From the NCBI RefSeq assembly GCF_000009045.1, contig NC_000964.3, positions 496,001 through 560,000 of the forward strand: 64,000 bases of DNA, written 5' to 3'. The notes beneath the pieces are model-generated. The model made no database searches, was not told where the DNA came from, and worked only from the letters and a program-made list of their open reading frames with translations. How positions within the stretch are numbered: the stretch's first letter is position 1; each line of letters starts with the position of its first letter. Both the position numbers and the translations under genes were made by a program. This stretch comes from Bacillus subtilis subsp. subtilis str. 168. GTDB taxonomy: Bacteria > Bacillota > Bacilli > Bacillales > Bacillaceae. This document shows positions 1 to 64,000 of the stretch, piece after piece.

Positions 1-561
1 GAGCCATTGGTTCTGGTGCATCGTGTCACGCGCCAGCAGGAAGCTGAGCATATCTTTGACGCCTTTGTCATCCGTCATTTCAAACAGGCGTGCGACCTGC
101 AGACGGCCCTGAGATTCCGCATTCAGGTTGGCGCGGAAGTCTGCCAGCAGGTTTCCGCTTGCTACGATATAACCGCCGCTCCAAGGTACGCCTGTACTGC
201 TTTCCGGCATGGCGCCAAGTCCTGATACAATCGCATGGTGAGGGTTCATGCCGCCTAGGATGGAGCCGATGACCGGATCTTCAGCAGCTTTTTCCTGCTG
301 ATCAAGAGGGGCATCCTCAAGAAGTCTGGCAATCATCGTTGCGATCATTTCAACATGCCCGAGCTCCTCAGTTGCCGTATCCATCAGCAAGTCCTTGTAT
401 TTTTCATTTCCTCTTGTGTTCCAGCCTTGAAATAAGTACTGCATGGCAACTGAAATTTCTCCGAATTGCCCGCCTAAAATTTCTTGCATTTTTTTAGCGA
501 ATAATGGATCTGGACGATCTGGTTTAGCAGGATGCTGCAGCATTTTTGTGTGCTTAAACAT
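1..561 (-). CDS. ydbD: Manganese-containing catalase family protein, 3' end truncated by the window edge
   Basis: Not in the ORF track. Reverse strand from ATG at 561 reads MFKHTKMLQHPAKPDRPDPLFAKKMQEILGGQFGEISVAMQYLFQG...TEELGHVEM, carrying Mn-catalase motifs. RBS AAAGGAG lies upstream. Confidence 0.9.
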   Translation of the reverse strand, partial: MFKHTKMLQHPAKPDRPDPLFAKKMQEILGGQFGEISVAMQYLFQGWNTRGNEKYKDLLMDTATEELGHVEMIATMIARLLEDAPLDQQEKAAEDPVIGSILGGMNPHHAIVSGLGAMPESSTGVPWSGGYIVASGNLLADFRANLNAESQGRLQVARLFEMTDDKGVKDMLSFLLARDTMHQNQWL

Positions 562-595
562 GTACCCATCTCCTTTTTCGTTTATCTCTTTTTAT

Positions 596-620
596 ATTTC
601 CGATCGATAGAAAGATAAAC
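596..620 (-). promoter_or_regulatory. Probable sigmaB promoter of ydbD
   Basis: Minus strand GTTTAT-N13-GGAAAT resembles the sigmaB consensus GTTTAA-N12-14-GGGWAW. Confidence 0.6.
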
Positions 621-645
621 GAAAAACAGCGTATCGAGATGGGAA

Positions 646-1698
646 CTATGAATCTTTTCGCAGCTCCAACAGTTCCCGGATCAGCTCCCGGCCAAAGATG
701 GGCTCATACTGCCGGTAAACAGGGTCAAGACGCTTCATCCATTCTTGTTTCTCTTTATCTGACAGCTCATAAATATGTATAGCAGAATTCTTTTTGATTT
801 CTTCCAGCTGCTCCTTGTTCATTTGTTCGGCATACGTTTCATTCCACTCCGTTGTCTCCTTCATCGCTTCAGTCAAAATGCGTCTTGTTTCTGGTGTTTG
901 CGCCTTCCAGAAGTGTTCATCAGTCATGACAGCGTAGCCGAGATAACCGTGGCTGCTTATTGTCAAATAGTCCTGAACATTATAAAATTTTTTAGAATAG
1001 ATGTTTGAAATTGTATTTTCTTCGCCATCGACTACATTGTTTTCTAACAGCTGAAAGGTAGAATTGAAGGATTCCTGATGAGGTGTTGCGCCAAGCAGCT
1101 TGAACTGATCCTCAATCACATCGCTTTGCATAATGCGCAGATCCTGCCCTTTTAAGTCATCCGGTGTTTTGACCGGCCCTTGATTTGTTGTGATTTGCTT
1201 AAAGCCGTTCGTCCAATAGGCCAATCCTTTCAATTGGTTTTTCTTTAGAGAATCAAACAGCTGTGTGCCGATGCTTCCGTTCAGCCCTTTTTTGACGGCG
1301 TTGTAATCTGTAAATGCATACGGCAGATCCAGCACTCCCCATTCAGGCGAGAGCATGCCGAGCTTCGATGTGGAGGGGGCGATAAATTGAACATCGCCGT
1401 TTTGCAATGCTTCAATTTCTTCAATGTCCGAGTACAGGCTTCCATTCGGAAATACTTCTATTTTTATTTTTCCGCCTGATTTTTCGTTCACCAGATCAGC
1501 GAATTTATTGGCGGCCAGCCCTTTTGGCGTATTTTCAGCAACCACGTGGCTGAATTTAAACACGATTTGATCCTGCAGGCCTTCCTGGTCGTCATCATAA
1601 ACAATCTTTTTATTGCCGGTATGATCATGGAATCCGATAAATAAAGCGGTTGCAATTCCAGCGATCATCAGTGCGAGACATGCAAGCAAACTCTTCAT
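646..1698 (-). CDS. dctB: TRAP-type (DctP family) C4-dicarboxylate-binding protein
   Basis: FSHVVAENTPKG and DLKGQDLRIM motifs, N-terminal anchor; divergent from dctSR. Confidence 0.92.
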   Translation of the reverse strand: MKSLLACLALMIAGIATALFIGFHDHTGNKKIVYDDDQEGLQDQIVFKFSHVVAENTPKGLAANKFADLVNEKSGGKIKIEVFPNGSLYSDIEEIEALQNGDVQFIAPSTSKLGMLSPEWGVLDLPYAFTDYNAVKKGLNGSIGTQLFDSLKKNQLKGLAYWTNGFKQITTNQGPVKTPDDLKGQDLRIMQSDVIEDQFKLLGATPHQESFNSTFQLLENNVVDGEENTISNIYSKKFYNVQDYLTISSHGYLGYAVMTDEHFWKAQTPETRRILTEAMKETTEWNETYAEQMNKEQLEEIKKNSAIHIYELSDKEKQEWMKRLDPVYRQYEPIFGRELIRELLELRKDS

Positions 1699-1767
1699 GA
1701 AAAGCCCTCCCCTATGTTAAGGATAATGGGGGCTATGACATTCGTAAAGACCTGAAAGGAGAAGCTG

Positions 1768-3375
1768 ATGAACAAAAAGAAGCTCTCAATCCGTTGGAAA
1801 ATCACGATCTTATCCTATATACTCGTCATTTTCTCCTTTTTGATCGGCGGCATTGTGCTCATCGGCAACATTCAGCATACAGAGGAGCGGGAGCTGAAAA
1901 AGCGGCTGATGAATACGGCCCGGACGGTGTCAGAGATGACAGAAGTGAAAGAAGCCTTGGCGCGAAAAAAACAAACAGAAGCGGTTCGCCATGCGGTTGA
2001 AGAAATCAGGATGATTAATGAAGCAGACTATATTGTCGTCATGGATATGAATCACATCCGATATACGCATCCTGTCAGCACAAGCATTGGCAAGAAATCA
2101 GAAGGTGCAGACGAGGAGGCAGCTTTTGCGGAGCACATTTATTTCTCTGAAGCAAAGGGCGAGATCGGCACGGCGGTTCGCGCTTTTTATCCGGTAAAGG
2201 ATCAAGACCTGAACCAAATAGGCGTGGTGCTTGTCGGAAAAACGCTGCCGGGGATCGCTGACATCCTGCTTCATTTAAAGCGTGATATCGCCTTCATCGT
2301 TGTGCTGACACTCGGCTTTGGCCTTGCTGGTTCCTTTTTGCTGGCCCGCCATATCAAAAAACAAATGTTTCAGCTTGAACCCCATGAGATTGTCCGAATG
2401 TATGAAGAACGGACAGCGACGTTTCACTCGATGAATGAAGGGGTGATCGCTATTGACAATCGTCTCGTCATTACGATCTTCAATGAAAAAGCGAAACAGA
2501 TCTTTGAAGTGCAGGGGGATCTAATCGGCAAGGTGATTTGGGAGGTTCTCAAGGATTCGCGCCTGCCCGAAATCGTGGAGCGGAACAAAGCGGTTTATAA
2601 TGAAGAAATTCGTGTCAGCGGTAAGGTGATCATGAGCAGCAGAATTCCGATCGTCATGAAGAAAAAAGTGATCGGCGCCGTTGCGATTTTTCAGGACAGA
2701 ACGGAAGCGGCCAAGATGGCAGAGGAATTGACTGGTGTCAGAAACTTTGTGGAGGCGCTCCGTGTCCAAAACCATGAGCATATGAATAAGCTGCACACGA
2801 TCGCCGGTCTCATCCAGCTGGGGAAATCTGAAAAAGCCTTGCAGCTTGCATTCCAGGCGTCAACTGAGCAGGAAAATGTGACTGAATTTCTGCACCGCTC
2901 GATTCAAAATGACGCTGCGGCAGGCCTTCTATTAAGTAAAATCAGAAGGGGAAGAGAGCTCGGCATTGCTGTTCATATAGATGAAAACAGCAGTCTTCAG
3001 CAATTTCCCGAGCATGTTGATCAGCATGATATTGTCGTGCTTTTGGGGAATCTGATTGAAAATGCCTTCGGCTCATTTGAAACCGTTCAATCTGAAGACA
3101 AACGAATTGACATTAGTATCGAACAAACAGATGATATCCTTGCTATTTTAATAGAAGATAACGGCTGCGGAATTGAACCGACACATATGCCTCGCCTTTA
3201 TGACAAAGGTTTTACGGTCAATAAAACTGGCGGCACAGGCTATGGCCTGTATCTAGTGAAACAAATCATAGACAAAGGATCGGGCACGATAGAAGTTGAT
3301 TCACATGCGGGGCAGGGGACATCTTTTTCTATCGTTTTTCCAATGAAGGGGGAGGAAGCACAGCATGGCTCGTAA
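1768..3375 (+). CDS. dctS: CitA-family sensor histidine kinase
   Basis: Two TM segments, PAS region, H-box LRVQNHEHMNKLH, GTGYGL G-box. Confidence 0.95.
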   Translation: MNKKKLSIRWKITILSYILVIFSFLIGGIVLIGNIQHTEERELKKRLMNTARTVSEMTEVKEALARKKQTEAVRHAVEEIRMINEADYIVVMDMNHIRYTHPVSTSIGKKSEGADEEAAFAEHIYFSEAKGEIGTAVRAFYPVKDQDLNQIGVVLVGKTLPGIADILLHLKRDIAFIVVLTLGFGLAGSFLLARHIKKQMFQLEPHEIVRMYEERTATFHSMNEGVIAIDNRLVITIFNEKAKQIFEVQGDLIGKVIWEVLKDSRLPEIVERNKAVYNEEIRVSGKVIMSSRIPIVMKKKVIGAVAIFQDRTEAAKMAEELTGVRNFVEALRVQNHEHMNKLHTIAGLIQLGKSEKALQLAFQASTEQENVTEFLHRSIQNDAAAGLLLSKIRRGRELGIAVHIDENSSLQQFPEHVDQHDIVVLLGNLIENAFGSFETVQSEDKRIDISIEQTDDILAILIEDNGCGIEPTHMPRLYDKGFTVNKTGGTGYGLYLVKQIIDKGSGTIEVDSHAGQGTSFSIVFPMKGEEAQHGS

Positions 3376-4045
3376 AGAATGGAAGGTTCTGCTCATTGAA
3401 GACGATCCGATGGTTCAAGAGGTCAATAAGGATTTCATTACAACTGTTAAAGGCGTTACTGTCTGTGCAACGGCAGGAAACGGAGAGGAAGGCATGAAGC
3501 TGATTAAAGAAGAACAGCCAGATCTCGTCATTCTCGATGTGTACATGCCGAAAAAAGACGGCATCAAGACCTTGCAGGAGATCAGAAAGCAAAAGCTTGA
3601 AGTGGATGTCATTGTCGTCTCCGCTGCAAAAGACAAGGAAACGATCTCACTCATGCTGCAAAACGGGGCGGTTGACTATATCTTAAAGCCGTTTAAGCTT
3701 GAGCGAATGAGACAGGCACTCGAAAAGTACAAGCAATATAAACAAAAAATCGAAGCGAATGATACGCTGTCCCAGGAACAGCTCGATGCGATCCTGAATA
3801 TTCCGCAGCAGGCCGTACAGGATCTGCCGAAAGGGTTGAATCACTTCACGATGAATGAAGTCACTGCTTTTTTGAAACAGCAAACCGCATCCCTTTCTGC
3901 TGAAGAGGTTGCCAAGGCGCTCGGCATCGCCAGAGTGACAGCCAGACGATATCTTGATTACTTAGAAAAAACCGGGATCATCAAATTGGACGTTCAATAC
4001 GGCGGAGTCGGCCGGCCGGTCAACCGCTACGTGTTAAAAGGATAA
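3365..4045 (+). CDS. dctR: CitB-family response regulator
   Basis: Receiver domain (LLIEDD, LDVYMP) and C-terminal HTH (SAEEVAKALGIARVTARRYL). Confidence 0.95.
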   Translation: MARKEWKVLLIEDDPMVQEVNKDFITTVKGVTVCATAGNGEEGMKLIKEEQPDLVILDVYMPKKDGIKTLQEIRKQKLEVDVIVVSAAKDKETISLMLQNGAVDYILKPFKLERMRQALEKYKQYKQKIEANDTLSQEQLDAILNIPQQAVQDLPKGLNHFTMNEVTAFLKQQTASLSAEEVAKALGIARVTARRYLDYLEKTGIIKLDVQYGGVGRPVNRYVLKG

Positions 4046-4050
4046 ACCTG

Positions 4051-4068
4051 AGACCAAAAAGACCAAAA
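4051..4068 (+). promoter_or_regulatory. Tandem AGACCAAAA repeats, probable DctR binding site
   Basis: Two adjacent 9-bp direct repeats upstream of dctP. Confidence 0.6.
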
Positions 4069-4102
4069 TGTCCGTTATGATCATAAACTTCCCCAGACTG
4101 TA

Positions 4103-4116
4103 TGAAAACGCTATCA
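4103..4116 (+). promoter_or_regulatory. cre site (CcpA)
   Basis: TGAAAACGCTATCA fits TGWAANCGNTNWCA. Confidence 0.75.
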
Positions 4117-4165
4117 TTCTAGTAAGAAAGACACAAAAGGCGAATAGGACAGGGGGATGAAGGAT

Positions 4166-5431
4166 ATGAAACTGTTTAAAAATTTAACAGTTCAGGTCAT
4201 AACCGCGGTCATCATCGGGGTCATTGTCGGGCTGGTCTGGCCGGATGTCGGCAAAGAAATGAAACCGCTTGGTGATACATTTATCAACGCTGTTAAAATG
4301 GTGATCGCACCAATCATTTTCTTCACAATCGTTCTCGGGATTGCAAAAATGGGCGATATGAAGAAGGTTGGAAAAGTAGGGGGAAAAGCGTTTATCTATT
4401 TCGAGGTTGTCACCACCCTCGCACTCATTATCGGTTTATTTGTCGTCAATATTATGAAGCCGGGTGCGGGTCTTGATTACAGCAAGCTTGAAAAAGGAGA
4501 TGTATCACAATACACGCAAAATGGCGGTCAGGGAATCGACTGGATTGAATTTATTACACACATTGTTCCGTCCAACATGGTTGATGCCTTCGCAAAAGGG
4601 GACATTTTGCAGGTCTTATTCTTTTCTATTCTTTTCGGAGTGGGTCTTGCGGCATTAGGCGAAAAAGGAAAAAGCGTCATTGATTTCTTCGACAAGGTTT
4701 CTCACGTTTTTTTCAAAATTATCGGCTACATTATGCGTGCCGCGCCAATCGGGGCATTCGGGGCGATGGCGTATACAATCGGACACTTCGGGCTCGATTC
4801 CATCAAACCGCTGGCAAGCTTAATGATGTCTGTTTATATTACGATGTTCCTGTTCGTATTTGTTGCTTTAAATATCATCTGCAAGCTTTACGGATTCAGC
4901 CTGTGGAATTACCTTCGCTTCATTAAGGATGAGCTTTTGATCGTGCTTGGCACAAGCTCTTCCGAATCGGTGCTTCCGCGTATGATGGATAAAATGGAGC
5001 GCTACGGCTGTTCCAAATCCGTTGTCGGGCTTGTTATTCCGACGGGCTATTCGTTTAACCTCGACGGCACATCCATCTATTTATCAATGGCGACTGTCTT
5101 TTTGGCACAGGTGTTTGGAGTAGACCTCAGCATCGGCCAGCAAATTACGATTATCCTCGTTCTGATGCTGACATCGAAGGGAGCGGCAGGTGTGACGGGA
5201 AGCGGATTTATCGTCCTTGCCTCAACGCTGTCAGCGCTGCAGGTCATTCCGCTGGAGGGGCTTGCACTCCTGCTCGGGGTCGACCGTTTCATGAGTGAAG
5301 GAAGAGCCATTGTGAACCTGATCGGAAACGGAATCGCCACGATCATTGTTGCCAAAAGCGAAAATGAATTTGATGAAGCAAAAAGCATAGAGGCTGTTGA
5401 AGGCATGAAAAAAATGAAAACAGCAGTCTGA
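4166..5431 (+). CDS. dctP: C4-dicarboxylate:H+ symporter (DAACS family)
   Basis: GTSSSES and GYSFNLDG DAACS motifs. Start placed at the ATG correctly spaced from the GGGGG RBS (the ORF track starts at 4157). Confidence 0.95.
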   Translation: MKLFKNLTVQVITAVIIGVIVGLVWPDVGKEMKPLGDTFINAVKMVIAPIIFFTIVLGIAKMGDMKKVGKVGGKAFIYFEVVTTLALIIGLFVVNIMKPGAGLDYSKLEKGDVSQYTQNGGQGIDWIEFITHIVPSNMVDAFAKGDILQVLFFSILFGVGLAALGEKGKSVIDFFDKVSHVFFKIIGYIMRAAPIGAFGAMAYTIGHFGLDSIKPLASLMMSVYITMFLFVFVALNIICKLYGFSLWNYLRFIKDELLIVLGTSSSESVLPRMMDKMERYGCSKSVVGLVIPTGYSFNLDGTSIYLSMATVFLAQVFGVDLSIGQQITIILVLMLTSKGAAGVTGSGFIVLASTLSALQVIPLEGLALLLGVDRFMSEGRAIVNLIGNGIATIIVAKSENEFDEAKSIEAVEGMKKMKTAV

Positions 5432-5437
5432 AAAAAG

Positions 5438-5464
5438 AACGGCCCATCCATGGGCCGTTTTTTT
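5438..5464 (+). terminator. Intrinsic terminator after dctP
   Basis: AACGGCCCA-TCCA-TGGGCCGTT followed by a T run. Confidence 0.8.
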
Positions 5465-5578
5465 AATTGTTTAAGAATTATTAAGGTAAGGACAGAGACC
5501 TCAGCATTTTTTTGTTATATAATTTACAAATGGATACTATATTGAATGAAGGACGTTTGTCCTAACAGGAGTGTATAA

Positions 5579-6631
5579 ATGGCCGCTTTAGTTAAATTTT
5601 TTCAGCACCCGGGAGTAAGGCGTTTCTCCATCTTTGTCGTGTTAACTGGTGTGTTATATCTATTTAAGAGCATGATCAACTTAATATTGCTTACCTTCAT
5701 TTTCACATTTCTAATGGATCGTTTGGAGCTTGTCGTGCGGCAGTTTGTAAGCCAGTTCTTCCGCGTGAGCCAGCGGGTTGTCATTACGTTTCTTTACATG
5801 TTGCTGGCTGTGCTGCTTACAGTCGGGGGCTTTGTGTTTTATCCGGTCGTCGCGGCGCAGATCCAGCAGCTGGTAAAGCAGATTAAACATATTGCGTATC
5901 ATCCTGACAGCATCCCTTTCTTTGATGAGATCACCAGTGTCTTCGGAGATATTAACATCAGTTCATATGTCAAAGAGGGCTTCAATGTAGTGTATACGTA
6001 TCTGGCCGATATCAGCACATTCGGCTTGCAGGTCGTGATGGCGCTCATTCTTAGCATGTTTTTCTTATTTGAGAAAAAACGGCTTTCTGAATTCATGGCG
6101 AAATTTAAAACGAGCAAACTTAGGGTCTTTTATGAGGAGATTGCTTTTTTCGGAAGCAAATTTGCAAGAACGTTCGGCAAGGTGCTCGAGGCTCAATTTA
6201 TCATTGCGCTCGTCAACTGTATTCTGACGTTTATCGCGCTTTGGATTATGCATTTTCCGCAGCTGTTTGGGCTTTCGATTATGGTGTTCTTCCTTGGATT
6301 GATCCCTGTAGCAGGCGTCGTCATTTCCCTGATTCCGCTCAGCATTATCGCCTACAGCACTGGCGGTGGAATGTATGTGCTCTACATTGTCCTTGTCATA
6401 TTCGCCATTCATGCGATCGAAACCTATTTCTTAAATCCGAAGCTGATGTCGGCGAAAACAGAGCTGCCAATCTTTTTCACCTTCACAGTACTCATTTTCT
6501 CTGAACACTTCTTCGGCATTTGGGGTTTAATTATCGGGATTCCGATCTTTGTGTTTCTCCTTGATATTCTGGATGTCACCAACAAGGAAGATAGGTCTAA
6601 AGGACCCCGAGAGAATAGCGATAAAAAGTAG
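5579..6631 (+). CDS. ydbI: AI-2E family transporter
   Basis: Multi-TM protein with GLIPVAG and YFLNPKLMS motifs. Confidence 0.85.
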   Translation: MAALVKFFQHPGVRRFSIFVVLTGVLYLFKSMINLILLTFIFTFLMDRLELVVRQFVSQFFRVSQRVVITFLYMLLAVLLTVGGFVFYPVVAAQIQQLVKQIKHIAYHPDSIPFFDEITSVFGDINISSYVKEGFNVVYTYLADISTFGLQVVMALILSMFFLFEKKRLSEFMAKFKTSKLRVFYEEIAFFGSKFARTFGKVLEAQFIIALVNCILTFIALWIMHFPQLFGLSIMVFFLGLIPVAGVVISLIPLSIIAYSTGGGMYVLYIVLVIFAIHAIETYFLNPKLMSAKTELPIFFTFTVLIFSEHFFGIWGLIIGIPIFVFLLDILDVTNKEDRSKGPRENSDKK

Positions 6632-6907
6632 TTTAAAATCGAATAATGAGTGTGCCTCGATCTGCCGGCCTGCCTGTTCAGGGCATGGAATTAAGACTCG
6701 GAATCGGAGCTTGGCATTGCCTTGCACAGTGGTGAACACAACAGGTGACAATGCTTGTCATCAGTACGGAAACTGAAAAGAACAAACAGTCGGAGCAAAC
6801 GCTCATCATCGGTTTAACCAAACATTTGGAAGCAACAAATGCTATAATACAAACAGTGCCTAATGTTGGGCACTGTTTATTTTTTGTCGAAAAAGGAGGA
6901 AGGCTTT

Positions 6908-7834
6908 ATGGCTGAGCCGATTTTACATATTGAAGGCCTCGATAAAAAAATTGGGTCTAAACAGATTTTAAAACAGATCAGCATGGACGTCATGGAGGGT
7001 GAAATCATCGGCCTTCTCGGTCCGAATGGTTCCGGAAAAACAACACTCATCCGTATCATCGTCGGGCTGTTGAAACAAAACAGCGGAAGCGTGACAATCA
7101 GCGGATTCCAGCATGATACAGAGTTTGAAAAAGCGATGGAAGCGGTTGGAGCGATTGTTGAGAACCCTGAGTTCTATCCGTACCTGACAGGCTGGGAAAA
7201 CCTCAAGCACTTTGCGAATATGCACAAAAAAATAGCGGATGAACGGCTTGATGAAGTGGTGGAACGTGTCGGGCTGACGTCAGCGATTCATGATAAGGTG
7301 AAAACCTATTCCCTTGGGATGCGCCAGCGTCTGGGAATCGCCCAGGCAATTCTTCACCGGCCGAAGCTTCTCATTCTAGATGAACCGACAAACGGCCTCG
7401 ATCCTGCGGGGATGAAGGATTTTCGGGATCATATTAAGGAACTCGCAGAAATGGAAGGAACAGCTGTCCTGTTCGCCACTCATTTATTGCGCGAGGTTGA
7501 AGACTTGTGCGACCGTGTCATCATCATTCAAAAAGGTGAGATCAAAGCGGAAGTCAGCTTACAAGGAACCGATCAAACCACAGAAAAAGCGATTATAGAA
7601 GTGCAGCCGCAAGAAAAAGCGCTCAATTGGCTGACAGGCAATCAATATCAAGCTGAGAGCCAAGACGGGACGATTGTAGTTGAGGTGGCAAAAGAAAACA
7701 TACCGGAGCTGAACCGATCACTTGTCGGACAAGATCTGAATGTATTTTCCATTACGCCTTACACGCAGTCACTGGAAGACGAATTTATAAAAGCGACAAC
7801 AGCTCATCAAGAGGAGGGAGAAGAGCTTGTCTAA
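6908..7834 (+). CDS. ydbJ: ABC transporter ATP-binding protein
   Basis: GPNGSGKT Walker A, YSLGMRQ signature, LILDEP Walker B. ATG at 6908 follows RBS AAAGGAGG. Confidence 0.92.
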   Translation: MAEPILHIEGLDKKIGSKQILKQISMDVMEGEIIGLLGPNGSGKTTLIRIIVGLLKQNSGSVTISGFQHDTEFEKAMEAVGAIVENPEFYPYLTGWENLKHFANMHKKIADERLDEVVERVGLTSAIHDKVKTYSLGMRQRLGIAQAILHRPKLLILDEPTNGLDPAGMKDFRDHIKELAEMEGTAVLFATHLLREVEDLCDRVIIIQKGEIKAEVSLQGTDQTTEKAIIEVQPQEKALNWLTGNQYQAESQDGTIVVEVAKENIPELNRSLVGQDLNVFSITPYTQSLEDEFIKATTAHQEEGEELV

Positions 7835-8594
7835 ATTAATTTGGAATGAACATATGAAACTTTTTAATCGGAAGGTCACTTTGGTTTCTCTTATCCTGAT
7901 GGCTGTCTTTCAATTCTTCATGGCATTGATCATTAAACGGATTGTCATCAGTGCCGGAACAGATGAAAACTTCATCGGCTATTTATCGTATACACCGAGC
8001 CTGAACATTTTGCTGCAGGCTTTAACGATCGTAATTGCAGCAACAATTGTTTCGATGGAATTTGATAAAAAGACGATCAAATTTTTGCTCATTCGTCCGG
8101 TTAAACGCCAAAAGGTCTTTTGGTCAAAATTAATCACAGTCGTGATGGTCAGCTTCTATTTGTATTTGGCATACTACATTCTGGCATTATTATTCGGTCT
8201 CTTGTTTTTTGGCACATCGGTGACTGCGGAATCAAAGACATTGCTGGTCAACACCTTGGCGCTGATCGGGTCAAACTGGCTTGAAGCTGTAATGATGGGA
8301 TTATTCGGGCTGCTTTGTTCTTCGCTGTTCCGCAATAGCGCGGTAGCAGTTGTTGTTTCTTTTGTCGTTTTATACGGAGCGAGTACACTTGTTCAGCTCA
8401 TGAAGTTGTTTGAAAACAAGTGGGGCAGCTTTTTGCTTTTTGCGAACACTGACTTTACGCAATACAGAAGCGGAGAGACAGCGTTGTTTTCAGGCATGAC
8501 GCCATTGTTTTCAATTGGAATTCTCATCATACATGCCATATTCTTCATCGTTGTTGGCTGGTGGTGCTTCTGTAAACGGGATGTTCGGGTCTAA
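7827..8594 (+). CDS. ydbK: ABC-2 type permease
   Basis: Hydrophobic protein with EFDKKTIKFLLIRP motif; overlaps the ydbJ stop. Confidence 0.88.
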   Translation: MSKLIWNEHMKLFNRKVTLVSLILMAVFQFFMALIIKRIVISAGTDENFIGYLSYTPSLNILLQALTIVIAATIVSMEFDKKTIKFLLIRPVKRQKVFWSKLITVVMVSFYLYLAYYILALLFGLLFFGTSVTAESKTLLVNTLALIGSNWLEAVMMGLFGLLCSSLFRNSAVAVVVSFVVLYGASTLVQLMKLFENKWGSFLLFANTDFTQYRSGETALFSGMTPLFSIGILIIHAIFFIVVGWWCFCKRDVRV

Positions 8595-8688
8595 AGGCAA
8601 GGAATGACATTTTTGTGAAAAAGCTCACGTAAATCAATATCATTTGATATTTTGGTTTATACTAAAGGTACTGACGGAGGTGTCTCGA

Positions 8689-9024
8689 TTGAGGAACTTT
8701 ATTACCGCTTTACCGATCGTATTGCTGCTTGGATTCTCATTTGTGTCATTCATGTTTCAGTTTGAACATCTTGTTTATTTCAGGCTCGCGCTTGGGTTGT
8801 TTTCTCTCGTGGGACTGTACATGATATATAAAATGAAGACGGGCATCCGCTATTTTATCATCTATCTGTATGCCAGCTGGATTGTGTTGGCCGCAGTGAC
8901 CGCTTTTGAAGAGCCGATTTTCTCAAGCTTTTTCTTTGGCGGCCTGGTGATGACGATGGGTTACCTGACATATATGCTGATTTATCTCGGCATGAAACAA
9001 GACCGGGATGCAAATCCTGTGTAA
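8689..9024 (+). CDS. ydbL: Small membrane protein of unknown function
   Basis: TTG start after GGAGG RBS; four hydrophobic segments. Confidence 0.8.
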   Translation: MRNFITALPIVLLLGFSFVSFMFQFEHLVYFRLALGLFSLVGLYMIYKMKTGIRYFIIYLYASWIVLAAVTAFEEPIFSSFFFGGLVMTMGYLTYMLIYLGMKQDRDANPV

Positions 9025-9025
9025 T

Positions 9026-9057
9026 CGCGCTGTTCCCTTGGGGAACGGCGTGTTTTT
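9026..9057 (+). terminator. Intrinsic terminator after ydbL
   Basis: CGCGCTGTTCCC-TTG-GGGAACGGCGTG followed by a T run. Confidence 0.7.
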
Positions 9058-9151
9058 CTATACTGGGCAAAAGGTTAACAGTTGCGGAAAAATGGCAGGA
9101 AATCTATAATACATATTAAATTTATCGGAATTAAAACTGGGGGGCTGCCGG

Positions 9152-10297
9152 ATGTCATTATTTATACAAAACGATCAACAGCGGCAATGGATGGAGAAAA
9201 TCGGACGGATTGCGGATGAATTTCAGCAAACAGCTGCTGAAGATGACGAACAGGGACGTTTTCCTGCAGAGAAAATACAAAAACTGCGTGATGCTGGGTA
9301 TACAGCATTAACATTGCCGGCATCTCATGGCGGAGGGGGCATTTCTGTTTACGATATGCTCTTGTTTCAAGAACGGCTTGCACGGGGAGATGCTCCGACG
9401 GCTCTTAGCATCGGCTGGCATTTGAGCGTGATCGGGGAGCTTGGAGAAGGCAACAGCTGGGATGAAGACGTATTTGCATTTGTTGCCAAGGAAGTCCAAA
9501 ACGGAGCCGTCATTAACAGGGCGGCGACTGAAGCGAAAACCGGAAGCCCGACAAGAGGAGGGCGTCCCGGTACACACGCCGTCAAAAAGGATGGCAAATG
9601 GGCAGTGAACGGGAGAAAAACCTTTACGACGATGTCACAAGCTCTGGATTATTTTTTAGTAACCGCATGGATTGAGGACAAACAAACAACAGGCGTGTTT
9701 CTCATTCATAAAGATGATCCCGGCTTGTCGATTGAAGAAACGTGGGATATGATGGCGATGCGGGCGACTGGGAGCCATGACCTTGTACTGAACGAAGTAA
9801 TGCTTGATGAGAATAAGCTGGTGGAACTGCTTCAAGGGCCTCGTGGAGCTAAGCCGAATGGCTGGCTGCTTCACATTCCTGCGATTTATCTTGGTGTGGC
9901 TCAAGCTGCTCGTGACTATGCAGTGCAATTTGCATCTGAGTATTCTCCAAACAGCTTGAATGGACCGATCAAGAATGTCCCGGCCGTACAGCAAAGAACA
10001 GGCGAAATGGAGCTTGAACTGCTCAATGCCAGACACTTTCTTTTCCATATCGCTCAATTGTATGACGATCCGGTGCGGCGTCCACACTTGACCAGCGAGC
10101 TCGGTGCGGCGAAACATATCGTCACAAACGCTGCGCTGTCTGTTGTTGATAAAGCGATGAGAATTGTCGGGGCCAAAAGCCTGGAACGAACCAACCCGCT
10201 TCAGCGCTATTACCGTGATGTGCGCGCCGGTCTTCACAACCCGCCGATGGATGACGCCGTGATACACAAGCTGGCAGCTGAAGCGTTTGAGTCATAA
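9152..10297 (+). CDS. ydbM: Acyl-CoA dehydrogenase family protein
   Basis: VNGRKTFTT, MRATGSH and LQRYYRDVR motifs. Confidence 0.9.
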   Translation: MSLFIQNDQQRQWMEKIGRIADEFQQTAAEDDEQGRFPAEKIQKLRDAGYTALTLPASHGGGGISVYDMLLFQERLARGDAPTALSIGWHLSVIGELGEGNSWDEDVFAFVAKEVQNGAVINRAATEAKTGSPTRGGRPGTHAVKKDGKWAVNGRKTFTTMSQALDYFLVTAWIEDKQTTGVFLIHKDDPGLSIEETWDMMAMRATGSHDLVLNEVMLDENKLVELLQGPRGAKPNGWLLHIPAIYLGVAQAARDYAVQFASEYSPNSLNGPIKNVPAVQQRTGEMELELLNARHFLFHIAQLYDDPVRRPHLTSELGAAKHIVTNAALSVVDKAMRIVGAKSLERTNPLQRYYRDVRAGLHNPPMDDAVIHKLAAEAFES

Positions 10298-10323
10298 AAA
10301 AAAGAGCCTTACCGGCTCTTTTT
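10296..10323. terminator. Bidirectional terminator between ydbM and fbpB
   Basis: A7-GAGCC-TTACC-GGCTC-T run. Confidence 0.7.
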
Positions 10324-10468
10324 ATGTATTGTTTTGCTCTTGCAGATTTTTTTGATGCTTGCGGTCGATCCTGTCATAAATAACGTTCATCAGCTTTGGA
10401 TTGCCCATAATCGCCTCTTTGTTTTCCTGGATCAGCTGTTGGTAAGTTTTCACTTTACGCTTCGGCAT
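10322..10468 (-). CDS. fbpB: Fur-regulated small basic protein FbpB (48 aa)
   Basis: Below the ORF-track cutoff: MPKRKVKTYQQLIQENKEAIMGNPKLMNVIYDRIDRKHQKNLQEQNNT*. RBS AGGAGG lies inside the fbpA 3' end. Confidence 0.85.
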   Translation of the reverse strand: MPKRKVKTYQQLIQENKEAIMGNPKLMNVIYDRIDRKHQKNLQEQNNT

Positions 10469-10619
10469 GCTCCGGCGCCCTCCTGACATGTTTGTATTCA
10501 CTTTCTAACTCCGTCAGCGACAATTCATACAGATGACGCTTTGACTTTTTGTATATACCATTCTGTATTAACAGATGAATGAGCTGTTTTTTTCTGATTT
10601 CTGCAGACTGAGGTGTCAT
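10455..10619 (-). CDS. fbpA: Fur-regulated small basic protein FbpA (54 aa)
   Basis: MTPQSAEIRKKQLIHLLIQNGIYKKSKRHLYELSLTELESEY...; Fur box upstream. Confidence 0.85.
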   Translation of the reverse strand: MTPQSAEIRKKQLIHLLIQNGIYKKSKRHLYELSLTELESEYKHVRRAPEHAEA

Positions 10620-10648
10620 TGTGTCACCAACCTCCAATCAAACGATAT

Positions 10649-10663
10649 TGATAATCATTATCA
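10649..10663. promoter_or_regulatory. Fur box
   Basis: Perfect 7-1-7 palindrome TGATAAT-C-ATTATCA. Confidence 0.92.
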
Positions 10664-10865
10664 ATTAACTTCAGTATACAATGTCCGCAATAGCCTGTAA
10701 AGATGAAAAGAGTCCTATTCTTGGCCAATTTACAAACATTCAACAAATCGACAAAAAGTTTCCCGGGCAATAATTTGCTGTCGAAATATTCCGCTTCATT
10801 GAACGCACCCTGCTATTTTTCATGTTTTGAACCATACTATGTAATAGAATGGAGGCTGGTATTCA

Positions 10866-11738
10866 ATGGAGCGGACAGAAAATCTGAAAAAGGGAGAAAA
10901 AGGGGCGCTCCTCAATATTTTTGCATATGTCATCCTTGCTGTTGTAAAGCTAGTTATCGGGATTCTATATCATTCTGAAGCGCTGAGAGCAGACGGGTTA
11001 AATAATGGAACAGATATTGTTGCGTCAGTAGCAGTGCTGATAGGATTGCGGATTTCTCAAAGACCGGCTGACAGCGATCATCCATACGGCCATTATCGGG
11101 CTGAAACAATTTCGTCTCTTGTTGCGTCTTTTATTATGATGGCAGTCGGCATTGAAGTGTTAATCGGCGGAGGAAAAGCGATTGCGGGCGGCACAACGGA
11201 AACGCCAAATCTTATCGCGGCATGGACGGCGTTAGGCAGTGCTGTGTTTATGTATGGCATCTATTTATATAACAAAAGGCTGGCAGCGTCCATTAAAAGC
11301 TCTGCCCTGATGGCAGCGGCAAAGGACAGCAGGTCAGACGCTTTTGTAAGTGCCGGCGCGTTTATCGGTGTTTTTTCGTCCCAGCTGAAGCTGCCGTGGG
11401 TTGATCCGGTAACGGCTTTTATCATCGGCATCATCATTTGCAAAACTGCGTGGGATATCTTTAAAGACGCTTCACATTCCTTAACAGACGGCTTCCATTT
11501 AAAAGATCTTGAGCCTTACAAACAGACCGTCGGCAGGATCGAAAATGTGCATCGCCTAAAGGATGTGAAAGCGAGGTATTTAGGCAGTACAGTTCATATC
11601 GAGATGGTGATTACGGTTGATCCGAAGCTTACAGTAGAAGAAGGCCATGGAGTGGCGGATGAAGTAGAAGACAAAATAAAACATGAACACGATGTCACTC
11701 ATGTTCATGTTCATGTAGAGCCTGACGACATAAAATAA
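10866..11738 (+). CDS. mneS: Cation diffusion facilitator (Mn efflux)
   Basis: CDF motifs ALRADG, DHPYGHYRAE and HVHVHVEP; corresponds to ydbO. Confidence 0.85.
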   Translation: MERTENLKKGEKGALLNIFAYVILAVVKLVIGILYHSEALRADGLNNGTDIVASVAVLIGLRISQRPADSDHPYGHYRAETISSLVASFIMMAVGIEVLIGGGKAIAGGTTETPNLIAAWTALGSAVFMYGIYLYNKRLAASIKSSALMAAAKDSRSDAFVSAGAFIGVFSSQLKLPWVDPVTAFIIGIIICKTAWDIFKDASHSLTDGFHLKDLEPYKQTVGRIENVHRLKDVKARYLGSTVHIEMVITVDPKLTVEEGHGVADEVEDKIKHEHDVTHVHVHVEPDDIK

Positions 11739-11752
11739 GGCTGTTTAACGAA

Positions 11753-12073
11753 TTAGCTTATATGTTCAGATAAAAATTCAGTCACTTCTTCAGGCGTTTT
11801 GGCATTGGCGCTGTGAAGGTGAGCTGTTTTTTCACCGTTCTTGAAAATAAGCAGGCTGGGAATGCCCATTACTTGGTATTTTTCAGCCAGGTCAGGAAGC
11901 TCGTCCTTATTCAGCTCATACCAGTCGTTTTGGTTGTATTCTTCCAAAATATCGCCGATGAACATATTCATGCGTGTGCAGTCTGGGCACCAATCAGCAT
12001 AAAACTTTACAATGATTTCTTTATCAGATTGAATCAGTTCATTAAATTGTTCGTTTGTTGTGATTTTTTTCAT
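11753..12073 (-). CDS. ydbP: Thioredoxin-like protein
   Basis: WCPDC active site. Confidence 0.9.
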   Translation of the reverse strand: MKKITTNEQFNELIQSDKEIIVKFYADWCPDCTRMNMFIGDILEEYNQNDWYELNKDELPDLAEKYQVMGIPSLLIFKNGEKTAHLHSANAKTPEEVTEFLSEHIS

Positions 12074-12226
12074 ATGTCACATCTCCTTTTCAATGCCATT
12101 TTAATATAAAATAAAAAGGAATTACATACAAATGCATTCAACATCAGCATGCCCAAAAATAATTAGATCATTTTCCGGTGAAAATGATAAGATAGTAAAG
12201 ATGAATTGTAGTGGGGGGAGTATCCA

Positions 12227-13312
12227 TTGAAAACAAGTCTAGGATTAGTGTACGGAGGAAAGTCGGCAGAACATAATGTTTCCCTGCAGACAGCTCTGGC
12301 TGTAATCAAAGCGCTAAATACTGAGAAGTTTGATATACATCCGATTTATATAACAGAAAAAGGCGAATGGGTTAGAGGCGCCCGTTTAACTGAACCTGTT
12401 TCAAACGTGAAAATGCTTCAATTTGAGCAAGGAGGCAGTGCTTTTTCTCCAGCTGCCCTGAACCAGGAGATGTTTCCGCAGGAAGCGTCACAGCAAAATG
12501 AAGCCATCGACGTCGTATTCCCGCTCCTCCACGGACCGAACGGAGAAGACGGTACGATCCAGGGAATGCTCGAGCTGTTGAACATTCCTTATGTCGGCAA
12601 CGGAGTGCTTGCTTCCTCAGCTGGCATGGATAAAGTTGTCATGAAACATTTATTTGCGCAGGTTGGCCTTGCTCAGGCTAAATACGCAGCTTTCCTTAAG
12701 AAAGACTGGACTCGTTCTCCGAAAGAAAGCTGTGAGGAGGTTGAACAGGAATTAGGCTACCCTTGCTTCGTAAAACCGGCGAACCTCGGCTCAAGTGTCG
12801 GAATCAGCAAATGCCGAAACCGTGAAGAACTGCAAAAAGCGTTTGAGCTTGCTTTCCAATATGACCGCAAAGTCGTCGTTGAAGAAGGAATTAACGGCCG
12901 CGAGATCGAAATCGGCGTTCTTGGAAATGATGATCCTAAATGCTCTGTTGTGGGAGAAATCGCACCGAAGACAGATTTCTACGATTACAAAGCGAAATAT
13001 GAGGATGGAGATACTGATCTGATGATTCCGGCGATTGTGACTGATGAGGAATACGCAACAATCAGTGATATGGCGATCAAAGCGTTTAAAGCGATCGACG
13101 GTTCAGGACTCGTCAGAGCGGACTTTTTCCTGACAGCTGACGGCGAAGTTCTGATCAATGAAGTCAACACAATGCCTGGCTTTACACCTTTCAGCATGTT
13201 CCCGTTGCTCTGGAAAGAAGCCGGAGTGGAATATGCTGACCTGATTGAACAGCTTGTGGAGCTTGCAAAAGAACGCCACGCTGAAAAACAATTGATTAAG
13301 CATACATTCTAA
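12227..13312 (+). CDS. ddl: D-alanine--D-alanine ligase
   Basis: [23 protein letters not shown] and NEVNTMPG motifs. Confidence 0.97.
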
Positions 13313-13383
13313 TGAAGAAGGACACTGCCGGTAAAAGGGCAGTGTTTTTTCCCGTATATACAAAAGAAAGAGAGGGACCTTAC

Positions 13384-14757
13384 TTGATTAAGCGAACAGT
13401 AAAAAACATTGCCGAAATGGTTAAAGGCACACTAGCAAATCCGCAATATGAACAAACAGTCATTCATGGAGTGGCAACCGATACAAGAAAACTGGAACAA
13501 CATCAGCTCTTTATTCCGCTGAAAGGGGAACGTTTTGACGGCCACTCTTTTGTGGAGCAGGCCTTTGAAGCTGGTGTAGCGGCTGTTCTTTGGGATCGGT
13601 CAGTACCAAATCCGCCCGAGAATCACGCCGTCATTTTAGTGGACGATACCCTTACTGCACTTCAGCAGCTTGCAAAAGCTTATTTGCAGGAGCTTGGCAC
13701 GCGTGTCATCGGAGTAACCGGAAGCAATGGCAAAACGACAACAAAAGATATGATTCACGCCGTATTGGGGACCCAGTACCGTGTCCACAAAACTGGAGGA
13801 AACTTCAATAATCATATCGGTTTGCCGCTGACGGTTTTAGCGATGCCTGAAAATACGGAGATCGCCGTATTGGAGATGGGAATGAGCGCCAAAGGAGAAA
13901 TTGACCTCTTGAGCCGACTGGCAAACCCGGATGCGGCAGTGATTACGAATATCGGCGAATCGCATATGCAAGACCTCGGCTCTAGAGAGGGCATCGCGGA
14001 GGCGAAGCTTGAAATCATAAACGGGCTTAAAGAAGACGGAGTGCTGATTTATATCGGGGACGAACCGCTTCTTCAAAATGCATACAGCTGCCAGACGAAA
14101 ACGTACGGTACGGGAACGCATAATGATTATCAGCTTCAGGATGTCAGCCAGAGTGAGGAAGGAACCCATTTTACAATCAAAGGGATAGAAAACACGTTTT
14201 TTATTCCAATACTCGGCAAGCACAATGTGATGAACGCCATGGCTGCAATTGCTGCAGGGGCTTATTTTGGCATCGCGCCTGAGGATGCGGCAAAAGGACT
14301 GAGCGGCCTAAAGGTAACCGGGATGAGGCTTGAACTCATCAAAACAGACAGCGGCCTTTCGATAATCAATGACGCTTATAATGCGAGCCCGACTTCCATG
14401 AAAGCTGCAATTCAATTGACAGAAAGCCTTGAAGGCTACGGCAAAAAAATGCTCGTGCTCGGTGATATGCTTGAACTCGGCGATCTTGAAGAAACGTTCC
14501 ATAAAGAGTGCGGCGCTGTGATCAGCCCTGATAAAATTGACCGCGTCTTTACGTACGGAAAACTGGGAGCTTTTATCGCGGAAGGCGCCCTGAAACACTT
14601 TGAGAAAGACCGCGTCAGCCATTACACTGAGAAAAAAGATCTCCTTCAAGCTGTGAAGGAAAACGCATCAAAAGGCGATTTGATTTTATTCAAAGCGTCC
14701 AGAGGTATGAAGCTTGAAGAAATCGTTAAAGATTTAATAGAGAGCCCGCTTTCATAA
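13384..14757 (+). CDS. murF: UDP-N-acetylmuramoyl-tripeptide--D-Ala-D-Ala ligase
   Basis: TGSNGKTTTK and NDAYNASP motifs; TTG start after a GAGGG RBS. Confidence 0.96.
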   Translation: MIKRTVKNIAEMVKGTLANPQYEQTVIHGVATDTRKLEQHQLFIPLKGERFDGHSFVEQAFEAGVAAVLWDRSVPNPPENHAVILVDDTLTALQQLAKAYLQELGTRVIGVTGSNGKTTTKDMIHAVLGTQYRVHKTGGNFNNHIGLPLTVLAMPENTEIAVLEMGMSAKGEIDLLSRLANPDAAVITNIGESHMQDLGSREGIAEAKLEIINGLKEDGVLIYIGDEPLLQNAYSCQTKTYGTGTHNDYQLQDVSQSEEGTHFTIKGIENTFFIPILGKHNVMNAMAAIAAGAYFGIAPEDAAKGLSGLKVTGMRLELIKTDSGLSIINDAYNASPTSMKAAIQLTESLEGYGKKMLVLGDMLELGDLEETFHKECGAVISPDKIDRVFTYGKLGAFIAEGALKHFEKDRVSHYTEKKDLLQAVKENASKGDLILFKASRGMKLEEIVKDLIESPLS

Positions 14758-15156
14758 GAAAATATTTTGCGAAAAAACGCATATTGCATCATAAAATAAC
14801 CTGATATGCAAACACTAATGTATGCCGGCCGAAAATTATGTATATCTGGCCGGCTGCGGCTATGATACAATATATATAGGTTATTTCGCGATACGAACAT
14901 ATTCGTCCGGACTTTTCATCGTGACCCGAAGTTCTCCGCTGGATTCTTGGGAGCGGATGGAGCAGCAGCCGGCATATTCGAGATGCCGATCTGCTTCTCA
15001 TCTTATTGAAAAACAAATAGTGTAATGGTAAGATAAAACTTAAAGTAATTCGGGCTTTGTATACGGATGGATCCTGTCCTTCTTGTCTAAAGGGCAGTTT
15101 TATAAGTGGTAAATCACGACATTACTGAAACAGCAATTAGAAGGAGTTTGAATAAT

Positions 15157-16641
15157 TTGACTATAACGTTTCAAGATTTTAATTTAAGTTCTGATCTCAT
15201 GAAAGCAATTAATCGTATGGGATTTGAAGAAGCAACACCGATTCAGGCACAAACGATACCGCTCGGACTTTCAAATAAAGACGTCATTGGACAAGCGCAA
15301 ACAGGTACAGGTAAAACAGCTGCGTTTGGTATACCCCTTGTTGAAAAAATTAACCCCGAGTCTCCTAATATTCAAGCAATCGTAATCGCGCCAACCCGTG
15401 AATTAGCCATTCAAGTATCTGAAGAATTGTATAAAATCGGACAAGATAAACGTGCGAAGGTTCTTCCTATTTACGGCGGACAGGATATTGGACGGCAAAT
15501 CCGGGCGTTAAAGAAGAATCCGAATATTATTGTCGGAACACCTGGACGTCTTCTTGACCACATCAACCGCCGCACCATTCGTTTAAACAATGTAAATACC
15601 GTTGTAATGGATGAAGCGGATGAAATGCTGAACATGGGATTCATTGACGATATTGAATCTATCCTTTCAAACGTGCCAAGCGAGCATCAGACACTTCTGT
15701 TCTCTGCCACAATGCCTGCGCCGATCAAACGCATTGCAGAGCGCTTCATGACTGAGCCGGAACACGTAAAAGTAAAAGCGAAAGAAATGACGGTTTCTAA
15801 CATTCAGCAGTTCTATTTGGAAGTGCAAGAACGTAAAAAATTCGATACACTGACTCGCCTTCTTGATATTCAGTCTCCTGAGCTTGCGATCGTATTCGGA
15901 CGTACAAAACGCCGTGTCGATGAGCTGGCTGAAGCTCTGAACCTTCGCGGATATGCAGCTGAAGGTATTCACGGTGACTTAACGCAGGCGAAACGTATGG
16001 TTGCGCTTCGTAAATTTAAAGAAGGCGCAATCGAAGTTCTAGTCGCAACTGATGTTGCCGCTCGCGGACTTGATATCTCAGGTGTTACACACGTATACAA
16101 CTTCGACGTGCCTCAAGATCCTGAAAGCTACGTTCACCGTATCGGAAGAACGGGCCGTGCAGGAAAAACAGGTATGGCGATGACGTTCATTACACCGCGT
16201 GAGAAAAGCATGCTTCGCGCAATTGAACAAACAACAAAACGCAAAATGGACCGCATGAAGGAGCCTACACTTGATGAAGCGTTAGAAGGTCAGCAACAGG
16301 TTACTGTTGAACGTCTTCGCACAACAATCAGTGAAAACAACCTGAACTTCTACATGACAGCGGCAGCTGAGCTGCTTGAAGATCATGATGCAGTAACAGT
16401 GGTTGCGGCGGCTATCAAAATGGCTACAAAAGAGCCAGACGACACACCGGTTCGCTTAACAGACGAAGCGCCGATGGTCAGCAAACGCTACAAGAACCAG
16501 CGCTCTTCTAAACGCAGAGACGGTCAAGGCGGCGGCTACCGCGGCGGAAAAGGGAAAAGCAACAACCGTTCTTCCTATGACAAAAAGCGTTCAAACGATC
16601 GCCGTTCTTCAGGTGACAGACGCCAGAAAAAATCTTACTAA
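15157..16641 (+). CDS. cshA: DEAD-box RNA helicase
   Basis: [21 protein letters not shown] and HRIGRTGR motifs; TTG start after an AAGGAG RBS. Confidence 0.97.
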
Positions 16642-16655
16642 TTTGATCGATTCAG

Positions 16656-16685
16656 AGCCCAAAACATGATGTTTTGGGCTTTTTT
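16656..16685 (+). terminator. Intrinsic terminator after cshA
   Basis: AGCCCAAAACAT-G-ATGTTTTGGGCT followed by a T run. Confidence 0.85.
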
Positions 16686-16753
16686 ATGTTCGTGATTTGT
16701 TATTCAGCAAACTTTCAGCTGACGGAAGCCATTTTTCTCTGTATGCTTAAGAA

Positions 16754-16779
16754 TGAAACCTTTCTGTAAAAGAGACGTA
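16754..16779 (+). promoter_or_regulatory. sigmaW promoter of ydbST
   Basis: TGAAAC-N16-CGTA, an exact sigmaW consensus. Confidence 0.85.
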
Positions 16780-16813
16780 TAAATAACGACGAAAAAAAGG
16801 GAGGTAGGTATTT

Positions 16814-17293
16814 TTGAGAGAGCAGCCAAAAAACCAAATCAGTCCAGACGGATTAAAGGTTTGGCGACTTCAAGAGATCATCATATCCGCTGTTTGCTTG
16901 CTTATTGTCATTGCAGTTGCAGTGTTAAGCTATTATTTTCATTGGCCGTACTGGATCAGCGGCGTGCTCGGCGCTGTTTGGCTGCTGGGATCGATTGTGA
17001 CGGTCTTTATCATTCCGAAGGTCCGTCATAAGGTGTGGCGATATGAAGTCCATGAACATGAAATAGATATTCAGTCAGGTATTTTTGTGGTGACACGTGT
17101 GATTGTTCCGATGGTCAGAGTTCAGCACGTCGATACGTCACAAGGGCCATTATTAAAAAAATACAACCTGGCAACGGTGAAAATTTCCACAGCCGCGACC
17201 GTTCATTCGATCCCCGCTTTAGAGATGGAGGAAGCGGATCGGCTAAGAGACTCCATTTCCCGTCTGGCGAGGGTGACTGACGATGATGTCTGA
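16814..17293 (+). CDS. ydbS: Membrane protein with a bacterial PH (bPH_2) domain
   Basis: Two TM segments plus VPMVRVQHVDTSQGP. Confidence 0.88.
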   Translation: MREQPKNQISPDGLKVWRLQEIIISAVCLLIVIAVAVLSYYFHWPYWISGVLGAVWLLGSIVTVFIIPKVRHKVWRYEVHEHEIDIQSGIFVVTRVIVPMVRVQHVDTSQGPLLKKYNLATVKISTAATVHSIPALEMEEADRLRDSISRLARVTDDDV

Positions 17294-18764
17294 ACCGAAA
17301 CGCCTGCACCCGGTGGCAGTCATTTTGAATTTATGCCATACCATTATTCAAACGATAAAAAATATCATTCTGCCATTCTTTTTTGTGTATATTGTCAATT
17401 CAAACCATACTGTCCGTTTTTACGGAGCCATTGCGCTCGGTGTGCTGTTCATCTGGCTTGTAGCGGCAAGCATTATCAAATGGAGAAGGTTTACCTATCG
17501 AATTGAAGATGATGAATTTAGAATTGAAGAAGGCTTATTTGTTACGAAAAAACGATACATATCGATTGATCGGATTCAAACAATGAATACGAGCGCGGGC
17601 CTTGTCCAGCAAATCTTTAAGCTTGTGAAGCTGCAAATTGAAACAGCAGGCGGAGGCAAGGAGGCAGAAGCCGTTCTTTCTGCTATTTCTGTTGAAGAAG
17701 CGGAACGCATCAAAGAAGCTGTCTTTAAGAAAAAAGCGCAAAGACGAGAAAATGAACTTGATGAAGAACGGCTTGAAGCTGAAGAGGAGTTGGATCCGTC
17801 CGTTGAGGTGCAAGAGCACTATCGCATGAACGCGAAAGAATTGCTCATGGCCGCTTCTACCTCCGGCGGAATCGGAGTCATTATCTCCGCTGTATTTGCA
17901 CTTATTTCCCAGCTTGATGAAGTGCTGCCGATGGATTGGTTATTCGATAAATTTTCCTTCCTTCAGCACGCCAGCATCGGTATTTATGCGGTACTCATTT
18001 TTATCGGTTTATTTATCGCCTGGATTTTCAGCATCGCGGGCATGATGTTTAGATACGCGAACTTTCAAATCATAAAAAAAGAGCAGGAACTGGTGATTTC
18101 AAGGGGAATTATTGAAAAACATCAAGTCACGATTCCGCTGCGAAAAATACAAGCCATTAAAATCAAAGAAAATATCATTCGCCAGCTTTTCGGCTTTGTA
18201 ACGGTGTCCATCGTCAGCGCAGGAGGCGGCGACCGGGAAAAAGAAGAAGGCGCTTTGACCATTCTCTTTCCAATGATTCATAAAAAAAAGCTTCCGCACA
18301 TGCTCCGAACATTTACGCCGGAATACACGCTGGAAGAAAACTGCCGCCGCCTGCCGCGGCGCGCGTTGAAACGCTATTTGTTCCGTTCTGTCATTTTTTC
18401 ACTCTTTTTGATCATCCCGTTATGTATCTTCTTTCAGCCATGGGGCTATCTGTCAGTGATCCTGCTGCCGATAGAATTGCTCTTCGGCTATCTCGCGTAT
18501 AAAGAGGCTGCATGGACGATCAACGGGGACCGTCTTCAGCTGACGTCTAGATTTATAGGCAGAACAACCGCCATTGTACTGAAAAAACGAATGCAGGTCT
18601 GCAAGTTCAGCCAATCCTATTTCCAAAAGAAAGGCCGCTTGTATACCATTTCTACTTCGGTGAAATCATCGAGCCATATGGAAGAGTTAACGGTGAGGGA
18701 CGTAGGTGAAGAGGATGCAGCCTTCATTTTAAAGTGGTACTCATATGAAAAAGCGGACGGTTAA
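17283..18764 (+). CDS. ydbT: Membrane protein with three bPH_2 domains
   Basis: Repeated RIQT / KIQAI motifs; overlaps ydbS. Confidence 0.88.
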   Translation: MMSEPKRLHPVAVILNLCHTIIQTIKNIILPFFFVYIVNSNHTVRFYGAIALGVLFIWLVAASIIKWRRFTYRIEDDEFRIEEGLFVTKKRYISIDRIQTMNTSAGLVQQIFKLVKLQIETAGGGKEAEAVLSAISVEEAERIKEAVFKKKAQRRENELDEERLEAEEELDPSVEVQEHYRMNAKELLMAASTSGGIGVIISAVFALISQLDEVLPMDWLFDKFSFLQHASIGIYAVLIFIGLFIAWIFSIAGMMFRYANFQIIKKEQELVISRGIIEKHQVTIPLRKIQAIKIKENIIRQLFGFVTVSIVSAGGGDREKEEGALTILFPMIHKKKLPHMLRTFTPEYTLEENCRRLPRRALKRYLFRSVIFSLFLIIPLCIFFQPWGYLSVILLPIELLFGYLAYKEAAWTINGDRLQLTSRFIGRTTAIVLKKRMQVCKFSQSYFQKKGRLYTISTSVKSSSHMEELTVRDVGEEDAAFILKWYSYEKADG

Positions 18765-18775
18765 TACCGCCGCTC

Positions 18776-18998
18776 CAGCGTGTCGGCAAACCCTCGCATT
18801 CGTTGTCAGGACTGCGCTTCGGTGCTCAATGCGAAGTGGATCAACGGCTAAATTCTCAGGCGTCCTGCCTAAACGCCGTCGTCATCACATCCTGTGAAAG
18901 TCCGCTCCTATGCTCGTCCTTCCTAGACTTCATGGGTTTTCAATCACGCTGAAAAGATGACAAAATCCTAAAATGAAAACCATTTTAGGATTTTGTCA
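18776..18998. repeat. MITE-like / interspersed repeat insert between duplicated terminator sequences
   Basis: CAGCGTG (18776-18782)...CACGCTG (18945-18951) terminal inverted repeats, an 18-bp perfect hairpin at 18958-18998, and flanking near-identical 24/25-bp direct repeats at 18751-18775 and 19007-19030. Confidence 0.65.
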
Positions 18999-19015
18999 AC
19001 AATCTGAAGCGGCGG

Positions 19016-19615
19016 TTAATACCGCCGCTCTTTTTTTTGCACGCATAAAAACGAAAGAAGAAACCCGCCGCATAGTCCAAACAAATGGGCCATCATGTTA
19101 ATATTGGAGTTGATAAACGACATGAGAACGGCAAATGCGAGCAGTGTGATGATCATTTTGGAATGCTCCTGCCCAATTAACTCATTGCGAAAAAGAACCA
19201 TAAACAGGTATACGCCAAATAGCCCGAAAATGGCGCCTGAAGCCCCGACATGCACGTAATCAAGCGGCTCTGTAACATAAGTGCCGATATTGCCGATGAT
19301 GCCGGAGCCGGCGTATACAAGAAGGAAACGCGCTTTTCCCAGCATGCGTTCCAAAGCCGGGGCAAATAAAAAGATGGACATGGAATTAAACAGCAGATGT
19401 GTGAAACCGGCGTGCAGCAAAATCGGTGTGATAAGCCGCCACCATTCACCGTTTGCGACACCTAGATTATAGCCTGTGACGGTATCCCTCCATAACACGA
19501 CTGAATGGGCAGGAAGTGAAAAAAACAGCCAGAGAACAGCTTGCAAAGCCAATATAAAGGTGACAACGGGGTAAAGCCTGATAAATGTTTGAAAATTTTC
19601 AGTCCGTATAAACAT
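19016..19615 (-). CDS. ydcA: Rhomboid intramembrane serine protease
   Basis: WRL, HLLFN, GASG and AHLFG rhomboid motifs. Confidence 0.93.
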   Translation of the reverse strand: MFIRTENFQTFIRLYPVVTFILALQAVLWLFFSLPAHSVVLWRDTVTGYNLGVANGEWWRLITPILLHAGFTHLLFNSMSIFLFAPALERMLGKARFLLVYAGSGIIGNIGTYVTEPLDYVHVGASGAIFGLFGVYLFMVLFRNELIGQEHSKMIITLLAFAVLMSFINSNINMMAHLFGLCGGFLLSFLCVQKKERRY

Positions 19616-19709
19616 TCCGAGCCCCTTTTCTTCATTTTGGTATATCTATAGTAACACGTTTATGAGACAAACCATTTAAATAGTACGTACGCAAAGGAGG
19701 TTATCATAC

Positions 19710-20075
19710 ATGATTTACGGCATTGGGCTGGACATTACCGAGCTTAAACGGATCGCCTCTATGGCTGGGCGCCAGAAAAGGTTTGCCGAGCGGATTTTGA
19801 CGCGAAGCGAGCTTGACCAATACTATGAGCTTTCAGAGAAAAGAAAAAACGAATTTCTCGCGGGCAGATTCGCGGCAAAAGAAGCGTTCTCGAAAGCATT
19901 TGGCACCGGCATTGGGAGGCAGCTCAGCTTTCAGGACATTGAAATTAGGAAAGACCAAAATGGCAAGCCCTATATCATTTGTACGAAACTGAGCCAGGCC
20001 GCCGTTCACGTATCGATCACTCATACAAAAGAATACGCTGCCGCGCAGGTTGTGATTGAAAGGTTGTCAAGCTAG
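19710..20075 (+). CDS. acpS: Holo-[acyl-carrier-protein] synthase
   Basis: GIGLDI and FAAKEAFSKA motifs. Confidence 0.97.
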   Translation: MIYGIGLDITELKRIASMAGRQKRFAERILTRSELDQYYELSEKRKNEFLAGRFAAKEAFSKAFGTGIGRQLSFQDIEIRKDQNGKPYIICTKLSQAAVHVSITHTKEYAAAQVVIERLSS

Positions 20076-20078
20076 TCT

Positions 20079-20107
20079 GCATATTAGGGAAACCCCACTC
20101 ATATATT
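20079..20107 (+). promoter_or_regulatory. Probable sigmaE promoter of ydcC
   Basis: GCATATT-N14-CATATATT matches the sigmaE consensus. Confidence 0.7.
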
Positions 20108-20240
20108 TGATAGTGCATTAAGGGAGACAAGTTGTTTGAGGCTTTTATGGTACGCATCTGTTCTGCCTAAACGTGTACCGAGCGTACCGTTAAAGTCAAA
20201 CAAGCGATTTCTTCCTTTTACATCAATTGAGAAAAAGGGG

Positions 20241-21257
20241 TTGAAAAAGGTGAGAAAAAGCTTTGTTTTGCTTTTAACGGGACTGCTTGCTGTTCTTATT
20301 CTTTCTGCCTGCGGGCAAAAAACACAGCAAGATATTGTGGCCGGGTTAGATGAAAAGGCGAAAGAATACACCTCGTACAAAGCAAAAGCGAAAATGACCA
20401 TCGAGACAGGGAGTGAGCCTCAAGTATACAATGTGGAAATCTGGCACAAAAAGCCGTCTCTGTACAGGGTTTATTTAGAAAATCCGAAAAAGGACCAAAA
20501 CCAAGTCATTTTACGAAATGAAAACGGAGTATTCGTTCTCACGCCGTCTTTAAATAAGAGCTTCAGATTTCAAAGCGATTGGCCGAACAACAGCAGCCAG
20601 GTTTATCTGTTTGAATCGCTCGTAAAGGATGTTCAAAACGATTCGGATGCAGTTTTCACAGCGAAAGAAAAGAAATACGTATTTGAAACAAAAACAAACT
20701 ATCAGCATAACAAAATGCTGCCCACGCAAGAAATCACATTTAACAAAAAAGATATGAGCCCGTCATCTGTCAAAGTGATGGATACTGACCGGAAAGTGAT
20801 GGTCAAAGTAGAATTCAGCAGCTTTGAATTTAATAAACAATTTGATAAAGAATCATTTGATGAAAAGAAAAATATGACCCTTTCTCAAATGGATGTCGCC
20901 ACAAGCGCAAAGCCTTCCGATACATTTGCGGTCAAAACGCCGCTGGAACTGCCGCTTGGCGTCAAGCTGCTTGAAGAAAAAGATATATCTACTGAAGACG
21001 GGAAGCGCATCATCATGACGTACGGAGGAGAAAAATCATTTACGTTAATTCAGGAAAAAGCCCAGATTGCCAAGGCTTCCTCCTCCGTTACGCTGAACGG
21101 CGAACCGGTAAATCTCGGCTACACCATCGGCGCCCTGTCGGATGCATCATTATCATGGACATATGACGGCGTAGATTACCTTCTCTCTTCTAAAGATCTT
21201 TCTAAAGAGGAAATGGTGACAGTAGCGAAAAGCATGCAGGGACAATCATCGAAATAA
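20241..21257 (+). CDS. ydcC: LolA-like sporulation lipoprotein
   Basis: Lipobox LSAC; TTG start after an AAAGGGG RBS. Confidence 0.88.
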   Translation: MKKVRKSFVLLLTGLLAVLILSACGQKTQQDIVAGLDEKAKEYTSYKAKAKMTIETGSEPQVYNVEIWHKKPSLYRVYLENPKKDQNQVILRNENGVFVLTPSLNKSFRFQSDWPNNSSQVYLFESLVKDVQNDSDAVFTAKEKKYVFETKTNYQHNKMLPTQEITFNKKDMSPSSVKVMDTDRKVMVKVEFSSFEFNKQFDKESFDEKKNMTLSQMDVATSAKPSDTFAVKTPLELPLGVKLLEEKDISTEDGKRIIMTYGGEKSFTLIQEKAQIAKASSSVTLNGEPVNLGYTIGALSDASLSWTYDGVDYLLSSKDLSKEEMVTVAKSMQGQSSK

Positions 21258-21262
21258 CCGCC

Positions 21263-21291
21263 AAAGGCCAAACATGATTTGGCCTTTTTTT
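21263..21291 (+). terminator. Intrinsic terminator after ydcC
   Basis: AAAGGCCAAA-CATGA-TTTGGCCTTT followed by a T run. Confidence 0.75.
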
Positions 21292-21371
21292 CGTTAGACA
21301 TCGTTTCCCTTTAGCCTTTAATTTTAGTATGATATGTAAATGATATTGAATAAAAGCTAGGAAGTGTCGTA

Positions 21372-22541
21372 ATGAGCACAAAACCTTTTTACAGAGATAC
21401 GTGGGCGGAAATTGACTTGTCCGCGATAAAGGAAAATGTCAGCAATATGAAAAAACATATCGGTGAACATGTCCACTTGATGGCAGTTGTGAAAGCAAAC
21501 GCCTACGGGCATGGTGATGCAGAAACAGCAAAGGCTGCTCTTGACGCAGGTGCTTCATGCTTGGCCGTGGCCATTTTGGATGAAGCGATTTCACTGCGCA
21601 AAAAGGGATTGAAGGCGCCTATATTGGTGCTTGGCGCGGTTCCCCCGGAGTATGTGGCAATCGCTGCTGAGTATGACGTGACCTTAACAGGTTATTCTGT
21701 TGAATGGCTTCAGGAGGCAGCCCGCCACACGAAAAAAGGTTCTCTTCATTTTCATCTGAAGGTCGATACGGGGATGAACAGACTTGGTGTAAAAACAGAG
21801 GAAGAAGTTCAGAACGTGATGGCAATTCTTGACCGCAACCCTCGTTTAAAGTGCAAAGGGGTATTTACCCATTTTGCGACAGCGGATGAAAAAGAAAGAG
21901 GCTATTTCTTAATGCAGTTTGAGCGCTTTAAAGAGCTGATTGCTCCGCTGCCGTTAAAGAATCTAATGGTCCACTGCGCGAACAGCGCCGCTGGACTCCG
22001 GCTGAAAAAAGGCTTTTTTAATGCAGTCAGATTCGGCATCGGCATGTATGGCCTTCGCCCGTCTGCTGACATGTCGGACGAGATACCGTTTCAGCTGCGT
22101 CCGGCATTTACCCTGCATTCGACACTGTCACATGTCAAACTGATCAGAAAAGGCGAGAGCGTCAGCTACGGAGCCGAGTACACAGCGGAAAAAGACACAT
22201 GGATCGGGACGGTGCCTGTAGGCTATGCGGACGGCTGGCTCCGAAAATTGAAAGGGACCGACATCCTTGTGAAGGGAAAACGCCTGAAAATTGCCGGCCG
22301 AATTTGCATGGACCAATTTATGGTGGAGCTGGATCAGGAATATCCGCCGGGCACAAAAGTCACATTAATAGGCCGGCAGGGGGATGAATATATTTCCATG
22401 GATGAGATTGCAGGAAGGCTCGAAACCATTAACTATGAGGTGGCCTGTACAATAAGTTCCCGTGTTCCCCGTATGTTTTTGGAAAATGGGAGTATAATGG
22501 AAGTAAGAAATCCTTTATTGCAGGTAAATATAAGCAATTAA
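21372..22541 (+). CDS. alr: Alanine racemase
   Basis: AVVKANAYGHG PLP-lysine motif, KVDTGMNRLG, GRICMD. Confidence 0.97.
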   Translation: MSTKPFYRDTWAEIDLSAIKENVSNMKKHIGEHVHLMAVVKANAYGHGDAETAKAALDAGASCLAVAILDEAISLRKKGLKAPILVLGAVPPEYVAIAAEYDVTLTGYSVEWLQEAARHTKKGSLHFHLKVDTGMNRLGVKTEEEVQNVMAILDRNPRLKCKGVFTHFATADEKERGYFLMQFERFKELIAPLPLKNLMVHCANSAAGLRLKKGFFNAVRFGIGMYGLRPSADMSDEIPFQLRPAFTLHSTLSHVKLIRKGESVSYGAEYTAEKDTWIGTVPVGYADGWLRKLKGTDILVKGKRLKIAGRICMDQFMVELDQEYPPGTKVTLIGRQGDEYISMDEIAGRLETINYEVACTISSRVPRMFLENGSIMEVRNPLLQVNISN

Positions 22542-22656
22542 CTTACCTAAATGGAGAATTCATAAAACAGCTTTGCTTGAAGAGTGAATAATGGTATCAT
22601 TATCACTGGATGGATAAAAGAGTCGTATCCGTAAGTTTGGTGGAGGTGTATGTTTT

Positions 22657-22938
22657 TTGTCTGAATCCAGCGCAAGAACCGAAATGAAAATCAGCTTGCC
22701 CGAAAACCTAGTAGCTGAATTGGATGGTGTAGCGATGCGGGAGAAACGAAGCAGAAACGAACTGATATCACAAGCAGTGAGAGCGTATGTCAGCGAACGA
22801 ACAACTCGTCACAACCGTGATTTGATGAGACGCGGCTATATGGAAATGGCGAAAATCAACCTGAATATTTCTTCTGAGGCTCACTTTGCGGAGTGCGAGG
22901 CTGAAACGACAGTTGAGCGCTTAGTCAGCGGAGGATAA
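22657..22938 (+). CDS. ndoAI: RHH antitoxin (MazE-like)
   Basis: [12 protein letters not shown]...[11 protein letters not shown]; lies directly upstream of the MazF homologue. Confidence 0.93.
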
Positions 22939-22942
22939 TCAT

Positions 22943-23293
22943 TTGATTGTGAAACGCGGCGATGTTTATTTTGCTGATTTATCTCCTGTTGTTGGCTCAG
23001 AGCAAGGCGGGGTGCGCCCGGTTTTAGTGATCCAAAATGACATCGGAAATCGCTTCAGCCCAACTGCTATTGTTGCAGCCATAACAGCACAAATACAGAA
23101 AGCGAAATTACCAACCCACGTCGAAATCGATGCAAAACGCTACGGTTTTGAAAGAGATTCCGTTATTTTGCTGGAGCAAATTCGGACGATTGACAAGCAA
23201 AGGTTAACGGATAAGATTACTCATCTGGATGATGAAATGATGGATAAGGTTGATGAAGCCTTACAAATCAGTTTGGCACTCATTGATTTTTAG
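22943..23293 (+). CDS. ndoA: PemK/MazF endoribonuclease toxin EndoA
   Basis: [15 protein letters not shown] motif. Confidence 0.96.
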
Positions 23294-23304
23294 ACATATT
23301 TGCA

Positions 23305-23331
23305 GGTTGCTCAAATAGAGCAACTTTTTTT
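23305..23331 (+). terminator. Terminator after ndoA
   Basis: GTTGCTC-AAATA-GAGCAAC followed by a T run. Confidence 0.75.
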
Positions 23332-23358
23332 GTTTTCAAAAAACATAAACGATATAAT
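23330..23358 (+). promoter_or_regulatory. sigmaA promoter of the rsbR operon
   Basis: TTGTTT-N17-TATAAT. Confidence 0.7.
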
Positions 23359-23407
23359 AGTGAAATAACGAAAAAATATGTTGTTTTTTATTGGGAGGTA
23401 AGCGAAT

Positions 23408-24232
23408 TTGATGTCGAACCAGACTGTATACCAGTTCATTGCCGAAAATCAAAATGAACTGCTCCAACTGTGGACTGACACACTAAAAGAATTAAGCGAG
23501 CAAGAATCCTATCAGCTGACTGACCAAGTGTATGAAAATATATCTAAAGAATATATCGACATTCTGCTGCTGTCTGTTAAGGACGAAAATGCTGCTGAAA
23601 GCCAAATCAGCGAACTGGCGCTTCGAGCGGTCCAAATCGGACTGTCTATGAAGTTTTTGGCTACTGCACTTGCCGAATTCTGGAAGCGTCTCTACACGAA
23701 AATGAATGATAAGAGATTGCCAGATCAAGAGAGCACGGAATTAATCTGGCAGATTGATCGCTTTTTCAGCCCGATTAACACAGAAATTTTTAATCAATAC
23801 TCAATCTCATGGGAAAAAACAGTATCCCTGCAAAAAATCGCGCTGCAAGAGCTGTCTGCGCCGCTTATCCCGGTGTTTGAAAATATCACTGTGATGCCTC
23901 TTGTCGGAACAATTGATACCGAACGCGCGAAACGAATTATGGAAAACCTTCTTAATGGCGTCGTCAAACACCGTTCCCAAGTCGTGCTGATTGACATTAC
24001 AGGTGTCCCTGTCGTCGATACGATGGTTGCCCATCATATTATTCAGGCATCAGAAGCTGTAAGGCTTGTCGGAGCAAAATGCCTGCTGGCCGGAATCCGT
24101 CCGGAAATTGCTCAAACAATCGTCAACCTGGGGATTGATTTATCCCAAGTTATAACTAAGAATACCCTGCAAAAAGGAATTCAAACAGCATTGGAAATGA
24201 CGGATCGAAAAATCGTTTCATTGGGGGAATAA
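23408..24232 (+). CDS. rsbRA: Stressosome protein RsbRA
   Basis: Globin-like N-terminus plus STAS domain ([22 protein letters not shown]). Confidence 0.96.
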
Positions 24233-24236
24233 CATT

Positions 24237-24602
24237 TTGAGACATCCGAAAATCCCGATCTTGAAACTGTATAATTGCTTATTAGTGTCCATTCAGTGGG
24301 AACTTGATGACCAGACAGCATTAACTTTTCAAGAAGACTTATTAAATAAAATATACGAAACAGGTGCTAACGGAGTCGTCATTGACCTGACATCTGTGGA
24401 TATGATTGATTCATTTATCGCGAAAGTGCTGGGGGACGTCATTACAATGTCTAAGTTAATGGGGGCTAAAGTCGTCTTGACCGGCATTCAGCCCGCTGTG
24501 GCAGTGACGCTGATTGAACTTGGAATCGCGCTTGAGGAAATCGAAACTGCGCTCGACTTAGAGCAGGGGCTTGAGACATTGAAGCGGGAATTGGGGGAAT
24601 AG
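24237..24602 (+). CDS. rsbS: Stressosome STAS protein RsbS
   Basis: VDMIDSFIA motif; operon position. Confidence 0.96.
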
Positions 24603-24605
24603 CGA

Positions 24606-25007
24606 ATGAACGACCAATCCTGTGTAAGAATCATGACAGAATGGGATATTGTGGCCGCCAGACAGCTGGGACGAAACGTTGCGAAAGAACTGGGTTTCGG
24701 CACGGTAGACCAGGCTAGAATTACAACGGCTATTTCAGAATTAGCCAGGAATATTTATTTATATGCCGGCAAAGGGCAGATTGGAATTGAACAGGTCGCA
24801 GACAGAGGAAAAAAAGGCCTGAAAATCATAGCGGAAGACCAAGGGCCGGGAATTCCTGATATCCGAAAAGTCATGGAAGACGGGTTTTCAACGTCTGGAG
24901 GACTTGGTGCGGGACTTCCCGGGGTCAAAAGGCTGATGGATGAATTCAGCTTAAATTCCGTAGCGGGGGAAGGAACAGAGATACAAGCCATCAAATGGCT
25001 TCGGTAG
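24606..25007 (+). CDS. rsbT: Serine/threonine kinase RsbT
   Basis: SELARNI and GLGAGLPG motifs. Confidence 0.96.
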   Translation: MNDQSCVRIMTEWDIVAARQLGRNVAKELGFGTVDQARITTAISELARNIYLYAGKGQIGIEQVADRGKKGLKIIAEDQGPGIPDIRKVMEDGFSTSGGLGAGLPGVKRLMDEFSLNSVAGEGTEIQAIKWLR

Positions 25008-25018
25008 GAGGTAAGAAC

Positions 25019-26026
25019 GTGGATTTTAGGGAGGTTATTGAGCAGCGGTATCATCAGCTGCTTAGTCGATATATAGCCGAATTAACAGAAACATCTTTAT
25101 ATCAAGCCCAAAAATTCAGCCGAAAAACAATCGAGCACCAAATTCCTCCGGAAGAAATCATCAGCATTCACAGAAAAGTGCTGAAGGAGCTGTATCCAAG
25201 TCTCCCGGAAGATGTGTTTCATTCGCTGGATTTTTTAATAGAAGTCATGATTGGCTATGGAATGGCTTATCAGGAGCATCAAACCCTTAGAGGGATACAG
25301 CAGGAAATCAAATCAGAAATTGAAATCGCGGCAAATGTCCAGCAGACGCTTCTCGGAACTAAAGTTCCTCAGGAGGAAGCGCTGGATATCGGCGCCATCA
25401 GTGTTCCCGCTAAACAGATGAGCGGTGATTACTACCACTTTGTCAAAGACAAGGAATCCATCAATATCGCAATCGCGGACGTGATCGGAAAAGGCATTCC
25501 AGCGGCTTTATGCATGTCCATGATTAAATACGCAATGGACTCTTTGCCGGAAACGGGCATACACCCTTCTCAAGTGCTGAAAAATTTGAATCGTGTTGTT
25601 GAACAAAACGTTGATGCCAGTATGTTTATTACGATGTTTTATGCGAATTACAATATGGACAAGCATCAATTTACATATGCTTCAGCGGGACATGAACCGG
25701 GATTCTATTATTCTCAAAAAGACAACACGTTTTACGATTTAGAGGCCAAAGGACTCGTTCTCGGCATCTCGCAGGACTATGACTACAAACAATTCGATCA
25801 GCATCTGGAAAAGGGCGATATGATTGTTTTATTTTCTGACGGCGTCACAGAATGCAGAACGGAAAACGGTTTCTTGGAGCGTCCTGATCTGCAGAAGCTC
25901 ATTGAGGAACATATGTGTTCCTCTGCGCAGGAAATGGTCAAAAACATTTATGACAGCCTCCTCAAATTGCAGGATTTTCAGCTTCACGATGATTTTACGT
26001 TAATTGTTTTGCGGAGAAAGGTTTAA
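25019..26026 (+). CDS. rsbU: PP2C phosphatase RsbU
   Basis: MSGDYY, DVIGKG, FSDGVTE and HDDFT motifs; GTG start after AGGAGG. Confidence 0.96.
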   Translation: MDFREVIEQRYHQLLSRYIAELTETSLYQAQKFSRKTIEHQIPPEEIISIHRKVLKELYPSLPEDVFHSLDFLIEVMIGYGMAYQEHQTLRGIQQEIKSEIEIAANVQQTLLGTKVPQEEALDIGAISVPAKQMSGDYYHFVKDKESINIAIADVIGKGIPAALCMSMIKYAMDSLPETGIHPSQVLKNLNRVVEQNVDASMFITMFYANYNMDKHQFTYASAGHEPGFYYSQKDNTFYDLEAKGLVLGISQDYDYKQFDQHLEKGDMIVLFSDGVTECRTENGFLERPDLQKLIEEHMCSSAQEMVKNIYDSLLKLQDFQLHDDFTLIVLRRKV

Positions 26027-26046
26027 CGTCTGTCAGACGAGGGTAT
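26021..26046 (+). promoter_or_regulatory. sigmaB promoter of rsbV-rsbW-sigB-rsbX
   Basis: GTTTAA-N14-GGGTAT. Confidence 0.9.
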
Positions 26047-26087
26047 AAAGCAACTAGTGATTTGAAGGAAAATTTGAGGTGATACGA

Positions 26088-26417
26088 ATGAATATAAATG
26101 TTGATGTGAAGCAAAACGAGAATGATATACAAGTAAACATTGCAGGAGAAATTGATGTATACTCAGCCCCGGTGCTTAGAGAGAAGCTCGTTCCTCTGGC
26201 AGAACAAGGAGCTGACTTAAGAATTTGCCTGAAAGATGTCAGCTACATGGACAGTACCGGATTGGGCGTTTTTGTAGGGACCTTTAAAATGGTGAAAAAA
26301 CAAGGTGGTTCGCTGAAACTTGAAAATCTTTCTGAACGGCTGATCCGACTGTTTGACATTACAGGCTTGAAGGACATCATTGATATTTCTGCAAAGTCAG
26401 AAGGTGGAGTGCAATGA
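26088..26417 (+). CDS. rsbV: Anti-anti-sigma factor RsbV
   Basis: STAS domain with YMDSTGLG. Confidence 0.96.
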
Positions 26418-26896
26418 AGAATAATGCTGATTACATCGAAATGAAAGTGCCGGCCCAACCTGAATATGTGGGAATTATAAGACTGACGCTGTCAGGGGTC
26501 GCAAGCAGAATGGGCTATACGTACGATGAAATTGAAGACTTGAAAATCGCAGTCAGTGAGGCGTGCACAAATGCGGTTCAGCACGCTTACAAAGAAGATA
26601 AAAATGGGGAAGTGTCAATACGATTCGGTGTGTTTGAAGACCGTTTAGAGGTTATTGTGGCGGATGAAGGAGACAGCTTTGACTTTGATCAAAAGCAGCA
26701 GGATCTAGGGCCGTACACACCTTCGCACACAGTTGATCAATTATCAGAAGGAGGGCTCGGTCTATATTTAATGGAAACGCTCATGGATGAAGTCAGAGTG
26801 CAAAACCACTCCGGCGTCACCGTAGCGATGACAAAGTATTTAAATGGGGAGCGAGTTGATCATGACACAACCATCAAAAACTACGAAACTAACTAA
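26414..26896 (+). CDS. rsbW: Anti-sigmaB kinase RsbW
   Basis: [10 protein letters not shown] and GGLGLYL motifs. Confidence 0.96.
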
Positions 26897-27650
26897 AGAT
26901 GAAGTCGATCGGCTCATAAGCGATTACCAAACAAAGCAAGATGAACAAGCGCAGGAAACGCTTGTGCGGGTGTATACAAATCTGGTTGACATGCTTGCGA
27001 AAAAATACTCAAAAGGCAAAAGCTTCCACGAGGATCTCCGCCAGGTCGGCATGATCGGGCTGCTAGGCGCGATTAAGCGATACGATCCTGTTGTCGGCAA
27101 ATCGTTTGAAGCTTTTGCAATCCCGACAATCATCGGTGAAATTAAACGTTTCCTCAGAGATAAAACATGGAGCGTTCATGTGCCGAGACGAATTAAAGAA
27201 CTCGGTCCAAGAATCAAAATGGCGGTTGATCAGCTGACCACTGAAACACAAAGATCGCCGAAAGTCGAAGAGATTGCCGAATTCCTCGATGTTTCTGAAG
27301 AAGAGGTTCTTGAAACGATGGAAATGGGCAAAAGCTATCAAGCCTTATCCGTTGACCACAGCATTGAAGCGGATTCGGACGGAAGCACTGTCACGATTCT
27401 TGATATCGTCGGATCACAGGAGGACGGATATGAGCGGGTCAACCAGCAATTGATGCTGCAAAGCGTGCTTCATGTCCTTTCAGACCGTGAGAAACAAATC
27501 ATAGACCTTACGTATATTCAAAACAAAAGCCAAAAAGAAACTGGGGACATTCTCGGTATATCTCAAATGCACGTCTCGCGCTTGCAACGCAAAGCTGTGA
27601 AGAAGCTCAGAGAGGCCTTGATTGAAGATCCCTCGATGGAGTTAATGTAA
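26862..27650 (+). CDS. sigB: General stress sigma factor sigmaB
   Basis: EDLRQVG, FAIPTIIGEIKRFLRD and SQMHVSRL regions. Confidence 0.97.
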   Translation: MTQPSKTTKLTKDEVDRLISDYQTKQDEQAQETLVRVYTNLVDMLAKKYSKGKSFHEDLRQVGMIGLLGAIKRYDPVVGKSFEAFAIPTIIGEIKRFLRDKTWSVHVPRRIKELGPRIKMAVDQLTTETQRSPKVEEIAEFLDVSEEEVLETMEMGKSYQALSVDHSIEADSDGSTVTILDIVGSQEDGYERVNQQLMLQSVLHVLSDREKQIIDLTYIQNKSQKETGDILGISQMHVSRLQRKAVKKLREALIEDPSMELM

Positions 27651-28249
27651 TGATCCAGGTTGAAGAAAACGAGCATATTCAAACTCTAGTATATCAACTG
27701 AATAAAGAAGGGAAATCGATTTGCGGTGACAGTTTTTTTATGAAAGCTGATGATAAGGAGTTAATTTGCGCGGTTGCTGACGGACTGGGAAGTGGATCAC
27801 TTGCTAACGAATCCTCTGCAGCCATCAAAGACTTAGTGGAAAACTATGCGAGTGAAGACGTAGAAAGCATTATCGAACGCTGTAATCAGGCGATGAAAAA
27901 CAAAAGAGGCGCTACAGCATCTATCCTGAAAATCAATTTTGAGCAAAGGCAGTTTACGTACTGCTCTGTCGGAAATGTACGGTTTATTCTGCATTCCCCG
28001 TCTGGTGAAAGCTTTTATCCTCTGCCGATTTCGGGCTATTTATCAGGCAAGCCGCAAAAATACAAAACGCACACCGCCACCTATGAAAAGGGTTCAAAGT
28101 TCATTATACATACAGATGGACTCAACGTACCTGATATCCGCTCCCATTTGAAAAAAGGCCAATCGGTAGAAGAAATATCGAATTCGCTGAAAATGTATAC
28201 GACATCGAGAAAAGATGACCTGACCTATATTCTCGGACAGCTGTCCTAA
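27650..28249 (+). CDS. rsbX: PP2C phosphatase RsbX
   Basis: ICGD, VADGLGSG, HTDG and KDD motifs. Confidence 0.95.
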   Translation: MIQVEENEHIQTLVYQLNKEGKSICGDSFFMKADDKELICAVADGLGSGSLANESSAAIKDLVENYASEDVESIIERCNQAMKNKRGATASILKINFEQRQFTYCSVGNVRFILHSPSGESFYPLPISGYLSGKPQKYKTHTATYEKGSKFIIHTDGLNVPDIRSHLKKGQSVEEISNSLKMYTTSRKDDLTYILGQLS

Positions 28250-28257
28250 AAAACCAG

Positions 28258-28290
28258 AAAAAGAAGCTGGACATCCGGCTTCTTTTTTTT
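28258..28290 (+). terminator. Terminator of the sigB operon
   Basis: AAGAAGCTGG-ACAT-CCGGCTTCTT followed by a T run. Confidence 0.85.
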
Positions 28291-28294
28291 GCGG

Positions 28295-28342
28295 TTGACT
28301 ATTAATAAGTGCGCTTATTATAATTAATAAGTGAACTTATCA
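28295..28342 (+). promoter_or_regulatory. sigmaA promoter with two TAATAAG-N4-CTTAT(T/C)A operators (probable PamR sites)
   Basis: TTGACT...TATAAT with palindromes at 28303-28320 and 28325-28342, upstream of a MarR-encoding operon. Confidence 0.7.
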
Positions 28343-28359
28343 TTCTGGGAGCTTATGGG

Positions 28360-28785
28360 ATGTGGAATTATGAATACACAGCGATAGCTGATGTGGATGT
28401 GGGAAAACCTGGAACTGTTATCAGGAAACAGAAACAATGGATCAATGGGAGACGGGTATTGCATCAGATTCTTTGAAAGGACAATTTCAAAATGGAACGG
28501 AAGGAACATTGCTTCTGCAAGGAAAAACAATTCTCTTATGGCTTGAGCATGTGGAGAAACATCGGGCGTTTTCTGTCATGGTCAACATGCCCGCATAGCA
28601 ATGTAATAATGGAGTTTTTTCACGTGCTTCAAAAGCAAAAAGAAGATTTGTGTATCACATATGGAATTGTATTAGAAGGCGCTGAAGCAAAAAAGTGGGG
28701 AGAAATCATTGGGACTGAACTGTCTAAAGACATGCCGACGGCTGTCAGCAGGCTTGTCCATCTTTACGGAGGAGTGATAAAATGA
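28360..28785 (+). pseudogene. ydcF: Frameshifted SRPBCC/polyketide-cyclase-like gene; the 97-aa ORF at 28492-28785 is its remnant
   Basis: Three segments in two frames join into a coherent ~141-aa protein (see findings). Confidence 0.6.
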
Positions 28786-29222
28786 ACACAAATTACTGGA
28801 TCGGCGTTGTGTCAGAGCAACATGTATTAAAAGGCGCTGCCGGCGGTTTTGCACAGCTGTGCCATGGAAAAAAAGCCCCGCTCGCCAAAATGAAAGAGGG
28901 AGATTGGCTGATTTATTATTCTCCGAGAGACGCATATCCAGACGGCAAACTGCTGCGAAGCTTTACTGCGATCGGCAAAGTAAAAAGCGGAAACATCTAT
29001 CCGTATCAAATGGCTCCGAATTTTATTCCATACCGATTAGATATAGACTATTATCCATGCCATAAAATCGGTTTTTACGACATTAAATCAAAGCTTGAAT
29101 TTGTTCAGGAAACCAAGCATCTTGGCTTTTTATTTCGCAGAGGACACTTTGAAATAAGCAAAAAAGATTTTTTGACAATAGCACAAGCGATGGGAGTTAA
29201 CATAAGTGGAATGGCACTCTAA
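28782..29222 (+). CDS. ydcG: EVE domain protein
   Basis: NYWIGVVS...FAQLCHGKKAPLAKMKEGDWLIYYSP and FRRGHFEISKKDF. Confidence 0.85.
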   Translation: MNTNYWIGVVSEQHVLKGAAGGFAQLCHGKKAPLAKMKEGDWLIYYSPRDAYPDGKLLRSFTAIGKVKSGNIYPYQMAPNFIPYRLDIDYYPCHKIGFYDIKSKLEFVQETKHLGFLFRRGHFEISKKDFLTIAQAMGVNISGMAL

Positions 29223-29649
29223 ATTTAGCGGTCCGAACACAAGCCCGGGCTTTTTATTATGGCAGGCCACGCAAAGTTGGCAGCGGAAAGTAGGAAAAGC
29301 ATTGGCTGAGTTTGACCTGACCCACGTTCAATTTGTTCTGCTGACCTCGTGCAAGTATATGATTGCTCACGGAGAAACCGTCACGCAAAAAAAACTTGCA
29401 AGCTTCAGCCAGACCAATATCATGATGGTTTCGGAGGTTGTGCGGACGCTTGAGAAAAAAGGATTTATCGAAAGAAGCAAAAATCCCCAGGATAAAAGAG
29501 AGGTCCTCCTGTCTCTTACAGAAATAGGAGGAGAAAAAGTAACAGCGGCTTTGCCAATTGTTGAGAAGATTGATCAAGCCTTCTTTGCAGCTGCGATGAA
29601 AAAAGAGAATTTTCTGAGCGGCTTACAGGAACTATTGAAACATGAGTAA
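29206..29649 (+). CDS. pamR: MarR family regulator PamR
   Basis: LTHVQFVLL and LEKKGFIERSKNPQDKRE wHTH motifs; corresponds to ydcH. Confidence 0.85.
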   Translation: MEWHSKFSGPNTSPGFLLWQATQSWQRKVGKALAEFDLTHVQFVLLTSCKYMIAHGETVTQKKLASFSQTNIMMVSEVVRTLEKKGFIERSKNPQDKREVLLSLTEIGGEKVTAALPIVEKIDQAFFAAAMKKENFLSGLQELLKHE

Positions 29650-29742
29650 AGATACGGGCAGCGCCAGCTGTCTTTTTTTATGTGTTTTTTTCGGTTTTTG
29701 ATACACTAGAGAAAGAACGACAAAATTGGAGGCTTTGGTTAC

Positions 29743-31902
29743 ATGGAAACGTCAGCCCTTTTAAAACAGCAAATTGCGAAAGAAATAGGTTTATCACAAA
29801 AACACGTTGAAAGTGTCATCCGCCTGCTTGAGGACGGCAATACAGTCCCGTTTATTGCCCGGTATCGAAAAGAGCAGACGGGTTCAATGGATGAGGTTCA
29901 GATTCAGACGATTTCTGAACGCTGGCAATACATACAAAACCTGAATCAGCGAAAAGAAGAAGTCATCAGGCTGATTGCAGAGCAGGATAAACTGACAGAT
30001 AATCTAAAACGTAAAATCGAGCAATCGGTGAAGCTTCAGGAAGTGGAAGACCTTTACCGCCCTTATAAACAAAAACGTAAAACAAAGGCGACAGTCGCCA
30101 AAAGCAAAGGCCTTGAGCCGCTTGCCGACTATATCCTGACACTTCCCCAAGATGATCATCTGGCAGCAACTGCAGACCAATACATCAGCGAAGAAAAAGA
30201 AGTGTTCACACGAGAAGAAGCGATTGAAGGCGCCAAGCACATTATTGCGGAACAAATCTCAGACGAGCCGACCTTCAGAAAGTGGATTCGCCAGGAAACC
30301 TTCAAAAGAGGAACCATTAAGTCTGCAGCCGGAAAGTCGGCAGACACCGATGAGAAAAATGTGTATGAAATGTATTACGAGTATGAAGAGCCAATTGCAA
30401 AAGTTGTTCCGCATAGGGTGCTGGCAATGAACCGCGGCGAAAAAGAAGACATTTTAAAGGTAGCGATCGAACCGCCTGCGGATCACATTAAGGCGTATTT
30501 AGAAAAACAAATCATCAAAAATCGCTCAACATCCGTAAGAGAGATTTTGCAGGAGACAATTGAAGACAGCTATAAAAGGCTGATCCAGCCGGCAATCGAG
30601 CGTGAAATCAGGAAAGAGCTCTCAGAAAAAGCTGATGAACAGGCGATTCATATTTTCTCAGAGAACTTGAGAAAGCTTCTTTTGCAGCCGCCGATGAAAG
30701 GCAAAACCGTTCTCGGTGTTGACCCAGCCTTTCGAACTGGCTGTAAGCTCGCTGTGTCAGATGAGACCGGAAAAGTCTTGAAAATTGATGTGATCTATCC
30801 GCATGCGCCAGTCAACAAAACAAAAGAAGCCCATGAAAAAGTGAAAAAGATTCTTGAGCAGTATCAAGTCGAGATGGTGGCGATCGGAAACGGCACAGCA
30901 TCCAGAGAAACAGAGCAATTCATCGTCAATGTACTCAGAGACATGCCGCGCAAAATTTATTATGTGATCGTCAATGAAGCGGGAGCAAGCGTCTATTCGG
31001 CTTCAGAGCTTGCCAGAGAAGAATTCCCTGACCTTAAGGTTGAAGAGCGCAGTGCCGTATCTATTGCTCGGAGACTTCAAGACCCGCTCGCGGAGCTCGT
31101 TAAGATCGATCCGAAGTCTGTTGGTGTCGGACAGTATCAGCATGACGTCAGCCAAAAACGCTTAAATGAATCTCTGCGGTTTGTCGTCGAAACTGTCGTA
31201 AACCAGGTTGGAGTAAACGTCAACACAGCCTCCGCCGCGCTGCTTCAATATGTAGCTGGATTATCGAAGTCTGTAGCAGGCAACGTTGTCAAAAAACGTG
31301 AGGAAATCGGAAAGTTTTCAAATCGAAAAGAACTGAAGGACATCCCAAGGTTAGGTGCGAAAACCTATGAGCAATGTATCGGTTTCTTAAGAGTGCAGGA
31401 AGGGACAGAGCCTTTGGATAGAACAGGCATCCACCCGGAAAGCTATAAAGAAACAAAAGCACTTTTGAAAAAACTCGGACTTTCAACAGAACATATCGGC
31501 ACGGCGGAATTGAAGGACAAAATCAATCAGCTGGCGCTCTCTGAAACGGCAAAAGAGCTGGGAATCGGCGAAATCACTCTGAAAGACATTTGTGAACAGC
31601 TGACAAGGCCGGAACGCGATCCACGCGATAAGGTGCCTAAGCCTTTGCTGAAAACAGACGTCCTTCAGCTGGAAGATTTGAAAGAGGGAATGGAACTGCA
31701 GGGCACCGTGCGCAATGTAGTGGACTTCGGAGCGTTTGTTGATATCGGAGTCAAACAAGACGGGCTTGTGCATATCTCAAAATTGAGCAATCAATTCGTC
31801 AAGCATCCTCTTGATGTCGTATCTGTCGGCGATATTGTGACAGTTTGGGTTGACGGCGTAGATGTACAAAAAGGCAGAGTATCGCTGTCTATGGTAAAAT
31901 AA
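29743..31902 (+). CDS. ydcI: Tex family S1-domain RNA-binding protein
   Basis: VPFIARYRKE, GVDPAFRTGCK, GVGQYQHD and C-terminal S1 domain. Confidence 0.95.
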   Translation: METSALLKQQIAKEIGLSQKHVESVIRLLEDGNTVPFIARYRKEQTGSMDEVQIQTISERWQYIQNLNQRKEEVIRLIAEQDKLTDNLKRKIEQSVKLQEVEDLYRPYKQKRKTKATVAKSKGLEPLADYILTLPQDDHLAATADQYISEEKEVFTREEAIEGAKHIIAEQISDEPTFRKWIRQETFKRGTIKSAAGKSADTDEKNVYEMYYEYEEPIAKVVPHRVLAMNRGEKEDILKVAIEPPADHIKAYLEKQIIKNRSTSVREILQETIEDSYKRLIQPAIEREIRKELSEKADEQAIHIFSENLRKLLLQPPMKGKTVLGVDPAFRTGCKLAVSDETGKVLKIDVIYPHAPVNKTKEAHEKVKKILEQYQVEMVAIGNGTASRETEQFIVNVLRDMPRKIYYVIVNEAGASVYSASELAREEFPDLKVEERSAVSIARRLQDPLAELVKIDPKSVGVGQYQHDVSQKRLNESLRFVVETVVNQVGVNVNTASAALLQYVAGLSKSVAGNVVKKREEIGKFSNRKELKDIPRLGAKTYEQCIGFLRVQEGTEPLDRTGIHPESYKETKALLKKLGLSTEHIGTAELKDKINQLALSETAKELGIGEITLKDICEQLTRPERDPRDKVPKPLLKTDVLQLEDLKEGMELQGTVRNVVDFGAFVDIGVKQDGLVHISKLSNQFVKHPLDVVSVGDIVTVWVDGVDVQKGRVSLSMVK

Positions 31903-31911
31903 AAGCACTGC

Positions 31912-32025
31912 TTACGAGCAGTGTTTTTTCCTATAGAAATACCAGCATTGATTCAGCAGTTTAATTTGGTAATTATCTTTTTCAAGGAACGCTTTTTGCA
32001 TCTGCTTTTTAAGCCAATTTGGCAT
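31912..32025 (-). CDS. cmpA: Cortex morphogenetic protein CmpA (37 aa)
   Basis: Not in the ORF track: MPNWLKKQMQKAFLEKDNYQIKLLNQCWYFYRKKHCS*; RBS AGGAGG. Confidence 0.9.
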   Translation of the reverse strand: MPNWLKKQMQKAFLEKDNYQIKLLNQCWYFYRKKHCS

Positions 32026-32128
32026 AGGCTCATTCCTCCTCAGCTTTTATCATAAGAGGGACAGTGATTACCATATTGTATGCGAACGGTGAATTGTCCC
32101 GTTCAATGTTTTTTAAGTGAGGTGCACC

Positions 32129-32581
32129 ATGGATAACAAAGAGCTTCAAAAGCTGACAGAGGATATTTCTGAAACATATTTTAAAAAGCCGTTCCGCCAT
32201 CAGGCGCTTTTTAATGACCGGCTTAAAACCACTGGCGGCAGGTACCTGTTAACCTCCCATAACATTGAATTGAACAGAAAATATTTGATTGAACACGGCA
32301 GGGAGGAACTGATTGGCATCATCAAGCACGAGCTCTGCCATTATCATCTTCATCTTGAAGGAAAAGGGTACAAGCACAGAGACAGAGATTTTAGAATGCT
32401 ATTGCAGCAGGTCAACGCGCCGAGGTTCTGTACACCCCTTAAGAAAAAAGCGGAAAACAAAAAAACTTATATGTATATCTGTACGACCTGCGGCCAACAG
32501 TATATAAAGAAGCGCGCCATGAACCCTGACAGATACAGATGCGGAAAATGCCGCGGAAAAATAAAAAGAATTTTTTCGTGA
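32129..32581 (+). CDS. ydcK: SprT-like zinc metalloprotease
   Basis: HELCH motif and CxxC...CxxC zinc ribbon. Confidence 0.9.
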
Positions 32582-32657
32582 AAAAGGTTGACGAATATGG
32601 CAAGCCTATGTTACATTATAAAAGTCGTCACGAGAGATAAATAAAAACATTTACCTC

Positions 32658-32686
32658 TTGACACTGCAAATCAAGGCTGATATAAT
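32658..32686 (+). promoter_or_regulatory. sigmaA promoter of the trnS tRNA cluster
   Basis: TTGACA-N17-TATAAT, perfect consensus. Confidence 0.9.
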
Positions 32687-32703
32687 AAGTCTTGTCTCAT
32701 TAT

Positions 32704-32778
32704 TCCACAGTAGCTCAGTGGTAGAGCTATCGGCTGTTAACCGATCGGTCGCAGGTTCGAATCCTGCCTGTGGAGCCA
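32704..32778 (+). tRNA. trnS-Asn: tRNA-Asn (GTT)
   Basis: Cloverleaf, anticodon GTT, GGTTCGAATCC T-arm, encoded CCA. Confidence 0.97.
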
Positions 32779-32782
32779 TATT

Positions 32783-32873
32783 GGAGAAGTACTCAAGTGG
32801 CTGAAGAGGCGCCCCTGCTAAGGGTGTAGGTCGCGTAAGCGGCGCGAGGGTTCAAATCCCTCCTTCTCCGCCA
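32783..32873 (+). tRNA. trnS-Ser: tRNA-Ser (GCT)
   Basis: Long variable arm, anticodon GCT, encoded CCA. Confidence 0.97.
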
Positions 32874-32902
32874 TAAGATTTCGATATAAGTTCTCAACCA
32901 TC

Positions 32903-32974
32903 GGCCCGTTGGTCAAGCGGTTAAGACACCGCCCTTTCACGGCGGTAACACGGGTTCGAATCCCGTACGGGTCA
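32903..32974 (+). tRNA. trnS-Glu: tRNA-Glu (TTC)
   Basis: GGCCCGTT...anticodon TTC; CCA not encoded. Confidence 0.96.
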
Positions 32975-32985
32975 TTCCATTTCGT

Positions 32986-33060
32986 TGGGCTATAGCCAAG
33001 CGGTAAGGCAACGGACTTTGACTCCGTCATGCGTTGGTTCGAATCCAGCTAGCCCAGCCA
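32986..33060 (+). tRNA. trnS-Gln: tRNA-Gln (TTG)
   Basis: TGGGCTAT...anticodon TTG, encoded CCA. Confidence 0.96.
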
Positions 33061-33086
33061 TTTTTATTTTTGAAATCTAATAGTAA

Positions 33087-33162
33087 GAGCCATTAGCTCA
33101 GTTGGTAGAGCATCTGACTTTTAATCAGAGGGTCGAAGGTTCGAGTCCTTCATGGCTCACCA
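33087..33162 (+). tRNA. trnS-Lys: tRNA-Lys (TTT)
   Basis: GAGCCATT...anticodon TTT, encoded CCA. Confidence 0.97.
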
Positions 33163-33173
33163 TTTGTCTTTTT

Positions 33174-33255
33174 GCGGGTGTGGCGGAATTGGCAGACGCG
33201 CTAGACTTAGGATCTAGTGTCTTACGACGTGGGGGTTCGAGTCCCTTCACCCGCA
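33174..33255 (+). tRNA. trnS-Leu1: tRNA-Leu (TAG)
   Basis: CTAGA-CT-TAG-GA-TCTAG anticodon arm; variable arm present. Confidence 0.96.
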
Positions 33256-33335
33256 CTTTATTTACAAAGTGCACGCAAATCTGTTTTACTAGGTTAAGAG
33301 CCTACTAAACCAGCACAACACAATTTAATGATCAC

Positions 33336-33421
<86 letters not shown>

Positions 33422-33425
33422 AATG

Positions 33426-33459
33426 ATACCAAGGGTTTTGACACCCTTGGTATTTTTTT
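33426..33459. terminator. Terminator after tRNA-Leu2 (ICE left end)
   Basis: ATACCAAGGG-loop-CCCTTGGTAT followed by a T run. Confidence 0.8.
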
Positions 33460-33504
33460 GTGTTTATTTTCAAATGATTTACTGCCCACAAACTGCCCAC
33501 TTAC

Positions 33505-34611
33505 CTAAAGTAAGTCATCTAATTTATCAGCCATTTCCTTTTGCTTGTTTGGATATAGGTGTCCATAAACATCAATTGTTGTTTTTACAGAACCATGTCC
33601 TAAACGCTCTTTAATTGTTATGTAATCTTCTCCTTGGTGTATTAATAGTGCAACGTGTGAATGTCTAAAATCATGTAAACGTATAGGAGTAAGATCGCTA
33701 TCCTTGCAAAAGTATTTAATTTTCCGACTGAAAATATCTTTTCTTGAAGGTGTATCTTTATATTGAAAGATATAGGTATCATGTGAATGTCTAATACCTA
33801 ATTCATTAAACAACTCTTCTTGTGCTTCTTTCCAACGTTCTAGTAGCTTAAGCAATTTTTTATTGATGCTAACTCGCCGAATCGAATTTTTAGTTTTTGG
33901 AGTAGTAACAACAAATTGACCATCAAGCCAGGTGCACGATTTATGCACATCTATTTCTAATAAGATTTTGTCAATATCTTTCCATTGCAGGGCGAGCATT
34001 TCACCACATCTTAGTCCAGTTAAAAAAGCAACAGTGTAAAAGGTTTTAAACAATAATTGATCTTGAGGAATTAAACTAATAAATTTTTTGAATTCTTCTG
34101 GTCTCCAAAACTTCATTTTCTTTCTTGTTAAAGGTAATCGTTTAACGTTGTCACACGGATTTCTTTTTAAGATTTCTTCATGTACAGCTGTATCAAAAAT
34201 TTTGCTTAGACTAGTCATTATATTATTAACCGATTTATTGCTTAGACCTGTTTCCATTAAATGTTTTCTGAAATCAGTTATTTCTCTATGTGTGATTTTT
34301 TGTATATCAGATTTCAAAAAGTAATCAGATATATGTTTGTTTATAATGTACTTCTGATTCTGATAATAGTTTGGTTTACTATCTATTTCACAACTTGCTA
34401 AATAAATTGAAATTAGAGTCGGAAAGCTTACTGATCTGGACTTTCTTGCTCTTTCTTCTTGAAATTCTCTTCTTAATTTTGCTTCTAATTCTAAAGCCTC
34501 TTTTCTGGTTGATGCTACTGGTCTCGTCCTAATTCTTTCTCCAGTAATCGGGTCAAATCCAAAGCTAACGTCAACTTGATATTGACCATTTTCAAGTTTT
34601 TTTACAGACAT
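33505..34611 (-). CDS. int: Tyrosine recombinase integrase
   Basis: TGLRCGE, HDFRHS, LGH and VYGH catalytic motifs; corresponds to ydcL. Confidence 0.97.
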   Translation of the reverse strand: MSVKKLENGQYQVDVSFGFDPITGERIRTRPVASTRKEALELEAKLRREFQEERARKSRSVSFPTLISIYLASCEIDSKPNYYQNQKYIINKHISDYFLKSDIQKITHREITDFRKHLMETGLSNKSVNNIMTSLSKIFDTAVHEEILKRNPCDNVKRLPLTRKKMKFWRPEEFKKFISLIPQDQLLFKTFYTVAFLTGLRCGEMLALQWKDIDKILLEIDVHKSCTWLDGQFVVTTPKTKNSIRRVSINKKLLKLLERWKEAQEELFNELGIRHSHDTYIFQYKDTPSRKDIFSRKIKYFCKDSDLTPIRLHDFRHSHVALLIHQGEDYITIKERLGHGSVKTTIDVYGHLYPNKQKEMADKLDDLL

Positions 34612-34623
34612 TTTATTTCTCCT

Positions 34624-35133
34624 TTAACCAAAAGCGCTTATTTCGTGTGAATAGATTCTGTTACTAAATGAGCCAATTTGAGAAAGTTTATAATCAGTAA
34701 CAAATGATGGTACGTTGAAGTATGCTGCTATTTGTTCTTTGCTAAAACCCTGTATATATGGAAGGGCTTCATTAAGCATTTTATCTGTCAGTATTAATTC
34801 TGATGCAAATAGGCTTGCTTGATGCTCAAGTTTATCTTTTAGAACTTTAGAGCAATTCACAACTTTAAAAGTGTTCAATCTTTTATGGAGAAAGTAATGC
34901 CCTAATTCATGGGCAATTACAAATTGTTGATGTTGGAGGTTCTCGTTGATATGGATTAAATATTGATCTGTGGCTTTGTCATGTTGTAGTAAACCGTTTG
35001 CTTGTCCAAGATCATTTTTGAGTATATAAATTTTTTGGATGTCACAAATTTCATAGACATTATTTGTACCATGTGTCTTAATTACTGATTGCACTTTATG
35101 TTTAATTCCTTTGCTTGTATAAATTGTTATCAC
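34624..35133 (-). CDS. immA: ImmA anti-repressor metalloprotease
   Basis: AHELGH (HEXXH) motif, IrrE/ImmA family. Confidence 0.95.
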   Translation of the reverse strand: MITIYTSKGIKHKVQSVIKTHGTNNVYEICDIQKIYILKNDLGQANGLLQHDKATDQYLIHINENLQHQQFVIAHELGHYFLHKRLNTFKVVNCSKVLKDKLEHQASLFASELILTDKMLNEALPYIQGFSKEQIAAYFNVPSFVTDYKLSQIGSFSNRIYSHEISAFG

Positions 35134-35513
35134 TCTTTCTTCTTTAATTCGTCAATGAATTTAATTCCGTTTTTTAATGCTTTTTTAACAAGGCGTGCAG
35201 TTTCCTCATCAAATTCACCATCATTCATAAAAAGGAGTGTATCTTCATCCTTTAATTCCTGTATGGCTTCATTAATTGTTTTATTGAGTAAATCAGTTTC
35301 GTTTTTCTTGCTTACTTCATCCTTTCCTAATAAATAGTCTGTAGATACGTTATATAAGTTGCTCAATTTTAAGAGTGTGTCTGTATCAGGATCTCTGTAA
35401 TCTCTTTCGTAATTAGACAAGTTATTGTTACCGATATTAAGTTTCTCTGCGGCTTCTTTCTGAGTGTACCCAGCTTTTTGTCGAGCTTCTTTTAATCGTT
35501 TGCCTAGGCTCAT
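35130..35513 (-). CDS. immR: ImmR XRE-family repressor
   Basis: LGKRLKEAR...TQKEAAEKL...LSNYE HTH. Confidence 0.95.
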   Translation of the reverse strand: MSLGKRLKEARQKAGYTQKEAAEKLNIGNNNLSNYERDYRDPDTDTLLKLSNLYNVSTDYLLGKDEVSKKNETDLLNKTINEAIQELKDEDTLLFMNDGEFDEETARLVKKALKNGIKFIDELKKKE

Positions 35514-35526
35514 TTTTATCATCCAT

Positions 35527-35766
35527 TTCACAAAGAGTTGATTTTTATAAAAATAATAACAACATTTTTTGGAGAATTCATTAATTTCACCTATAAGTTA
35601 AATAAATAATTCTAAATTCTCCTTTTAGGAGTGTTTGTTTCTTCTTTATGGAGAGTTTAATTATCAATATTTCCATATATGTTCAAAAAAATACACTTTA
35701 AGGTGAATTTTGTGTTGACTTACACGAAAAGGAGTTTTATAATAAAGTTAATTCACAAAGAGTTGA
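35527..35766. promoter_or_regulatory. immR/xis divergent control region with Pxis and probable ImmR operators
   Basis: TTGACT-N17-TATAAT at 35715-35743; exact 15-bp repeat TTCACAAAGAGTTGA at 35527-35541 and 35752-35766. Confidence 0.75.
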
Positions 35767-35786
35767 GTTAACGAGGAGGTGATATT

Positions 35787-35981
35787 TTGAAAGGAGAGTT
35801 TTTAACTGCGAGAGATATTCAAAAAATTCTTGGAGTTAAACAGGCTAAATCTTATGACATCATTAGAACTTTGAATGCTCAAATGAAAGAAGAAGGATAT
35901 ATGGTCATTCAAGGTAAGGTGAGTAGAGCTAAGTTTGAAGAGTGTTATTGTTACAAAGGCCCAAAATCTCAAACGGGGTGA
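35787..35981 (+). CDS. xis: Excisionase
   Basis: Small basic winged-helix protein (FLTARDIQKILGV); TTG start after GAGGAGG. Confidence 0.92.
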   Translation: MKGEFLTARDIQKILGVKQAKSYDIIRTLNAQMKEEGYMVIQGKVSRAKFEECYCYKGPKSQTG

Positions 35982-36238
35982 TTTTTATAAACATTGATAT
36001 AACAAACTCGTTTATGAAAGAAGCTGTCCCTTTAGCTAGACAAATGGAAGGTGATTGGATAGCACGAATGAAAATTGCTCTGAATTCAGTCATTATAAAT
36101 CATTATTTAAACCTTCCCTTAACAATTGAAAATGTTAATGAATTACTGCGAAAAGGCGTTTCATATCGCAGGATATGTAAGCATTACGGCATTGGAAGAA
36201 AAGACATTGAAAAGCTTCGGCAATCATCCGTAGTGTGA
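35978..36238 (+). CDS. ydzL: Hypothetical protein with a C-terminal HTH-like segment
   Basis: GTG start overlapping the xis stop; 86 aa. Confidence 0.8.
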   Translation: MIFINIDITNSFMKEAVPLARQMEGDWIARMKIALNSVIINHYLNLPLTIENVNELLRKGVSYRRICKHYGIGRKDIEKLRQSSVV

Positions 36239-36291
36239 CGTTATATACCACTATAGGGAGCCGTTAAGAATCCTTTGAAAGGAGGGATGCG

Positions 36292-36552
36292 ATGAAAATA
36301 AGAGTGAATGCAACAATCATTACTGATGTTGAAGCTTTAAAGGCTGATAAGGATTTGAATCATTTTAAAGACTATGCCACTTGTGAAACATTCGTTGTTG
36401 ATGCTGATAATCATTTGAAGGCTAATGAAGAAATATCTGAGTTGTTAAAAGGCTGGGATTGGTGGTGTATCTGGTCAACTCGTCCATTGAGTAAAAAGGA
36501 TAACCAAGTGTTTACTTTGTATAACGATGATTTGTATAACTTATGTCGATAG
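36292..36552 (+). CDS. devI: DevI development inhibitor
   Basis: 86-aa ORF with a GGAGGG RBS at the ydcO position of ICEBs1. Confidence 0.8.
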   Translation: MKIRVNATIITDVEALKADKDLNHFKDYATCETFVVDADNHLKANEEISELLKGWDWWCIWSTRPLSKKDNQVFTLYNDDLYNLCR

Positions 36553-36921
36553 GAGTGTTTGTTCCTTGAAAACTACATATAGACAAAAAAAGCGCCTTGA
36601 CGAATGATCATCAAGAACGCCGGAAAATAAAAACTAGACACTTTTATTATACGGTATTCTTGTTGAAATGTCATGCGTGAGTATTTGAGTGATGAACAGC
36701 AATCACTTTAAATGCTGTAGCAGGCTAGAATAAGCGTGCGGAATAGCTGTAGTCAGCTTGATGGCTATAATTAGCCTACTAGGTTGCCATGAGGGCGTAA
36801 AGCCGTTAGCAACTGATAAGCGCCAAGATGGATACAGAACCGGAGCGAATCAAAAACATAAAATCGAAATTAATGTTCTTTTGTAAATAAATTATAAAAA
36901 AATGAAATGGGGATATGAAAA

Positions 36922-37302
36922 ATGAACTTAAACTTTATTGTACCGGATATCAATATGACTTTTGGAGACATGAAATTCATGGGACTTAACAGAGAAAGGT
37001 ATGTTTATGATCGTGAAAATAATAAGCGTACTGACGTACTGGAATCTAGGATTTATAACATTGCTAGTGCTGTCCAAGGTGGTCAAATTGAAGTAACTAT
37101 TCCTGAGTATGCTGGGGCAAAAGAAATTCCTCCTTTTGCAGATATTGAGTTGAAAAATCCAAAAATTAGCGCTATGGCGACTAGTCAAAGGGATTCGACG
37201 TATGCCAATGTGATGTGGAAACTTGAAGCTGATGATATTGTTGTTAAAGGTGGCTCTTCTGTGAAACCTGCCGCGGCAACTGGCGGGAATGAAAAGAAAT
37301 AA
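36922..37302 (+). CDS. helP: Helicase processivity factor (Tn916 Orf22/23-like, OB fold)
   Basis: 126-aa ORF upstream of the coupling protein (ydcP). Confidence 0.88.
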
Positions 37303-37337
37303 CATGATGCTCTCATATCGGCAGGCGGGTGATGTAT

Positions 37338-38780
37338 ATGAGTGATTTCTTAAACAAAAGATTTTGGAAATACAGGGGCAAACGAATCCGCCCGTACATG
37401 AGAAACAACGTAAAGTTAGCAGGCGCAATCATCTTTGTGCCTGTTTTTTTATTGTCTATGTTCCTTTTTTGGAGAGAACAACTCATTCATTTTGATCTAT
37501 CTCAAGTGATAAAAAATTTTGAATGGAATGTGCCTTTAATCATTAAAAGCGTTTTATGCTCTGTGCTAATTGCTGTTGGAAGCATAGTTGCATCTTACTT
37601 TCTTTTGTTTGACAGCTATAAGAAAATCCTTCACAGGCAAAAGATTGCTAAAATGATTTTCTCTAACAAGTTTTACGAAAAAGAAAACGTGAAAGTAAGA
37701 AAAATCTTTTCAAATGAAACTGACTCAAAGGAAAAGATCACATACTTTCCTAGAATGTATTACCAGGTCAAAAACAACCACATCTATATTCGTATTGCTA
37801 TGGACATGAGCCGTTTTCAGAATCGCTTCCTAGACTTAGGAAAGGATTTGGAAAACGGCTTATTTTGTGACTTGGTTGATAAACAAATGGAAGAAGGTTT
37901 TGTATGCTTTAAGCTTCTTTACGATGTCAAAAAGAATCGTATTTCCATTGATGATGCAGTAGCTGAGAATGGAGTCCTTCCGTTAATGAAGCATATCTCA
38001 TGGCAATTTGATAAGTTGCCGCACATGCTTATTGCTGGTGGTACAGGTGGAGGGAAAACATACTTCATGCTAACGATCATTAAGGCATGTGTTGGACTGG
38101 GGGCAGATGTAAGAATACTAGACCCTAAAAATGCAGATTTAGCAGACTTGGAAGAAGTACTTCCGAAAAAGGTCTATTCCCAAAAGAACGGTATTCTTAT
38201 GTGCCTGAGAAAGTCTGTAGATGGCATGATGGAACGAATGGATGAAATGAAGCAAATGTCTAACTATAAGACAGGTGAAAACTATGCTTATTTAGGCTTA
38301 AAACCTGTTTTTATCTTCTTTGATGAATATGTGGCATTTATGGATTTGTTAGATATGAAAGAAAGAAACGAAGCCCTTTCTTACATGAAACAGTTGGTCA
38401 TGTTGGGGAGACAGGCGGGGTATTTTCTCGTTTTAGGCGCACAACGTCCAGATGCAAAATATTTAGCTGACGGTATTCGTGATCAGTTTAGCTTTCGTGT
38501 TTCATTGGGTTTAATGTCCGATACGGGTTACGGAATGATGTTTGGCGATGTTGAAAAAGCATATGTGAATAAAAAGGAGACAGGGCGAGGATATGCCAAT
38601 GTGGGCACAGGTTCAGTGTTGGAGTTTTACAGCCCTATCGTGCCGAAAGGATATGATTTTATGTCATCTATTAAAAATGCGCTGGTTGGAGTCGAGGGAG
38701 CGCAGGCGACGGCAGTCGCCAGCGGCAGCGTAAGCGACCAGACGGCCAGCGGCGAAGGAGTGAGCGAAGCGAATGGATGA
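37338..38780 (+). CDS. conQ: Coupling protein (FtsK/VirD4-like ATPase)
   Basis: Two TM segments, AGGTGGGKT Walker A, FFDEY Walker B, LGRQAG. Confidence 0.93.
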   Translation: MSDFLNKRFWKYRGKRIRPYMRNNVKLAGAIIFVPVFLLSMFLFWREQLIHFDLSQVIKNFEWNVPLIIKSVLCSVLIAVGSIVASYFLLFDSYKKILHRQKIAKMIFSNKFYEKENVKVRKIFSNETDSKEKITYFPRMYYQVKNNHIYIRIAMDMSRFQNRFLDLGKDLENGLFCDLVDKQMEEGFVCFKLLYDVKKNRISIDDAVAENGVLPLMKHISWQFDKLPHMLIAGGTGGGKTYFMLTIIKACVGLGADVRILDPKNADLADLEEVLPKKVYSQKNGILMCLRKSVDGMMERMDEMKQMSNYKTGENYAYLGLKPVFIFFDEYVAFMDLLDMKERNEALSYMKQLVMLGRQAGYFLVLGAQRPDAKYLADGIRDQFSFRVSLGLMSDTGYGMMFGDVEKAYVNKKETGRGYANVGTGSVLEFYSPIVPKGYDFMSSIKNALVGVEGAQATAVASGSVSDQTASGEGVSEANG

Positions 38781-39831
38781 GCTAAAACAACCCCCCCACG
38801 CTAACAGGGGGGTAGTAATCGTAAAAGAAAAAAATGAAGCCGTTGAAAGTCCTTTGGTATCAATGGTTGACTATATTCGAGTCTCTTTTAAAACTCATGA
38901 TGTTGACAGAATTATTGAAGAGGTTCTTCACCTTAGCAAAGACTTTATGACTGAGAAACAATCTGGTTTCTATGGCTACGTTGGCACGTATGAACTGGAC
39001 TATATCAAAGTCTTTTATTCTGCGCCGGATGACAACAGAGGTGTTTTGATAGAAATGTCCGGTCAAGGTTGCCGTCAATTTGAATCCTTCTTGGAATGCC
39101 GGAAGAAAACATGGTACGACTTCTTTCAAGATTGCATGCAACAAGGCGGTTCGTTCACTCGCTTTGATTTAGCTATTGATGATAAAAAGACATACTTTTC
39201 TATACCAGAACTGTTAAAGAAAGCCCAAAAGGGCGAATGTATTTCACGATTTAGAAAATCTGATTTCAATGGCTCCTTTGATCTATCTGATGGCATTACA
39301 GGCGGGACGACAATATATTTCGGTTCTAAAAAGTCAGAAGCGTACCTTTGCTTTTATGAGAAAAACTATGAACAAGCAGAAAAGTATAACATTCCGTTAG
39401 AAGAACTAGGCGATTGGAATCGTTATGAATTGCGGCTTAAAAATGAACGTGCACAAGTGGCGATAGATGCTTTATTGAAAACAAAGGATTTAACCTTAAT
39501 CGCTATGCAGATCATTAATAACTATGTAAGGTTCGTTGATGCTGATGAAAACATCACTAGAGAGCATTGGAAAACGAGCCTTTTTTGGTCTGATTTTATA
39601 GGCGATGTTGGGAGACTTCCTTTGTACGTCAAACCACAAAAAGACTTCTATCAGAAATCAAGAAACTGGCTTCGTAACTCTTGTGCTCCCACTATGAAAA
39701 TGGTGCTTGAAGCTGATGAACATTTAGGGAAAACCGATCTGTCAGATATGATTGCAGAAGCTGAACTGGCTGACAAACATAAAAAAATGTTAGATGTGTA
39801 TATGGCTGATGTTGCTGACATGGTCGTTTAA
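38773..39831 (+). CDS. nicK: Relaxase (Rep_trans/MOBT family)
   Basis: SMVDYIRVSF, FTRFDLAIDD, GTTIYFGS and WNRYELRLK motifs. Confidence 0.95.
   Translation: MDELKQPPHANRGVVIVKEKNEAVESPLVSMVDYIRVSFKTHDVDRIIEEVLHLSKDFMTEKQSGFYGYVGTYELDYIKVFYSAPDDNRGVLIEMSGQGCRQFESFLECRKKTWYDFFQDCMQQGGSFTRFDLAIDDKKTYFSIPELLKKAQKGECISRFRKSDFNGSFDLSDGITGGTTIYFGSKKSEAYLCFYEKNYEQAEKYNIPLEELGDWNRYELRLKNERAQVAIDALLKTKDLTLIAMQIINNYVRFVDADENITREHWKTSLFWSDFIGDVGRLPLYVKPQKDFYQKSRNWLRNSCAPTMKMVLEADEHLGKTDLSDMIAEAELADKHKKMLDVYMADVADMVV
38790..38813 (+). other. oriT nick-site hairpin
   Basis: ACCCCCCCACGCTAACAGGGGGGT, a Tn916-type CTAAC loop in a C/G stem at the start of nicK. Confidence 0.88.
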
Positions 39832-39933
39832 AACCAAGCTGCTAAACCTTAATAAACACAGGTGATGCGATTAAACGTATGTGTCAACGGTACCGGAACG
39901 AAGTGAGGATAAGGAGTTGACATATTCAGCGCT

Positions 39934-40065
39934 ACCCAAACCCTCTTGGCATTGAACAAACAACCGTTTGTTCCTGCCTACCGGCGAGGGAGTCCCCCGA
40001 TGATTCGGGGGAATAGGGGGATAGATTAACAGCAATCCAACGAGCTACCGTTGGTGGGTTTGGGT
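39934..40065 (+). other. Probable single-strand origin (sso) stem-loop
   Basis: Long-range inverted repeat ACCCAAACCC (39934-39943) / GGGTTTGGGT (40056-40065) enclosing smaller hairpins, downstream of nicK, where ICEBs1 sso1 has been described. Confidence 0.6.
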
Positions 40066-40095
40066 GAAACCCAAGAACTAACTTGGAGGGATAAG

Positions 40096-40365
40096 ATGCA
40101 TAATGTCAATCTGTTGAATCAGGCTGGACTGGAAAATGCTTTGGAATCAGTTGGCTGTTTAGATATTGTAGAAGATTTAATAGAAAAGATGCAGGAATAT
40201 GTTTTGTATCATACCGAAACTGCCGAAAGATTTGCGATTGATATCTTTACAGTAGTAAACAACTACACTAAAAAGGTTCATGCGATATTTAATGTTCTTG
40301 AAAATGAAGACGGTGAGACAAATGTTAAAAATGTAGAATTTGAAGTAATGCATTTTACGGAGTAA
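40096..40365 (+). CDS. ydcS: Hypothetical protein, paralogue of YdcT
   Basis: 89 aa; GGAGGG RBS. Confidence 0.82.
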   Translation: MHNVNLLNQAGLENALESVGCLDIVEDLIEKMQEYVLYHTETAERFAIDIFTVVNNYTKKVHAIFNVLENEDGETNVKNVEFEVMHFTE

Positions 40366-40403
40366 GGACAATTTTCCTTATGACTTTAAAGGGGGAACAT
40401 CAG

Positions 40404-40670
40404 GTGTTTAATATTAATCTGTTGAATCAGGCCCGACTTGAGAGTGATTTGGATTCCCTTGGGTGTTTGGATATTGCTGAGGAACTGATTGAAAAAATGA
40501 TGGAAGATGTTTTTTACAGTGATGTAGCTCAAAGAATCATTGTTCAAACACTTGCTGTTATAAATAACGCCAATGCAAAACTTCAAGCTACGTTTAACAT
40601 CTTAGAAGATGAAGATATGGAGACAGACGAACGAAGCGTGGAGTTTGAAGGAATTAGCTACTACGAATAA
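40404..40670 (+). CDS. ydcT: RecA/SOS modulator RamT
   Basis: 88 aa; GTG start after GGGGG. The functional name is from literature recall. Confidence 0.8.
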   Translation: MFNINLLNQARLESDLDSLGCLDIAEELIEKMMEDVFYSDVAQRIIVQTLAVINNANAKLQATFNILEDEDMETDERSVEFEGISYYE

Positions 40671-40686
40671 GGGGTGAAAATGTGCG

Positions 40687-40995
40687 GTGTCTGCTGTAGA
40701 TAAACGATTCAAAAGCTTAGGTTTTAATGTGGGCATTCCCTCTTTAGTTTTTGTGAGAAGTTTAAGCAGAGATTGCATGTTGGTTGTTGAAGGAGAACGA
40801 GTAAAAGGATTTGCTGAGTATCGTTACACATTCTATAAAACAAGATACTTGCCAGACGGTCGAATGACTAGCTTAAAAGTTTATATGGAGAATCAAAGCA
40901 TAAAAAGGGTGTTACATCGTGTAGCATCCTTTTTATCTTTCTTGGAAAGAACGAAACAAATTGAACAGAAGGAGTGTGAAAAAGTTGCTCAATAA
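40687..40995 (+). CDS. yddA: RecA/SOS modulator RamA
   Basis: 102-aa ORF between ydcT and conB. The functional name is from literature recall. Confidence 0.8.
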   Translation: MSAVDKRFKSLGFNVGIPSLVFVRSLSRDCMLVVEGERVKGFAEYRYTFYKTRYLPDGRMTSLKVYMENQSIKRVLHRVASFLSFLERTKQIEQKECEKVAQ

Positions 40996-42049
40996 AGAAA
41001 TTGGCTCTGATAAGAAGGAAGAATCCTTTTTTCGGTCTGCTTTTCAAAAACTGAAACGAATTGAAAGACCGGAAAAAGACAAACAAAAAGTACCCCGTGA
41101 CAGGTCAAAGCTGATAGCCGTCACACTATGGTCTTGTGTAGGGAGCTTGCTATTTATCTGTCTGCTTGCTGTGCTTCTGTCAATTAATACTCGCTCCCAA
41201 CTTAATGACATGAAAGACGAAACGAATAAGCCAACAAATGACGATAAACAAAAAATTTCGGTGACTGCTGCCGAAAACTTTCTGTCAGGGTTCATCAATG
41301 AATATATGAATGTGAAGAACGATCAAGAATCTATTGAAAAACGTATGCAGAGCCTTGAAAGCTATATGGTTAAACAGGAAGATAACCATTTTGAAGATGA
41401 AGAACGCTTCAATGTGGATGGTTTAAAAGGTGATCGAGAGTTAAAGGGTTACAGCTTATATAACGTGAAAGAAGGTGATAAAAACAGCCTTTTTCAATAT
41501 AAGGTCACATATGAAAATCTATACCCTGTAGAAAAGGAAGTTGAAAAAGAAGTTAAAGACGGAAAGAAGAAAAAGAAGGTGAAAGAAAAGGTTAAAACAA
41601 ACGAGAAATACGAAAAACAAATGTTGCTGAATATTCCAGTCACAAATAAAGGTGATTCCTTTGCGGTGTCTGCTGTCCCTTATTTTACACAGATTTATGA
41701 TCTGAAAGGCGATATTGCTTTTAAGGGTAAAGAAGAAACTAGAGACGAATATGCAGGCGAGAAAAAAGAATCTATCGAATCATTTCTTCAAAATTTCTTT
41801 GAGAAATACGCTTCTGAAAAGAAAGAAGAAATGGTTTATATGATGAAAAAGCCGGAAGCATTGGAAGGAAACTTGTTATTTGGGGAAGTGCAGTCAGTGA
41901 AAATCTTCGAGACGAAAAAAGGTTTCGAGGTTTTTTGTGCTGTTCGATTTAAGGAAAAAGAAAATGACATTCCGGTAAATGAAAAATTCAGTCTAGAGAT
42001 TACGGAAAACAGCGGTCAGTTTTATGTAAATAAACTCAAACATCAATAG
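40985..42049 (+). CDS. conB: VirB8/TcpC-like conjugation protein
   Basis: Single TM followed by two NTF2-like repeats; TTG start. Confidence 0.9.
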   Translation: MLNKEIGSDKKEESFFRSAFQKLKRIERPEKDKQKVPRDRSKLIAVTLWSCVGSLLFICLLAVLLSINTRSQLNDMKDETNKPTNDDKQKISVTAAENFLSGFINEYMNVKNDQESIEKRMQSLESYMVKQEDNHFEDEERFNVDGLKGDRELKGYSLYNVKEGDKNSLFQYKVTYENLYPVEKEVEKEVKDGKKKKKVKEKVKTNEKYEKQMLLNIPVTNKGDSFAVSAVPYFTQIYDLKGDIAFKGKEETRDEYAGEKKESIESFLQNFFEKYASEKKEEMVYMMKKPEALEGNLLFGEVQSVKIFETKKGFEVFCAVRFKEKENDIPVNEKFSLEITENSGQFYVNKLKHQ

Positions 42050-42060
42050 GAGGTTTAAAT

Positions 42061-42309
42061 ATGGATTTCATGAATTTCTTTATTCTTGGCGCAGACCTTC
42101 CAACACTTGGAGGGGTAAAAGGTTGGGCATCAGATGTTGTTATCCAATTCATTACGATTGTGGTCATGTTCATAGCCGCAAAGAATCTGATGAAATTAAA
42201 AATGGGCGGCATTATCTTTGTTTGCTGTATTGGCAGTGCGGTAACGTGGGTTATTAAACACTGGTCAGAATTCTCCGGCTGGATCAATGCGCTAATGGAA
42301 AAATTGTAA
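42061..42309 (+). CDS. conC: Small conjugation membrane protein
   Basis: 82 aa with two TM segments. Confidence 0.85.
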   Translation: MDFMNFFILGADLPTLGGVKGWASDVVIQFITIVVMFIAAKNLMKLKMGGIIFVCCIGSAVTWVIKHWSEFSGWINALMEKL

Positions 42310-42321
42310 GGGGGCATCTGA

Positions 42322-42846
42322 ATGGGGCGTCTGGTGTTCAACTACCGGAAGGCAATGAGAGAGCCGAAAAAAATCCAACAATTAACCGAAAATTATTCGT
42401 TACCCTTTGCAGTTGAGTTAATACCGGCTATTAACTATTTCATTTTTGTTGGCTTATGCTTTGGATTCTGGTACGGCGTGAGGATGATTTTCCCTCACGC
42501 TTTTGATAACAGTTACGTCATTGTGATTTTTGGGATACCATTTTTTTTAACGATGCTTGTAACGAAAATAAAGCCGGAAGGCAAAAACATCTATATATAT
42601 TTCTTTGATTTCGCAAAGTATTACTTCTTCATCAAGCTTCCACAAAAGAAGTATTGCAATGATCGAAAGATTGATTTAAGTAACGAAAAACAAATTGAGT
42701 TTCGAAAACTTGTGAAGGTGGTGGATTATTCAAATGAGACTAAAAACGCCTATGAAGGCAATACACAAGAATTTGCTGTTAACAAGAACGGGCGACGTGT
42801 GGGCGTACTACCGAATAAAAAGCAATTCGATTCCTATGCAAAATAA
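42322..42846 (+). CDS. conD: VirB3/TcpE-like conjugation protein
   Basis: Two TM segments and a KPEGK motif; overlaps conE. Confidence 0.87.
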   Translation: MGRLVFNYRKAMREPKKIQQLTENYSLPFAVELIPAINYFIFVGLCFGFWYGVRMIFPHAFDNSYVIVIFGIPFFLTMLVTKIKPEGKNIYIYFFDFAKYYFFIKLPQKKYCNDRKIDLSNEKQIEFRKLVKVVDYSNETKNAYEGNTQEFAVNKNGRRVGVLPNKKQFDSYAK

Positions 42847-45229
42847 AGAAAAAGTTGAATCGTATAAAAAGAAGTGGCAGCATCTTTTTGAAGAAATTAC
42901 ATCTTATGAGGATTTTCACTTGATGATGTATCCAAGTGAGTATGAATTAGAAAAACGATTTAAGGATTTAGAAACAGATATTGCGGCAGATGCAATGGAT
43001 GTGGCACGTTACTACAATGAAGAAACCGTAAGGCTGTTAGAACAGCGATTAGGAAGGCTGACAAAGTACGACTTCATTTTAGGTGTAAAACTGAAAAGCA
43101 GTCTTGTAAATATTAGTGTCGAACTTAAAGACAATATACTATCTTTTTTCAATACAGCGACTGATACAGTCGTGAAAATGCTCGGGTGGGAACAAAATGT
43201 TTCCACCTCTTTTTTTGAAAAATATGAGGAAGTCGAAGAAACACTAGCGAATATCATGGCTTCTGTTCGCGGAGAACGGCTTTCAGAAACAGAAATGACA
43301 TACATTAACCGTTATCACTTTGTACGTGGGTTAAAGCACCAAACGAATGAAGAAAGTGAGATAAAGGATGTTCGCTCTATTACAAACACGATCATAGACC
43401 CCACTGACCCATCAGTATTGCATTTGCATAGTGATCAAGATGAAGGCTATTCAGCTTTTGTCGTGATTGACGAATTTCTTCACAATATGTCGGAAAGTGA
43501 TTTGTTTTATGAAGCACAGTCTCTTCCCTTCCCTGTTGAAGTTCAGATGAAAATTCAAACGGAATCAAAGTCCATTACCAAGCCTGCCCTCAACCTCAAA
43601 AGACAGCAATTGAAAGAAGAACAAAAAGAACAACAAAGCACAGGCGATCGAAGTGATGTTTCCACTGTCACAAGTGCCACAATGATAAGGCATTTACAAG
43701 ATGAAATAAAGAAAGAAGATGTGCATGTGATGAACTGGCTGTCGGTGATAGTCGTTCATGGAAAGACAAAAAAAGAATGTGTGGGAAAAGCAACGATTGT
43801 CAAAAGGCATTTAAAAGGCGCTGGCATTACTTGTCGGCTTCCGGTGGCTGATCAATTGAACCTTTTTTATAAAATGCTTCCTGGTGAAAAGTTAGACATA
43901 ACCGATAAGAACTGGATTCAAAAAACAACGCAAGACGGTGTGGCTGAAAGTCTGTTTGCTGTTAACTCTGATATTGGTTCGAAAATCGGGTTCTTTCTCG
44001 GTTGGGTTGATCGTTTCCAAGAGCACACCGACTTAGAAAGTGCCATTATGTCCAGCCGTGATTTTGTCTTATTCCACCCTTTCTTAGCGAATCAGCAGTT
44101 AAAAGGTTCAAAGACACGTTCTCCTCACTGCTTAATCACAGGAGACACAGGAAACGGCAAGTCATATCTAGCGAAATTGATCTTTAACTATATCAGCATG
44201 TTAAACATCAAATCTCTGTATATAGACCCTAAAAAGGAAATGAGAAAGTGGATTCAAAGAGTCTTGAATGATGAGTACATTAGAGAGAACTTTCCCTTAT
44301 ATATTGCACATTTAGAGAAATACAACTATATCACGCTAGATCATGAAAACACGCACAACTGGGGAGCGCTTGACCCTATCTCCTTCCTCCCTCCTATGAA
44401 AGCAAAAGAGCTAGTTCAAGTCATTTTTGAACAAGTATATGACTTTAAAGGGAAGGACGACATAAACACAGCTTTCCTTCGTGCTACGTCAGAAGTGATT
44501 GATGCGAAACAAAAAGGTGAACAGGTCGGCTCACTTGATATTATTCGGAAGATGCAGAGCCATCCCGAAGAAGCTGTACAAAAAGCTGGTGACTATTTAA
44601 ATGAGGTCGTGTCAGATTCCATTTTGAAACTTTGTATTCATGATGGTTCAAATCCTGCATTGTCACTAGAAAAGCGAATTACCATTTTAGAAGTTGAAAA
44701 TATGGATTTGCCGGATCATGCTGAGCGACTTGAAAACTACACGATATCACAACTAAAGTCTAGTGCGGTCATGTTTGCACTAGGTAAGTTCTGCGAGCTA
44801 TTCGGCATGAATCAAGACGAACAGACTGTTGAATTTATAGATGAAGCTTGGATATTCACCACGTCACAACAAGGAAAAAAAGTAGAAAGACAAATGCGCC
44901 GGATTGGTCGCTCATACAACAATGCGGAATACTTCATTTCTCAATCCACAAAAGACGCTTTAAAAGAAGAGGATTCTGGAAACTTTGGCGTTGCCTTTGC
45001 TTTTGACGAACCAAACGAGCGTGAAGAAGTGTTGAAATGGATGAACATGGAGGTCACAAAAGATAACAAAAAAATGATGGAATCCATGTTTCAAGGTCAA
45101 TGCTTATTTAAAGATTACTATGGCCGCACCTCTAAAATTTCGATTGAATGCCTATTCGAAGAATGGCAAGGTGCTCTGAAAACAGTTGAGAAAAAAGCCG
45201 TCGCATATGCGGAAGAAAAATATTTGTAA
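42734..45229 (+). CDS. conE: VirB4-like ATPase
   Basis: TGDTGNGKS Walker A and FIDEAW Walker B. Confidence 0.94.
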   Translation: MRLKTPMKAIHKNLLLTRTGDVWAYYRIKSNSIPMQNKEKVESYKKKWQHLFEEITSYEDFHLMMYPSEYELEKRFKDLETDIAADAMDVARYYNEETVRLLEQRLGRLTKYDFILGVKLKSSLVNISVELKDNILSFFNTATDTVVKMLGWEQNVSTSFFEKYEEVEETLANIMASVRGERLSETEMTYINRYHFVRGLKHQTNEESEIKDVRSITNTIIDPTDPSVLHLHSDQDEGYSAFVVIDEFLHNMSESDLFYEAQSLPFPVEVQMKIQTESKSITKPALNLKRQQLKEEQKEQQSTGDRSDVSTVTSATMIRHLQDEIKKEDVHVMNWLSVIVVHGKTKKECVGKATIVKRHLKGAGITCRLPVADQLNLFYKMLPGEKLDITDKNWIQKTTQDGVAESLFAVNSDIGSKIGFFLGWVDRFQEHTDLESAIMSSRDFVLFHPFLANQQLKGSKTRSPHCLITGDTGNGKSYLAKLIFNYISMLNIKSLYIDPKKEMRKWIQRVLNDEYIRENFPLYIAHLEKYNYITLDHENTHNWGALDPISFLPPMKAKELVQVIFEQVYDFKGKDDINTAFLRATSEVIDAKQKGEQVGSLDIIRKMQSHPEEAVQKAGDYLNEVVSDSILKLCIHDGSNPALSLEKRITILEVENMDLPDHAERLENYTISQLKSSAVMFALGKFCELFGMNQDEQTVEFIDEAWIFTTSQQGKKVERQMRRIGRSYNNAEYFISQSTKDALKEEDSGNFGVAFAFDEPNEREEVLKWMNMEVTKDNKKMMESMFQGQCLFKDYYGRTSKISIECLFEEWQGALKTVEKKAVAYAEEKYL

Positions 45230-45247
45230 AAAGGGGTTGAATCGTAC

Positions 45248-45574
45248 ATGGAAATAGCTTTCTTAAACTCTCTTGTTGTCACGAGTCCAGGCTTTTATAA
45301 AGCTGAGAAAATCACATTGGACGAAGTTAAACAATGGCTGAAGCATTATGATGGTCGATACAAAAGTTTTATCGGACATAAATCAACGGCACAGTTTCTG
45401 CAAAAATTATTAGGTATCAGAATTGAGCAAAATCGAAAGACTTTCAGACATATGAAATATCAAAAAGCAATCTGTTTCTCTCTGTATGAACGATATCCTG
45501 AAAACGTGTTGCTAACGCAAAGAGACTTAGAGAAAGCCAGATACCAATTTTATTTATTAACTCGGTTAGATTAG
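45248..45574 (+). CDS. yddF: DUF1874 / AcrIII-1 family cyclic tetra-adenylate ring nuclease
   Basis: SFIGH motif; H44, R63, R82 and E85 are spaced like the AcrIII-1 catalytic residues. Confidence 0.88.
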   Translation: MEIAFLNSLVVTSPGFYKAEKITLDEVKQWLKHYDGRYKSFIGHKSTAQFLQKLLGIRIEQNRKTFRHMKYQKAICFSLYERYPENVLLTQRDLEKARYQFYLLTRLD

Positions 45575-45586
45575 GAGGTGGTTGTA

Positions 45587-48025
45587 ATGAAAAAGAAAAG
45601 AATTTTGATTGTGTCGGCTATTGTGTTGCTGTTTTTAACTGTTGCTTCAGCTGTAACGGTATTTTCGGCTGATGGAGATACAACGACGCAGCCAAAAGTC
45701 GAAAAAGCTGGCGGCGTGGAATTGAAGGTGAAAAGGTTTCCAATCTCACGCTATCAAGCGAATAATGAAGCATCTGACGATTTAATCAAGGGGGCGTTTG
45801 TTGGGCTGACAAACGTCACTTTTTCTTTTGCGGGAAACATTGTCCGTGTGGTTGATACGGGGATGGATATTTTGTATAACTTGCAACCGATTGACGAGTT
45901 CGCAAATTCTATTACAAACGTCTCTAAAACAGTTTATAAAACACTGAAAAAGAATTTCGGTGAAGCTTTATTTATTTTCACGTGCGCCTATGTTGTCTAC
46001 CTATTCTGTGTGAGAGGTAGCGTAAAAGAAGCAATGCGGCGGAGTATTCTATTTATTTGTGTCATGGTGATCGGTGGGCTTTGGATGTCGAACGCTGGTT
46101 ATTACATGAAAGTATTGAATGCCTTGTCTGTAGAAGCTCAAGGAAAGCTTTTAACTGCGGGGAATGGATTGGTTGGCATTGTTCAAGATGAAGGCAATTT
46201 TGCAGACAGTTCAGCGATTGAAAAAGGAAAAGAAATGGAAGGCACAGTTGCGGTTATGCGTAATCTTTACTTTGACATTGCTTTGATGAAGCCTTTTTTA
46301 ATTGTGAATTTTGATGAAACAAGCGAAAAGAAAATCAATGAGGAAGATACAGATAAAGGCGGACTTAATCGTATAGATAAACTGCTTTCTTATAAGCTTT
46401 CAGAGGATGGAGAAAAAGATAAAAAAGATTATATAAAAGAGACTGAAATTGATGATTATAAAAATGAATCTATGACTTCTGGAAATGTGTTTAATCAGCT
46501 GGGAGAGTCTTTTATCGCTGTGGTCGCTTCTATTGTCATTGGGATACCATTTTTAGCATTAGCGTTCTTTAATTTCTTGCTTCAAGTTGTCGCTTTAGTG
46601 ATAGTTTTCTTTGTGCCATTTGCTTTCATCTTAGCGTATGTTCCTCAATTAGCTTATTCGGGATTTGTTACGCTTGGACGCTTGGGGAGTGTTTACCTAC
46701 TGAAAGCAATGTTAGGGGTTATCGTTCTGTTTGTGTACGTGACTTGTTTTATTGTTGACAAGTTAATACCGCCAAATGGTTTTGGAATGTATCTTTTAAA
46801 TGTTGCTGTCCTTGCTTCAATCTTGTGGATTGGTTTTCACAAGAGGGATGCCATTATCAAGTTTGTGACTGCTGGAAAAGTTGTTTCAGTTGATAATAAT
46901 ATGATGGAAAACATGAGACAAAACATTGTTCAGCCTGCTTGGGAACAAGCGAAGAAAATAGGTGGAGTATGGGGTAACGGAGGCGGCGTATTTACTGACT
47001 TTACAAAGCATTTTGGGGGAAGAAAAGACGGTTCGAATGCTGATGGCGTAACTGGTGCTCCAAGTGGTGGCGGTAATTCACCGAGTGGGACTGCTATGGG
47101 ATATGATAATACTCATGCTATTTCAAGAACCCCGCAAAAAGAAACAGCTAACGGAATAGCTAATCATAACAGTCGAAGCTTAAAACGCAATCCTCAAACT
47201 CTATCGAAAGAACAAGAAAAGCAAAAACAAAAAGAAGCCTTTGCAAATGCAAAAGAAAATAAACAGCAATCCCATTTAGCCAGATTGAGAAAAGACGGAA
47301 TAAACTCTCCTATGTTGAAAGATGCTTTGAATGAAGGGAATGAGGATTTATCCAAACGAGCACCTATCTTGCAGGATAAAAAAGATGAATCAGCACGAAC
47401 AGATCAAAAAGAATATGTGGAACAGCTTCTTAAACAGCCCAATAACCAGCAACAAACTGACGATGCATCATTACAGCATGAAGAAGAATCTACTTCTAAT
47501 CGTGCGCCTGTCTTACAAGAGAATGAAAAAGATACAGAACGTACTGATCAGAAAGCGTATATTTATGACGAACAAAATCAGAATCTTGAAACAGATCAGC
47601 AACAAGATTTTGAAGTCCAGAAAGATGATTCTGTTTCCAATAGTGAGCCTGTAGCACAAGAGAAAACAGCAGAAATCAAACGATCAGATCAAAAAGTCAT
47701 GATGAATCAACCTGAACCGCAGCTCGGTTTTGAAAGTCCTCAATCTACAAAAGTAGAAAATCAACCTATTGCCAATAACGAACGTAAAATCAGACCATCT
47801 GAACCCGCAAAAGTTCATTCAGATGGTATTCGTGTTGATGAAAAACAGGCTGTTGCTCCTGCTGAAAATAAGACTGTATCAAGAGAAAAACAGCCTTCAT
47901 CACAAACAATTAAACGGACTGAACAAAGCGTTAATTCATTTGACCAAGTGTCTTTGAATGAAATTGCAAGACGCTCTTCATCAAAAGTAGAAGATCGACT
48001 GAGAAGGGATGAAAGAACAAGATGA
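45587..48025 (+). CDS. conG: VirB6-like polytopic conjugation protein
   Basis: Several TM blocks and a long polar C-terminal tail. The ATG at 45587 fits the GGAGG RBS (in-frame GTG at 45578). Confidence 0.9.
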   Translation: MKKKRILIVSAIVLLFLTVASAVTVFSADGDTTTQPKVEKAGGVELKVKRFPISRYQANNEASDDLIKGAFVGLTNVTFSFAGNIVRVVDTGMDILYNLQPIDEFANSITNVSKTVYKTLKKNFGEALFIFTCAYVVYLFCVRGSVKEAMRRSILFICVMVIGGLWMSNAGYYMKVLNALSVEAQGKLLTAGNGLVGIVQDEGNFADSSAIEKGKEMEGTVAVMRNLYFDIALMKPFLIVNFDETSEKKINEEDTDKGGLNRIDKLLSYKLSEDGEKDKKDYIKETEIDDYKNESMTSGNVFNQLGESFIAVVASIVIGIPFLALAFFNFLLQVVALVIVFFVPFAFILAYVPQLAYSGFVTLGRLGSVYLLKAMLGVIVLFVYVTCFIVDKLIPPNGFGMYLLNVAVLASILWIGFHKRDAIIKFVTAGKVVSVDNNMMENMRQNIVQPAWEQAKKIGGVWGNGGGVFTDFTKHFGGRKDGSNADGVTGAPSGGGNSPSGTAMGYDNTHAISRTPQKETANGIANHNSRSLKRNPQTLSKEQEKQKQKEAFANAKENKQQSHLARLRKDGINSPMLKDALNEGNEDLSKRAPILQDKKDESARTDQKEYVEQLLKQPNNQQQTDDASLQHEEESTSNRAPVLQENEKDTERTDQKAYIYDEQNQNLETDQQQDFEVQKDDSVSNSEPVAQEKTAEIKRSDQKVMMNQPEPQLGFESPQSTKVENQPIANNERKIRPSEPAKVHSDGIRVDEKQAVAPAENKTVSREKQPSSQTIKRTEQSVNSFDQVSLNEIARRSSSKVEDRLRRDERTR

Positions 48026-49011
48026 TAAGTAAAAAGGTAGTTCTTCCTTTGGTATTCTCGGCTCCTTTTATCTTCTTTTTTGTTTTATGTATCGTAGTGG
48101 TTATGACGATTTCAAGAGAAAATCAAGTCGGGGACGATTTTATAGGCGGCGGGGATGGCGAATATGAAACAGTTGGAATTGCGCCGGAAGTGGAACGATT
48201 TAGAGCAGTATTTGAGAAATATGCCCGTCAAGAAGGCGTTTTTGACCAAGTGAATATTATTATGGCGCTCACCATGCAAGAAAGTGGTGGGCGTTCTTTA
48301 GATATCATGCAAAGTTCCGAAAGTATCGGCTTACCTCCCAACTCCATAACTGACCCAGAACGTTCAATTGAAGTCGGCATTAAACATTTTAAGAAGGTTT
48401 TTAAACAGGCTGGCGGTGATGTTCGTTTAACCTTACAGGCATACAACTTTGGTTCTGGATTTATAGACTATGTCAAAAAGAATGGCGGGAAATACACAAA
48501 GAAATTAGCACTTGATTTCAGCCGATTGCAAGCTTTTAAAATGGGCTGGAAAAGCTACGGTGACCCAAGTTATGTTGACCATGTCATGAGGTATGTGAAA
48601 GGCTCTGATAAAAATGTGAAGCCTGTGAAAGGCTCTATGGATTTCTATGAAACGGTCATGAAAGAAGCTTTGAAATATGAAGGGCAACCGTATGCCTGGG
48701 GAGGTTCAAACCCGGAAACTGGATTTGATTGTTCTGGCCTTGTTCAGTGGTCTTTTGCGAAAGCTGGAATCACTCTTCCTAGAACAGCACAAGAACAACA
48801 TGGGGCAACCAAGAAAATAAGTGAAAAAGAAGCGACTGCGGGTGACTTAGTGTTCTTTGGCGGCACATACGAAGGAAAAGCCATTACTCACGTCGGCATC
48901 TATGTAGGCAATGGCAGAATGTTTAATTCAAATGACAGTGGAATCCAATATTCTGATCTGAAATCAGGTTACTGGAGAGATCACCTTGTATCTTTTGGAC
49001 GCATTAAATAA
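48022..49011 (+). CDS. cwlT: Bifunctional cell wall hydrolase (lysozyme-like plus NlpC/P60)
   Basis: MQESGG, DIMQSSES, GFDCSGL and THVGIY motifs. Confidence 0.95.
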   Translation: MISKKVVLPLVFSAPFIFFFVLCIVVVMTISRENQVGDDFIGGGDGEYETVGIAPEVERFRAVFEKYARQEGVFDQVNIIMALTMQESGGRSLDIMQSSESIGLPPNSITDPERSIEVGIKHFKKVFKQAGGDVRLTLQAYNFGSGFIDYVKKNGGKYTKKLALDFSRLQAFKMGWKSYGDPSYVDHVMRYVKGSDKNVKPVKGSMDFYETVMKEALKYEGQPYAWGGSNPETGFDCSGLVQWSFAKAGITLPRTAQEQHGATKKISEKEATAGDLVFFGGTYEGKAITHVGIYVGNGRMFNSNDSGIQYSDLKSGYWRDHLVSFGRIK

Positions 49012-49025
49012 CTAGGAGTGAAAAT

Positions 49026-49532
49026 ATGAAAACACATATTGCATGGGCTTCAGCTTGTTTATTATTAGTCATGTTAACTGGATTTTTCACGATTGGACAG
49101 CAAACGTATAAGATTGAAAAGTTAAAAGATAAAAATGAAGTTTTGAGCGAAAAAATTAAGGAATTGAACCATATAGAATCAACAAGTAGCGCTTCGGAAA
49201 ATAAGGCATTTTTTGAAGCGTTTTTTAATTACTCCGACATAGATATACGATATGAAACAGTTAAGAAGCACACAACTGGAAAAGGGTTTGATTATGCATT
49301 CCCTTCTCGTTCTGATCAAAAGCACACAGTCAGCGTGCAAAGTGAATTACTATCACTAGAGAGTTATTCAAAGCCGTTAGATGAGTCTCATGAATTGTTT
49401 TTAAACATTGTTGAAGTCGCCACAACTGCAAATTCAGTCACTACGAATCAAGTGTTAATTGTACAAACGACTATGAAAAAAGAAAAGGATGGTTGGTTAG
49501 TCGATAATGTGCAGGTTAAGGGAAATGGATAA
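49026..49532 (+). CDS. yddI: Conjugation-associated membrane-anchored protein
   Basis: N-terminal TM, coiled coil, NTF2-like C-terminus ending WLVDNVQV. Confidence 0.8.
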   Translation: MKTHIAWASACLLLVMLTGFFTIGQQTYKIEKLKDKNEVLSEKIKELNHIESTSSASENKAFFEAFFNYSDIDIRYETVKKHTTGKGFDYAFPSRSDQKHTVSVQSELLSLESYSKPLDESHELFLNIVEVATTANSVTTNQVLIVQTTMKKEKDGWLVDNVQVKGNG

Positions 49533-49594
49533 AAGGTGGAAAAGATCAATTTGTTTGTTTATACTAAATATTGAAAAAGGAGGTAATGTTTATT

Positions 49595-49975
49595 TTGAAA
49601 AACCTTTTTATTTTCCTTAGTTTGATGATGATGTTTGTTTTAACTGCATGTGGTGGAAGCAAGTATGATGATGCGATTGATGATGTAATTAGCCAATATA
49701 AAGAGCATAAAGGAAATGACACAGAGATAAATATTAAAAGAGAGAATGCGATTGTTAGAGTCTATGAAGGGGGCAAATATATTCAGTTTGCATTTTATAT
49801 GCCGGATAACTCTTCACGTGAATTAACAACATTTAAGTATTATGAAAAATTTGGAGATAAATATGAAAAGATGACTGATATGCCGGGGAATGGGGAAAAT
49901 GATCGTCTGGGGTTATCAAAGAAAACACCAGACTATGAAGAAGTAAAAGGAGAAGAGACAGAGTTAGAGGAGTAA
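49595..49975 (+). CDS. yddJ: Entry-exclusion lipoprotein (DUF4467, cystatin-like)
   Basis: Lipobox LTAC; last gene of the conjugation operon. Confidence 0.88.
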   Translation: MKNLFIFLSLMMMFVLTACGGSKYDDAIDDVISQYKEHKGNDTEINIKRENAIVRVYEGGKYIQFAFYMPDNSSRELTTFKYYEKFGDKYEKMTDMPGNGENDRLGLSKKTPDYEEVKGEETELEE

Positions 49976-49997
49976 ACCGTGTGTTTACTCCTCTTTT
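49966..49997 (+). terminator. Terminator of the Pxis operon
   Basis: AGAGGAGTAAAC-CGTGT-GTTTACTCCTCT followed by a T run. Confidence 0.8.
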
Positions 49998-50165
49998 AGT
50001 TTTATTGACATTGGTAAAACAGAGATAGGGTAAGAACTTAGCTAATTAAGAATGAAAATTATAAGGTTTATAAGTTGGAAACTAAATCAAATATGTCTTC
50101 TAAGAATAGATTTATGGGTAAAAGTTGTTTTTACACTATTGGTGCTACTAGCAGTGGCATTTAAG

Positions 50166-50966
50166 TTATTTTAATTTCGTATTAAATTTAGCCTTTATCC
50201 TTTCCCATTTTTTATCTTCTAATGTGAGATCATACATACGGAGTATTTTTTCTTTTAAATTAAATAAGTCTATTGGTTCCTCCAAGGAGAATGCTTTTTT
50301 ATTTTTATCAATTACTCCTTTTATTTCGCCCTTAAAACCAGGGAGGATGAAAGTAGAGCAGTTATTGCTATTCACCCAAGTAGCCCCCATTTCATTAAGG
50401 CAGTATACGCTATCATAGTAATTATCGGATAACATATAAAAGACATATGCACCCTTAAAAAGATGTTTTTTTAGATATTCGAAAATATCTTCATCTCCAG
50501 GAATACCATGATAAGGTGAAGAAGTGTATATTATATCTTCAGAAGACACTCCTATATCCTCTAGTAATTCAACGAAAGCATTACATACAATTTTGTCTTT
50601 TGAGGAGTGGCTAATAAATATTTTTTTCTCTAATTCTCTATTTTGATCACTTGAAAAGTGAGTTATGCTGCTTTTTTCAGTCTCATCTACTACAGGCAAT
50701 TCATCTAAAAATTTTTTTATTTTATTTTCTGTTTCATGATGTTCAAACTCATTAAAAACAAATTCATTTTTATATATTTCATTGCGGTTTCGTGCATACC
50801 AAGTCTTAAGTTGTTCTAGTGAATAACGAATTAACTCAATATCATTTGATTCAAGAGATGTTCGAAATTGATCAATAATATTTGTGAGTACAGGCTCGCG
50901 AGAGTAATCTAGAAGTACTCCTATAATTCCATTAGCCTCAAATTTTAATTTTTTTAATGTGTCCAT
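50166..50966 (-). CDS. spbK: TIR-domain abortive-infection protein SpbK
   Basis: KKIFISHSSKD and YCLNEMGA TIR motifs; corresponds to yddK. Confidence 0.9.
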   Translation of the reverse strand: MDTLKKLKFEANGIIGVLLDYSREPVLTNIIDQFRTSLESNDIELIRYSLEQLKTWYARNRNEIYKNEFVFNEFEHHETENKIKKFLDELPVVDETEKSSITHFSSDQNRELEKKIFISHSSKDKIVCNAFVELLEDIGVSSEDIIYTSSPYHGIPGDEDIFEYLKKHLFKGAYVFYMLSDNYYDSVYCLNEMGATWVNSNNCSTFILPGFKGEIKGVIDKNKKAFSLEEPIDLFNLKEKILRMYDLTLEDKKWERIKAKFNTKLK

Positions 50967-51305
50967 TAGATTTCCTCCGACCTAATTTAATCCATTGTTT
51001 GTAAACATTTCATATCTAATTATATAACATAGACTCCTATTCTAACTACTTATTTTAAAGCAGTCTGGATTGTTTGGGTAATTCATAAAAAAATAAAAGA
51101 AAGAAGGAGGAATAGAGTTTTTCTTTTTTTTGTTTGCAATGTTACTGTCAAGTCGCAAAAGAATTGCTATGACCGAAAAAAAACCGCAAAGGAATAGATA
51201 TAAGGTACCTTTTTGCAATTCATCTTTGTAAAATAAAGGTTATTCTGACATAATACAATTAATGTAAAAATTCGCACAATTTTATGTAAGGATGGGGGAA
51301 TTTTC

Positions 51306-52481
51306 TTGCGGGGTGTTTTCTTAGATAAAGATAAAATTCCGTACGACTTAGTCACGAAAAAGTTAAATGAATGGTATACATCAATAAAAAATGATCAAGT
51401 TGAGCAAGCCGAGATTATAAAAACAGAAGTAGAGAAAGAATTGTTAAACATGGAAGAAAATCAAGATGCCCTGTTATATTATCAACTATTAGAATTTAGA
51501 CATGAGATAATGCTGAGTTATATGAAATCTAAGGAAATAGAAGATCTCAATAATGCTTATGAGACTATAAAAGAAATTGAGAAGCAAGGGCAATTAACTG
51601 GCATGTTGGAATACTATTTTTACTTTTTTAAGGGTATGTACGAGTTTAGGCGTAAAGAATTAATTTCAGCGATAAGTGCTTATCGAATAGCTGAATCAAA
51701 GTTGTCAGAAGTTGAGGATGAAATAGAGAAAGCAGAGTTTTTTTTCAAAGTGTCCTATGTATATTATTATATGAAACAAACATACTTCTCCATGAATTAT
51801 GCAAATCGTGCACTCAAAATATTTAGAGAGTATGAAGAATATGCTGTCCAGACTGTGCGTTGTCAATTTATTGTAGCAGGAAACTTGATCGATTCATTGG
51901 AATATGAAAGAGCCTTGGAACAATTTTTGAAGTCTTTGGAAATTTCCAAGGAAAGTAACATAGAGCATTTAATTGCAATGTCACATATGAATATTGGGAT
52001 TTGTTATGATGAATTGAAAGAATATAAGAAGGCTTCACAACATTTAATTTTAGCGTTAGAAATTTTTGAAAAATCAAAACATAGTTTCTTAACAAAGACT
52101 TTATTCACTCTAACCTATGTAGAAGCAAAACAACAAAATTATAATGTTGCTTTGATATACTTTAGGAAAGGGCGATTTATTGCCGATAAAAGTGATGATA
52201 AGGAATACTCAGCGAAATTCAAAATATTAGAGGGATTATTTTTTTCTGATGGTGAGACTCAATTAATAAAGAATGCATTTTCATATCTGGCTTCGAGAAA
52301 AATGTTTGCTGATGTTGAAAATTTTTCGATTGAAGTCGCTGATTATTTTCATGAACAAGGAAATTTAATGCTCTCTAATGAATATTATCGTATGAGTATT
52401 GAAGCAAGACGAAAAATTAAAAAAGGGGAGATTATTGATGAAAATCAGCCGGATTCTATTGGCAGCAGTGATTTTAAGTAG
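51306..52481 (+). CDS. rapI: Rap family TPR regulator RapI
   Basis: KLNEWY...QDALLYYQLLEFRH Rap N-terminus plus TPR repeats. Confidence 0.95.
   Translation: MRGVFLDKDKIPYDLVTKKLNEWYTSIKNDQVEQAEIIKTEVEKELLNMEENQDALLYYQLLEFRHEIMLSYMKSKEIEDLNNAYETIKEIEKQGQLTGMLEYYFYFFKGMYEFRRKELISAISAYRIAESKLSEVEDEIEKAEFFFKVSYVYYYMKQTYFSMNYANRALKIFREYEEYAVQTVRCQFIVAGNLIDSLEYERALEQFLKSLEISKESNIEHLIAMSHMNIGICYDELKEYKKASQHLILALEIFEKSKHSFLTKTLFTLTYVEAKQQNYNVALIYFRKGRFIADKSDDKEYSAKFKILEGLFFSDGETQLIKNAFSYLASRKMFADVENFSIEVADYFHEQGNLMLSNEYYRMSIEARRKIKKGEIIDENQPDSIGSSDFK
52358..52383 (+). promoter_or_regulatory. Probable sigmaH promoter for phrI inside rapI
   Basis: AGGA-N18-GAAT, the usual arrangement for phr genes. 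Confidence 0.7.
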
Positions 52482-52557
52482 TGTATTTTCAATAACTTAT
52501 TTGCAAAGTGATCATAATACTGAAATTAAAGTTGCTGCAGATCGGGTAGGGGCATAG
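52438..52557 (+). CDS. phrI: PhrI signalling peptide precursor (39 aa)
   Basis: Not in the ORF track: MKISRILLAAVILSSVFSITYLQSDHNTEIKVAADRVGA*; overlaps the rapI 3' end. Confidence 0.93.
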   Translation: MKISRILLAAVILSSVFSITYLQSDHNTEIKVAADRVGA

Positions 52558-52578
52558 CTTAGATAATTGGAAAAGAGG

Positions 52579-52620
52579 AAAAAAGCTTAATCTTTTTTCG
52601 AAGGTTAAGCTTTTTCTTTT
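52579..52620 (+). terminator. Terminator after rapI-phrI
   Basis: AAAAAGCTTAATCTT-loop-AAGGTTAAGCTTTTT followed by a T run. Confidence 0.75.
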
Positions 52621-52709
52621 ATTTATAAAAAGTGAACTAACTATCAGAAAGAAATTATATTAAATTTTATTTTTTTGTTTAAAAAGTAGATTATATAAAG
52701 GCAAGCTAG

Positions 52710-53651
52710 GTGGGGGAAAATATGTTTAAAAAAGAAAAAGTCACAGAATACATTTGGACTATACTAATACCAACAATCATCACTTTTATCATTAGTTGGG
52801 TTGGGTCTTATTACAATGGTACTTCGACAGTTAGTATTGGACAACCTACAAAAGTTTCCGGTCAGTATATCACGCCAATAAATATAAGTCCCTATCATGA
52901 TATTAAGGAATTAAGAATAACTTTTCCGCAAAAACTAGATGTAAAACAAATTAGTTCAAATGAGCCTATAAATGTAAAATCAGATAAGAACAATATAGGA
53001 GTTGAAAGTAATTCCACTTTTGAGATTGCGAAAATCGTTGAAAATAATAGCGTTCAGTTGCTAATTACAACACAAAAAAAGTTAAACGATAAGGAAATTA
53101 GAATTGATAAAAATGGAAATAACATTTCTGTAAATTATGAATCTCAGATTGTTAATCCTGCAAAAAAACAATTAATCAATCTTATAATTACGTCATCTAT
53201 TTATTTTATAATGCTTAATATACTAGCATTGATTATGAACAAAAGATGGGATAAGTATTATGCAAAAATGAAAAATGAAATCAAAGAATTTGAGGATAAT
53301 GCAAAAGATCTTGATAAAAAATCAAAGAAGAAAAGCGAGGAATTATCGGAGCTGCGAAAGACCTTGAACCAAGCGTTTGAGGAAACTGATAGGATAAAAT
53401 ATCATGAGAAGAAAAAACAAATCCTCCTCTTAGCTAAGTTAAACGATTATAAAAAAGAACTAACCTTTTGGAGAAATACAATAAGAAAAGTTCTTTATGA
53501 ACTTCCTGATGGAGATAAAAAAGCAGATAAACTAATAGGGACAGTTACATCATCTTTAAAAACGTACGGTACAGTCGAAAAAAACGAGCATGATTATGAA
53601 AGTTTAAAAGTAGCAGCTGCCTTACTAAATGATTCTGATAAGAGATCGTAA
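52710..53651 (+). CDS. yddM: Uncharacterised membrane protein, last ICE cargo gene
   Basis: 313 aa with two TM segments and a coiled-coil C-terminal half. Confidence 0.8.
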
Positions 53652-53872
53652 TGTACTGGATTTTAATAAACTATTAGAAAGAAGATTAGCTGCAAACATC
53701 AGAACGACCAAACAATGGTGGTATGTTTATAGAGTTTAGTTGTTGAAAAGGGCGAACTATGAGTTTGCTGCCCATTTACTGCCCAGAATAAATAACAAAT
53801 CATGAAAATCAGTGTAAATAAAATAACTTAATGCTATAAATAAAGGCTTTTGTAAATAAAGATATGATTTTA

Positions 53873-53932
53873 CTAGGTTGAGGGCCTAGTGGGTGAATAA
53901 CCCGTGGAGGTTCAAGTCCTCTCGGCCGCATC
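53873..53932 (+). repeat. attR 60-bp direct repeat (3' fragment of tRNA-Leu2)
   Basis: Identical to 33362-33421. Confidence 0.96.
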
Positions 53933-53934
53933 TC

Positions 53935-53975
53935 AATAATACCAAGGGTTTAACCACCTTTGGTATTATTTTTTT
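53935..53975. terminator. Diverged copy of the attL terminator
   Basis: AATAATACCAAGGG-loop-CCTTTGGTATTATT followed by a T run. Confidence 0.7.
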
Positions 53976-54029
53976 GTGTGGAAAATACGGCTATGGGAGA
54001 AGACTTGCTCACCAAAACTCACCAGTTAC

Positions 54030-54126
54030 TTAAAGTAAGTCATCCAAACGGTCGGCGGTTCCTTCTGTTTATTAGGAAAAAGATATCCGTTCATTGTAAA
54101 AGAAACGAACCATGTCCTATTCGTTC
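54030..54126 (-). pseudogene. Integrase 3'-end remnant
   Basis: Frameshifted pieces ERIGHGS / GYLFPNKQKE / ADRLDDLL* match the Int C-terminus ERLGHGS / GHLYPNKQKE / ADKLDDLL*. Confidence 0.88.
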
Positions 54127-54135
54127 AAAAAAACT

Positions 54136-54179
54136 AAAGGGTGATACATATTATACATGATTAATATGTATCACCCTTT
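54136..54179. terminator. Perfect 18-bp inverted repeat, probable yddN terminator
   Basis: AAAGGGTGATACATATTA-N8-TAATATGTATCACCCTTT. Confidence 0.6.
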
Positions 54180-54239
54180 TCTTTCTTGTTCAACAATCGC
54201 GCTTGAGGAGAACATAAGCTAATACAACTGACTCGATTT

Positions 54240-55259
54240 CTAAAGTTGCTCCATTCTTTTTTTAAACAACTCATCCACAACCTGTTTTAAAATCTCGTAC
54301 GACTGAATTTCCTTGCTCAATTCGTAAATATTAGATAACACAATTAATTCATCTGCGTGATACATTTGTTGGAAATCAATTAGTTCGCGACGAATTGTTT
54401 CTCGATCACCCATGATTGTATACCCCAGTCGACTGTGGAGAATTTCTAATTCAAACTGTGATAACGATTCTAGGAAGTTTTCAGTGGGTGGAATAAGCTT
54501 ACTTAAATTATTTGTATAAATATCAATATACACCTGCAAATGACTTGCAGAAATAAAAGATGCCTCGTCTATAGATTCTGCTGCAATCACATTAATGCAA
54601 GCGATCACATAAGGTTCTTGTAAATAAGAAGACGGTTGGAAATTTTCTCGATAAATAGAGAGCGCTTCTTCCATCGAATGGGGTGAAAATTGAGCGCCAA
54701 ATGCATAGGGTAAACCAAGCTTTGCAGCAATTTCCGCTGAATCCGTTGAGGATCCTAACACAAAAACAGGCACATGCGTTCCAATACCCGGATAAGCGCG
54801 AACCTCACCCTGTACACTCTTATCCCCGACAAAACGCAAAATATCATTTACTTCTCTTTCAAAGAAAAACACTCCATTATGGTTGGAACGACGAATCACA
54901 TCGGCCGTTTTTTGATCCGTTCCGGGTGCGCGTCCTAATGCCAAATCTACACGATTTGGATATAATGTTTCAAGTGTTCCAAATTGCTCCGCTACGATTA
55001 ATGGGGAATGATTTGGCAACATAATACCCCCTGAACCTACGCGAATGTCTTTTGTATTTGCTAATATATGTTGTACAATTGATACGGTTGCTGCACTTGC
55101 ATAAGCGTCGTGATTATGATGCTCTGCAAACCAAATCCGTTTATAGCCCATATTATCTACAGCTTTAGCTAATGACACTGCAGAATCAATCCCTTGTTTC
55201 ATTGTTTCTCCTTGTCTTAATGGAGCAACTGATAAAACAGATATATCAAATTTTTTCAT
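54240..55259 (-). CDS. yddN: Luciferase-like (LLM) flavin-dependent oxidoreductase
   Basis: WFAEHHN, RVGSGGIML and RVDLALGRAPG motifs. Confidence 0.9.
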   Translation of the reverse strand: MKKFDISVLSVAPLRQGETMKQGIDSAVSLAKAVDNMGYKRIWFAEHHNHDAYASAATVSIVQHILANTKDIRVGSGGIMLPNHSPLIVAEQFGTLETLYPNRVDLALGRAPGTDQKTADVIRRSNHNGVFFFEREVNDILRFVGDKSVQGEVRAYPGIGTHVPVFVLGSSTDSAEIAAKLGLPYAFGAQFSPHSMEEALSIYRENFQPSSYLQEPYVIACINVIAAESIDEASFISASHLQVYIDIYTNNLSKLIPPTENFLESLSQFELEILHSRLGYTIMGDRETIRRELIDFQQMYHADELIVLSNIYELSKEIQSYEILKQVVDELFKKRMEQL

Positions 55260-55518
55260 AATTTCACCTCTAAAATAATGAACTTATACAAGATCAATGG
55301 AAAAAACATTTTGAAAAATTGTTTCATATTAAATGGTGTCCATTCCTCTTTGATTTGCATGCAAATAAATATATACTTTCTCAAACGATCAATACATAGG
55401 CAAAATAAAGTTATTTCACAATTTCACTTTACTTTTAAAGTTTTAAGCAAACATAAAAAAATGTTCAGTGAACAAAATATGTAAAATACATCTTATTTTT
55501 CAGAAAGGATACAAGAAA

Positions 55519-55929
55519 ATGATTGATGAAATAGATAAAAAAATACTTGATGAGCTGTCTAAAAATAGTCGCCTTACAATGAAAAAATTAGGGGAAAAAG
55601 TACATCTCACTGCACCAGCAACCGCATCAAGAGTAGTAAAGTTAATAGACAATGGCATAATAAAAGGATGTAGTATCGAAGTGAATCAAGTGAAATTAGG
55701 CTTCTCTATACATGCTTTTCTTAATATTTATATCGAAAAAATCCATCATCAACCCTATTTAGCTTTTATAGAAACACAAGATAACTATGTAATAAACAAT
55801 TATAAAGTTAGTGGAGACGGTTGCTATTTGCTTGAATGTAAATTTCCTTCAAACGAGGTATTAGATCAATTTTTAAATGACTTAAATAAACATGCAAACT
55901 ATAAAGTGTCGATTGTTATTGGTAAATAG
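55519..55929 (+). CDS. lrpA: Lrp/AsnC family regulator
   Basis: IDEIDKKILDEL...LGEKVHLTAPA HTH and VSGDGCY. Confidence 0.9.
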   Translation: MIDEIDKKILDELSKNSRLTMKKLGEKVHLTAPATASRVVKLIDNGIIKGCSIEVNQVKLGFSIHAFLNIYIEKIHHQPYLAFIETQDNYVINNYKVSGDGCYLLECKFPSNEVLDQFLNDLNKHANYKVSIVIGK

Positions 55930-56051
55930 TTAACTTTATAAAACGGAGATGTGCGGTCATATAACATGATATATATGCTCTAAAAAAGCCCTAGGTTGGA
56001 TATGGAATTTACCAAGCTGGGGCCTTTTTATACATTATAATAACAAGCGCA

Positions 56052-56501
56052 TTATTCATCAGACATTAATGAAGTATTATAATGCTTTTTTACTTCCTTA
56101 ATAGACAAATAAAGCTGATAGTTTCCATACTTCAATAAATCATTCAGAAGGTGATTTAAAACTTCTTGTGAATGAACCGTTACCTTCAGAAGATAACATG
56201 CATCTCCCGAAACACGATGAGCTTCGCTAATTTCATTACGAGTAGCAATAAATTTCAATAAATCATCATGCATATATGCATTCATGAAAAAGAAGACAAA
56301 GGCTGTAAAAGAAAACCCCATCTTCAATTCATCAACCACAATCGAATATGCTTTAATGATACCGTTATCCTCCATTTTTTTGATGCGATTGCCTACCGCT
56401 TGTCCTGTCATATGAATTTTTTCACCGATTTCTTTCCATTGTATCCGAGCATTTTTATTTAATAATTGGAGAATTTGAAAATCAATTGAATCAATTTGCA
56501 T
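56052..56501 (-). CDS. lrpB: Lrp/AsnC family regulator
   Basis: IDSIDFQILQLL...IGEKIHMT and HRVSGDACY. Confidence 0.9.
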   Translation of the reverse strand: MQIDSIDFQILQLLNKNARIQWKEIGEKIHMTGQAVGNRIKKMEDNGIIKAYSIVVDELKMGFSFTAFVFFFMNAYMHDDLLKFIATRNEISEAHRVSGDACYLLKVTVHSQEVLNHLLNDLLKYGNYQLYLSIKEVKKHYNTSLMSDE

Positions 56502-56615
56502 AGTAACTCCTTTCACAGTGAAAAAGTTTTACAAAATAGTATTTCATGAGACCATCGAAAATTCAATGGAAATTATATATCCTTATACAGTATAAAAATT
56601 TTAAGAGGTGAAAAA

Positions 56616-57158
56616 ATGACAACAGCTTTATTAGTGATTGATATTCAAAATGATTACTTTCCAAATGGGAAGATGGCTTTAACAAACCCAGAGAAAGCAG
56701 CACAAAATGCGGCTAAACTACTTTCACACTTTAGAAACACAGGCGCACCTGTCTTTCATGTACAGCATATCACAGAAGGTAACATCGCTCATTTTTTCCA
56801 TCCAAATACAGAAGGTGTCGAAATTCATGAGTCAGTACGTCCATTAGAGAAAGAGACAGTCATTGTAAAACATATGCCGAATAGCTTTTTCAATACAGAT
56901 TTAAATGGAAAGCTACAAGAAGAAGGGGTTAAAGAATTAGTTGTTTGCGGTATGATGTCCCATATGTGTATTGATGCAACAGTTCGTTCTGCAGTTGAAC
57001 ATGGTTATGTATGCCAAGTGGTAGAAGATGCTTGCGCAACAACAACATTGCAAATTGAAGATAAAATCGTTCCTGCTGAGCATGTCCATTACGCATTTAT
57101 GGCCGCATTAAATGGTGTCTATGCAACAGTAAAAACCACAGAGGCATTTTTAAAATAA
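56616..57158 (+). CDS. yddQ: Isochorismatase-family cysteine hydrolase
   Basis: LLVIDIQNDYF, KHMPNSF and GMMSHMCI motifs. Confidence 0.9.
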   Translation: MTTALLVIDIQNDYFPNGKMALTNPEKAAQNAAKLLSHFRNTGAPVFHVQHITEGNIAHFFHPNTEGVEIHESVRPLEKETVIVKHMPNSFFNTDLNGKLQEEGVKELVVCGMMSHMCIDATVRSAVEHGYVCQVVEDACATTTLQIEDKIVPAEHVHYAFMAALNGVYATVKTTEAFLK

Positions 57159-57368
57159 AAGAATTTCCTGCGCGAACATAACGTCTTTCTTTTCACAAGA
57201 AAGATGATTCAACAACTTAAAAAAGGATGTTCAGAAAAATACTTCTGGACATCCTTTATTCATTATCTTTTATTGTTTTTCAGTATCATTATTCCCATCT
57301 GATAAAAGATCAAGATGTCCTGTTTTTGATCCATAGTAAGACCATATACAGGGATTGTTTTTGCCATA

Positions 57369-57579
57369 AATATAGATATTGATGAAGGTTTACATAAAGC
57401 ACCTAATTGCTTGATTTACTTTAATGTTAGATCCCTCAATAACTCCATTCTCTTCTAATTTCTCTACTCTAGCTGTAGCTGCTGGGCATGTTAAATGTAC
57501 TCTCTCCCAGATCTTTCATTGAATTCGGCTATTATACATAATTTCTCTATAATTTTTTATCTGTTTGATCTATTTGAAC
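57369..57579 (-). pseudogene. Decayed Lrp/AsnC regulator gene
   Basis: QIDQTDKK / MKDLGERVHLTCPAATARVEKLEENGVIEGSNIKVNQ / TFINIYI segments with frameshifts, a stop and no start codon. Confidence 0.85.
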
Positions 57580-57710
57580 GTTAATTCCTTTCGAAAATAA
57601 AGTCAAAGAGTTAAAACACTTTTTTTTATCTATGTATTCGAACACTGCTGATATTATACACTTAACTCTGTCGATCTAAGACAAATAAAAAAAGAAAGTG
57701 AGTTGTAAAT

Positions 57711-58475
57711 ATGAATATTACACAAATTCGAAATGCAACAATTGTTGTAAAATACGCAAATAAAAAATTTTTGATAGATCCTATGTTAGCAGAGAAAGGT
57801 ACGTACGCTACTTTCCCTGAAACGATCAGACAAGATTTATTTAATCCTTTGGTGAGTTTGCCAACATCAATTGATAACATTCTGGATGGCGTAGATGCGG
57901 TAATTGTTACTCATCTACACCTAGATCACTTTGATGATGTGGCAAAAAACGTATTGCCAAAAAACATCAAAATGTTTGTTCAAAATGAAGCAGATGCAAA
58001 AGAAGTAAAAGCAAGTGGTTTCAAAAATGTAGAAGTGCTACATCAAGACACTGTTTTTGAAGGGATCCAATTAGTAAAAACAAAAGGTGAACATGGCAGA
58101 GGGGAAGAGTTATTAAACTTAATGGGTGATGTTTGTGGATTAGTATTCAAGCACCCAAGTGAAAAAGTTTTATATGTAGCTGGGGATACAGTTTGGTATG
58201 ATGCTATCGAAGACGAGATTCATACACATCAACCAGAAATCATTGTGGTTAATGGTGGAGACAATCAAAGATTAGATTTAGGTTCACTCATCATGGGAAA
58301 AGAAGACATCTATGAAGTTCACAAGGCTGCTCCTCATGCTAAGATTATATCTGTTCATATGGAAGCTGTTAACCATTGGACACTATCTAGAGAAGAATTA
58401 AAAAACTTTAGTAAAGAAAAAGGATTCTCAAGTAATATTTTAGTGCCAGAAGATGGCGAGTCTTACACATTTTAA
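57711..58475 (+). CDS. yddR: Metallo-beta-lactamase fold hydrolase
   Basis: THLHLDH, GEH, AGDT and HMEAVNH motifs. Confidence 0.9.
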   Translation: MNITQIRNATIVVKYANKKFLIDPMLAEKGTYATFPETIRQDLFNPLVSLPTSIDNILDGVDAVIVTHLHLDHFDDVAKNVLPKNIKMFVQNEADAKEVKASGFKNVEVLHQDTVFEGIQLVKTKGEHGRGEELLNLMGDVCGLVFKHPSEKVLYVAGDTVWYDAIEDEIHTHQPEIIVVNGGDNQRLDLGSLIMGKEDIYEVHKAAPHAKIISVHMEAVNHWTLSREELKNFSKEKGFSSNILVPEDGESYTF

Positions 58476-58668
58476 TATGAACACCGACAAATAAATAGAA
58501 GAAGCTCATAATTATAAAAACTAATCATGAGCTTCTTCTAATAATGAATATTTTAAATTTTAAATATATCGAAAATCCTAAATATACGGAATAACAAAAA
58601 TGGAATGTTCCAATGATGACAAAAAAACTTGAAAAGCAACAAAGATGTGTCGTTAGGAGGTAGAATTC

Positions 58669-59979
58669 ATGGTAATGACAAAAAAAGATACAAATATATC
58701 AACACAGCAGCCTCTTTGGTTACAAGGTTATATTGATTCACCAGAAAAACAAAACCAACTTTATAAAAAAACATTAAAAATCTTGATTTTTTCACAAATA
58801 TTTGGGGGAGCAGGACTTGGAGCTGGGATAACAGTTGGGGCGCTTCTTGCACAAGATATGATAGGATCGGAAAATGTAGCAGGAATTCCAACTGCCCTCT
58901 TTACTTTTGGATCTGCCGTAGCTGCCCTGCTTATAGGAGCATCCTCACAACGTTTTGGTCGCAGAGCTGGACTTGCAGGTGGTTTCCTTATAGGCGGATT
59001 AGGTGCTATAGGTGTGATAATCGCGGCTTTAATTAACAGCGTTGCCCTATTATTTGTTTCTCTTCTTATTTATGGAGCAGGTATGGCTTCTAATCTTCAA
59101 GTTCGGTATGCTGGGACAGACCTTGCAAATGAGAAACAACGGGCAACTGCTGCAAGTATGGCCTTAGTTTCTACTACTTTAGGAGCTGTAGTAGGTCCTA
59201 ACTTAGTTAATACAATGGGGGAATTTGCAGATTCAATTGGTGTTCCCAATTTAGCTGGTCCGTTTATTATGTCAGGAGCAGCTTTTATAATTGCTGGAAT
59301 TATTCTCTTAATTTTTCTTCGTCCAGATCCGCTGTTTGTATCAACAGCTATTGCGAATGCTGAGAAAAAAGACGATAAAGTACAAATAGGAGGAAGTCTA
59401 AAAAATCCTGCTATAGACAAAAAAGGAATAATGGTAGGAGCTGTCATTATGATTTTAGCTCAACTAATCATGACAGCTATTATGACAATGACACCGGTTC
59501 ACATGGGTCATCACGGTCATGGTTTAAGCGAAGTGGGATTAGTTATAGGACTCCATATTGCAGCGATGTATCTTCCTTCACCATTGACTGGTTTATTAGT
59601 AGATAAGTTTGGTCGCACAACTATGGCTATTGCTTCAGGTGCCACACTTCTTGCCGCTGGGTTGGTGGCAGCTATTGCACCGGCAGACTCATTATCATTG
59701 CTAATCCTAGCACTAGTATTACTAGGGGTAGGTTGGAACTTTGGTTTACTAACGGGAACTGCCCTTATTATAGATTCAACACATCCATCTCTACGTGCAA
59801 AAACACAGGGAACATTCGATGTTTTATTAGCACTATCAGGAGCAGCAGGTGGAGCCTTGTCAGGAATGGTTGTTGCACATTCTAGTTATACAATACTATC
59901 AATTTCTGGAGCCGTTTTATCATTGTTACTCATTCCAGTAGTTATTTGGTATTTTAGAAGGATTCAGGAAAAAGCATAA
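58669..59979 (+). CDS. yddS: MFS transporter
   Basis: About 12 TM segments; SQRFGRR and LVDKFGR loop motifs. Confidence 0.9.
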   Translation: MVMTKKDTNISTQQPLWLQGYIDSPEKQNQLYKKTLKILIFSQIFGGAGLGAGITVGALLAQDMIGSENVAGIPTALFTFGSAVAALLIGASSQRFGRRAGLAGGFLIGGLGAIGVIIAALINSVALLFVSLLIYGAGMASNLQVRYAGTDLANEKQRATAASMALVSTTLGAVVGPNLVNTMGEFADSIGVPNLAGPFIMSGAAFIIAGIILLIFLRPDPLFVSTAIANAEKKDDKVQIGGSLKNPAIDKKGIMVGAVIMILAQLIMTAIMTMTPVHMGHHGHGLSEVGLVIGLHIAAMYLPSPLTGLLVDKFGRTTMAIASGATLLAAGLVAAIAPADSLSLLILALVLLGVGWNFGLLTGTALIIDSTHPSLRAKTQGTFDVLLALSGAAGGALSGMVVAHSSYTILSISGAVLSLLLIPVVIWYFRRIQEKA

Positions 59980-60561
59980 GCTTATATAACTGTCTTTGAA
60001 GAACCTAAGTAGACATTACTTTACCGGAACCTCCTTTTTCTATTTATTATAGTAAGGAGTTGACATGGCATTAGTGGCATGTGTATAACTACACAATTAT
60101 TTGGGATTCAGAGAGCATGTAATGAACGGAAGAGATAATTATTTATCACTTTTATTATTGTACGGTGTTCTTGTGGCATTAAGTTCAGTCAATTTTGGTC
60201 TAACTGTTTTCTTTTTGTTTTCATCACCTCTCCATATTATTAACAAACACGAAAAGGATTTTAATGAAAATAAAATGATTAGCGTATGTATCTCTAATTT
60301 TCAAAATGAATGAATAGTCCTTTTTAAGATTTACACACTTATTCTCCAAGGAAAAATGACTCAATTTTTCGATTTTTTATGTAAATCAAAAAAGAATCAT
60401 GTTAGAGTAGGTGTGCTGAAAATAATTCAAAAAATTATTTTGCGATATGATTAAAGTAATATTGCCAGAGAGTTTCAATTGGACAAAATTGTAAGTGTTT
60501 AATACACTGGGGCTGCAATCAAATATGCACCTGGAATCAATTGCTAAACGGGGGAGTTTAT

Positions 60562-60738
60562 ATGAACAACAAGAAAAATATCTTTGATATTGTTATGTAC
60601 ATTATTTTCGGTGTGTTAAGTCTTTTTCTAGTTGCAAAAACTGATTATGGCACTGGAGTTTTAGTGTTTGTTGCAATTTTATACCTCGCTGTTATTGCTT
60701 ATAAAATTAAGCAAGTATTTAGTAATTCAGATTCTTAA
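60562..60738 (+). CDS. ydzM: Small two-TM membrane protein (58 aa)
   Basis: ATG after a GGGGGAG RBS; directly upstream of yddT. Confidence 0.75.
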   Translation: MNNKKNIFDIVMYIIFGVLSLFLVAKTDYGTGVLVFVAILYLAVIAYKIKQVFSNSDS

Positions 60739-60762
60739 GGTGTAACACAAGGAGGATTTCAA

Positions 60763-61449
60763 TTGAGAAAGAAAAGAGTTATTACTTGTGTTATGGCTGC
60801 ATCATTGACTTTAGGCTCACTTTTACCTGCAGGTTACGCTTCTGCAAAGGAGGACTCTAAGACAACCCCTTCTTACGAAGAACTAGCTCTACATTACAAA
60901 ATGAAAAGTGAAAAGATTTCATCGAACGGGAAATTAGTTGAAATTGAGTATGTGAGTGGAAATGAAACTCACAAAGTTCAGATGAACGGAAATAATCATA
61001 CTGTAAAAGTCGATGGCATAGAACAAAAAGGTTTAAACTTTGAGTATGATGAAAATGTTGCTAAAAGAACAAATTATGAAAACAATAATTTGAAATCAAA
61101 TGAATTCACAACACAGGCTGCAAAACCTAAAAAGGGATACCATTATGTGGGGACTTTATCTGGGCATACAAAAGCAGCTAAAAATGCGTTATCAGTTACA
61201 ATGTCATTAGTCGGTATTGTCCCTGGCTTGGGATGGGGGAGTAAGGCTGCCACTATTTTATTCTCTTATTGGGCAAAAGAACAAATCCCTGATGCGTATT
61301 ATAAATATGATTTATACGAAAAAGGAGCAATGACTGATAGTTGGTATCAGTATGCTACAGTTCAATTTTTTGAAGATAAAGCTCATAAAAAGAAAATGGG
61401 CAAACCTTGGACAAGTACTCCTGCAAAAGTAGATTTACCTAATAGCTAA
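60763..61449 (+). CDS. yddT: Secreted protein of unknown function
   Basis: Sec signal peptide ending AGYASA; TTG start after AGGAGG. Confidence 0.82.
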   Translation: MRKKRVITCVMAASLTLGSLLPAGYASAKEDSKTTPSYEELALHYKMKSEKISSNGKLVEIEYVSGNETHKVQMNGNNHTVKVDGIEQKGLNFEYDENVAKRTNYENNNLKSNEFTTQAAKPKKGYHYVGTLSGHTKAAKNALSVTMSLVGIVPGLGWGSKAATILFSYWAKEQIPDAYYKYDLYEKGAMTDSWYQYATVQFFEDKAHKKKMGKPWTSTPAKVDLPNS

Positions 61450-61591
61450 TTTTAAAATCACTTTGTCTTTATAAAGGACAAAGTGATTTTTTGTTATACA
61501 GAAGTAAAATCCCTCGTCTGAGGAATCTTGGAAAAAACTTGGTTCAATTTTGATATAACATGTTTTTTTCTTGCTAATTTAGTTTTTCTAT

Positions 61592-61735
61592 GTATCGCTA
61601 CACATTCTAAATAATAAGATATTAGCCGGACGGTTGATGCCAAGCTCAAAAGTTTATATGGAAGTCAAAGCATAAAAAAGGGTGTTACAACGTGTAGTCT
61701 TCTTTTTATTTTGCCAACGTAACAAGTGTGAAAGT
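61592..61735 (+). pseudogene. Remnant of a yddA (ramA)-like gene
   Basis: About 85% identical by manual alignment to 40818-40924; in-frame stop and indels. Confidence 0.85.
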
Positions 61736-61872
61736 AATGATTTGTAGGATCAGTTAAGAAAGGTTTAAGATTAGATATTGAAAAATTTTATATATTTTCA
61801 ATAAAATACTGGTACTATAATAAATGTATACAGATTGTATGGAGATGTAATTAATTAAAAAGGAGTTTTTAA

Positions 61873-62058
61873 TTGCGTTGGAGTAAATGGTTCAATGTTT
61901 TTTGTATAGTAGCATTGGGATCAATATATGGTTATAAATTATTTACTAACCAAGAAGTCAGTACTACTCGTTTAATAATAGCTTCTGTAATTGTGTTGTG
62001 GAATATTGTTGGACTTTTTAGCAAAGAATCAGTAAAACAAGCACAGCAAGCAAATTAA
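61873..62058 (+). CDS. ydzN: Small two-TM membrane protein (61 aa)
   Basis: TTG start after an AAAGGAG RBS. Confidence 0.7.
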   Translation: MRWSKWFNVFCIVALGSIYGYKLFTNQEVSTTRLIIASVIVLWNIVGLFSKESVKQAQQAN

Positions 62059-62158
62059 AAGTCATAAAGTTGGGAAAGAAGGATGTTACTTATGTAGTAT
62101 CCTTCTTTATTATTCCTTGAAAAATGAAACAAATTGGAGATTACAGCTTATATAATCA

Positions 62159-62231
62159 ATTGAAGTCGTTGATTATTTTCATGAACAGGAGATTTAATGC
62201 TTTCTGATGAAATATTATCGTATGAATGTTG
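62159..62231 (+). pseudogene. Remnant of a rapI 3' segment
   Basis: 66 of 74 aligned columns match 52329-52401 (manual alignment). Confidence 0.88.
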
Positions 62232-62407
62232 CAAGAGGAAACGTTACTCAAAGATTACAGGGATGTGATGAACACTCCTCTTTATCGCACTCACCTGACC
62301 CCAAATTGTTGGGGAAGGGCAGGTACGGAAGATAGAGTATTTTTTCTTCGTAACAAATCGAAAAGGTTGGATAATAAAAAACTTATAATCTAAGGCGGTA
62401 TATAGTT

Positions 62408-63001
62408 GTGAAAAAGGCGTTATTTCTTATATTAGACCAGTATGCAGATTGGGAAGGTGTTTACTTAGCATCTGCATTAAATCAAAGAGAAGATTGGTCG
62501 GTTCACACTGTTTCTTTAGACCCTATTGTAAGCTCAATAGGTGGTTTTAAAACATCTGTCGATTACATAATAGGGTTAGAACCTGCAAATTTTAATTTGC
62601 TAGTTATGATTGGCGGGGATTCCTGGAGTAATGACAATAAAAAACTATTACATTTTGTAAAAACTGCATTTCAAAAAAACATTCCAATAGCAGCGATATG
62701 CGGTGCAGTGGATTTTTTGGCGAAGAATGGTTTGCTGAATAATCATAGCCATACAGGTAATTTTGTTTACTTATGGAAAGATTACAAACAATATAAACCG
62801 ATTAGCAGTTTTGTAGAGAAACAAGCAGTAAGAGATAAAAATTTGGTTACTGCTAATGGAACTGCCCCTATTGAATTTACTAATTTAATTTTAGAGATGA
62901 TTGATTTTGATACTCCTGAGAACATAGAGAAAATGATGTATATGAATCGTTATGGTTTTTATCATTTTTGTGATAAATATGGAAATCCATTTGTTGATTA
63001 A
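62408..63001 (+). CDS. ydeA: DJ-1/PfpI family protein
   Basis: YADWEG, MIGG and AAICGA nucleophile-elbow motifs. Confidence 0.88.
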   Translation: MKKALFLILDQYADWEGVYLASALNQREDWSVHTVSLDPIVSSIGGFKTSVDYIIGLEPANFNLLVMIGGDSWSNDNKKLLHFVKTAFQKNIPIAAICGAVDFLAKNGLLNNHSHTGNFVYLWKDYKQYKPISSFVEKQAVRDKNLVTANGTAPIEFTNLILEMIDFDTPENIEKMMYMNRYGFYHFCDKYGNPFVD

Positions 63002-63116
63002 TTTGCTGGAAATGATTTTCCCGAATAGGGGGCTTTGCGATTGAGTTGAATTTCCTAATAAAGCAAAGAAAGATGATTTGAGGTCAAGTTTAACAAATAA
63101 TGCCATCAATATTAAT

Positions 63117-63263
63117 TTGCAGTTATTTCCGATTCCTGATATAATAAAGAAGAATTATTTTTGTTCGGTGTAAAGGATAGTATGAAGATTGACTTTTCGT
63201 CTTGATGATACTTTGGGCAAGGATAGTATATACTGTGTGGTTACACACTAGGAGGCAACAAAA
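63117..63263 (+). promoter_or_regulatory. cspC sigmaA promoter and long cold-shock 5' leader
   Basis: TTGCAG-N17-TATAAT (63117-63145), then an AATTATTTTTG box and about 110 nt of leader. Confidence 0.7.
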
Positions 63264-63464
63264 ATGGAACAAGGTACAGTTAAATGGTTTAATGCAGAAA
63301 AAGGTTTTGGCTTTATCGAACGCGAAAATGGAGACGATGTATTCGTACACTTTTCTGCAATCCAAAGTGACGGATTCAAATCTTTAGACGAAGGTCAAAA
63401 AGTATCGTTTGACGTTGAGCAAGGTGCTCGTGGAGCTCAAGCTGCTAACGTTCAAAAAGCTTAA
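63264..63464 (+). CDS. cspC: Cold-shock protein CspC
   Basis: [15 protein letters not shown]-1 and VFVHF RNP-2 motifs. Confidence 0.97.
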
Positions 63465-63481
63465 TCTTCAATCGTTTATAC

Positions 63482-63513
63482 AAACAGGCTCTTTATATAG
63501 GGCCTGTTTTTTT
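63482..63513 (+). terminator. Terminator after cspC
   Basis: AAACAGGCTCT-loop-AGGGCCTGTTT followed by a T run. Confidence 0.8.
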
Positions 63514-64000
63514 ATGTCTATATCATACTCAATAAAAAACCCTACTCAACGTTCGAGTAGGGAGATGCTACAAGGTAATAGAAAAAGATTTAAAACTTCA
63601 AAGGTTTGTTTACAGTATAACATACTGGATTGACAATATGCGGAATGTATATAAATTATTTAATGTTTTGTTCAAATATAGATAACTGACTCTTTTTTTC
63701 ACTAACCTGTTCGTTCATTTAAGTAAGATTAGATGAATTATAAAAATGGTTTCATCTAAATGTTATCAACTCGCATATCTCTTTTATGAGAAGAAGATAA
63801 ACAATTATTATTCAATGTTGCAGTGGATATAAGAAATTCTTAAAAATAATGAGGAGATCGATTGTTTTTTTCTCCTGGAAATAATCACTTAGAGATACCT
63901 AAAACAATGAAAGCCCTACCTCTCTTCCATCCTTACGGCTCCTTGTCCGTGCCAGTGTGAATCAGGATACTAAAAAAAGTGACTATTTTATTGAGTTTTT

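Follow-up and report, generated by a model that had tools for sequence, protein, structure and literature searches.

The yddF gene of ICEBs1 encodes a DUF1874/AcrIII-1 cA4 ring nuclease carried as probable accessory cargo between conE and conG

The window analyzed here, a stretch of 64,000 nucleotides of the Bacillus subtilis strain 168 chromosome (NC_000964.3, positions 496001 to 560000), holds the yddF gene at positions 45248 to 45574 (plus strand, stop codon included). This 108-aa ORF, with an ATG start and a TAG stop, is supported by the ORF list, the PF08960 match, matches in the PDB, and a structure model. It is directly preceded by conE (42734 to 45229, plus strand), an 831-aa ORF for a VirB4-like ATPase (PF12846, AAA_10, E = 8e-140), and directly followed by conG (45587 to 48025, plus strand), encoding a polytopic membrane channel protein (NCBIfam NF046089, CD3337/EF1877 mobilome membrane protein, E = 6e-127). 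The spacer to conE is 18 nt and contains, as read from the sequence, a Shine-Dalgarno-like AAAGGGG (45230 to 45236, plus strand) lying 11 nt 5' of the yddF ATG. The spacer to conG is 12 nt, and the conG Shine-Dalgarno sequence GGAGG (45574 to 45578) shares bases with the yddF TAG stop; from Shine-Dalgarno spacing and orthologue alignment, conG probably starts at the ATG at 45587. Given these short spacers, and since a consensus scan found no promoter- or terminator-like site at either yddF boundary, yddF is probably cotranscribed with the genes of the type IV secretion system (T4SS). The initial annotation had described a 108-aa ORF between conE and conG with an SFIGH motif and residues H44, R63, R82, and E85, and every detail of it proved right against the ORF list and a scripted residue count, which puts SFIGH at residues 40 to 44 and adds N7, S8, S46, and T47.

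The element around yddF is ICEBs1 of B. subtilis, identified by its tRNA-Leu, its 60-bp repeats, and its gene order. The left repeat, attL (33362 to 33421, plus strand), lies in the 3' end of tRNA-Leu(gag) (33336 to 33419), and the second copy, attR (53873 to 53932, plus strand), marks the right end; the two form a perfect 60-nt repeat pair with a spacing of 20,511. ICEBs1 thus measures 20,511 bp between repeats, at 529.4 to 549.9 kb of the genome, and its ends agree to within about 300 bp with those of Keller et al. 2007 (PMC1796864), who placed yddF in an integrated element at 529066 to 549782 beside a leucine tRNA. The expected ICEBs1 gene order (int/immA/immR, nicK, conB to conE, conG, cwlT, spbK, and rapI) was found. 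The element carries an integrase, immA, immR, a coupling protein, a Rep_trans relaxase, conB, conE, conG, cwlT, yddJ (a DUF4467 lipoprotein), spbK, and rapI. The TIR-domain anti-phage gene spbK (yddK; 50166 to 50966, minus strand, opposite to yddF) was recognized by Pfam TIR_2 and by PADLOC (spbK, E = 5e-99), bearing out the earlier statement that one ICE carries both yddF and a defence gene. Two further repeats were observed in the window. A 33-nt direct repeat, 85% identical, has one copy just inside attL (33490 to 33522) and the other just outside attR (54015 to 54047), as would be expected if an older element at this tRNA had left remnants behind. The other, at 40091 to 40516, is a direct repeat of 118 nt (75% identity, spacing 308) and corresponds to the tandem paralogues ydcS and ydcT.

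The family assignment of YddF is supported by sequence and fold. YddF matches Pfam PF08960 (STIV_B116-like, formerly DUF1874) with an E value of 1.2e-36 and 125.3 bits against a cut-off of 26, which is far beyond chance, and over the whole length of the profile (residues 3 to 100 on positions 1 to 100 of 101). This search, which the initial annotation had proposed, agrees with the PDB sequence matches (2j6b, 2j85, 2x4i, and 6scf, with AFV3-109 at E = 4.6e-11, STIV B116, SIRV1 gp29, and a Csx1-Crn2 fusion) and with Foldseek in placing YddF in the family claimed for it. The AF2 model, built from an alignment of eight orthologues (pLDDT 76.5, pTM 0.72), is a soluble enzyme fold of 108 aa without a membrane segment. 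Every Foldseek match of the model below E = 0.01 is a DUF1874 protein, including 6scf (AcrIII-1) and 8y7g (Crn2 with cA4), while the next matches stand at E ~0.1; 14 matches at E ≤ 0.001, all DUF1874, have TM scores of 0.67 to 0.78. The PADLOC Csx16 profile also matches YddF over its full length (E = 1.6e-10), and no NCBIfam model was found to match it.

The catalytic set is complete. HMMER aligned YddF residues 31 to 96 with residues 33 to 99 of the 2x4i chain (SIRV1 ORF114, that is gp29, 114 aa in native numbering) with a single gap before Y38, pairing H44 with H47, S46 with S49, T47 with T50, R63 with R66, R82 with R85, and E85 with E88, which confirms the three-position offset from AcrIII-1 noted earlier. 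The catalytic histidine of gp29, H47 in its GH motif, is H44 in the SFIGH of YddF, invariant in nine genus orthologues and in five homologues at 45 to 49% identity; R63, R82, and E85 are likewise present in 14 of 14 homologues. In gp29, H47 is the general acid, with an activity loss of >2500-fold in H47A, R66 is a ligand-binding residue, and R85 keeps the dimer locked in its closed form (10.1101/778746), while E88 holds the catalytic histidine (PMC11317161). Altogether, these observations support YddF as a DUF1874/AcrIII-1 member with a complete catalytic set.

Much of this is already in the literature. Keller et al. 2007 linked yddF to AFV3-109 (PMC1796864), and Athukoralage et al., in the 2019 preprint that gave the family the name AcrIII-1, found that YddF, purified as the ICEBs1 enzyme, converts cA4 to A2>P at 37°C, with assay concentrations expressed as dimer (10.1101/778746). 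The gene studied there is the same, without any difference in sequence. The earlier statement that YddF had been reported as an active cA4-degrading member is confirmed. Since cA4 cleavage by purified YddF was already published, identifying the gene, the family to which it belongs, and what the enzyme does is a correct rediscovery and not a new finding. SIRV1 gp29 (6scf, 2x4i) shares the fold (TM 0.67 to 0.72), the H/R/R/E set offset by three, and the conversion of cA4 to two A2>P, but is only about 20% identical to YddF and belongs to a virus of archaea, not to a bacterial ICE; moreover, the anti-CRISPR activity of gp29 is known from heterologous or plasmid assays, whereas the published evidence on YddF is in vitro cA4 cleavage. 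No report of an in vivo anti-CRISPR effect of YddF was found in the literature searched. The best match in both sequence (E = 4.6e-11) and structure (Foldseek E = 7e-7, 29% identity) is AFV3-109 (2j6b), a protein of an archaeal lipothrixvirus. The domain of YddF is also that of Crn2 and the Csx1-Crn2 fusion (8y7f, 8y7g), in which H495 and E536 correspond to H47 and E88 of gp29 and to H44 and E85 of YddF, but they are encoded in type III loci as a host off-switch, whereas YddF stands alone, its gene lies on a mobile element, and its genome lacks type III. Csx16 is also a cA4-specific ring nuclease whose model resembles 2j6b, but it forms a separate CRISPR-linked family, and the match of its profile to YddF is far weaker than that of PF08960.

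The distribution of yddF was surveyed in 49 species representatives of the genus Bacillus and in a 401-genome sample of the order. Eight of the genus genomes have PF08960, at nine loci in total, each of them between conE and conG; the hosts include B. spizizenii, B. inaquosorum, B. glycinifermentans (two copies), B. rugosus, B. changyiensis, and B. haynesii. In the order sample, five genomes of another family carry a homologue 45 to 49% identical, in the order conE-yddF-conG and with H/R/R/E kept. Counting a frameshifted copy described below, 15 of the 16 PF08960 loci in the Bacilli samples occupy the same slot, the sole exception being a truncated 79-aa copy beside an aldehyde oxidoreductase. 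This slot is not always filled in the same way. In the related module of G048 the junction is empty and conG begins 7 nt past conE (L017:2976-2983), in that of G021 it is a 713-nt stretch without a long ORF (L049:11972-12686), and in that of G031 it holds a gene for a yddJ-like lipoprotein (L020:2976-3326); yddF is preceded by an additional membrane ORF of 94 aa in B. haynesii and in one of the two B. glycinifermentans copies (L016:3000-3627). Since related modules have conE and conG joined directly, separated by an ORF-less gap, or separated by another small gene, the conE-conG junction serves as a cargo slot of variable content, with yddF a probable accessory gene and not a core T4SS part.

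These data bear directly on the idea that YddF belongs to the ICEBs1 T4SS as a structural or assembly factor. Its location inside the T4SS gene block with tight spacing, and in the same slot at 15 loci, is what such a component would display, but a soluble enzyme fold without a membrane segment is not, and a core component should be present in every related conjugation module, whereas yddF is missing from G048, G021, and G031. Moreover, Leonetti et al. are said to have found in 2015 that conB, conC, conD, and conG are needed for transfer and that yddF is dispensable. We consider a T4SS role very improbable. Two degraded loci were observed in the survey. In G372, a genome of the other family, the yddF homologue in the conE-conG slot (L030:1477-1799) is split by a frameshift into two frames and is probably a pseudogene. 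In B. spizizenii G038 (L019/L024), conE has in-frame stops (one TAG and two TGA) beside an intact yddF that is 99% identical, and this ICE copy looks like a decaying one.

Comparison of the copies suggests that yddF is under strong purifying selection. Among unsaturated pairs of the nine genus copies, its dN/dS is 0.03 to 0.09, similar to that of conE and cwlT. In eight aligned orthologues, 62 of 108 columns are invariant, including N7, S8, H44, S46, T47, R63, R82, and E85, and the four residues H44, R63, R82, and E85 are unchanged in 9 of 9 genus copies. As a separate observation, yddF has a dS of about 0.8 when strain 168 is compared with the copies of B. glycinifermentans-A and B. rugosus (L051, L055), against 0.15 to 0.32 for the flanking conE and cwlT, which suggests a recombinational exchange of the yddF allele.

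We then considered which cyclic nucleotide systems the hosts contain. In the strain 168 genome, profile searches found no Cas1, Csm1, Cmr2, or SMODS domain, and no CRISPR array with the genus repeat was detected, in line with the earlier statement that the window holds no CRISPR array. Two CARF/Csx1-type Pfam models, one of them PF09651, also gave no match in this genome, and neither did SAVED (PF18145); the absences of PF18145 and PF09651 say little, because both models were silent in every control genome as well. Cas10 was found in 0 of the 13 intact-yddF host genomes examined. A Crn2-type housekeeping role, in which YddF would reset the type III response of its own host, a task that the cellular DUF1874 proteins known as Crn2 perform in a small number of type III loci, is therefore hard to accommodate: the strain 168 genome has neither Cas10, Cas1, nor a genus-repeat array, and yddF is ICE-borne and not CRISPR-linked. 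We regard this role as scarcely credible.

The genus is not devoid of type III systems, contrary to the initial annotation, which held this host lineage not to be known for them: type III-B loci occur in 3 of the 49 Bacillus species representatives. Genomes G004, G025, and G046 carry cmr2 and cmr3, the sole type III systems among these representatives, in cmr1-6 loci (L042:6602-13836, L040, and L041:6515-13824, respectively) in which a NucC gene comes first and CRISPR arrays flank the locus. In G046 the cmr1-6 operon is complete, with arrays on its flanks. Cmr2 keeps GGDD in all three genomes and lacks the HD domain in G046; G004 and G025 have no Cas1. In all three, the NucC gene lies directly upstream of cmr1 (PADLOC E = 4e-79; 91% identity among the three). 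The NucC of a Vibrio type III-B system with the same architecture is switched on by cA3 (PMC8682760), and the type III-B loci of the genus probably signal with cA3 too. Because of this coupling to NucC, and because DUF1874 enzymes are specific for cA4, YddF should by homology have no effect on the type III systems closest to ICEBs1. This point is the main caveat to the anti-CRISPR reading and is new here. It fits with published work in which DUF1874 blocked cA4-based but not cA6-based immunity, and with the comment, made by the group that assayed YddF, that Firmicutes typically use cA6.

CBASS, which the initial annotation had put forward as another possible target, finds no support: the strain 168 genome contains no SMODS domain, and the literature examined holds no link between CD-NTases and cA4. 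To our knowledge, no CBASS signals with cA4. We reject this candidate as unsupported, which is not to say disproved.

Spacers offered another view of the relation between CRISPR and these conjugation modules. The 134 unique spacers come from arrays with a shared 32-nt repeat, the one also found beside the cmr loci, in four Bacillus species (G004, G025, G036, and G046), and three of them match an ICEBs1-related conjugation module. A spacer of G046 in the array beside the cmr operon (L041:5952-5986) matches conE of the yddF-less module at L048:10146-10180, with 35/35 identities in G048 and 34/35 in G021; a spacer of G004 (starting at L042:4518) matches a T2SSE-ATPase gene of the G021 element (30/32; L049:4918-4949); and a spacer of G036 (starting at L045:1322) matches conG of the same element (30/33; L049:14893-14925, where the 5' flank is TTC). 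Each of the three has the antisense orientation relative to the operon mRNA. The targeted module, in G048 and G021, is without yddF, and no match to ICEBs1 or to the other eight copies with yddF was seen among the 134 spacers. It would be tempting to read this as protection by yddF, but we reject that argument, since the sample is small and clade cannot be separated from gene content in it. YdcI identity to strain 168 puts the yddF-less modules in one clade with the CRISPR hosts (74 to 77%), and the yddF-bearing copies in two others (96 to 98% and 80 to 82%); the spacer pattern is thus not evidence of protection.

We propose a model in which yddF is an accessory DUF1874 cA4 ring nuclease gene of ICEBs1, made together with the T4SS genes, whose product would blunt cA4-based immunity against the incoming ICE; we hold this to be likely. 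By analogy with solved relatives, and from the published YddF assay, (i) YddF would act as a homodimer whose two subunits enclose one molecule of cA4, (ii) H44 would serve as general acid while 2'-OH groups attack in line at two opposite phosphodiesters, with E85 on a mobile loop holding H44 and R63 and R82 binding and locking the ligand, and (iii) the products would be two linear A2>P, so that cA4-dependent effectors would no longer be activated. The timing would follow from transcription. If yddF and the T4SS genes share one long transcript from Pxis, then YddF would be made in every cell that transcribes the ICE, a fresh transconjugant included, alongside the very RNAs that a type III CRISPR system would detect. 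ICE transcription, needed for type III detection, would therefore produce YddF simultaneously, and cA4-based immunity against the incoming ICE would be blunted at that point. Protection of the ICE in recipients is plausible, although less obvious than the initial annotation assumed.

Another possibility is that YddF is kept for another job, either cutting a different cyclic oligonucleotide of an undescribed Bacillus system or acting through a protein partner. In favor of this, yddF is under strong purifying selection though no host has Cas10, the type III systems of the genus are of the NucC/cA3 type, and the strain 168 genome has no Cas10, CD-NTase, or CARF/Csx1-type match (SAVED and PF09651 being silent in controls too). 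There is also a precedent in a native context, as the homologue SIRV2 gp37 shows no anti-CRISPR activity in its native virus, owing to its late expression, and acts through a host methyltransferase partner, although YddF, unlike the late-expressed gp37, is probably coexpressed with the T4SS operon. However, the conserved residues are exactly those of cA4 binding and catalysis, cA4 cleavage is the only activity ever shown for YddF, and AcrIII-1 is without effect on a cyclic-dinucleotide system. Moreover, hosts without Cas10 are weak evidence, because an anti-defence gene is selected in recipients and not in its resident hosts. Altogether, we consider such another job unlikely. A broader form of the doubt, to which we give a minor but real chance, is that YddF is not aimed at any type III CRISPR met by ICEBs1-family elements, its true target being an undescribed cA4 or cyclic-oligoadenylate defence or signal of the Bacillales, or that it has a second, non-nuclease function. 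Room for this is left by the conservation of one slot under purifying selection in two Bacillales families, by the Cas10-less hosts, by the NucC/cA3 coupling in the genus, and by the many Firmicutes type III-A systems that use cA6.

Protection of the element against cA4 signaling in recipients remains the reading that we prefer. YddF is one of very few ring nucleases found on a conjugative element rather than on a virus, in a fixed slot, and the nearest type III systems use a signal molecule that YddF is not known to cut. As ICEBs1 is genetically tractable, it is well suited to asking whether ring nucleases help conjugative elements to cross CRISPR barriers.

Follow-up and report, generated by a model that had tools for sequence, protein, structure and literature searches.

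Decayed remains of at least one older related element to the right of ICEBs1 attR in Bacillus subtilis 168

ICEBs1 is the main Gram-positive ICE model, and the DNA to the right of its attR is routinely taken as plain chromosome. A preliminary description of this locus had read that DNA as the ghost of an older ICEBs1-like element in the same tRNA gene. Here we ask what it is and how many insertions it records, using a window of 64,000 nt (the whole stretch of B. subtilis 168 DNA that was analysed; positions below refer to it) and the tRNA-Leu2 site of related genomes. The DNA to the right of attR is the decayed remains of at least one older related element, and probably of two or more that used the same tRNA gene. 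We found no paper describing ICE remnants to the right of the ICEBs1 attR.

The left end of the remains

A BLAST self-comparison of 53.9–64 kb against ICEBs1 (33.3–53.95 kb) gives four matches with E-values from 1e-6 to 1e-27, and both this comparison and base-by-base alignments place all four in the order and orientation of ICEBs1, as had been proposed for the yddA and rapI pieces. A tblastn search with all 25 ICEBs1 ORFs against 53.9–64 kb yields short fragments only and no relic beyond these four. The region right of attR is AT-rich, as previously claimed, with 30–40% GC vs 42–48% to the left of the tRNA cluster. Short pieces in AT-rich DNA could suggest chance similarity, a reading to which we assign a negligible probability: such E-values in a comparison of 10 kb with 20 kb, the conserved order and strand, and the recurrence of the fragments in other genomes already contradict it.

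The attR of ICEBs1 is a 60-bp direct repeat (53873–53932, plus strand) consisting of a 17-bp core and the 3′ part of tRNA-Leu2, and the exact core occurs at 33362 and 53873. The first match (53900–54126 to ICEBs1 33389–33609, 70% over 236 nt, E = 7e-26) spans the tRNA 3′ part, a terminator, two short direct repeats and the 3′ end of int on the minus strand, i.e., the layout of the ICEBs1 left end is repeated here just as the preliminary description had it. Specifically, a terminator scan finds the tRNA terminator hairpin at 53935–53970 (plus strand; TTTAACCACCTTTGG then GGAAAATACGGC), of a type that belongs to a different, 'G-type' ICE lineage; its flank is also found 3′ of the full tRNA and before an intact int in B. 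rugosus (L008/L081). The two repeats, read from the sequence, are copies of CTCACCA (54008–54014 and 54018–54024, plus strand) and occupy the position that CTGCCCAC, also present twice, has in ICEBs1. Lineage-specific repeats are present at both ends of related elements, and we infer that the CTCACCA pair are putative arm-type integrase sites of the G-type lineage. The int relic (54030–54126, minus strand) comprises 97 bp, approximately the last 33 codons, stops at the yddN terminator, and differs from the intact G-type int by indels of −1, −7 and −1 nt; tblastn with ICEBs1 proteins also recovers it, in pieces. The arrangement that marks the ICEBs1 family, a minus-strand tyrosine integrase after the tRNA-Leu2 3′ end and terminator, is therefore present as a fragment with indels.

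The living relatives of this end can be identified. The int relic is 92.5% identical over 201 nt to the int of an intact G-type ICE at tRNA-Leu2 in B. rugosus SPB7 and its relatives (loci L008 and L081–L084), vs 65% to ICEBs1, so that relic and resident element belong to different integration-module lineages even though they share the tRNA-Leu2 att site. L008 has the full tRNA-Leu2, the terminator and repeats as in the relic, and then intact int, immA, immR and xis, while L081/L082 carry G-type conjugation genes up to conE; the intact G-type set comprises int, immA, immR, xis, helP, conQ, nicK, conB and conE. The relic thus has the terminator, the CTCACCA repeats and the int 3′ end in common with the G-type ICE, which unlike the relic is intact. 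None of the three relics named in the preliminary description has a closer unrelated match: int is closest to this intact ICE of another lineage in the same tRNA gene, and yddA and rapI match ICEBs1-family genes only.

In ICEBs1-free B. subtilis (L001) the site is identical to the joined flanks of the window, with 0 mismatches in 554 nt. Because tRNA-Leu2 is fused directly to the relic flank in ICEBs1-free strains, the empty site is an old attL, as had been predicted, and the attR of ICEBs1 doubles as the left att of the older remains. The same strains bear on whether duplication or illegitimate recombination recently copied the fragments from the resident ICEBs1 next door. That they adjoin ICEBs1 and match its genes would fit, but their identity to it is only 65–84%, and they are unchanged in natural ICEBs1-free B. 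subtilis (L001, L003 and L094) and present in other species, which already contradicts a recent copy and makes it extremely improbable.

The terminator followed by GCGGAAAATACGGC is also seen after tRNA-Leu2 or attR, with no int relic, in B. sonorensis, B. spizizenii TU-B-10 and B. inaquosorum, and the G-type terminator directly adjoins a desaturase gene in species that lack the int relic. Part of the G-type terminator flank could therefore be old chromosomal sequence copied by the ICE lineage. Taken to its end, this would make the terminator and adjacent bases the native tRNA-Leu2 flank, captured by the G-type lineage, and leave only the int piece and the relics further right as foreign. We consider this quite unlikely: sequence to the right of the core at the attL of an integrated element is element-derived, the intact B. 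rugosus ICE has exactly that flank, and distant species share a desaturase of ≥95% identity beside it, which marks those sites themselves as exchanged DNA.

Two blocks and a junction

To the right of the int relic lies an intact cargo block (54240–59979; ORF list and Pfam families) with yddN (minus strand, luciferase-like monooxygenase), lrpA (plus strand), lrpB (minus strand), yddQ (isochorismatase), yddR (metallo-beta-lactamase fold) and yddS (MFS transporter). Among the genomes fetched, the yddN block never occupies the site without ICE traces, in keeping with the preliminary description. In Bacillus sp. N13C7 it extends from an int relic with the G-type left end as far as an ICE right end that retains half an att core; an ICE right end plus a decayed att also comes after a yddS-like gene in B. 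sonorensis. The repeats at the N13C7 right end after yddS are of a TGCCCA type, vs the CTCACCA type at the left end, and hence the block and its left end, here called unit 1, may already combine two elements. Homology to N13C7 ends at 60102 and homology to B. subtilis L094 begins at 60107; we place the fusion junction between units 1 and 2 at 60102–60107 from this genome comparison.

The second block includes a two-gene cassette (60541–61449, plus strand), a 58-aa ORF and yddT (228 aa, with a signal peptide), in which no Pfam family was found. The pair is also found in an SPbeta-like prophage (L085) and, in B. siamensis (L089), close to hmp; it is a separate hitch-hiker and not ICE-specific. 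It is followed on the same strand by the yddA relic (61584–61735; codons ∼45–90, frameshifted, with a 3′ hairpin), identified by BLAST, tblastn and alignment. Positions 61584–61712 match ICEBs1 yddA at 40810–40939 (82% over 131 nt, E = 4e-27; 81% to the G-type ICE), and tblastn returns two pieces in different frames. A 61-aa ORF, ydzN (61873–62058, plus strand, from the ORF list), lies between this hairpin and a second copy of it, and its homologues are confined to the B. subtilis/amyloliquefaciens group, in varied contexts. The second yddA-end hairpin, joined to a conB start (62076–62136, plus strand; BLAST and alignment), matches ICEBs1 40902–40963 (79% over 63 nt, E = 2e-6) and was absent from the preliminary description; the terminator scan reports it at 62075–62108 as a terminator-like hairpin 3′ of ydzN. 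The rapI 3′ end relic (62156–62246, plus strand; codons ∼341–384) was found by BLAST, alignment and tblastn, and matches ICEBs1 52326–52419 (84% over 95 nt, E = 1.5e-18; tblastn E = 6e-4). It is joined 20 bp after the conB-start relic, which implies an internal deletion equivalent to ∼11.4 kb of ICEBs1, and no phr remnant was found next to it. The earlier coordinates for yddA (61592–61735) and rapI (62159–62231) are off by no more than a few bases. Conjugation-module genes (yddA, conB) and a rap gene in ICEBs1 order and strand, a second mark of the family, are thus present as fragments.

The island's last gene inside the window is ydeA (62408–63001, plus strand; DJ-1/PfpI family, Pfam E = 5e-39), which travels with the block 60107–63036 in L093–L097. 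Genome comparison places the right junction at 63037–63087: L094 homology stops at 63036, and from 63088–63114 on the sequence is homologous to the region around cspC in B. sonorensis, B. spizizenii TU-B-10 and the B. pumilus group. No att remnant was detected at this junction.

Did both blocks arrive in one element? The preliminary description had proposed an older ICE that lost its machinery and kept its cargo. In such a scheme a single ghost would have kept its left end, the yddA/conB/rapI fragments and right-hand cargo, with yddN–yddT inserted later between int and yddA or carried there. All four relics do follow the order and orientation of ICEBs1, and in L094 the block 60107–63036 (92.6% identical) lies directly behind an att copy and G-like left flank, with no yddN–yddS, so the left end and the yddA–rapI relics could belong together. 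Against this, the ICE right end and att remnant 3′ of yddS in N13C7 and B. sonorensis put yddN–yddS at the right end of an element rather than in an int–yddA gap, the 60102/60107 junction splits N13C7-shared from L094-shared sequence, and the int relic is 7.5% diverged from its living relative vs 16–21% for the other relics. The yddA, conB and rapI relics are 79–84% identical to ICEBs1, and the yddA and conB relics are about equally far from the G-type ICE (the G-type rap end was not recovered, so that comparison covers yddA and conB only). Since ICEBs1 and the G-type ICE are themselves 88–98% identical in the yddA–conB module and conjugation genes, these relics cannot be tied to the int relic. 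We regard a single ghost as unlikely: the ICE origin of the remains stands, and two or more fused elements explain them better than one.

The remains are no longer an element. No intact integrase, excisionase, relaxase or type IV secretion genes, as a functional ICE requires, are present in 53.9–64 kb. The preliminary description had likened the region to a CIME, and the likeness holds in that the DNA is ICE-derived with integration and transfer genes lost. It fails for the strict sense of the term, with usable cores at both attL and attR: the left att is exact, and no att-like sequence or ICE right end occurs in 54–64 kb. With attR lost inside the window the region is a fossil and not a mobilisable CIME, without a right-hand att core nearby the block cannot excise, and the limits of the units rest on comparison with other genomes.

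Older att copies and a proposed history

The preliminary description had suggested a search for another core downstream. No third att core with ≤3 mismatches exists in the window; beyond it, decayed tRNA-Leu2 3′ copies with terminator lie at window-equivalent 67.5, 74.3 and 79.6 kb (67495, 74267 and 79627), with identities of 82%, 75% and 71% and scores of 68, 44 and 44 bits. Chance matches reach at most 22.6 bits in control sequence (63 kb) and 31 bits in shuffles. The copy at 67.5 kb has no core. A third rapI 3′ fragment is found at 64.9–65.1 kb of the 168-type chromosome, so the locus has what characterises an accretion array, several direct copies of the target-gene 3′ end with element remains between them. 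All copies, from the tRNA at 33362 and the exact copy at 53873 to those at 67495, 74267 and 79627, are on the plus strand. Identity falls with distance from the tRNA, from 100% to 82%, 75% and 71% for att and from 84% at 62.2 kb to 64% at 65.0 kb for the rapI relics. This suggests older, more decayed units farther from the intact tRNA, as accretion predicts, for four points in one genome.

Related genomes show parallels at the same site. Int pieces accompany cwlT and rapI in B. tequilensis, B. siamensis retains half an int and rap-phr, and in B. nakamurai and B. velezensis an end of int is joined to one of rapI. In B. mojavensis, yddN–yddS is flanked on both sides by ICE fragments, and in B. 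glycinifermentans a near-identical ICEBs1 precedes another int relic, which comes with yddI and yddJ. Att-bounded relics occur in L093–L097, ISL-51 and N13C7, and exact multi-copy att arrays in B. atrophaeus, B. velezensis, ISL-51 and L093–L097. The interval is variable: tRNA-Leu2 is 1.3–2.8 kb from cspC in the B. pumilus group, B. sonorensis and B. spizizenii TU-B-10, and in B. subtilis L098 a desaturase gene, instead of ydeA, adjoins cspC.

We are thus confident that the 9.2 kb from attR to the cspC region are leftovers of ICEBs1-family elements that integrated in tRNA-Leu2 before ICEBs1. A newcomer would integrate at the intact left tRNA copy and displace the earlier element rightward, where deletions would remove its integration and conjugation genes but leave some of its cargo intact. 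As older related elements entered the same tRNA gene, the site would have grown by repeated insertion and decay. Unit 1 would be the G-type left end (terminator, CTCACCA repeats and 97 bp of int) with yddN–yddS, its ICE right end and att deleted; unit 2 would be the yddT cassette, the yddA fragment, ydzN, the conB-start fragment fused to the rapI 3′ fragment, and ydeA. The relic fragments no longer code for protein; the intact cargo genes and the left att are still functional. That att is the one ICEBs1 uses, so in a cell free of ICEBs1 both the 3′ end of the tRNA and its terminator came from an older ICE.

More tentatively, and leaning against it ourselves, we can extend the scheme to the accessory region from ydcL (ICEBs1 int) to ∼ydeO/ydeP, ∼46 kb, as at least 4–5 successive tRNA-Leu2 integrations that each then decayed, with lrpA/lrpB, ydeA, cspC and ydeB–ydeO as domesticated ICE cargo. 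Much of this region was reportedly marked 'prophage-like region 2' in the 1997 genome paper. One observation counts against the history proposed here in its outer part: cspC lies inside the span of the outer decayed att copies yet is conserved near tRNA-Leu2 group-wide.

Known parallels and meaning

Old integrations in tRNA-linked islands, e.g., enterobacterial tRNA arrays, are marked by partial 3′ tRNA copies, AT-rich cargo and a truncated integrase, as here; the difference is that the parent family here is a well-studied conjugative element and the ghost has living relatives for comparison. Pavlovic et al. in 2004 and Bellanger et al. in 2011 reportedly described how ICESt1/ICESt3-related elements and CIMEs accrete in tandem and decay at the fda site of Streptococcus thermophilus. 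The three-step model of accretion and decay has been summarised (PMC5704250). At fda, as at tRNA-Leu2, site-specific integration is followed by loss of integration and transfer genes and by integration of a newcomer beside the relic, leaving direct att repeats, integrase fragments and retained cargo. The present site differs in being a tRNA gene used by the ICEBs1 family, and its array spans several units with progressively more decayed att copies. Unlike the S. thermophilus CIMEs, the relic beside ICEBs1 has no right-hand att, so cis-mobilisation is not expected in B. subtilis 168. It matches the int, yddA, conB and rapI of ICEBs1, but has neither excision nor transfer function.

The locus thus adds a model-organism case to a known process, accretion and decay, and involves no new mechanism. 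The attB flank left after curing, with the tRNA 3′ end and terminator, comes from an older ICE of another lineage and includes its putative arm repeats, which bears on the reading of integration-site experiments and on what an incoming related ICE meets. The genes yddN–yddS, the yddT–ydeA block and possibly those up to ydeO become explicable as retained cargo. The ghost has living relatives, sister species carry att-bounded intermediates and att decay is graded, which makes tRNA-Leu2 a tractable natural example of accretion and decay. If the ∼46-kb reading is true, its decaying att copies would record, as a dated stratigraphy, the ICE invasions of a model organism.

Relics of the ICEBs1 family beyond attR

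In strain 168 a search of the window finds exactly two perfect copies of the 17-bp att core, at 33362, within tRNA-Leu(GAG) (tRNA-Leu2, 33336-33419; the last of the tRNA cluster), and at 53873, the core of attR. ICEBs1 carries int (33505-34611, minus strand), yddA (40687-40995), conB (40961-42049), rapI (51306-52481) and yddM (52710-53651). Sensitive blastn of 53.9-64 kb against this element returned four fragments: 53900-54126 matches 33389-33609 (70% over 236 nt, E 7e-26), 61584-61712 matches yddA (82% over 131 nt, E 4e-27), 62076-62136 matches the end of yddA and the start of conB (79% over 63 nt, E 2e-6), and 62156-62246 matches the 3' end of rapI (84% over 95 nt, E 1.5e-18). Alignment resolves the first of these into a terminator hairpin, TTTAACCACC (53935-53970), two CTCACCA repeats (54008-54024) whose ICEBs1 counterpart is CTGCCCAC twice, and, on the minus strand, the stop and final ~33 codons of int (54030-54126). 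The hairpins of the relics at 61670-61712 and 62075-62108 are putative terminators, for yddT and ydzN respectively, and the CTCACCA repeats putative arm-type integrase sites. The yddA relic is broken across two frames in tblastn, and a tblastn search with all ICEBs1 ORFs against 53.9-64 kb gave nothing besides the four fragments. Because the conB-start relic lies 20 bp from the rapI relic, an internal deletion equivalent to ~11.4 kb of ICEBs1 is implied.

The matches and alignments thus confirm the preliminary description, according to which relics right of attR mirror the ICEBs1 layout, and add one relic to it, that at 62076-62136. The AT-rich character it ascribed to this region also holds, GC content falling from 42-48% left of the tRNAs to 30-40% across ICEBs1 and the rest of the window. 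In 54-64 kb neither a third att core nor a further 3' piece of the tRNA occurs at up to 3 mismatches, and sensitive blastn with five att variants and a core-to-terminator query found no att site there either. Pfam assigned no families to the small ORFs or to the plus-strand ORF across the int relic, and a plasmid search with the yddA and rapI relics gave one weak match, in a B. velezensis plasmid (74% over 126 nt).

A scan of species-representative genomes with the final 40 nt of tRNA-Leu2 revealed a living counterpart to the int relic. The scan gave 76 loci as fixed 8-kb blocks, so that in other species several of the arrays are only partly covered. In B. rugosus SPB7 (L008) the complete tRNA precedes the same terminator, GGAAAATACGGC and CTCACCA repeats as in the window relic, after which come an intact 368-aa int, immA, immR and xis. 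The Int of this separate lineage, which we call the G-type ICE, is 55% identical to that of ICEBs1; in contigs with that exact Int (L081, L082) the remaining element is seen up to conE. The segment 53934-54126 is 92.5% identical to the G-type ICE versus 65% to ICEBs1, and its int relic differs from the intact gene by deletions of 1, 7 and 1 nt. Between the two elements int is 67% identical at the nucleotide level, with nicK at 95-98%, yddA at 88-96% and conB at 95-96%. Identity to ICEBs1 is 79-84% for the relics of yddA, conB and rapI, those of yddA and conB being about equidistant from both elements; the G-type rap end was not recovered. L081 and L082 carry this G-type ICE, with an identical 368-aa Int, at tRNA-Leu2 in two kinds of chromosome, one B. 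rugosus-like and one B. velezensis-like by tRNA spacer type, which suggests recent movement of the element between species. In L081 yddA is shortened to 49 aa.

In natural B. subtilis lacking ICEBs1 (L001, L003), tRNA-Leu2 is joined directly to the G-type relic flank, and L001 shows 0 mismatches in 554 nt to the two flanks of the window joined by script. The so-called attB is therefore the left end of an older element, and the proposal that the empty site left by excision is an old attL is borne out.

Probable composite origin of the remains

Two genome comparisons divide the region at 60102/60107. Bacillus sp. N13C7 is collinear with the window to 60102, through the tRNA, the G-type flank, the int relic and yddN-yddS, and continues with an ICE right end carrying arm repeats and half an att core. 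In B. sonorensis a diverged yddS-like gene (65% at the amino acid level) is likewise followed by an ICE right end and a decayed tRNA piece. From these right ends we conclude that yddN-yddS represents right-end cargo of an element. The second comparison is with a B. subtilis strain without ICEBs1 (L094; tex 98.7% identical), where 60107-63036 is present at 92.6% and yddN-yddS is missing; the segment directly follows an att copy and a G-like flank that breaks off at the int stop. Both comparisons would be explained if one deletion in the 168 lineage had removed the right end of unit 1 (the G-type left end with yddN-yddS) together with an att copy and, from unit 2 (the yddT cassette, the yddA, conB and rapI relics, ydzN and ydeA), the left flank. 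Unit 1 may itself be a fusion of elements, since the right-end repeats in N13C7 are of the TGCCCA type, not CTCACCA. The idea of an earlier ICE at tRNA-Leu2 that lost its machinery and kept its cargo is thus supported, but not that of one element, the remains more probably being composite.

Two components of unit 2 were considered as ICE genes and rejected. YddT, a secreted 228-aa protein without known family, has few homologues, always paired with a 58-aa ORF. The pair (60541-61449) also occurs in an SPbeta-like prophage (L085, 9801-10690) and in an unrelated variable region of B. siamensis (L089, 9801-10681); yddT is therefore no ICE marker, and with the 58-aa ORF makes up a small mobile cassette of two genes. 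A partial protein of 134 aa with 97% identity to YddT (P0004), labelled Streptococcus pneumoniae and on a 507-bp contig, is probably contamination of that assembly. Similarly, ydzN lies between two copies of the yddA-end hairpin, has homologues in varied non-ICE contexts, and is absent from the intact G-type ICE.

The array beyond the window and in relatives

Walking rightward through 168-type contigs (L099, L101), with positions on the extended window scale, we found one more rapI 3' fragment, the third, in the ydeB-ydzE interval (64.9-65.1 kb). The search for further att-like copies, proposed in the preliminary description, was successful: three partial plus-strand copies of the tRNA-Leu2 3' part with terminator lie between ydeD and ydeE (67495-67574; 68 bits, 82%), ydeJ and ydeK (74267-74328; 44 bits, 75%), and ydeO and ydeP (79627-79713; 44 bits, 71%), scored with the core-to-terminator query, for which the best control values were 22.6 bits in 63 kb of control sequence and 31 bits in 60 shuffles. 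All three lack the 5' half of the tRNA, and part of the att core is kept only in the outermost. Their identity declines the farther they lie from the intact tRNA, a pattern to be expected if every newcomer inserts at the tRNA and displaces older units outward. On these matches the array appears to reach well beyond the window.

The spacer between tRNA-Leu(TAG) and tRNA-Leu2 contains TTTTACTAGGTTAAGAGCCTAC (33284-33305), which is similar to the right junction of ICEBs1 together with the att core, with 3 mismatches in the 17-mer (chance expectation 0.07); its conservation is limited to the B. subtilis clade, and it belongs to a hairpin in the spacer, TGGTTT...AAACCA. In Bacillus sp. ISL-51 an element has the same variant core, GTTAAGAGCC, at its right att.

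The distance from tRNA-Leu2 to cspC is 1.3-2.8 kb in the B. pumilus group, B. sonorensis and B. spizizenii TU-B-10, and homology of the window to these genomes restarts at 63088. Rfam places the cspA thermoregulator upstream of cspC (63183-63512) and the small RNA BsrC at 63894-63980, both above gathering score. In B. sonorensis and TU-B-10 the short slot holds a 342-aa fatty-acid desaturase, and in a B. subtilis strain (L098) the desaturase adjoins cspC where 168 has ydeA. The protein is >=95% identical among B. sonorensis, B. spizizenii, B. atrophaeus and B. rugosus, lying beside the tRNA-Leu2 terminator or beside cspC (L067 3194-4222, L010 394-1422, L045 6962-7987, L074 7646-7999, L098 12073-13101). 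Because this identity is far above that of core genes, the desaturase looks to have been exchanged horizontally at the tRNA-Leu2 hot spot.

Many species carry decayed ICEBs1-family remains after tRNA-Leu2 or an att copy, and att-bounded relics are present in relatives (L093-L097, ISL-51, N13C7). The unit between att copies in strains of the L093-L097 type measures 1.8 kb and would be predicted to excise, by itself or along with its neighbour. B. tequilensis has int pieces, cwlT and rapI; B. siamensis half an int and an intact rap-phr; B. nakamurai and B. velezensis an int end fused to a rapI end. In B. mojavensis cwlT/rapI pieces are followed by an int piece, yddN, lrpA, yddR and yddS, and then by yddJ/phrI pieces. 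In B. inaquosorum fragments of rapI and phrI lie directly past the attR of its ICE, and B. glycinifermentans, with a near-identical ICEBs1 (Int 99.5%), has another int relic with yddI and yddJ past attR. In B. atrophaeus NRS 213 the att sequence is present in three exact copies spaced 18.8 and 17.5 kb apart (40-mer at 137.5, 156.3 and 173.8 kb of one contig; L080, L045, L026), which looks like two full-size tandem units at tRNA-Leu2, the first with a G-type flank at its start. Decayed tRNA-Leu2 3' pieces right of cspC in B. sonorensis (L010, 3135-3177 and 6380-6472), flanking a yddS-like transporter gene, indicate that there too cspC has the tRNA on one side and old att copies on the other. 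A B. subtilis strain (L004, 11609-15280) has an ICEBs1 variant with a different right end, in which a 309-aa product replaces YddM and rapI and yddK are not called across a 2.7-kb stretch.

A fossil block and its place among accretion arrays

By tblastn of 53.9-64 kb, the block contains no integrase, excisionase, relaxase or secretion genes, and the window holds no usable right att for it, so neither excision nor cis-mobilisation is expected in this genome. The block is a fossil; its cargo ORFs are still intact, and its left att is the site serving ICEBs1. The analogy drawn earlier with tandem accretion in S. thermophilus, where accretion and decay have been described for ICESt1/ICESt3 and CIMEs (summarised in PMC5704250), holds for the process, features of an accretion array being present here, but not for the term CIME, which implies two usable att sites that the 168 block does not have. 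The dispensability of the interval ydcL-ydgF in 168 (PMC10085710) fits an accessory origin. We found no description of relics right of ICEBs1 attR in the literature, although older work may hold one.

The original observation is confirmed and its interpretation supported, but refined in two respects: the remains are probably composite, and the array continues well beyond the window. A known process, accretion followed by decay, thus gains a new example in a heavily used model organism, and as such we consider the finding of moderate interest.

Follow-up and report, generated by a model that had tools for sequence, protein, structure and literature searches.

Integrase remnant outside the attR of ICEBs1 in Bacillus subtilis: the probable attL end of an earlier element at trnS-leu2

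The 64 000-nucleotide stretch of DNA analysed here, called the window below, was identified by its gene content as the ICEBs1 locus of Bacillus subtilis, and ICEBs1 with its attB in trnS-leu2 is the reference system for ICE integration in Gram-positive bacteria. The integration target is the last of a cluster of seven tRNA genes, the tRNA-Leu(GAG) gene trnS-leu2, which ARAGORN placed at 33336-33419 on the plus strand. When the longest common substring of both ends of the element was searched for, a perfectly matching 60-bp direct repeat was obtained on the plus strand, with an attL copy that includes the crossover core (33362-33421) and an attR copy that corresponds to the displaced original 3' end of the tRNA gene (53873-53932), the 3' part of trnS-leu2 at attL being supplied by ICEBs1. 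The 22-nt tRNA 3' end was found in the window only at 33398-33419 and 53909-53930, even with up to three mismatches allowed, and both copies belong to ICEBs1. After attL, the element bears its own copy of the tRNA-operon terminator (33425-33454, plus strand; fold of -17.8 kcal/mol, z = -4.6), followed by the intact int gene (33505-34611, minus strand), an ORF for a 368-aa tyrosine integrase with PF00589 and PF14659 matches that served as the comparator. Genes for an ImmA-like protease and an ImmR-like repressor adjoin int, making up the immA/immR/int left end, and the right end, about 20 kb further on, carries genes for a Rap protein, a small Phr-like ORF and a 313-aa ORF (rapI/phrI/yddM). This attL, with its core in trnS-leu2 and int, is the one described by Auchtung et al. 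(2005) and Lee et al. (2007), as summarised in PMC3715440.

Outside attR, the 60-bp repeat ends at 53932 and a scar begins at 53933. It opens with a terminator hairpin on the plus strand (53935-53970, with a T-run to 53977; fold of -18.1 kcal/mol, z = -5.7), which aligns with the hairpin of the ICEBs1 attL, in agreement with the resemblance pointed out in the initial annotation of this sequence. A tandem pair of 7-mers follows (CTCACCA-AAA-CTCACCA, 54008-54024, plus strand), as that annotation had also stated, in the place taken at attL by two copies of CTGCCCA; this pair is unique in the 64 kb, with none expected by chance. The 97 nt from 54030 to 54126, read on the minus strand, form an integrase stub, and the next bases are an A-run and then the stem of the bidirectional yddN terminator (54136-54179; fold of -27.8 kcal/mol). 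The first chromosomal gene past the scar is yddN itself (54240-55259, minus strand), an ORF for a luciferase-like monooxygenase (PF00296 in the YddN-context loci), beyond which lie two genes for AsnC-type regulators.

Translation of the minus strand of the stub in three frames gave ERIGHGS, VSFTMNGYLFPNKQKE and TADRLDDLL plus a stop, each in a different frame, the middle piece being (VSFTMN)GYLFPNKQKE, so the three frame-shifted peptides first proposed by eye are indeed encoded there. A tblastn search with the last 40 aa of ICEBs1 Int recovered the three pieces in collinear order, with E values of 0.01-0.6 for the individual peptides. When only the coding part was aligned locally as DNA with the 3' end of ICEBs1 int, a score of 31 was reached, compared to 17.3 ± 2.4 in shuffled sequences (maximum 28, n = 1000).

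The affiliation of the stub was examined among 957 relatives recovered with ICEBs1 Int, the C-termini of the best 120 being compared with a conceptual reading of the stub in which an X was placed at each frameshift. The best two of these 120 were P0016 of B. velezensis (28/31; tail ...GHGSVAFTMNTYGHLFPNKQKETADRLDDLL) and P0013 of B. inaquosorum (27/31; tail ...GHSSVSFTMNTYGHLFPNKQKETADRLDHLL). The stub and P0016 have in common a lineage-specific FTMN, whereas ICEBs1 Int and its near relatives match the stub at 23/31 positions and have KTTIDVY in that place. Overall, P0016 and P0013 show 54-55% amino acid identity to ICEBs1 Int, and "type B" is used here as a label for this second integrase lineage of the ICEBs1 family.

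The DNA comparisons gave the same affiliation. By blastn, the int 3' end and attL flank of B. rugosus SPB7 matched window positions 54126-53931 with 92.2% identity over 204 nt (E = 7e-81), and the corresponding B. velezensis sequence matched with 87.3% identity (E = 7e-68), whereas both queries were only 68-71% identical to the attL of ICEBs1 itself (68% for B. rugosus). Within the 97-nt stub, 91 bases are identical in B. rugosus (94%) and 90 in B. velezensis, compared to 69 of 91 (~76%) in a gappy alignment with ICEBs1 int. In a maximum-likelihood tree of the last 105 nt, the stub was placed inside the type-B clade with 100/100 support and apart from ICEBs1 int. The search for intact alleles and the tree suggested at the outset thus led to a lineage that is still intact elsewhere, and a highly significant, gap-tolerant alignment to tyrosine integrases was obtained in spite of three deletions. 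The many differences from ICEBs1 int had been read initially as a sign of a separate and older allele; the separate lineage was borne out, but the differences do not reflect a long decay of the same gene.

Three deletions, of 1, 6 and 1 nt, set the stub apart from the intact type-B alleles. The first deletion, near 54107/8, falls in the Ser codon that follows GH and shifts the frame; the second, near 54089-91, removes the Thr-Tyr codons and with them the catalytic tyrosine, which aligns with Tyr349 of ICEBs1 Int; and the third, near 54061, affects the Thr codon preceding ADRLDDLL and again shifts the frame. The alignment leaves a two-base ambiguity in where the 6-nt gap falls, and an alternative gap that keeps the Tyr codon and deletes Gly-His instead costs 2-3 more substitutions. 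The catalytic Tyr codon is accordingly missing, as had been noticed, when the closest intact alleles are taken as reference. Homology to PF00589 is kept in ERxGH and FPNKQKE...ADRLDDLL* (box II region), and no intact frame with the catalytic Arg-His-Arg-Tyr set is present in the stub, where 34 of 368 codons are left and residues 1-334 are missing. As the int homology ends abruptly at 54126 and none is found beyond, the stub comprises codons 335-368 and the stop codon only, and the deletion junction that truncated it lies at 54126/54127, just before the yddN terminator. Judged by its sequence, the stub is a pseudogene fragment and not a gene.

Intact type-B int genes were found at tRNA-Leu(GAG) in B. 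rugosus (strain SPB7, locus L007), B. velezensis (GCA_037095775.1, loci L005, L087 and L089), B. inaquosorum and others. In the B. velezensis genome, int is followed by genes for ImmA- and ImmR-like proteins, a DUF961 protein, a 473-aa ORF without recorded Pfam match and a Rep_trans relaxase, and further on by TcpC-, TcpE- and AAA_10-type conjugation proteins, a cell-wall hydrolase, a Rap protein and a second copy of the tRNA end; the left end of the B. rugosus element has the same gene order. By this gene content, type-B integrases appear as genuine ICE integrases of the ICEBs1 family that use the same tRNA. Intact copies are common, because the 90%-identity clusters of P0013 and P0016 hold full-length members, with source names including B. 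subtilis, B. atrophaeus, B. halotolerans, B. velezensis, B. amyloliquefaciens and B. nakamurai. Further loci were brought in by a genome scan based on the neighbouring SprT (YdcK) protein, among whose listed matches some of the species representatives of the B. subtilis group were present. A metagenome scan for the arm 24-mer gave two contigs with a type-B int adjoining tRNA-Leu and free of the three deletions of the stub, and no new junction type was seen in these two contigs.

Another type-B variant, P0124, comes from sources named B. subtilis and ends in ...ADRLDELL* (L090-L094; e.g. AP014694.1 and CP026010.1). These loci have an ICE-like left end, with Peptidase_C92, DUF3139 and YesK genes past the int stop, and in the 3 kb next to that stop neither a tRNA-Leu end nor arm repeats are present. 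Either cargo lies there between int and attL, or a different site is used. With its other 3' flank, P0124 gave no example of a type-B ICE adjoining the stub.

The terminator and the 7-mer pair follow the same lineage as the stub. An identical 18-mer, CTCACCAAAACTCACCAG, was found at the attL of five type-B loci (L005, L007, L009, L095 and L096); together with a near-identical terminator it lies between the int stop and the tRNA in B. rugosus, B. velezensis and the two metagenome contigs, and the arrangement recurs at a half-length int fossil of B. siamensis. The attR-flank terminator is also nearly identical to that of the type-B attL in B. rugosus and B. inaquosorum. Because intact type-B elements share both terminator and 18-mer in this place, positions 53933-54126 can be considered as a single unit that formed the attL end of a type-B element, and the initial assignment of the terminator and the arm-like repeats to the fossil holds. 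In cells free of ICEBs1, the tRNA operon probably uses the 53935-53970 hairpin as its terminator; where the element is present, this task passes to the ICEBs1-borne copy after attL.

Regarding the 7-mers, CTGCCCA-NNN-CTGCCCA pairs occur twice in the 64 kb, where none is expected, once per ICEBs1 arm and in the same orientation: one at 33482-33499 (plus strand, 61 nt inside attL) and one at 53768-53785 (plus strand, 105 nt before the attR repeat). In the type-B ICE, GCTCACCATTTTTTAACCA lies 106 nt before the attR repeat, a place equivalent to that of the inner attR pair of ICEBs1. The 7-mer type follows the int lineage at both ends, and the core is constant. Between ICEBs1 and type-B Int, identity is 33% in the N-terminal 60 aa, 52% in residues 61-175 and 61-63% in the catalytic part, and within type B the N-terminal 60 aa are 93% identical; residues 11-53 of type-B Int gave a near-threshold match to Arm-DNA-bind_4 (PF14657; 20.8 bits vs. 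a cut-off of 22.3). Position, rarity, co-variation with the int lineage and divergence of the N-terminus indicate that the 7-mer pairs are likely arm-type Int sites, those of ICEBs1 itself at CTGCCCA and those of the extinct type-B element at CTCACCA. Arm-type sites in ICEBs1 are not mentioned in the literature searched.

An exact-sequence look-up of YddN gave four distinct contexts among 24 contigs. Two ICEBs1-free loci, L001 (GCA_009914705.1) and L003 (GCA_022163605.1), have an intact tRNA gene followed directly by terminator, repeat pair and stub, L001 being identical to the window over the whole 310-nt test region and L003 showing 96/97 identity in the stub. The stub is not part of ICEBs1, as it persists in both. 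Because ICEBs1-free genomes keep it, the stub belongs to the chromosomal flank of attB and predates the insertion of ICEBs1, so "older" was a correct description as far as it means that the site had been occupied before. No third att copy was found in the 10 kb past the stub with up to three mismatches allowed, and the remnant is not excisable by site-specific recombination because its second att copy is gone. Among the loci examined, the stub was seen in B. subtilis contexts only; those of B. spizizenii and B. inaquosorum have different stubs, which are shorter.

The reverse order was detected in B. velezensis (L089, 12826-13300), where an ICEBs1-type scar lies past the attR of an intact type-B ICE. 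In this scar (12880-13300), a terminator and CTGCCCACAAACTGCCCAC precede the last five int codons, worded as in ICEBs1 (CTTACCTAAAGTAAGTCATCT), and then come fragments of the rapI 3' end and of phrI. As both orders occur, ICEBs1 and type-B elements replace each other and leave remains. From these sequences, we infer that type B occupied the site earlier than ICEBs1 in B. subtilis, and later than ICEBs1 in one strain of B. velezensis.

Taken together, the interval 53933-54126 is very probably the leftover attL end of an earlier type-B element of the ICEBs1 family. A type-B ICE would first have entered the 3' end of trnS-leu2, bringing a replacement tRNA 3' end, a terminator, two putative CTCACCA arm-type sites and an int gene reading towards the tRNA. 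A deletion reaching from int codon 334 over the remainder of the element, attR included, would then have joined the stub to the yddN terminator. Because tRNA and core remained intact, the site would have stayed a working attB, in which ICEBs1, with the same core and putative CTGCCCA arm sites, would have integrated, pushing the old flank outside its attR. As to alternative timing, the deletion could also have taken place after the arrival of ICEBs1, in a tandem array.

Related scars were found in other species, and all those examined had the same order of tRNA end, hairpin, tandem 7-mer pair and int stop codon. The order of terminator, 7-mer pair and int stop, with int antiparallel to the tRNA, was common to ICEBs1 and loci L005, L007, L009, L010, L071 and L081, the repeat unit differing by lineage (CTGCCCA, CTCACCA, ACTCCA, GTGTCCA or TGCCCA). 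The length of int that is left varies: the C-terminal 183 codons of a type-B int in B. siamensis, about 21 codons each in B. swezeyi and B. paralicheniformis, and about four codons only in B. spizizenii TU-B-10 and one B. inaquosorum strain. Bacillus sp. WMMC1349 (L081, 7640-9700) has stacked stubs, residues 168-368 and then 331-368, and a second copy of the tRNA end (9609-9630) with two TGCCCA and a few int codons; by sequence, at least three layers of occupation appear at this site.

Several of these loci have features of their own. The empty site of B. spizizenii TU-B-10 (L008, 7306-7420) has an ICEBs1-like terminator, degenerate repeats (GTGACCA/GTGTCGA) and about 11 nt of an int end, and its downstream genes (MFS transporter, SDR, hydrolase, TetR) differ from those of the yddN region of B. 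subtilis. In B. inaquosorum GCA_026794805.1 (L006, 2200-4330), the tRNA is followed by a type-B terminator, two CTCACCA and about 12 nt of int, then by two unrelated ORFs (234 and 273 aa) and an intact type-B int with a 3' flank of its own, without arm repeats or tRNA end. In B. swezeyi (L010, 7219-9372), the tRNA 3' end recurs at a distance of about 2.1 kb, and an int stub and a 213-aa GH11-xylanase-like ORF (7695-8336) are found between the two copies; this islet, att-flanked and without integrase, looks CIME-like. When 53860-54200 was searched in a phage collection by distant blastn, only the tRNA end and the terminator were matched (Listeria and Staphylococcus contigs and a cyanophage tRNA-Leu), and no match to the stub was obtained. 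Three contigs of that collection, unannotated and named "Listeria phage" or "Staphylococcus phage" (OR846815.1, OR848176.1 and OR845010.1), were 82-95% identical to the tRNA-Leu 3' end in window 53873-53972, the Listeria ones matching the terminator hairpin also. Elements with a similar tRNA-Leu attP may exist in Listeria and Staphylococcus.

The single deletion proposed above has to be weighed against a mosaic origin of the scar, a possibility that we regard as unlikely but worth setting out. An old stub would have fixed the distal junction, and homologous recombination with the int 3' end of an incoming type-B ICE would later have deleted that ICE and overwritten the proximal part, that is, terminator, arm repeats and last codons. 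Something of this kind is seen in B. swezeyi and B. paralicheniformis (compare 7219-7520 in L010 and in L071), in which the truncation junction is the same and the distal flank is about 97% identical, and yet the proximal ~85 nt are only about 55% identical and carry different arm repeats (ACTCCA vs. GTGTCCA), which suggests, from sequence comparison, that the tRNA-proximal flank was overwritten by recombination. In the window, the proximal flank has 2/97 mismatches to B. rugosus compared to 6/97 plus three indels in the stub, a difference in the direction expected for a mosaic, by which the two parts could be of different age, although it is not statistically significant. Moreover, the whole 204 nt of B. 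subtilis belong to one lineage, type B. As no mosaic boundary is visible there, the single-deletion account was kept as the main one.

That the region has been kept for a function, for example with the leftover arm sites and the core as an accessory or decoy site for ICE integrases, or as a small RNA or peptide, is quite improbable. The conservation of the flank (53933-54029) at 98-100% in B. subtilis, B. rugosus and B. inaquosorum loci would agree with it, but can be explained by a recent shared origin. A 66-aa ORF on the plus strand (53960-54160) overlaps flank and stub, but has its start inside the terminator hairpin and extends over the deletion junction. A search of 53600-54400 for promoter-like sites gave none, and no Rfam match at gathering score was obtained for the stub, the sub-threshold hairpins falling on the yddN terminator and on the partial tRNA only. 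The stub also sits between convergent terminators, that of the tRNA operon and the bidirectional one of yddN, and the arbitrary stub lengths of the other species fit neutral decay. Thus, the stub most likely has no present function. In PMC3715440, Menard and Grossman treat the attB-yddN interval as non-coding and report for strain CAL522 an incidental point mutation, CAAAAAAACTAAA to ...AAG. This change is located at 54126-54138, where the int stub meets the stem of the yddN terminator.

A third explanation, that the stub is a recent and decayed duplicate of the ICEBs1 int 3' end, produced by imprecise excision or in a tandem array, would account for its orientation and its position relative to the core, which are those of ICEBs1 int at attL. 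It is refuted by the blastn search, the tree and the stub alignment, and we consider it highly improbable: the stub is far closer to type B than to ICEBs1 int, its FTMN and CTCACCA arms match type B exactly, and it is present in ICEBs1-free genomes. Finally, a chance similarity of short peptides, conceivable when each weak tblastn piece is taken singly, can be dismissed, since the pieces follow each other in collinear order, an E value of 7e-81 was obtained for the DNA match to type B, shuffled sequences never reached the observed score, and the synteny with tRNA end, terminator and repeat pair is exact.

With the leftover type-B attL end as the preferred reading, the scar has some local consequences. 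The chromosomal side of attB in strain 168 and in its ICEBs1-cured derivatives is the attL end of another ICE lineage, so the "empty" site used in experiments is not naive DNA but contains a foreign terminator and probable arm sites. The natural variants, with one core, at least five arm-repeat types and an N-terminal domain that is the most diverged, provide material for testing arm-site recognition in this family. Scars in which pieces of an integrase gene are left next to a tRNA integration site are known as a class. The int remnant beside attR is not mentioned in the literature searched; the scar adds one more case to a familiar kind of fossil, that of ICE decay and accretion, of low general and moderate local interest.

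A broader reading can be offered tentatively, although we rather doubt it: in the groups of B. subtilis, B. licheniformis and B. pumilus, the flank of trnS-leu2 could be a layered record of serial ICEs, in which int stubs would not be inert but would provide a RecA-dependent route of loss. It is based on the several int lineages that share one tRNA core and differ in their arm 7-mers. If it were true, the stubs, as direct repeats of the incoming int 3' end, would allow ICE loss that depends on RecA and not on Int, and each such loss would overwrite the tRNA-proximal flank with the terminator and arm sites of the newcomer. In that case, what passes for the "native" attB and tRNA-operon terminator in strain 168 would stem from ICEs and be exchanged periodically.

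Compared to known systems, the scar is most directly set beside the attL of ICEBs1, with which it shares the target tRNA, the 60-bp repeat with its core, the order of tRNA end, hairpin, 7-mer pair and int stop, and an int that reads towards the tRNA. It differs from that attL in its int lineage (~54% amino acid identity; stub 76% identical in nucleotides vs. 94% to type B), in its 7-mer (CTCACCA, not CTGCCCA), in 13 extra nt between terminator and repeats, and in that 34 broken codons are all that is left of int. With intact type-B elements, it has in common the site and an int 3' end, arm pair and terminator that are 87-92% identical; those elements are complete, with immR, immA, relaxase, conjugation genes and rap, whereas the window keeps about 200 nt. 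Lambda-like and Tn916-like tyrosine integrases bind arm-type (P/P') sites, which are short direct repeats about one helical turn apart. The ICEBs1-family repeats resemble them in lying on both attP arms off the core and in being paired with the fastest-diverging N-terminal domain, and differ in being putative sites, proposed from position, rarity and co-variation only. Deletion of ICEs and CIMEs and their tandem accretion at one att site have been described for ICESt1/ICESt3 of Streptococcus thermophilus (Pavlovic et al., 2004; Bellanger et al., 2011) and for SXT/R391 arrays, as listed in the review PMC5812530. CIMEs have both of their att sites and are mobilisable in cis, whereas the second att copy of the scar is gone, and for this reason the scar is not a CIME. 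What it does share with these systems is that related elements arrive serially at one site and that internal deletions leave remnants beside the occupant.

Follow-up and report, generated by a model that had tools for sequence, protein, structure and literature searches.

Among Gram-positive bacteria, ICEBs1 of Bacillus subtilis subsp. subtilis str. 168 serves as the main model of an integrative conjugative element (ICE). Its gene yddA has been renamed ramA, for RecA modulator (PMC11841131), and the 17-bp att core CTAGG-N7-CCTAG is used here as defined previously (PMC3715440). CIMEs and decayed ICEs formed by tandem accretion at tRNA genes or other att sites have been described for ICESt1/ICESt3 of Streptococcus thermophilus, and the tandem accretion model is established for ICE families other than that of ICEBs1 (reviewed in PMC5704250). 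The model comprises site-specific integration of an element, the loss of its integration and transfer genes, and the entry of a second element into the att site of the remnant, which results in a tandem array. Cargo genes persist among the stubs of the backbone. A CIME keeps both of its att sites and is mobilisable in cis.

The DNA immediately to the right of ICEBs1 in str. 168 contains a short relic of yddA, which is very probably a scar without function, left by an older member of the ICEBs1 family, a "ghost ICE" once integrated in the 3' end of tRNA-Leu(GAG). The history of this ghost would include the same three steps as that of the decayed elements of S. thermophilus. As in the CIME systems, the integration and transfer genes have been lost and cargo genes persist among backbone stubs. 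However, whereas a CIME keeps both att sites, only the left site of the ghost, which is now attR of ICEBs1, is intact. Because the right att core is gone, the ghost would already be past the CIME stage. The comparison with ramA of ICEBs1 is one of nucleotide homology: the relic corresponds to codons 42–84 and a second piece to the 3' tail of the gene, but the relic has no coding capacity. It is an ordinary genomic fossil and not a new kind of system or mechanism. A literature search, with most subscription journals outside its coverage, found no published description of this ghost ICE. The new point is a modest one: the neighbouring gene ydzN appears to be an ICE survivor, and the ramA hairpin delimits the variable slot that it occupies.

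Results and discussion

A decayed fragment of yddA beyond the right end of ICEBs1

The genome of str. 168 is one contig of 4,215,606 bp. The stretch analysed here, called the window, is 64,000 nucleotides long and comprises bases 496001–560000; positions are given in its numbering unless stated otherwise. It contains a complete ICEBs1-type element bounded by perfect 60-bp direct repeats, with attL and attR being 100% identical:

33362–33421: attL of ICEBs1, overlapping the 3' end of tRNA-Leu(GAG) (33336–33419)
33505–34611, minus strand: int ORF of ICEBs1
40687–40995, plus strand: intact yddA/ramA of the resident ICEBs1, a 102-codon ORF and the reference for all comparisons
51306–52481: rapI ORF of ICEBs1
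53873–53932, plus strand: attR of ICEBs1, the 60-bp repeat of attL, which holds the 17-bp core; also the putative former attL of the ghost element

A sequence-only reading of this DNA had proposed that a decayed copy of yddA is located 7.7 kb outside the ICE. A blastn search with 61400–62000 against the rest of the window confirmed the copy with a single outstanding match. The segment 61584–61712 aligns to 40810–40939 with 108 of 131 positions identical (82%), 3 gaps, and an E value of 6e-28; against the whole genome, the E value is 2e-26. The match starts 7652 nt past attR and lies between the ORFs of yddT (60763–61449) and ydzN (61873–62058). No yddA homology was detected upstream of 61584 when the 40 kb to the right of attR were compared with ICEBs1 by blastn. 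Two segments are distinguished:

61584–61712, plus strand: relic piece 1, a dead internal fragment of yddA/ramA (129 nt, equivalent to codons 42–84; blastn)
61713–61745, plus strand: possible decayed continuation of piece 1 (yddA 3' tail), a weak gapped resemblance in a MAFFT alignment that is not significant alone

The segment is AT-rich, with a GC content of 0.33, and two such stretches may resemble each other by chance. The raw score of the match is 79, by contrast, whereas 500 first-order Markov sequences of the same composition score 16.0 on average (sd 1.8, maximum 24), and 500 mononucleotide shuffles of the segment reach at most 21. The match thus has a z-score of about 35 relative to composition-matched random sequences, its significance holds after correction for AT-rich composition, and together with the genome-wide E value this randomisation excludes a chance likeness.

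The earlier manual count of 92 out of 108 columns against 40818–40924 was reproduced by a global alignment with 13 substitutions and 3 indels. The change of YRYTFY to YRYTF followed by a stop is also present, as TAT>TAA at the position matching 40836, and the indels said to follow it are three of 1 nt each, accompanied by two further in-frame stops. One point is to be corrected: the matched stretch is internal, spanning codons 42–84 of 102, and GTGTAG is not the stop of yddA.

Signature of neutral decay in piece 1

Piece 1 differs from the ICE gene by 20 substitutions, which are distributed as 4, 9, and 7 over codon positions 1, 2, and 3, without an excess at third positions; 5 are synonymous and 15 non-synonymous. 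Three in-frame stops interrupt the fragment, three 1-nt indels shift its frame, and both the start and codons 1–41 are missing. It does not provide the complete ORF of about 92–102 codons with a start codon that characterizes yddA. Judged by its sequence, piece 1 is a non-functional pseudogene fragment unable to encode RamA, and the pattern of its changes is the signature expected of neutral decay. No ribosome footprints were found across 61465–61819 in one Ribo-seq run, about 6% of whose reads were used; the same run covers the neighbouring ydzM and yddT. The relic presumably has no function today, as indicated by its sequence together with this part, about 6%, of one Ribo-seq sample. A search of Rfam gave no match on the relic, and sub-threshold matches (E 0.4–0.8) occurred only on the terminator region of yddT. 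On the minus strand, a 51-codon ORF (61494–61649) spans the relic's left half; ribosome footprints on it are absent from the one sample used, and it is probably spurious.

Piece 1 is roughly equidistant (81–83%) from the ICEBs1-clade yddA alleles of six species, whereas these alleles are approximately 90% alike where compared (the allele of str. 168 versus that of the relative G022). The near-equal distances indicate an old copy and not a recent patch. No yddA allele is much closer to the relic: all are 72–83% identical to it among 49 species genomes of the genus and 12 loci from the species collection, which contains one genome per species.

Collinear scars to the right of attR

The 40 kb to the right of attR were compared with ICEBs1 by blastn and tblastx, and the key pieces were searched against the whole genome. 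In addition to piece 1, the following features were found:

53933–54126: putative left end of the ghost, a copy of the post-tRNA terminator hairpin and a stub of the int 3' end (minus strand); matches 33420–33609 (66% over 203 nt, E 1e-13)
62076–62136, plus strand: relic piece 2, a second yddA hairpin and 3' tail; matches 40902–40963 (79% over 63 nt, E 8.6e-6 against the whole genome)
62156–62246, plus strand: stub of the rapI 3' end; matches 52326–52419 (84% over 95 nt, E 9e-18 genome-wide)
64943–65105 (genome 560943–561105), beyond the window: second stub, of a rap end and phr start; matches 52263–52448 (64% over 188 nt)
genome 563495–563571, 570267–570328, and 575627–575704 (within 67495–79704 in window numbering, beyond its end): three degenerate copies of the tRNA-Leu 3' end and terminator

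At least five relics, the int stub, yddA pieces 1 and 2, the rapI stub, and the att scars, are thus collinear with ICEBs1, and genome-wide searches place their sequences at this locus alone. Apart from the short int, yddA, and rapI stubs, no ICE genes were detected in the 40 kb by blastn and tblastx against ICEBs1, and the integrase, nicK, and con genes that a functional ICEBs1-family element carries between its att sites are missing from the ghost. The rapI stub starts 20 nt past piece 2, and the junction 62136–62156 would stand for a deletion of about 11.4 kb reaching from conB to the 5' part of rapI.

The int stub and piece 1 are alike as collinear scars but come from different genes, int and ramA, and are positioned at opposite ends of a cargo block of 7.5 kb. 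This block (54127–61583, yddN to yddT) has no detectable ICE homology, and two or more successive elements could have contributed to the scars. We infer that one element, and not two or more, was behind all the scars, even though two rap stubs are present. The second rap-type stub suggests that the array includes more than one decayed element. The distance from att to yddA is 7448 nt in ICEBs1 and 7711 nt in the ghost; this near-equality is taken as a coincidence, because the intervening DNA is unrelated.

Outside ICEBs1, the genome has yddA sequence at the two relic sites and nowhere else. Sequences of att type number five, none of them more than 46 kb from the tRNA gene, and only two sites in the genome match the 17-bp core with at most three mismatches. 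Five att-type sites within 46 kb are best read as a serial accretion array at one tRNA gene. Because the three distal att scars lack the CTAGG-N7-CCTAG core, they do not fix the right boundary of the ghost. The original genome paper's "prophage-like region 2" at about 529–570 kb presumably corresponds to this array of att scars.

The gene ydzN between two copies of the ramA hairpin

To the right of piece 1 lies a gene that is intact:

61873–62058, plus strand: ydzN, a live gene whose 61-aa product is predicted to be a small membrane protein; putative ramA-conB slot gene of the old element

It is flanked by two copies of one hairpin, at 61675–61712 and 62076–62113. In ramA of ICEBs1, the hairpin (approximately 40899–40935) has a 17-pair stem with A and U tracts and a folding energy of −21.3 kcal/mol (z −8.5 relative to shuffles). 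The upstream copy, ghost hairpin 1 (61675–61712), has decayed to background (−7.8 kcal/mol, z −0.9), whereas the downstream copy, ghost hairpin 2 (62075–62108), is intact (−17.9 kcal/mol, z −4.4). Hairpin 2 begins 17 nt past the stop codon of ydzN, appears terminator-like in a pattern scan, with 15 pairs, and has the features of an intrinsic terminator, namely a GC-containing stem-loop and a U-run directly after a stop codon. It is likely to be the terminator of ydzN.

In Bacillus-type alleles, even those with only 73% protein identity, the hairpin sequence of ramA stays almost unchanged; two Listeria alleles have not retained it. Because the stem hardly varies in the former and is not kept in the latter, covariation is uninformative about selection at the level of RNA. 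The ramA hairpin may be an accident of coding, or it might act as an attenuator of transcription between the DNA-processing genes and the conjugation genes of the ICE. The hairpin region within ramA (40895–40943) is terminator-shaped and located about 50–70 nt before conB.

Pairwise dN/dS values among the ydzN orthologues of the relatives G002, G014, and G005 are 0.12–0.30, which shows purifying selection, and copies of ydzN are broken in three other species. Genes of the ydzN type are present in 10 of 49 genomes of the genus; none turned up in 42 genomes from other genera within the family, and tblastn gave no match in plasmid or phage records. No Pfam family was found for ydzN, yddT, ydzM, or yddA.

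The ramA-conB junction in relatives

The arrangement of the relic is mirrored in G022, a genome of the same genus with a flank identity of 89%, which at species level answers the suggestion to look for strains that have yddA intact in this position. There, an intact yddA of 93 codons is followed within 46 nt by a ydzN-like ORF of 53 codons, which has 43% identity to ydzN (BLASTP, E 5e-15), and then by a second hairpin. These genes belong to a mini-element of 3.8 kb (L026 14456–18367) containing, in order, attL, the nicK 3' end, ydcS, ydcT, yddA, the ydzN-like gene, and, further on, a second att. The att cores have 0 and 2 mismatches, and there is no integrase. The mini-element is a candidate cis-mobilizable element and, with its two cores, is nearer to a true CIME than the ghost is. 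It is trailed by further att copies and ICE fragments.

In G005 (flank identity 93.5%), a 75-nt yddA 3' piece with 92% identity to ICEBs1 immediately precedes the ydzN orthologue within the same island array; the neighbours of the pair are a second copy of cspC and a small ORF, and not yddT. The same genome contains an ICEBs1 that has undergone extensive deletion and lies between two att sites with perfect cores (L013 18469 to L014 2045). Its left end is kept as far as about window position 35496 and there abuts the 3' end of rapI, with phrI and attR behind it. Next come two modules that contain cspC, with att-like scars between them. In G002 and G014, no further ICE protein relics were found near ydzN.

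Three states of the ramA-conB junction have been observed. The two genes overlap directly in str. 168, B. inaquosorum, and B. glycinifermentans; they are separated by a 49-codon ORF unrelated to ydzN in B. spizizenii (L041 3297–3446) and, by matching coordinates, in B. rugosus; and they are accompanied by a ydzN-like gene in G022. Three further ICEBs1-family elements have a ramA-conB spacer of similar length, and spacers of this kind are present at L042–L045. The existence of several states indicates that this short junction region varies within the ICE family. The succession of intact yddA, ydzN-like gene, and second hairpin in G022 shows ydzN as a surviving gene of the old element and not as a chromosomal neighbour. 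From this gene order, ydzN of str. 168 is placed in the ramA-conB slot, as a survivor of that element.

Two earlier proposals can be refined in this light. The relic had been described as squeezed between yddT and ydzN, which is correct as to position; however, ydzN is not an unrelated neighbour but, by the comparison above, itself derived from the old element. The view that the cargo was inserted into, or survived the deletion of, an ICE core region gains from the collinear relics and from the intact yddA beside a ydzN-like gene in the att-flanked element of G022. The cargo, however, is limited to yddN to yddT (54127–61583), which may have been inserted or may be older.

Going further, the ramA hairpin might mark a recombination slot at ramA-conB for small gene cassettes, with ydzN being a mobile mini-cassette that outlived its carrier. 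We consider this idea improbable; the slot has been seen empty, with an ORF of 49 aa, or with ydzN-type genes between duplicate copies of the hairpin.

Alternative origins of the relic

The yddA fragment might instead be a copy of the gene in the resident ICEBs1, brought into the chromosome through illegitimate or ectopic recombination, with no earlier element being involved, as the only other yddA in the genome is that of ICEBs1, 20.8 kb away. Such a copy would have had to diverge by 18% and acquire indels, whereas no difference separates attL from attR of ICEBs1 (100% identity). Furthermore, the relic is no nearer to the resident allele than to those of other species, and in its tail, piece 2 resembles the yddA 3' variant from elements of other species more closely than the resident yddA. 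The equidistance and the tail variant both argue against a recent copy of the resident gene. The relics of int, rapI, and att around the fragment are in the order of an ICE. This origin is therefore extremely improbable.

The decay of an earlier element could also be questioned on the grounds that the yddA stretch was kept for a role in cis on ydzN, either as a terminator or insulator upstream of the gene or as a part of its 5' leader. The likeness to ramA would then be due to selection on a DNA or RNA element rather than to ancestry alone. A yddA 3' piece with a hairpin is indeed located directly upstream of ydzN-type genes in str. 168, G005, and G022, with the hairpin folding strongly in G005 (z −6.5) and G022 (z −4.9), and a variant has been listed in the 'ydzN 5'UTR' (PMC5730154). 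In str. 168, however, the upstream hairpin folds no better than background, the substitutions in the relic look neutral, and no Rfam family matches it. The best sigma-70-like promoter match upstream of ydzN (61778–61807) is downstream of the relic, and an intact ydzN is present without any upstream yddA piece in G002 and G014. A function in cis is thus very unlikely, and the relic is best regarded as a scar of the ghost ICE.

Proposed history of the locus

The scars of the ghost ICE suggest the following course of events, the order of which is our inference. A relative of ICEBs1 would have integrated at the tRNA-Leu gene, with ydzN as a small accessory gene in the variable slot from ramA to conB (yddB) and a copy of the ramA 3' hairpin on either side of it. 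The ghost backbone from int to the 5' part of ramA would then have been lost or replaced by the 7.5 kb of unrelated genes from yddN to yddT, and a deletion that took out all of the conjugation machinery would have brought the tail of ramA up against the rapI 3' end. The leftover ramA would have drifted neutrally, gaining stops and frameshifts, while ydzN and its terminator hairpin stayed under selection. The present-day ICEBs1 would have entered the attL of the ghost later, which is possible since the tRNA end on the left side is complete again after an integration; the ghost would thereby have been shifted 20.5 kb to the right by tandem accretion.

According to this history, the DNA just to the right of ICEBs1 would be the eroded body of an earlier relative, and the locus would provide a natural example of tandem accretion for the ICEBs1 family. 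The same tRNA gene appears to have gathered a series of elements, as at least five att-type sites are spread over 46 kb, and such serial accretion would explain the AT-rich and variable neighbourhood. Short homologies shared by ICEBs1 and its flank could matter for engineering the element or for reading rearrangements.

In the T-run between the Shine-Dalgarno sequence and the TTG start of ydzN, an extra T behind 61865 is present in both of the two Ribo-seq reads and in an RNA-seq contig. It looks like a strain polymorphism or an error in the reference. A 'ydzN (5'UTR)' variant is among the differences between laboratory derivatives of 168 (PMC5730154), and the extra T could be the same change.

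Follow-up and report, generated by a model that had tools for sequence, protein, structure and literature searches.

The DNA upstream of ydeA in Bacillus subtilis subsp. subtilis str. 168 contains a short rapI-like fragment. With a probability of about 85%, this relic is a non-functional pseudogene scrap that holds the last 30–40 codons of a rapI-type gene from a decayed, older element of the ICEBs1 family. The window, that is, the whole stretch of DNA analysed, is 64,000 nucleotides long (positions 496,001 to 560,000 of NC_000964.3). Positions are counted from its first letter unless genome numbering is stated, and the features are collected in Table 1.

Table 1. Features that bear on the rapI-like relic; window positions unless marked as genome positions.
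Feature	Position	Strand	Evidence or remark
tRNA-Leu(gag)	33336–33419		ICEBs1 lies between this tRNA and attR
rapI	51306–52481		phrI overlaps the end of rapI; rapI-phrI cassette 51306–52557
AGGA-N18-GAAT inside resident rapI, candidate phrI sigma-H promoter	52358–52383	+	Pattern scan
attR of ICEBs1, repeat of the 3' part of tRNA-Leu(gag)	53873–53951	+	96% over 79 columns
Integrase 3' tail scar, directly after attR	54002–54126	+	67% over 134 columns to 33476–33609, E 1.9e-8
yddA 3' end scar with terminator hairpin	61584–61712	+	82% to 40810–40939, E 6e-27
Second yddA terminator hairpin with yddA/yddB spacer	62076–62136	+	79% to 40902–40963, E 2.6e-6
Possible rapI 5' scrap, about codons 52–60, joined directly to codon 341	62134–62158	+	Tentative
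Relic core, frameshifted rapI-like tail	62156–62246	+	RapI residues ~341–372; 84–86% identity to 52326–52419
Degenerate sigma-H-type motif, AGGA-N18-GAAA	62187–62212	+	Direct reading against AGGA-N18-GAAT of rapI
Probable weak continuation of the rap tail	62247–62275	+	tblastx and extended alignment, up to TGATGAA
ydeA, DJ-1/PfpI family	62408–63001	+	Pfam PF01965, E 4.6e-39; downstream of the relic, not part of it
Second Rap C-terminal relic	genome 560943–561105		tblastn; after ydeA, cspC and ydeB, ~1 kb past the window end
Third copy of tRNA-Leu(gag) 3' end with terminator	genome 563495–563571		82% to the attL region

Match to rapI and state of the reading frame

Global alignment of positions 62159–62231 with rapI 52329–52401 gives 66 identical columns out of 74, with one 1-base gap in each sequence, which reproduces exactly the likeness reported in the first-pass annotation. 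The full significant match, given in Table 1 as the relic core, is slightly longer than first stated. In a BLAST comparison of 62110–62300 with the 4,215,606-bp genome, rapI is the best match (E 1e-20, 86% over 86–89 nt), and the next best has an E value of 0.03. A tblastn search with RapI recovers 11 rap genes in the genome. Comparison of the fragment with all rap paralogues had been named as the check on its origin, and a sensitive nucleotide comparison with the 11 genes and their flanks places rapI first. It alone matches at the homologous place (E 3.6e-20), while the other 10 paralogues give no significant match, the best reaching E 0.3. The link to an ICE had been made to depend on no non-ICE rap gene being equally or more similar, and none is among the genome's 11.

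As sources of the fragment, the remaining paralogues are rejected at that E value, and the rap genes of plasmids and phages because none of the plasmid or phage records gave a match. In the genomes compared, from 48 congeners and from 42 species elsewhere in the family (one genome per species), all matches are at 82–89% and fall in rapI-type genes or rapI scars. No intact donor closer than rapI was found in these genomes or at the nine rapI-like loci examined. The fragment is homologous to the RapI C-terminus and, among the paralogues, closest to rapI.

The reading frame is broken in several places. Relative to rapI, the relic has lost one base at about 62187 (caaggaaat to caggagat) and gained one at about 62211, 24 nt after the loss (aatgaatat to gatgaaatat), and the frameshifted stretch contains a TAA stop at 62195–62197. 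There is also a clean 3-base loss at about 62233. Several of the base substitutions are synonymous or conservative. Intact RapI has RapH_N and TPR domains; the relic has no 5' part and contains no intact Rap ORF of ~380 aa. Some 30–40 codons interrupted by two frameshifts and a TAA make the fragment a pseudogene scrap and not a gene.

To the right of the core, the likeness to rapI becomes weak. A tblastx comparison of genome 558156–558275 with 548326–548445 gives 40% over 40 aa (E 3.5e-4), and the weak likeness ends at about 62275 with TGATGAA, whose counterpart in rapI overlaps the start codon of phrI. Comparison of the DNA beyond 62232 with the rapI tail and phrI is not significant, with a score of 10 against 9.75 in shuffles. 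The absence of a phr ORF downstream, claimed in the first-pass annotation, was confirmed. No Phr-precursor ORF with a hydrophobic leader is present in 62230–62407, and the only ORFs after the relic, 62207–62335 (42 aa) and 62226–62393 (55 aa), do not resemble signal peptides. Both phrI DNA and an att remnant were considered for the interval between the relic and ydeA and were rejected, neither being significant. Since the likeness fades by ~62275 and neither phrI similarity nor a leader ORF follows, the relic is a dead tail piece that covers RapI residues ~341–372, perhaps to 380, of 391.

The left edge of the relic offers a second, much shorter candidate for rapI sequence. The segment 62112–62158 aligns best at rapI codons 47–60, with 27 of 39 positions identical in a local alignment against the first 1015 nt, and 16 of 1000 shuffles reach this score. 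The same 11-mer also fits the yddA/yddB spacer, and only the last ~23 nt to the left of the relic are a candidate for a 5' scrap. In the relic of B. inaquosorum KCTC 13429, rapI nt 547482 is followed directly by nt 548334, and these breakpoints fall within a few bases of the two implied for 168 (codon 60 to codon 341), so that the two junctions may represent a shared old deletion. Judged from the alignments, the reading of 62134–62158 as a rapI 5' scrap, and with it the shared junction, is suggestive only, because in B. inaquosorum the copy has diverged far less from rapI (46/46 in the core). As an alternative source of the 20 nt left of the relic, cwlT, which occupies this place in the related genome G048, was rejected. 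It shows little similarity by eye, and the 5' part of rapI fits better, if weakly.

Scars right of attR and in related Bacillus

The relic is not alone. In the 16 kb right of attR, four ICEBs1-derived scars are present, all plus/plus and in ICEBs1 order, and the rapI fragment is the last of them. The site attR is the left border of the decayed element, and the integrase tail that directly follows it has the same orientation as int beside attL. The second copy of the yddA terminator and spacer contains an exact GAAACAAATTG after the hairpin in the alignment. A terminator-like site lies at 62075–62108, and this hairpin copy now terminates ydzN. Only ~20 nt separate the yddA/yddB spacer piece from rapI codon 341. 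The first-pass annotation had taken the fragment to point to a lost Rap/Phr module and a ghost ICE, and this reading gains independent support from the scars of int, yddA and its terminator, which are collinear with the fragment and share its orientation.

The small orphan gene ydzN is flanked by the two copies of the yddA terminator hairpin and therefore looks as if it had been inserted into, or had belonged to, the older element's yddA/yddB spacer. For yddT (BSU05100) and ydzN (BSU05109), the published coordinates 557716–557872 fit the sequence exactly.

No att remnant adjoins the relic; the nearest extra att copy is located 5.3 kb further on, beyond ydeA, cspC and ydeB. The right border of the decayed element has therefore been lost here. 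In all three of the relatives that share ydzN, similarity to 168 stops right after this gene, and the block from yddN to ydeA is non-core in a B. subtilis pan-genome study (PMC8156514). Together with the sporadic occurrence of ydeA, these observations indicate that the DNA right of the relic has been replaced, explaining why phr, yddM and att are missing.

Further debris lies beyond the end of the window. The second Rap relic, which is more diverged than the first, reads ...IEARRKIKKGEIINEDQNIKK followed by a stop, with frameshifts and an internal deletion. It is closer to a rap gene of B. velezensis NRRL B-41580 (69%) than to rapI (64%), and after it come a five-codon ATG stub (MKTRT, then a stop) and a terminator. 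The third att copy scores 46, where shuffled sequences give 7.7 +/- 1.2, and probably marks where an older integrated element ended on the right. Since two rap relics are found between attR and the third att copy, this interval holds either more than one old element or one element with two rap genes. In the related genome G004, the DNA after cspC-ydeB resumes exactly at genome 563572.

All species examined show a mosaic at the hotspot. In G048, whose flanking DNA is ~94% identical to that of 168, there is no intact ICEBs1, and only att, cwlT' and rapI' (97% to rapI) are left. Next come the yddN-yddR block and, set apart from rapI', a phrI' scar that includes the phrI terminator; ~6.7 kb of other sequence then leads to yddM' with an att copy, cspC and ydeB. 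The left edge of rapI' in G048 is identical to that of the 168 fragment but is explained differently, because the cwlT'–rapI' junction in G048 joins cwlT (TCAATTGAAGTCG) and rapI (TCGATTGAAGTCG) by recombination through a 13-nt microhomology, TC[A/G]ATTGAAGTCG. At this locus (G048:C54 ~353000-366000), ICEBs1 is reduced to ~300 nt, and a yrkL-like gene follows that in 168 is found at 2.708 Mb. In G004, att is followed by rapI' from about codon 169 and then by phrI. In both G048 and B. mexicanus, cspC occurs in two nearby copies.

Relics beside att copies are also present in B. inaquosorum, B. velezensis and B. mexicanus. Like the scars of G048, G004, B. inaquosorum KCTC 13429, B. velezensis NRRL B-41580 and B. 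mexicanus FSQ1, the 168 relic is a short 3' piece of rapI. The scars of these relatives, which consist of 3' pieces of rapI, phrI or both, arose via internal deletions and are located beside att copies at the same tRNA-Leu hotspot. They are closer to rapI (90–100% in the shared core), and most retain part of phrI, whereas the 168 relic is more diverged, has no phrI and is not beside an att copy.

The sigma-H-type motif and ydeA

The sigma-H consensus has AGGA at −35 and GAAT at −10, 17–18 nt apart. When the 11 rap genes were scanned at their 3' ends, the literal AGGA-N18-GAAT turned up in rapI only, and by the consensus this motif is a candidate for the sigma-H promoter of phrI. A review (PMC6540685), which cites McQuade 2001, credits phrI with an additional sigma-H promoter of its own. 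The observations made on this segment in the first-pass annotation hold. The relic overlaps the part of rapI that contains the motif (52358–52383), the −35 AGGA survives at 62187–62190, and an inserted A turns the −10 GAAT of rapI (52380–52383) into GAAA at 62209–62212. Directly after AGGA, an A of rapI is replaced by G. The motif in the relic is incomplete, with AGGA and the N18 spacing present and the −10 core GAAT absent.

AGGA-N17-18-GAAA occurs 701 times in the genome, and the degenerate motif therefore carries little information. A deletion has removed the whole −10 from the rapI scars of B. inaquosorum and B. velezensis, so that nothing suggests a preserved promoter. A role of the motif as the ydeA promoter, which the first-pass annotation had raised, appears unlikely, because the −10 core is broken and comparable scars elsewhere do without it. 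A promoter scan found no convincing sigma-A promoter between the ydzN terminator and ydeA, and a weak contribution of the scrap to ydeA expression is conceivable. Just 5' of the ydeA ribosome-binding site, TTGGAT-N11-TATAAT is present at 62367–62389, a spacing that is wrong for sigma-A. No Rfam family was found in 61400–63700 except the cspA thermoregulator upstream of cspC. This element (RF01766, 63183–63512) scores 80.9 bits against a gathering threshold of 78 and extends from upstream of cspC into it.

The history of ydeA itself appears separate. Only one of 48 congeners has an orthologue, at 73% aa, with similarity confined to the CDS, and the gene, which occurs sporadically in the genus, probably came in by a separate acquisition. 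This sole congeneric orthologue (G053:C1:1178696-1182283, 82% nt) is convergent to a full-length rap gene with 38% identity to RapI. In both genomes, 168 and G053, ydeA adjoins rap DNA despite unrelated flanks.

Alternative origins and significance of the relic

The resident rapI is the genome's best match and a near neighbour with the same orientation, and a closer donor has not come to light; the relic could thus be an ectopic copy of it, placed 9.7 kb to the right by illegitimate recombination or as a gene-conversion patch, and since diverged. The setting of the relic makes such an origin improbable. It follows a second ICEBs1-derived piece by ~20 nt and closes a series of four scars in ICEBs1 order and orientation, a pattern that a random ectopic patch is not expected to produce. 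Its divergence of 14–16% is at least as great as the differences between rapI genes of different species, and the in-frame indels of codons in its tail resemble allelic variation and not recent copying. That the likeness is a chance match of AT-rich sequence, for which nothing speaks except the short length, is practically negligible at E 1e-20 in 4.2 Mb, with the next-best genome match at E 0.03.

It is also hardly likely that the relic has been kept as a stationary-phase promoter, sigma-H or other, or as a 5' leader of ydeA. The AGGA −35 core and the 18-nt spacing do survive, 196 nt upstream of the ydeA start, and the interval from the ydzN terminator to ydeA offers no convincing sigma-A promoter. 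Against this role stand the change from GAAT to GAAA at −10 and from A to G after AGGA, the 701 genomic copies of a motif that is little informative, and the scars of B. inaquosorum and B. velezensis, which with their −10 deleted reveal no tendency to keep the promoter. The flanks of the only congeneric orthologue of ydeA are unrelated, and no Rfam family occupies the interval. A bolder reading, in which the relic belongs to a stack of at least three generations of ICEBs1-family elements and is an old rap gene with an internal deletion whose junction B. inaquosorum shares, or in which the motif gives ydeA stationary-phase expression, is doubtful. Such a stack would begin at trnS-leu2, end at the third att copy and span 34 kb (genome ~529.4–563.6 kb). 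If the junction between codons 60 and 341 is shared with B. inaquosorum, the scar predates the species split or has moved between species.

The origin in a decayed ICEBs1-family element accounts for the relic through the following order of events, which we infer from the arrangement of the scars. An ICEBs1-family element would have integrated at the 3' end of trnS-leu2, and the present ICEBs1 would later have entered the same site, pushing the older element rightward. The older element would then have decayed by internal deletions that took out almost the whole of rapI together with the conjugation genes (yddB through yddK). The short distance of ~20 nt from the spacer piece to codon 341 suggests that an ancestor lost ~11.4 kb by deletion, the counterpart of the ICEBs1 segment with yddB to yddK and the greater part of rapI. 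Of int, yddA, the yddA terminator and the rapI tail, this would have left only short pieces in a common orientation, dispersed between the accessory genes yddN to ydzN. Beside the scrap, phr and the right end of the element would have been lost or replaced, and ydeA is now found there. The relic itself probably has no present function, since its frame is dead, its −10 is broken, equivalent scars have lost the −10, and no Rfam family fits.

Comparison with the rapI-phrI cassette of ICEBs1 shows how little remains. The relic is on the same strand as its counterpart in the cassette and covers codons 341–372 with the AGGA-N18-GAAT segment upstream of phrI. Unlike the cassette, it retains ~8% of the gene, is frameshifted, has an internal stop and reads GAAA at −10. 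It also has no RBS, phr ORF or phrI terminator, and neither yddM nor attR follows.

ICEs and their deletion derivatives (CIME-type remnants) accrete in tandem at att sites in tRNA genes, as with ICESt1 and ICESt3 of Streptococcus thermophilus. The region right of ICEBs1 resembles this accretion in its several direct-orientation att copies with decayed remnants between them. It differs in that the 168 remnant has lost the att copy adjoining its rap scar, and unrelated accessory genes split it up.

A literature search found neither the relic nor a decayed ICE to the right of ICEBs1 described in print. The relic is a small, apparently unannotated pseudogene scrap in the best-studied Gram-positive genome. 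It is an ordinary genomic fossil of a well-known kind and reveals no new mechanism, decayed mobile elements at tRNA hotspots being commonplace. Taken with the neighbouring scars, it shows that the accessory block right of ICEBs1, from yddN to ydeA and beyond, is debris of stacked earlier ICEBs1-type elements, and the orphan genes of the block can be interpreted as former ICE cargo. For the design of ICEBs1 deletion or att-site experiments, the extra att-like and rapI-like sequences nearby matter.
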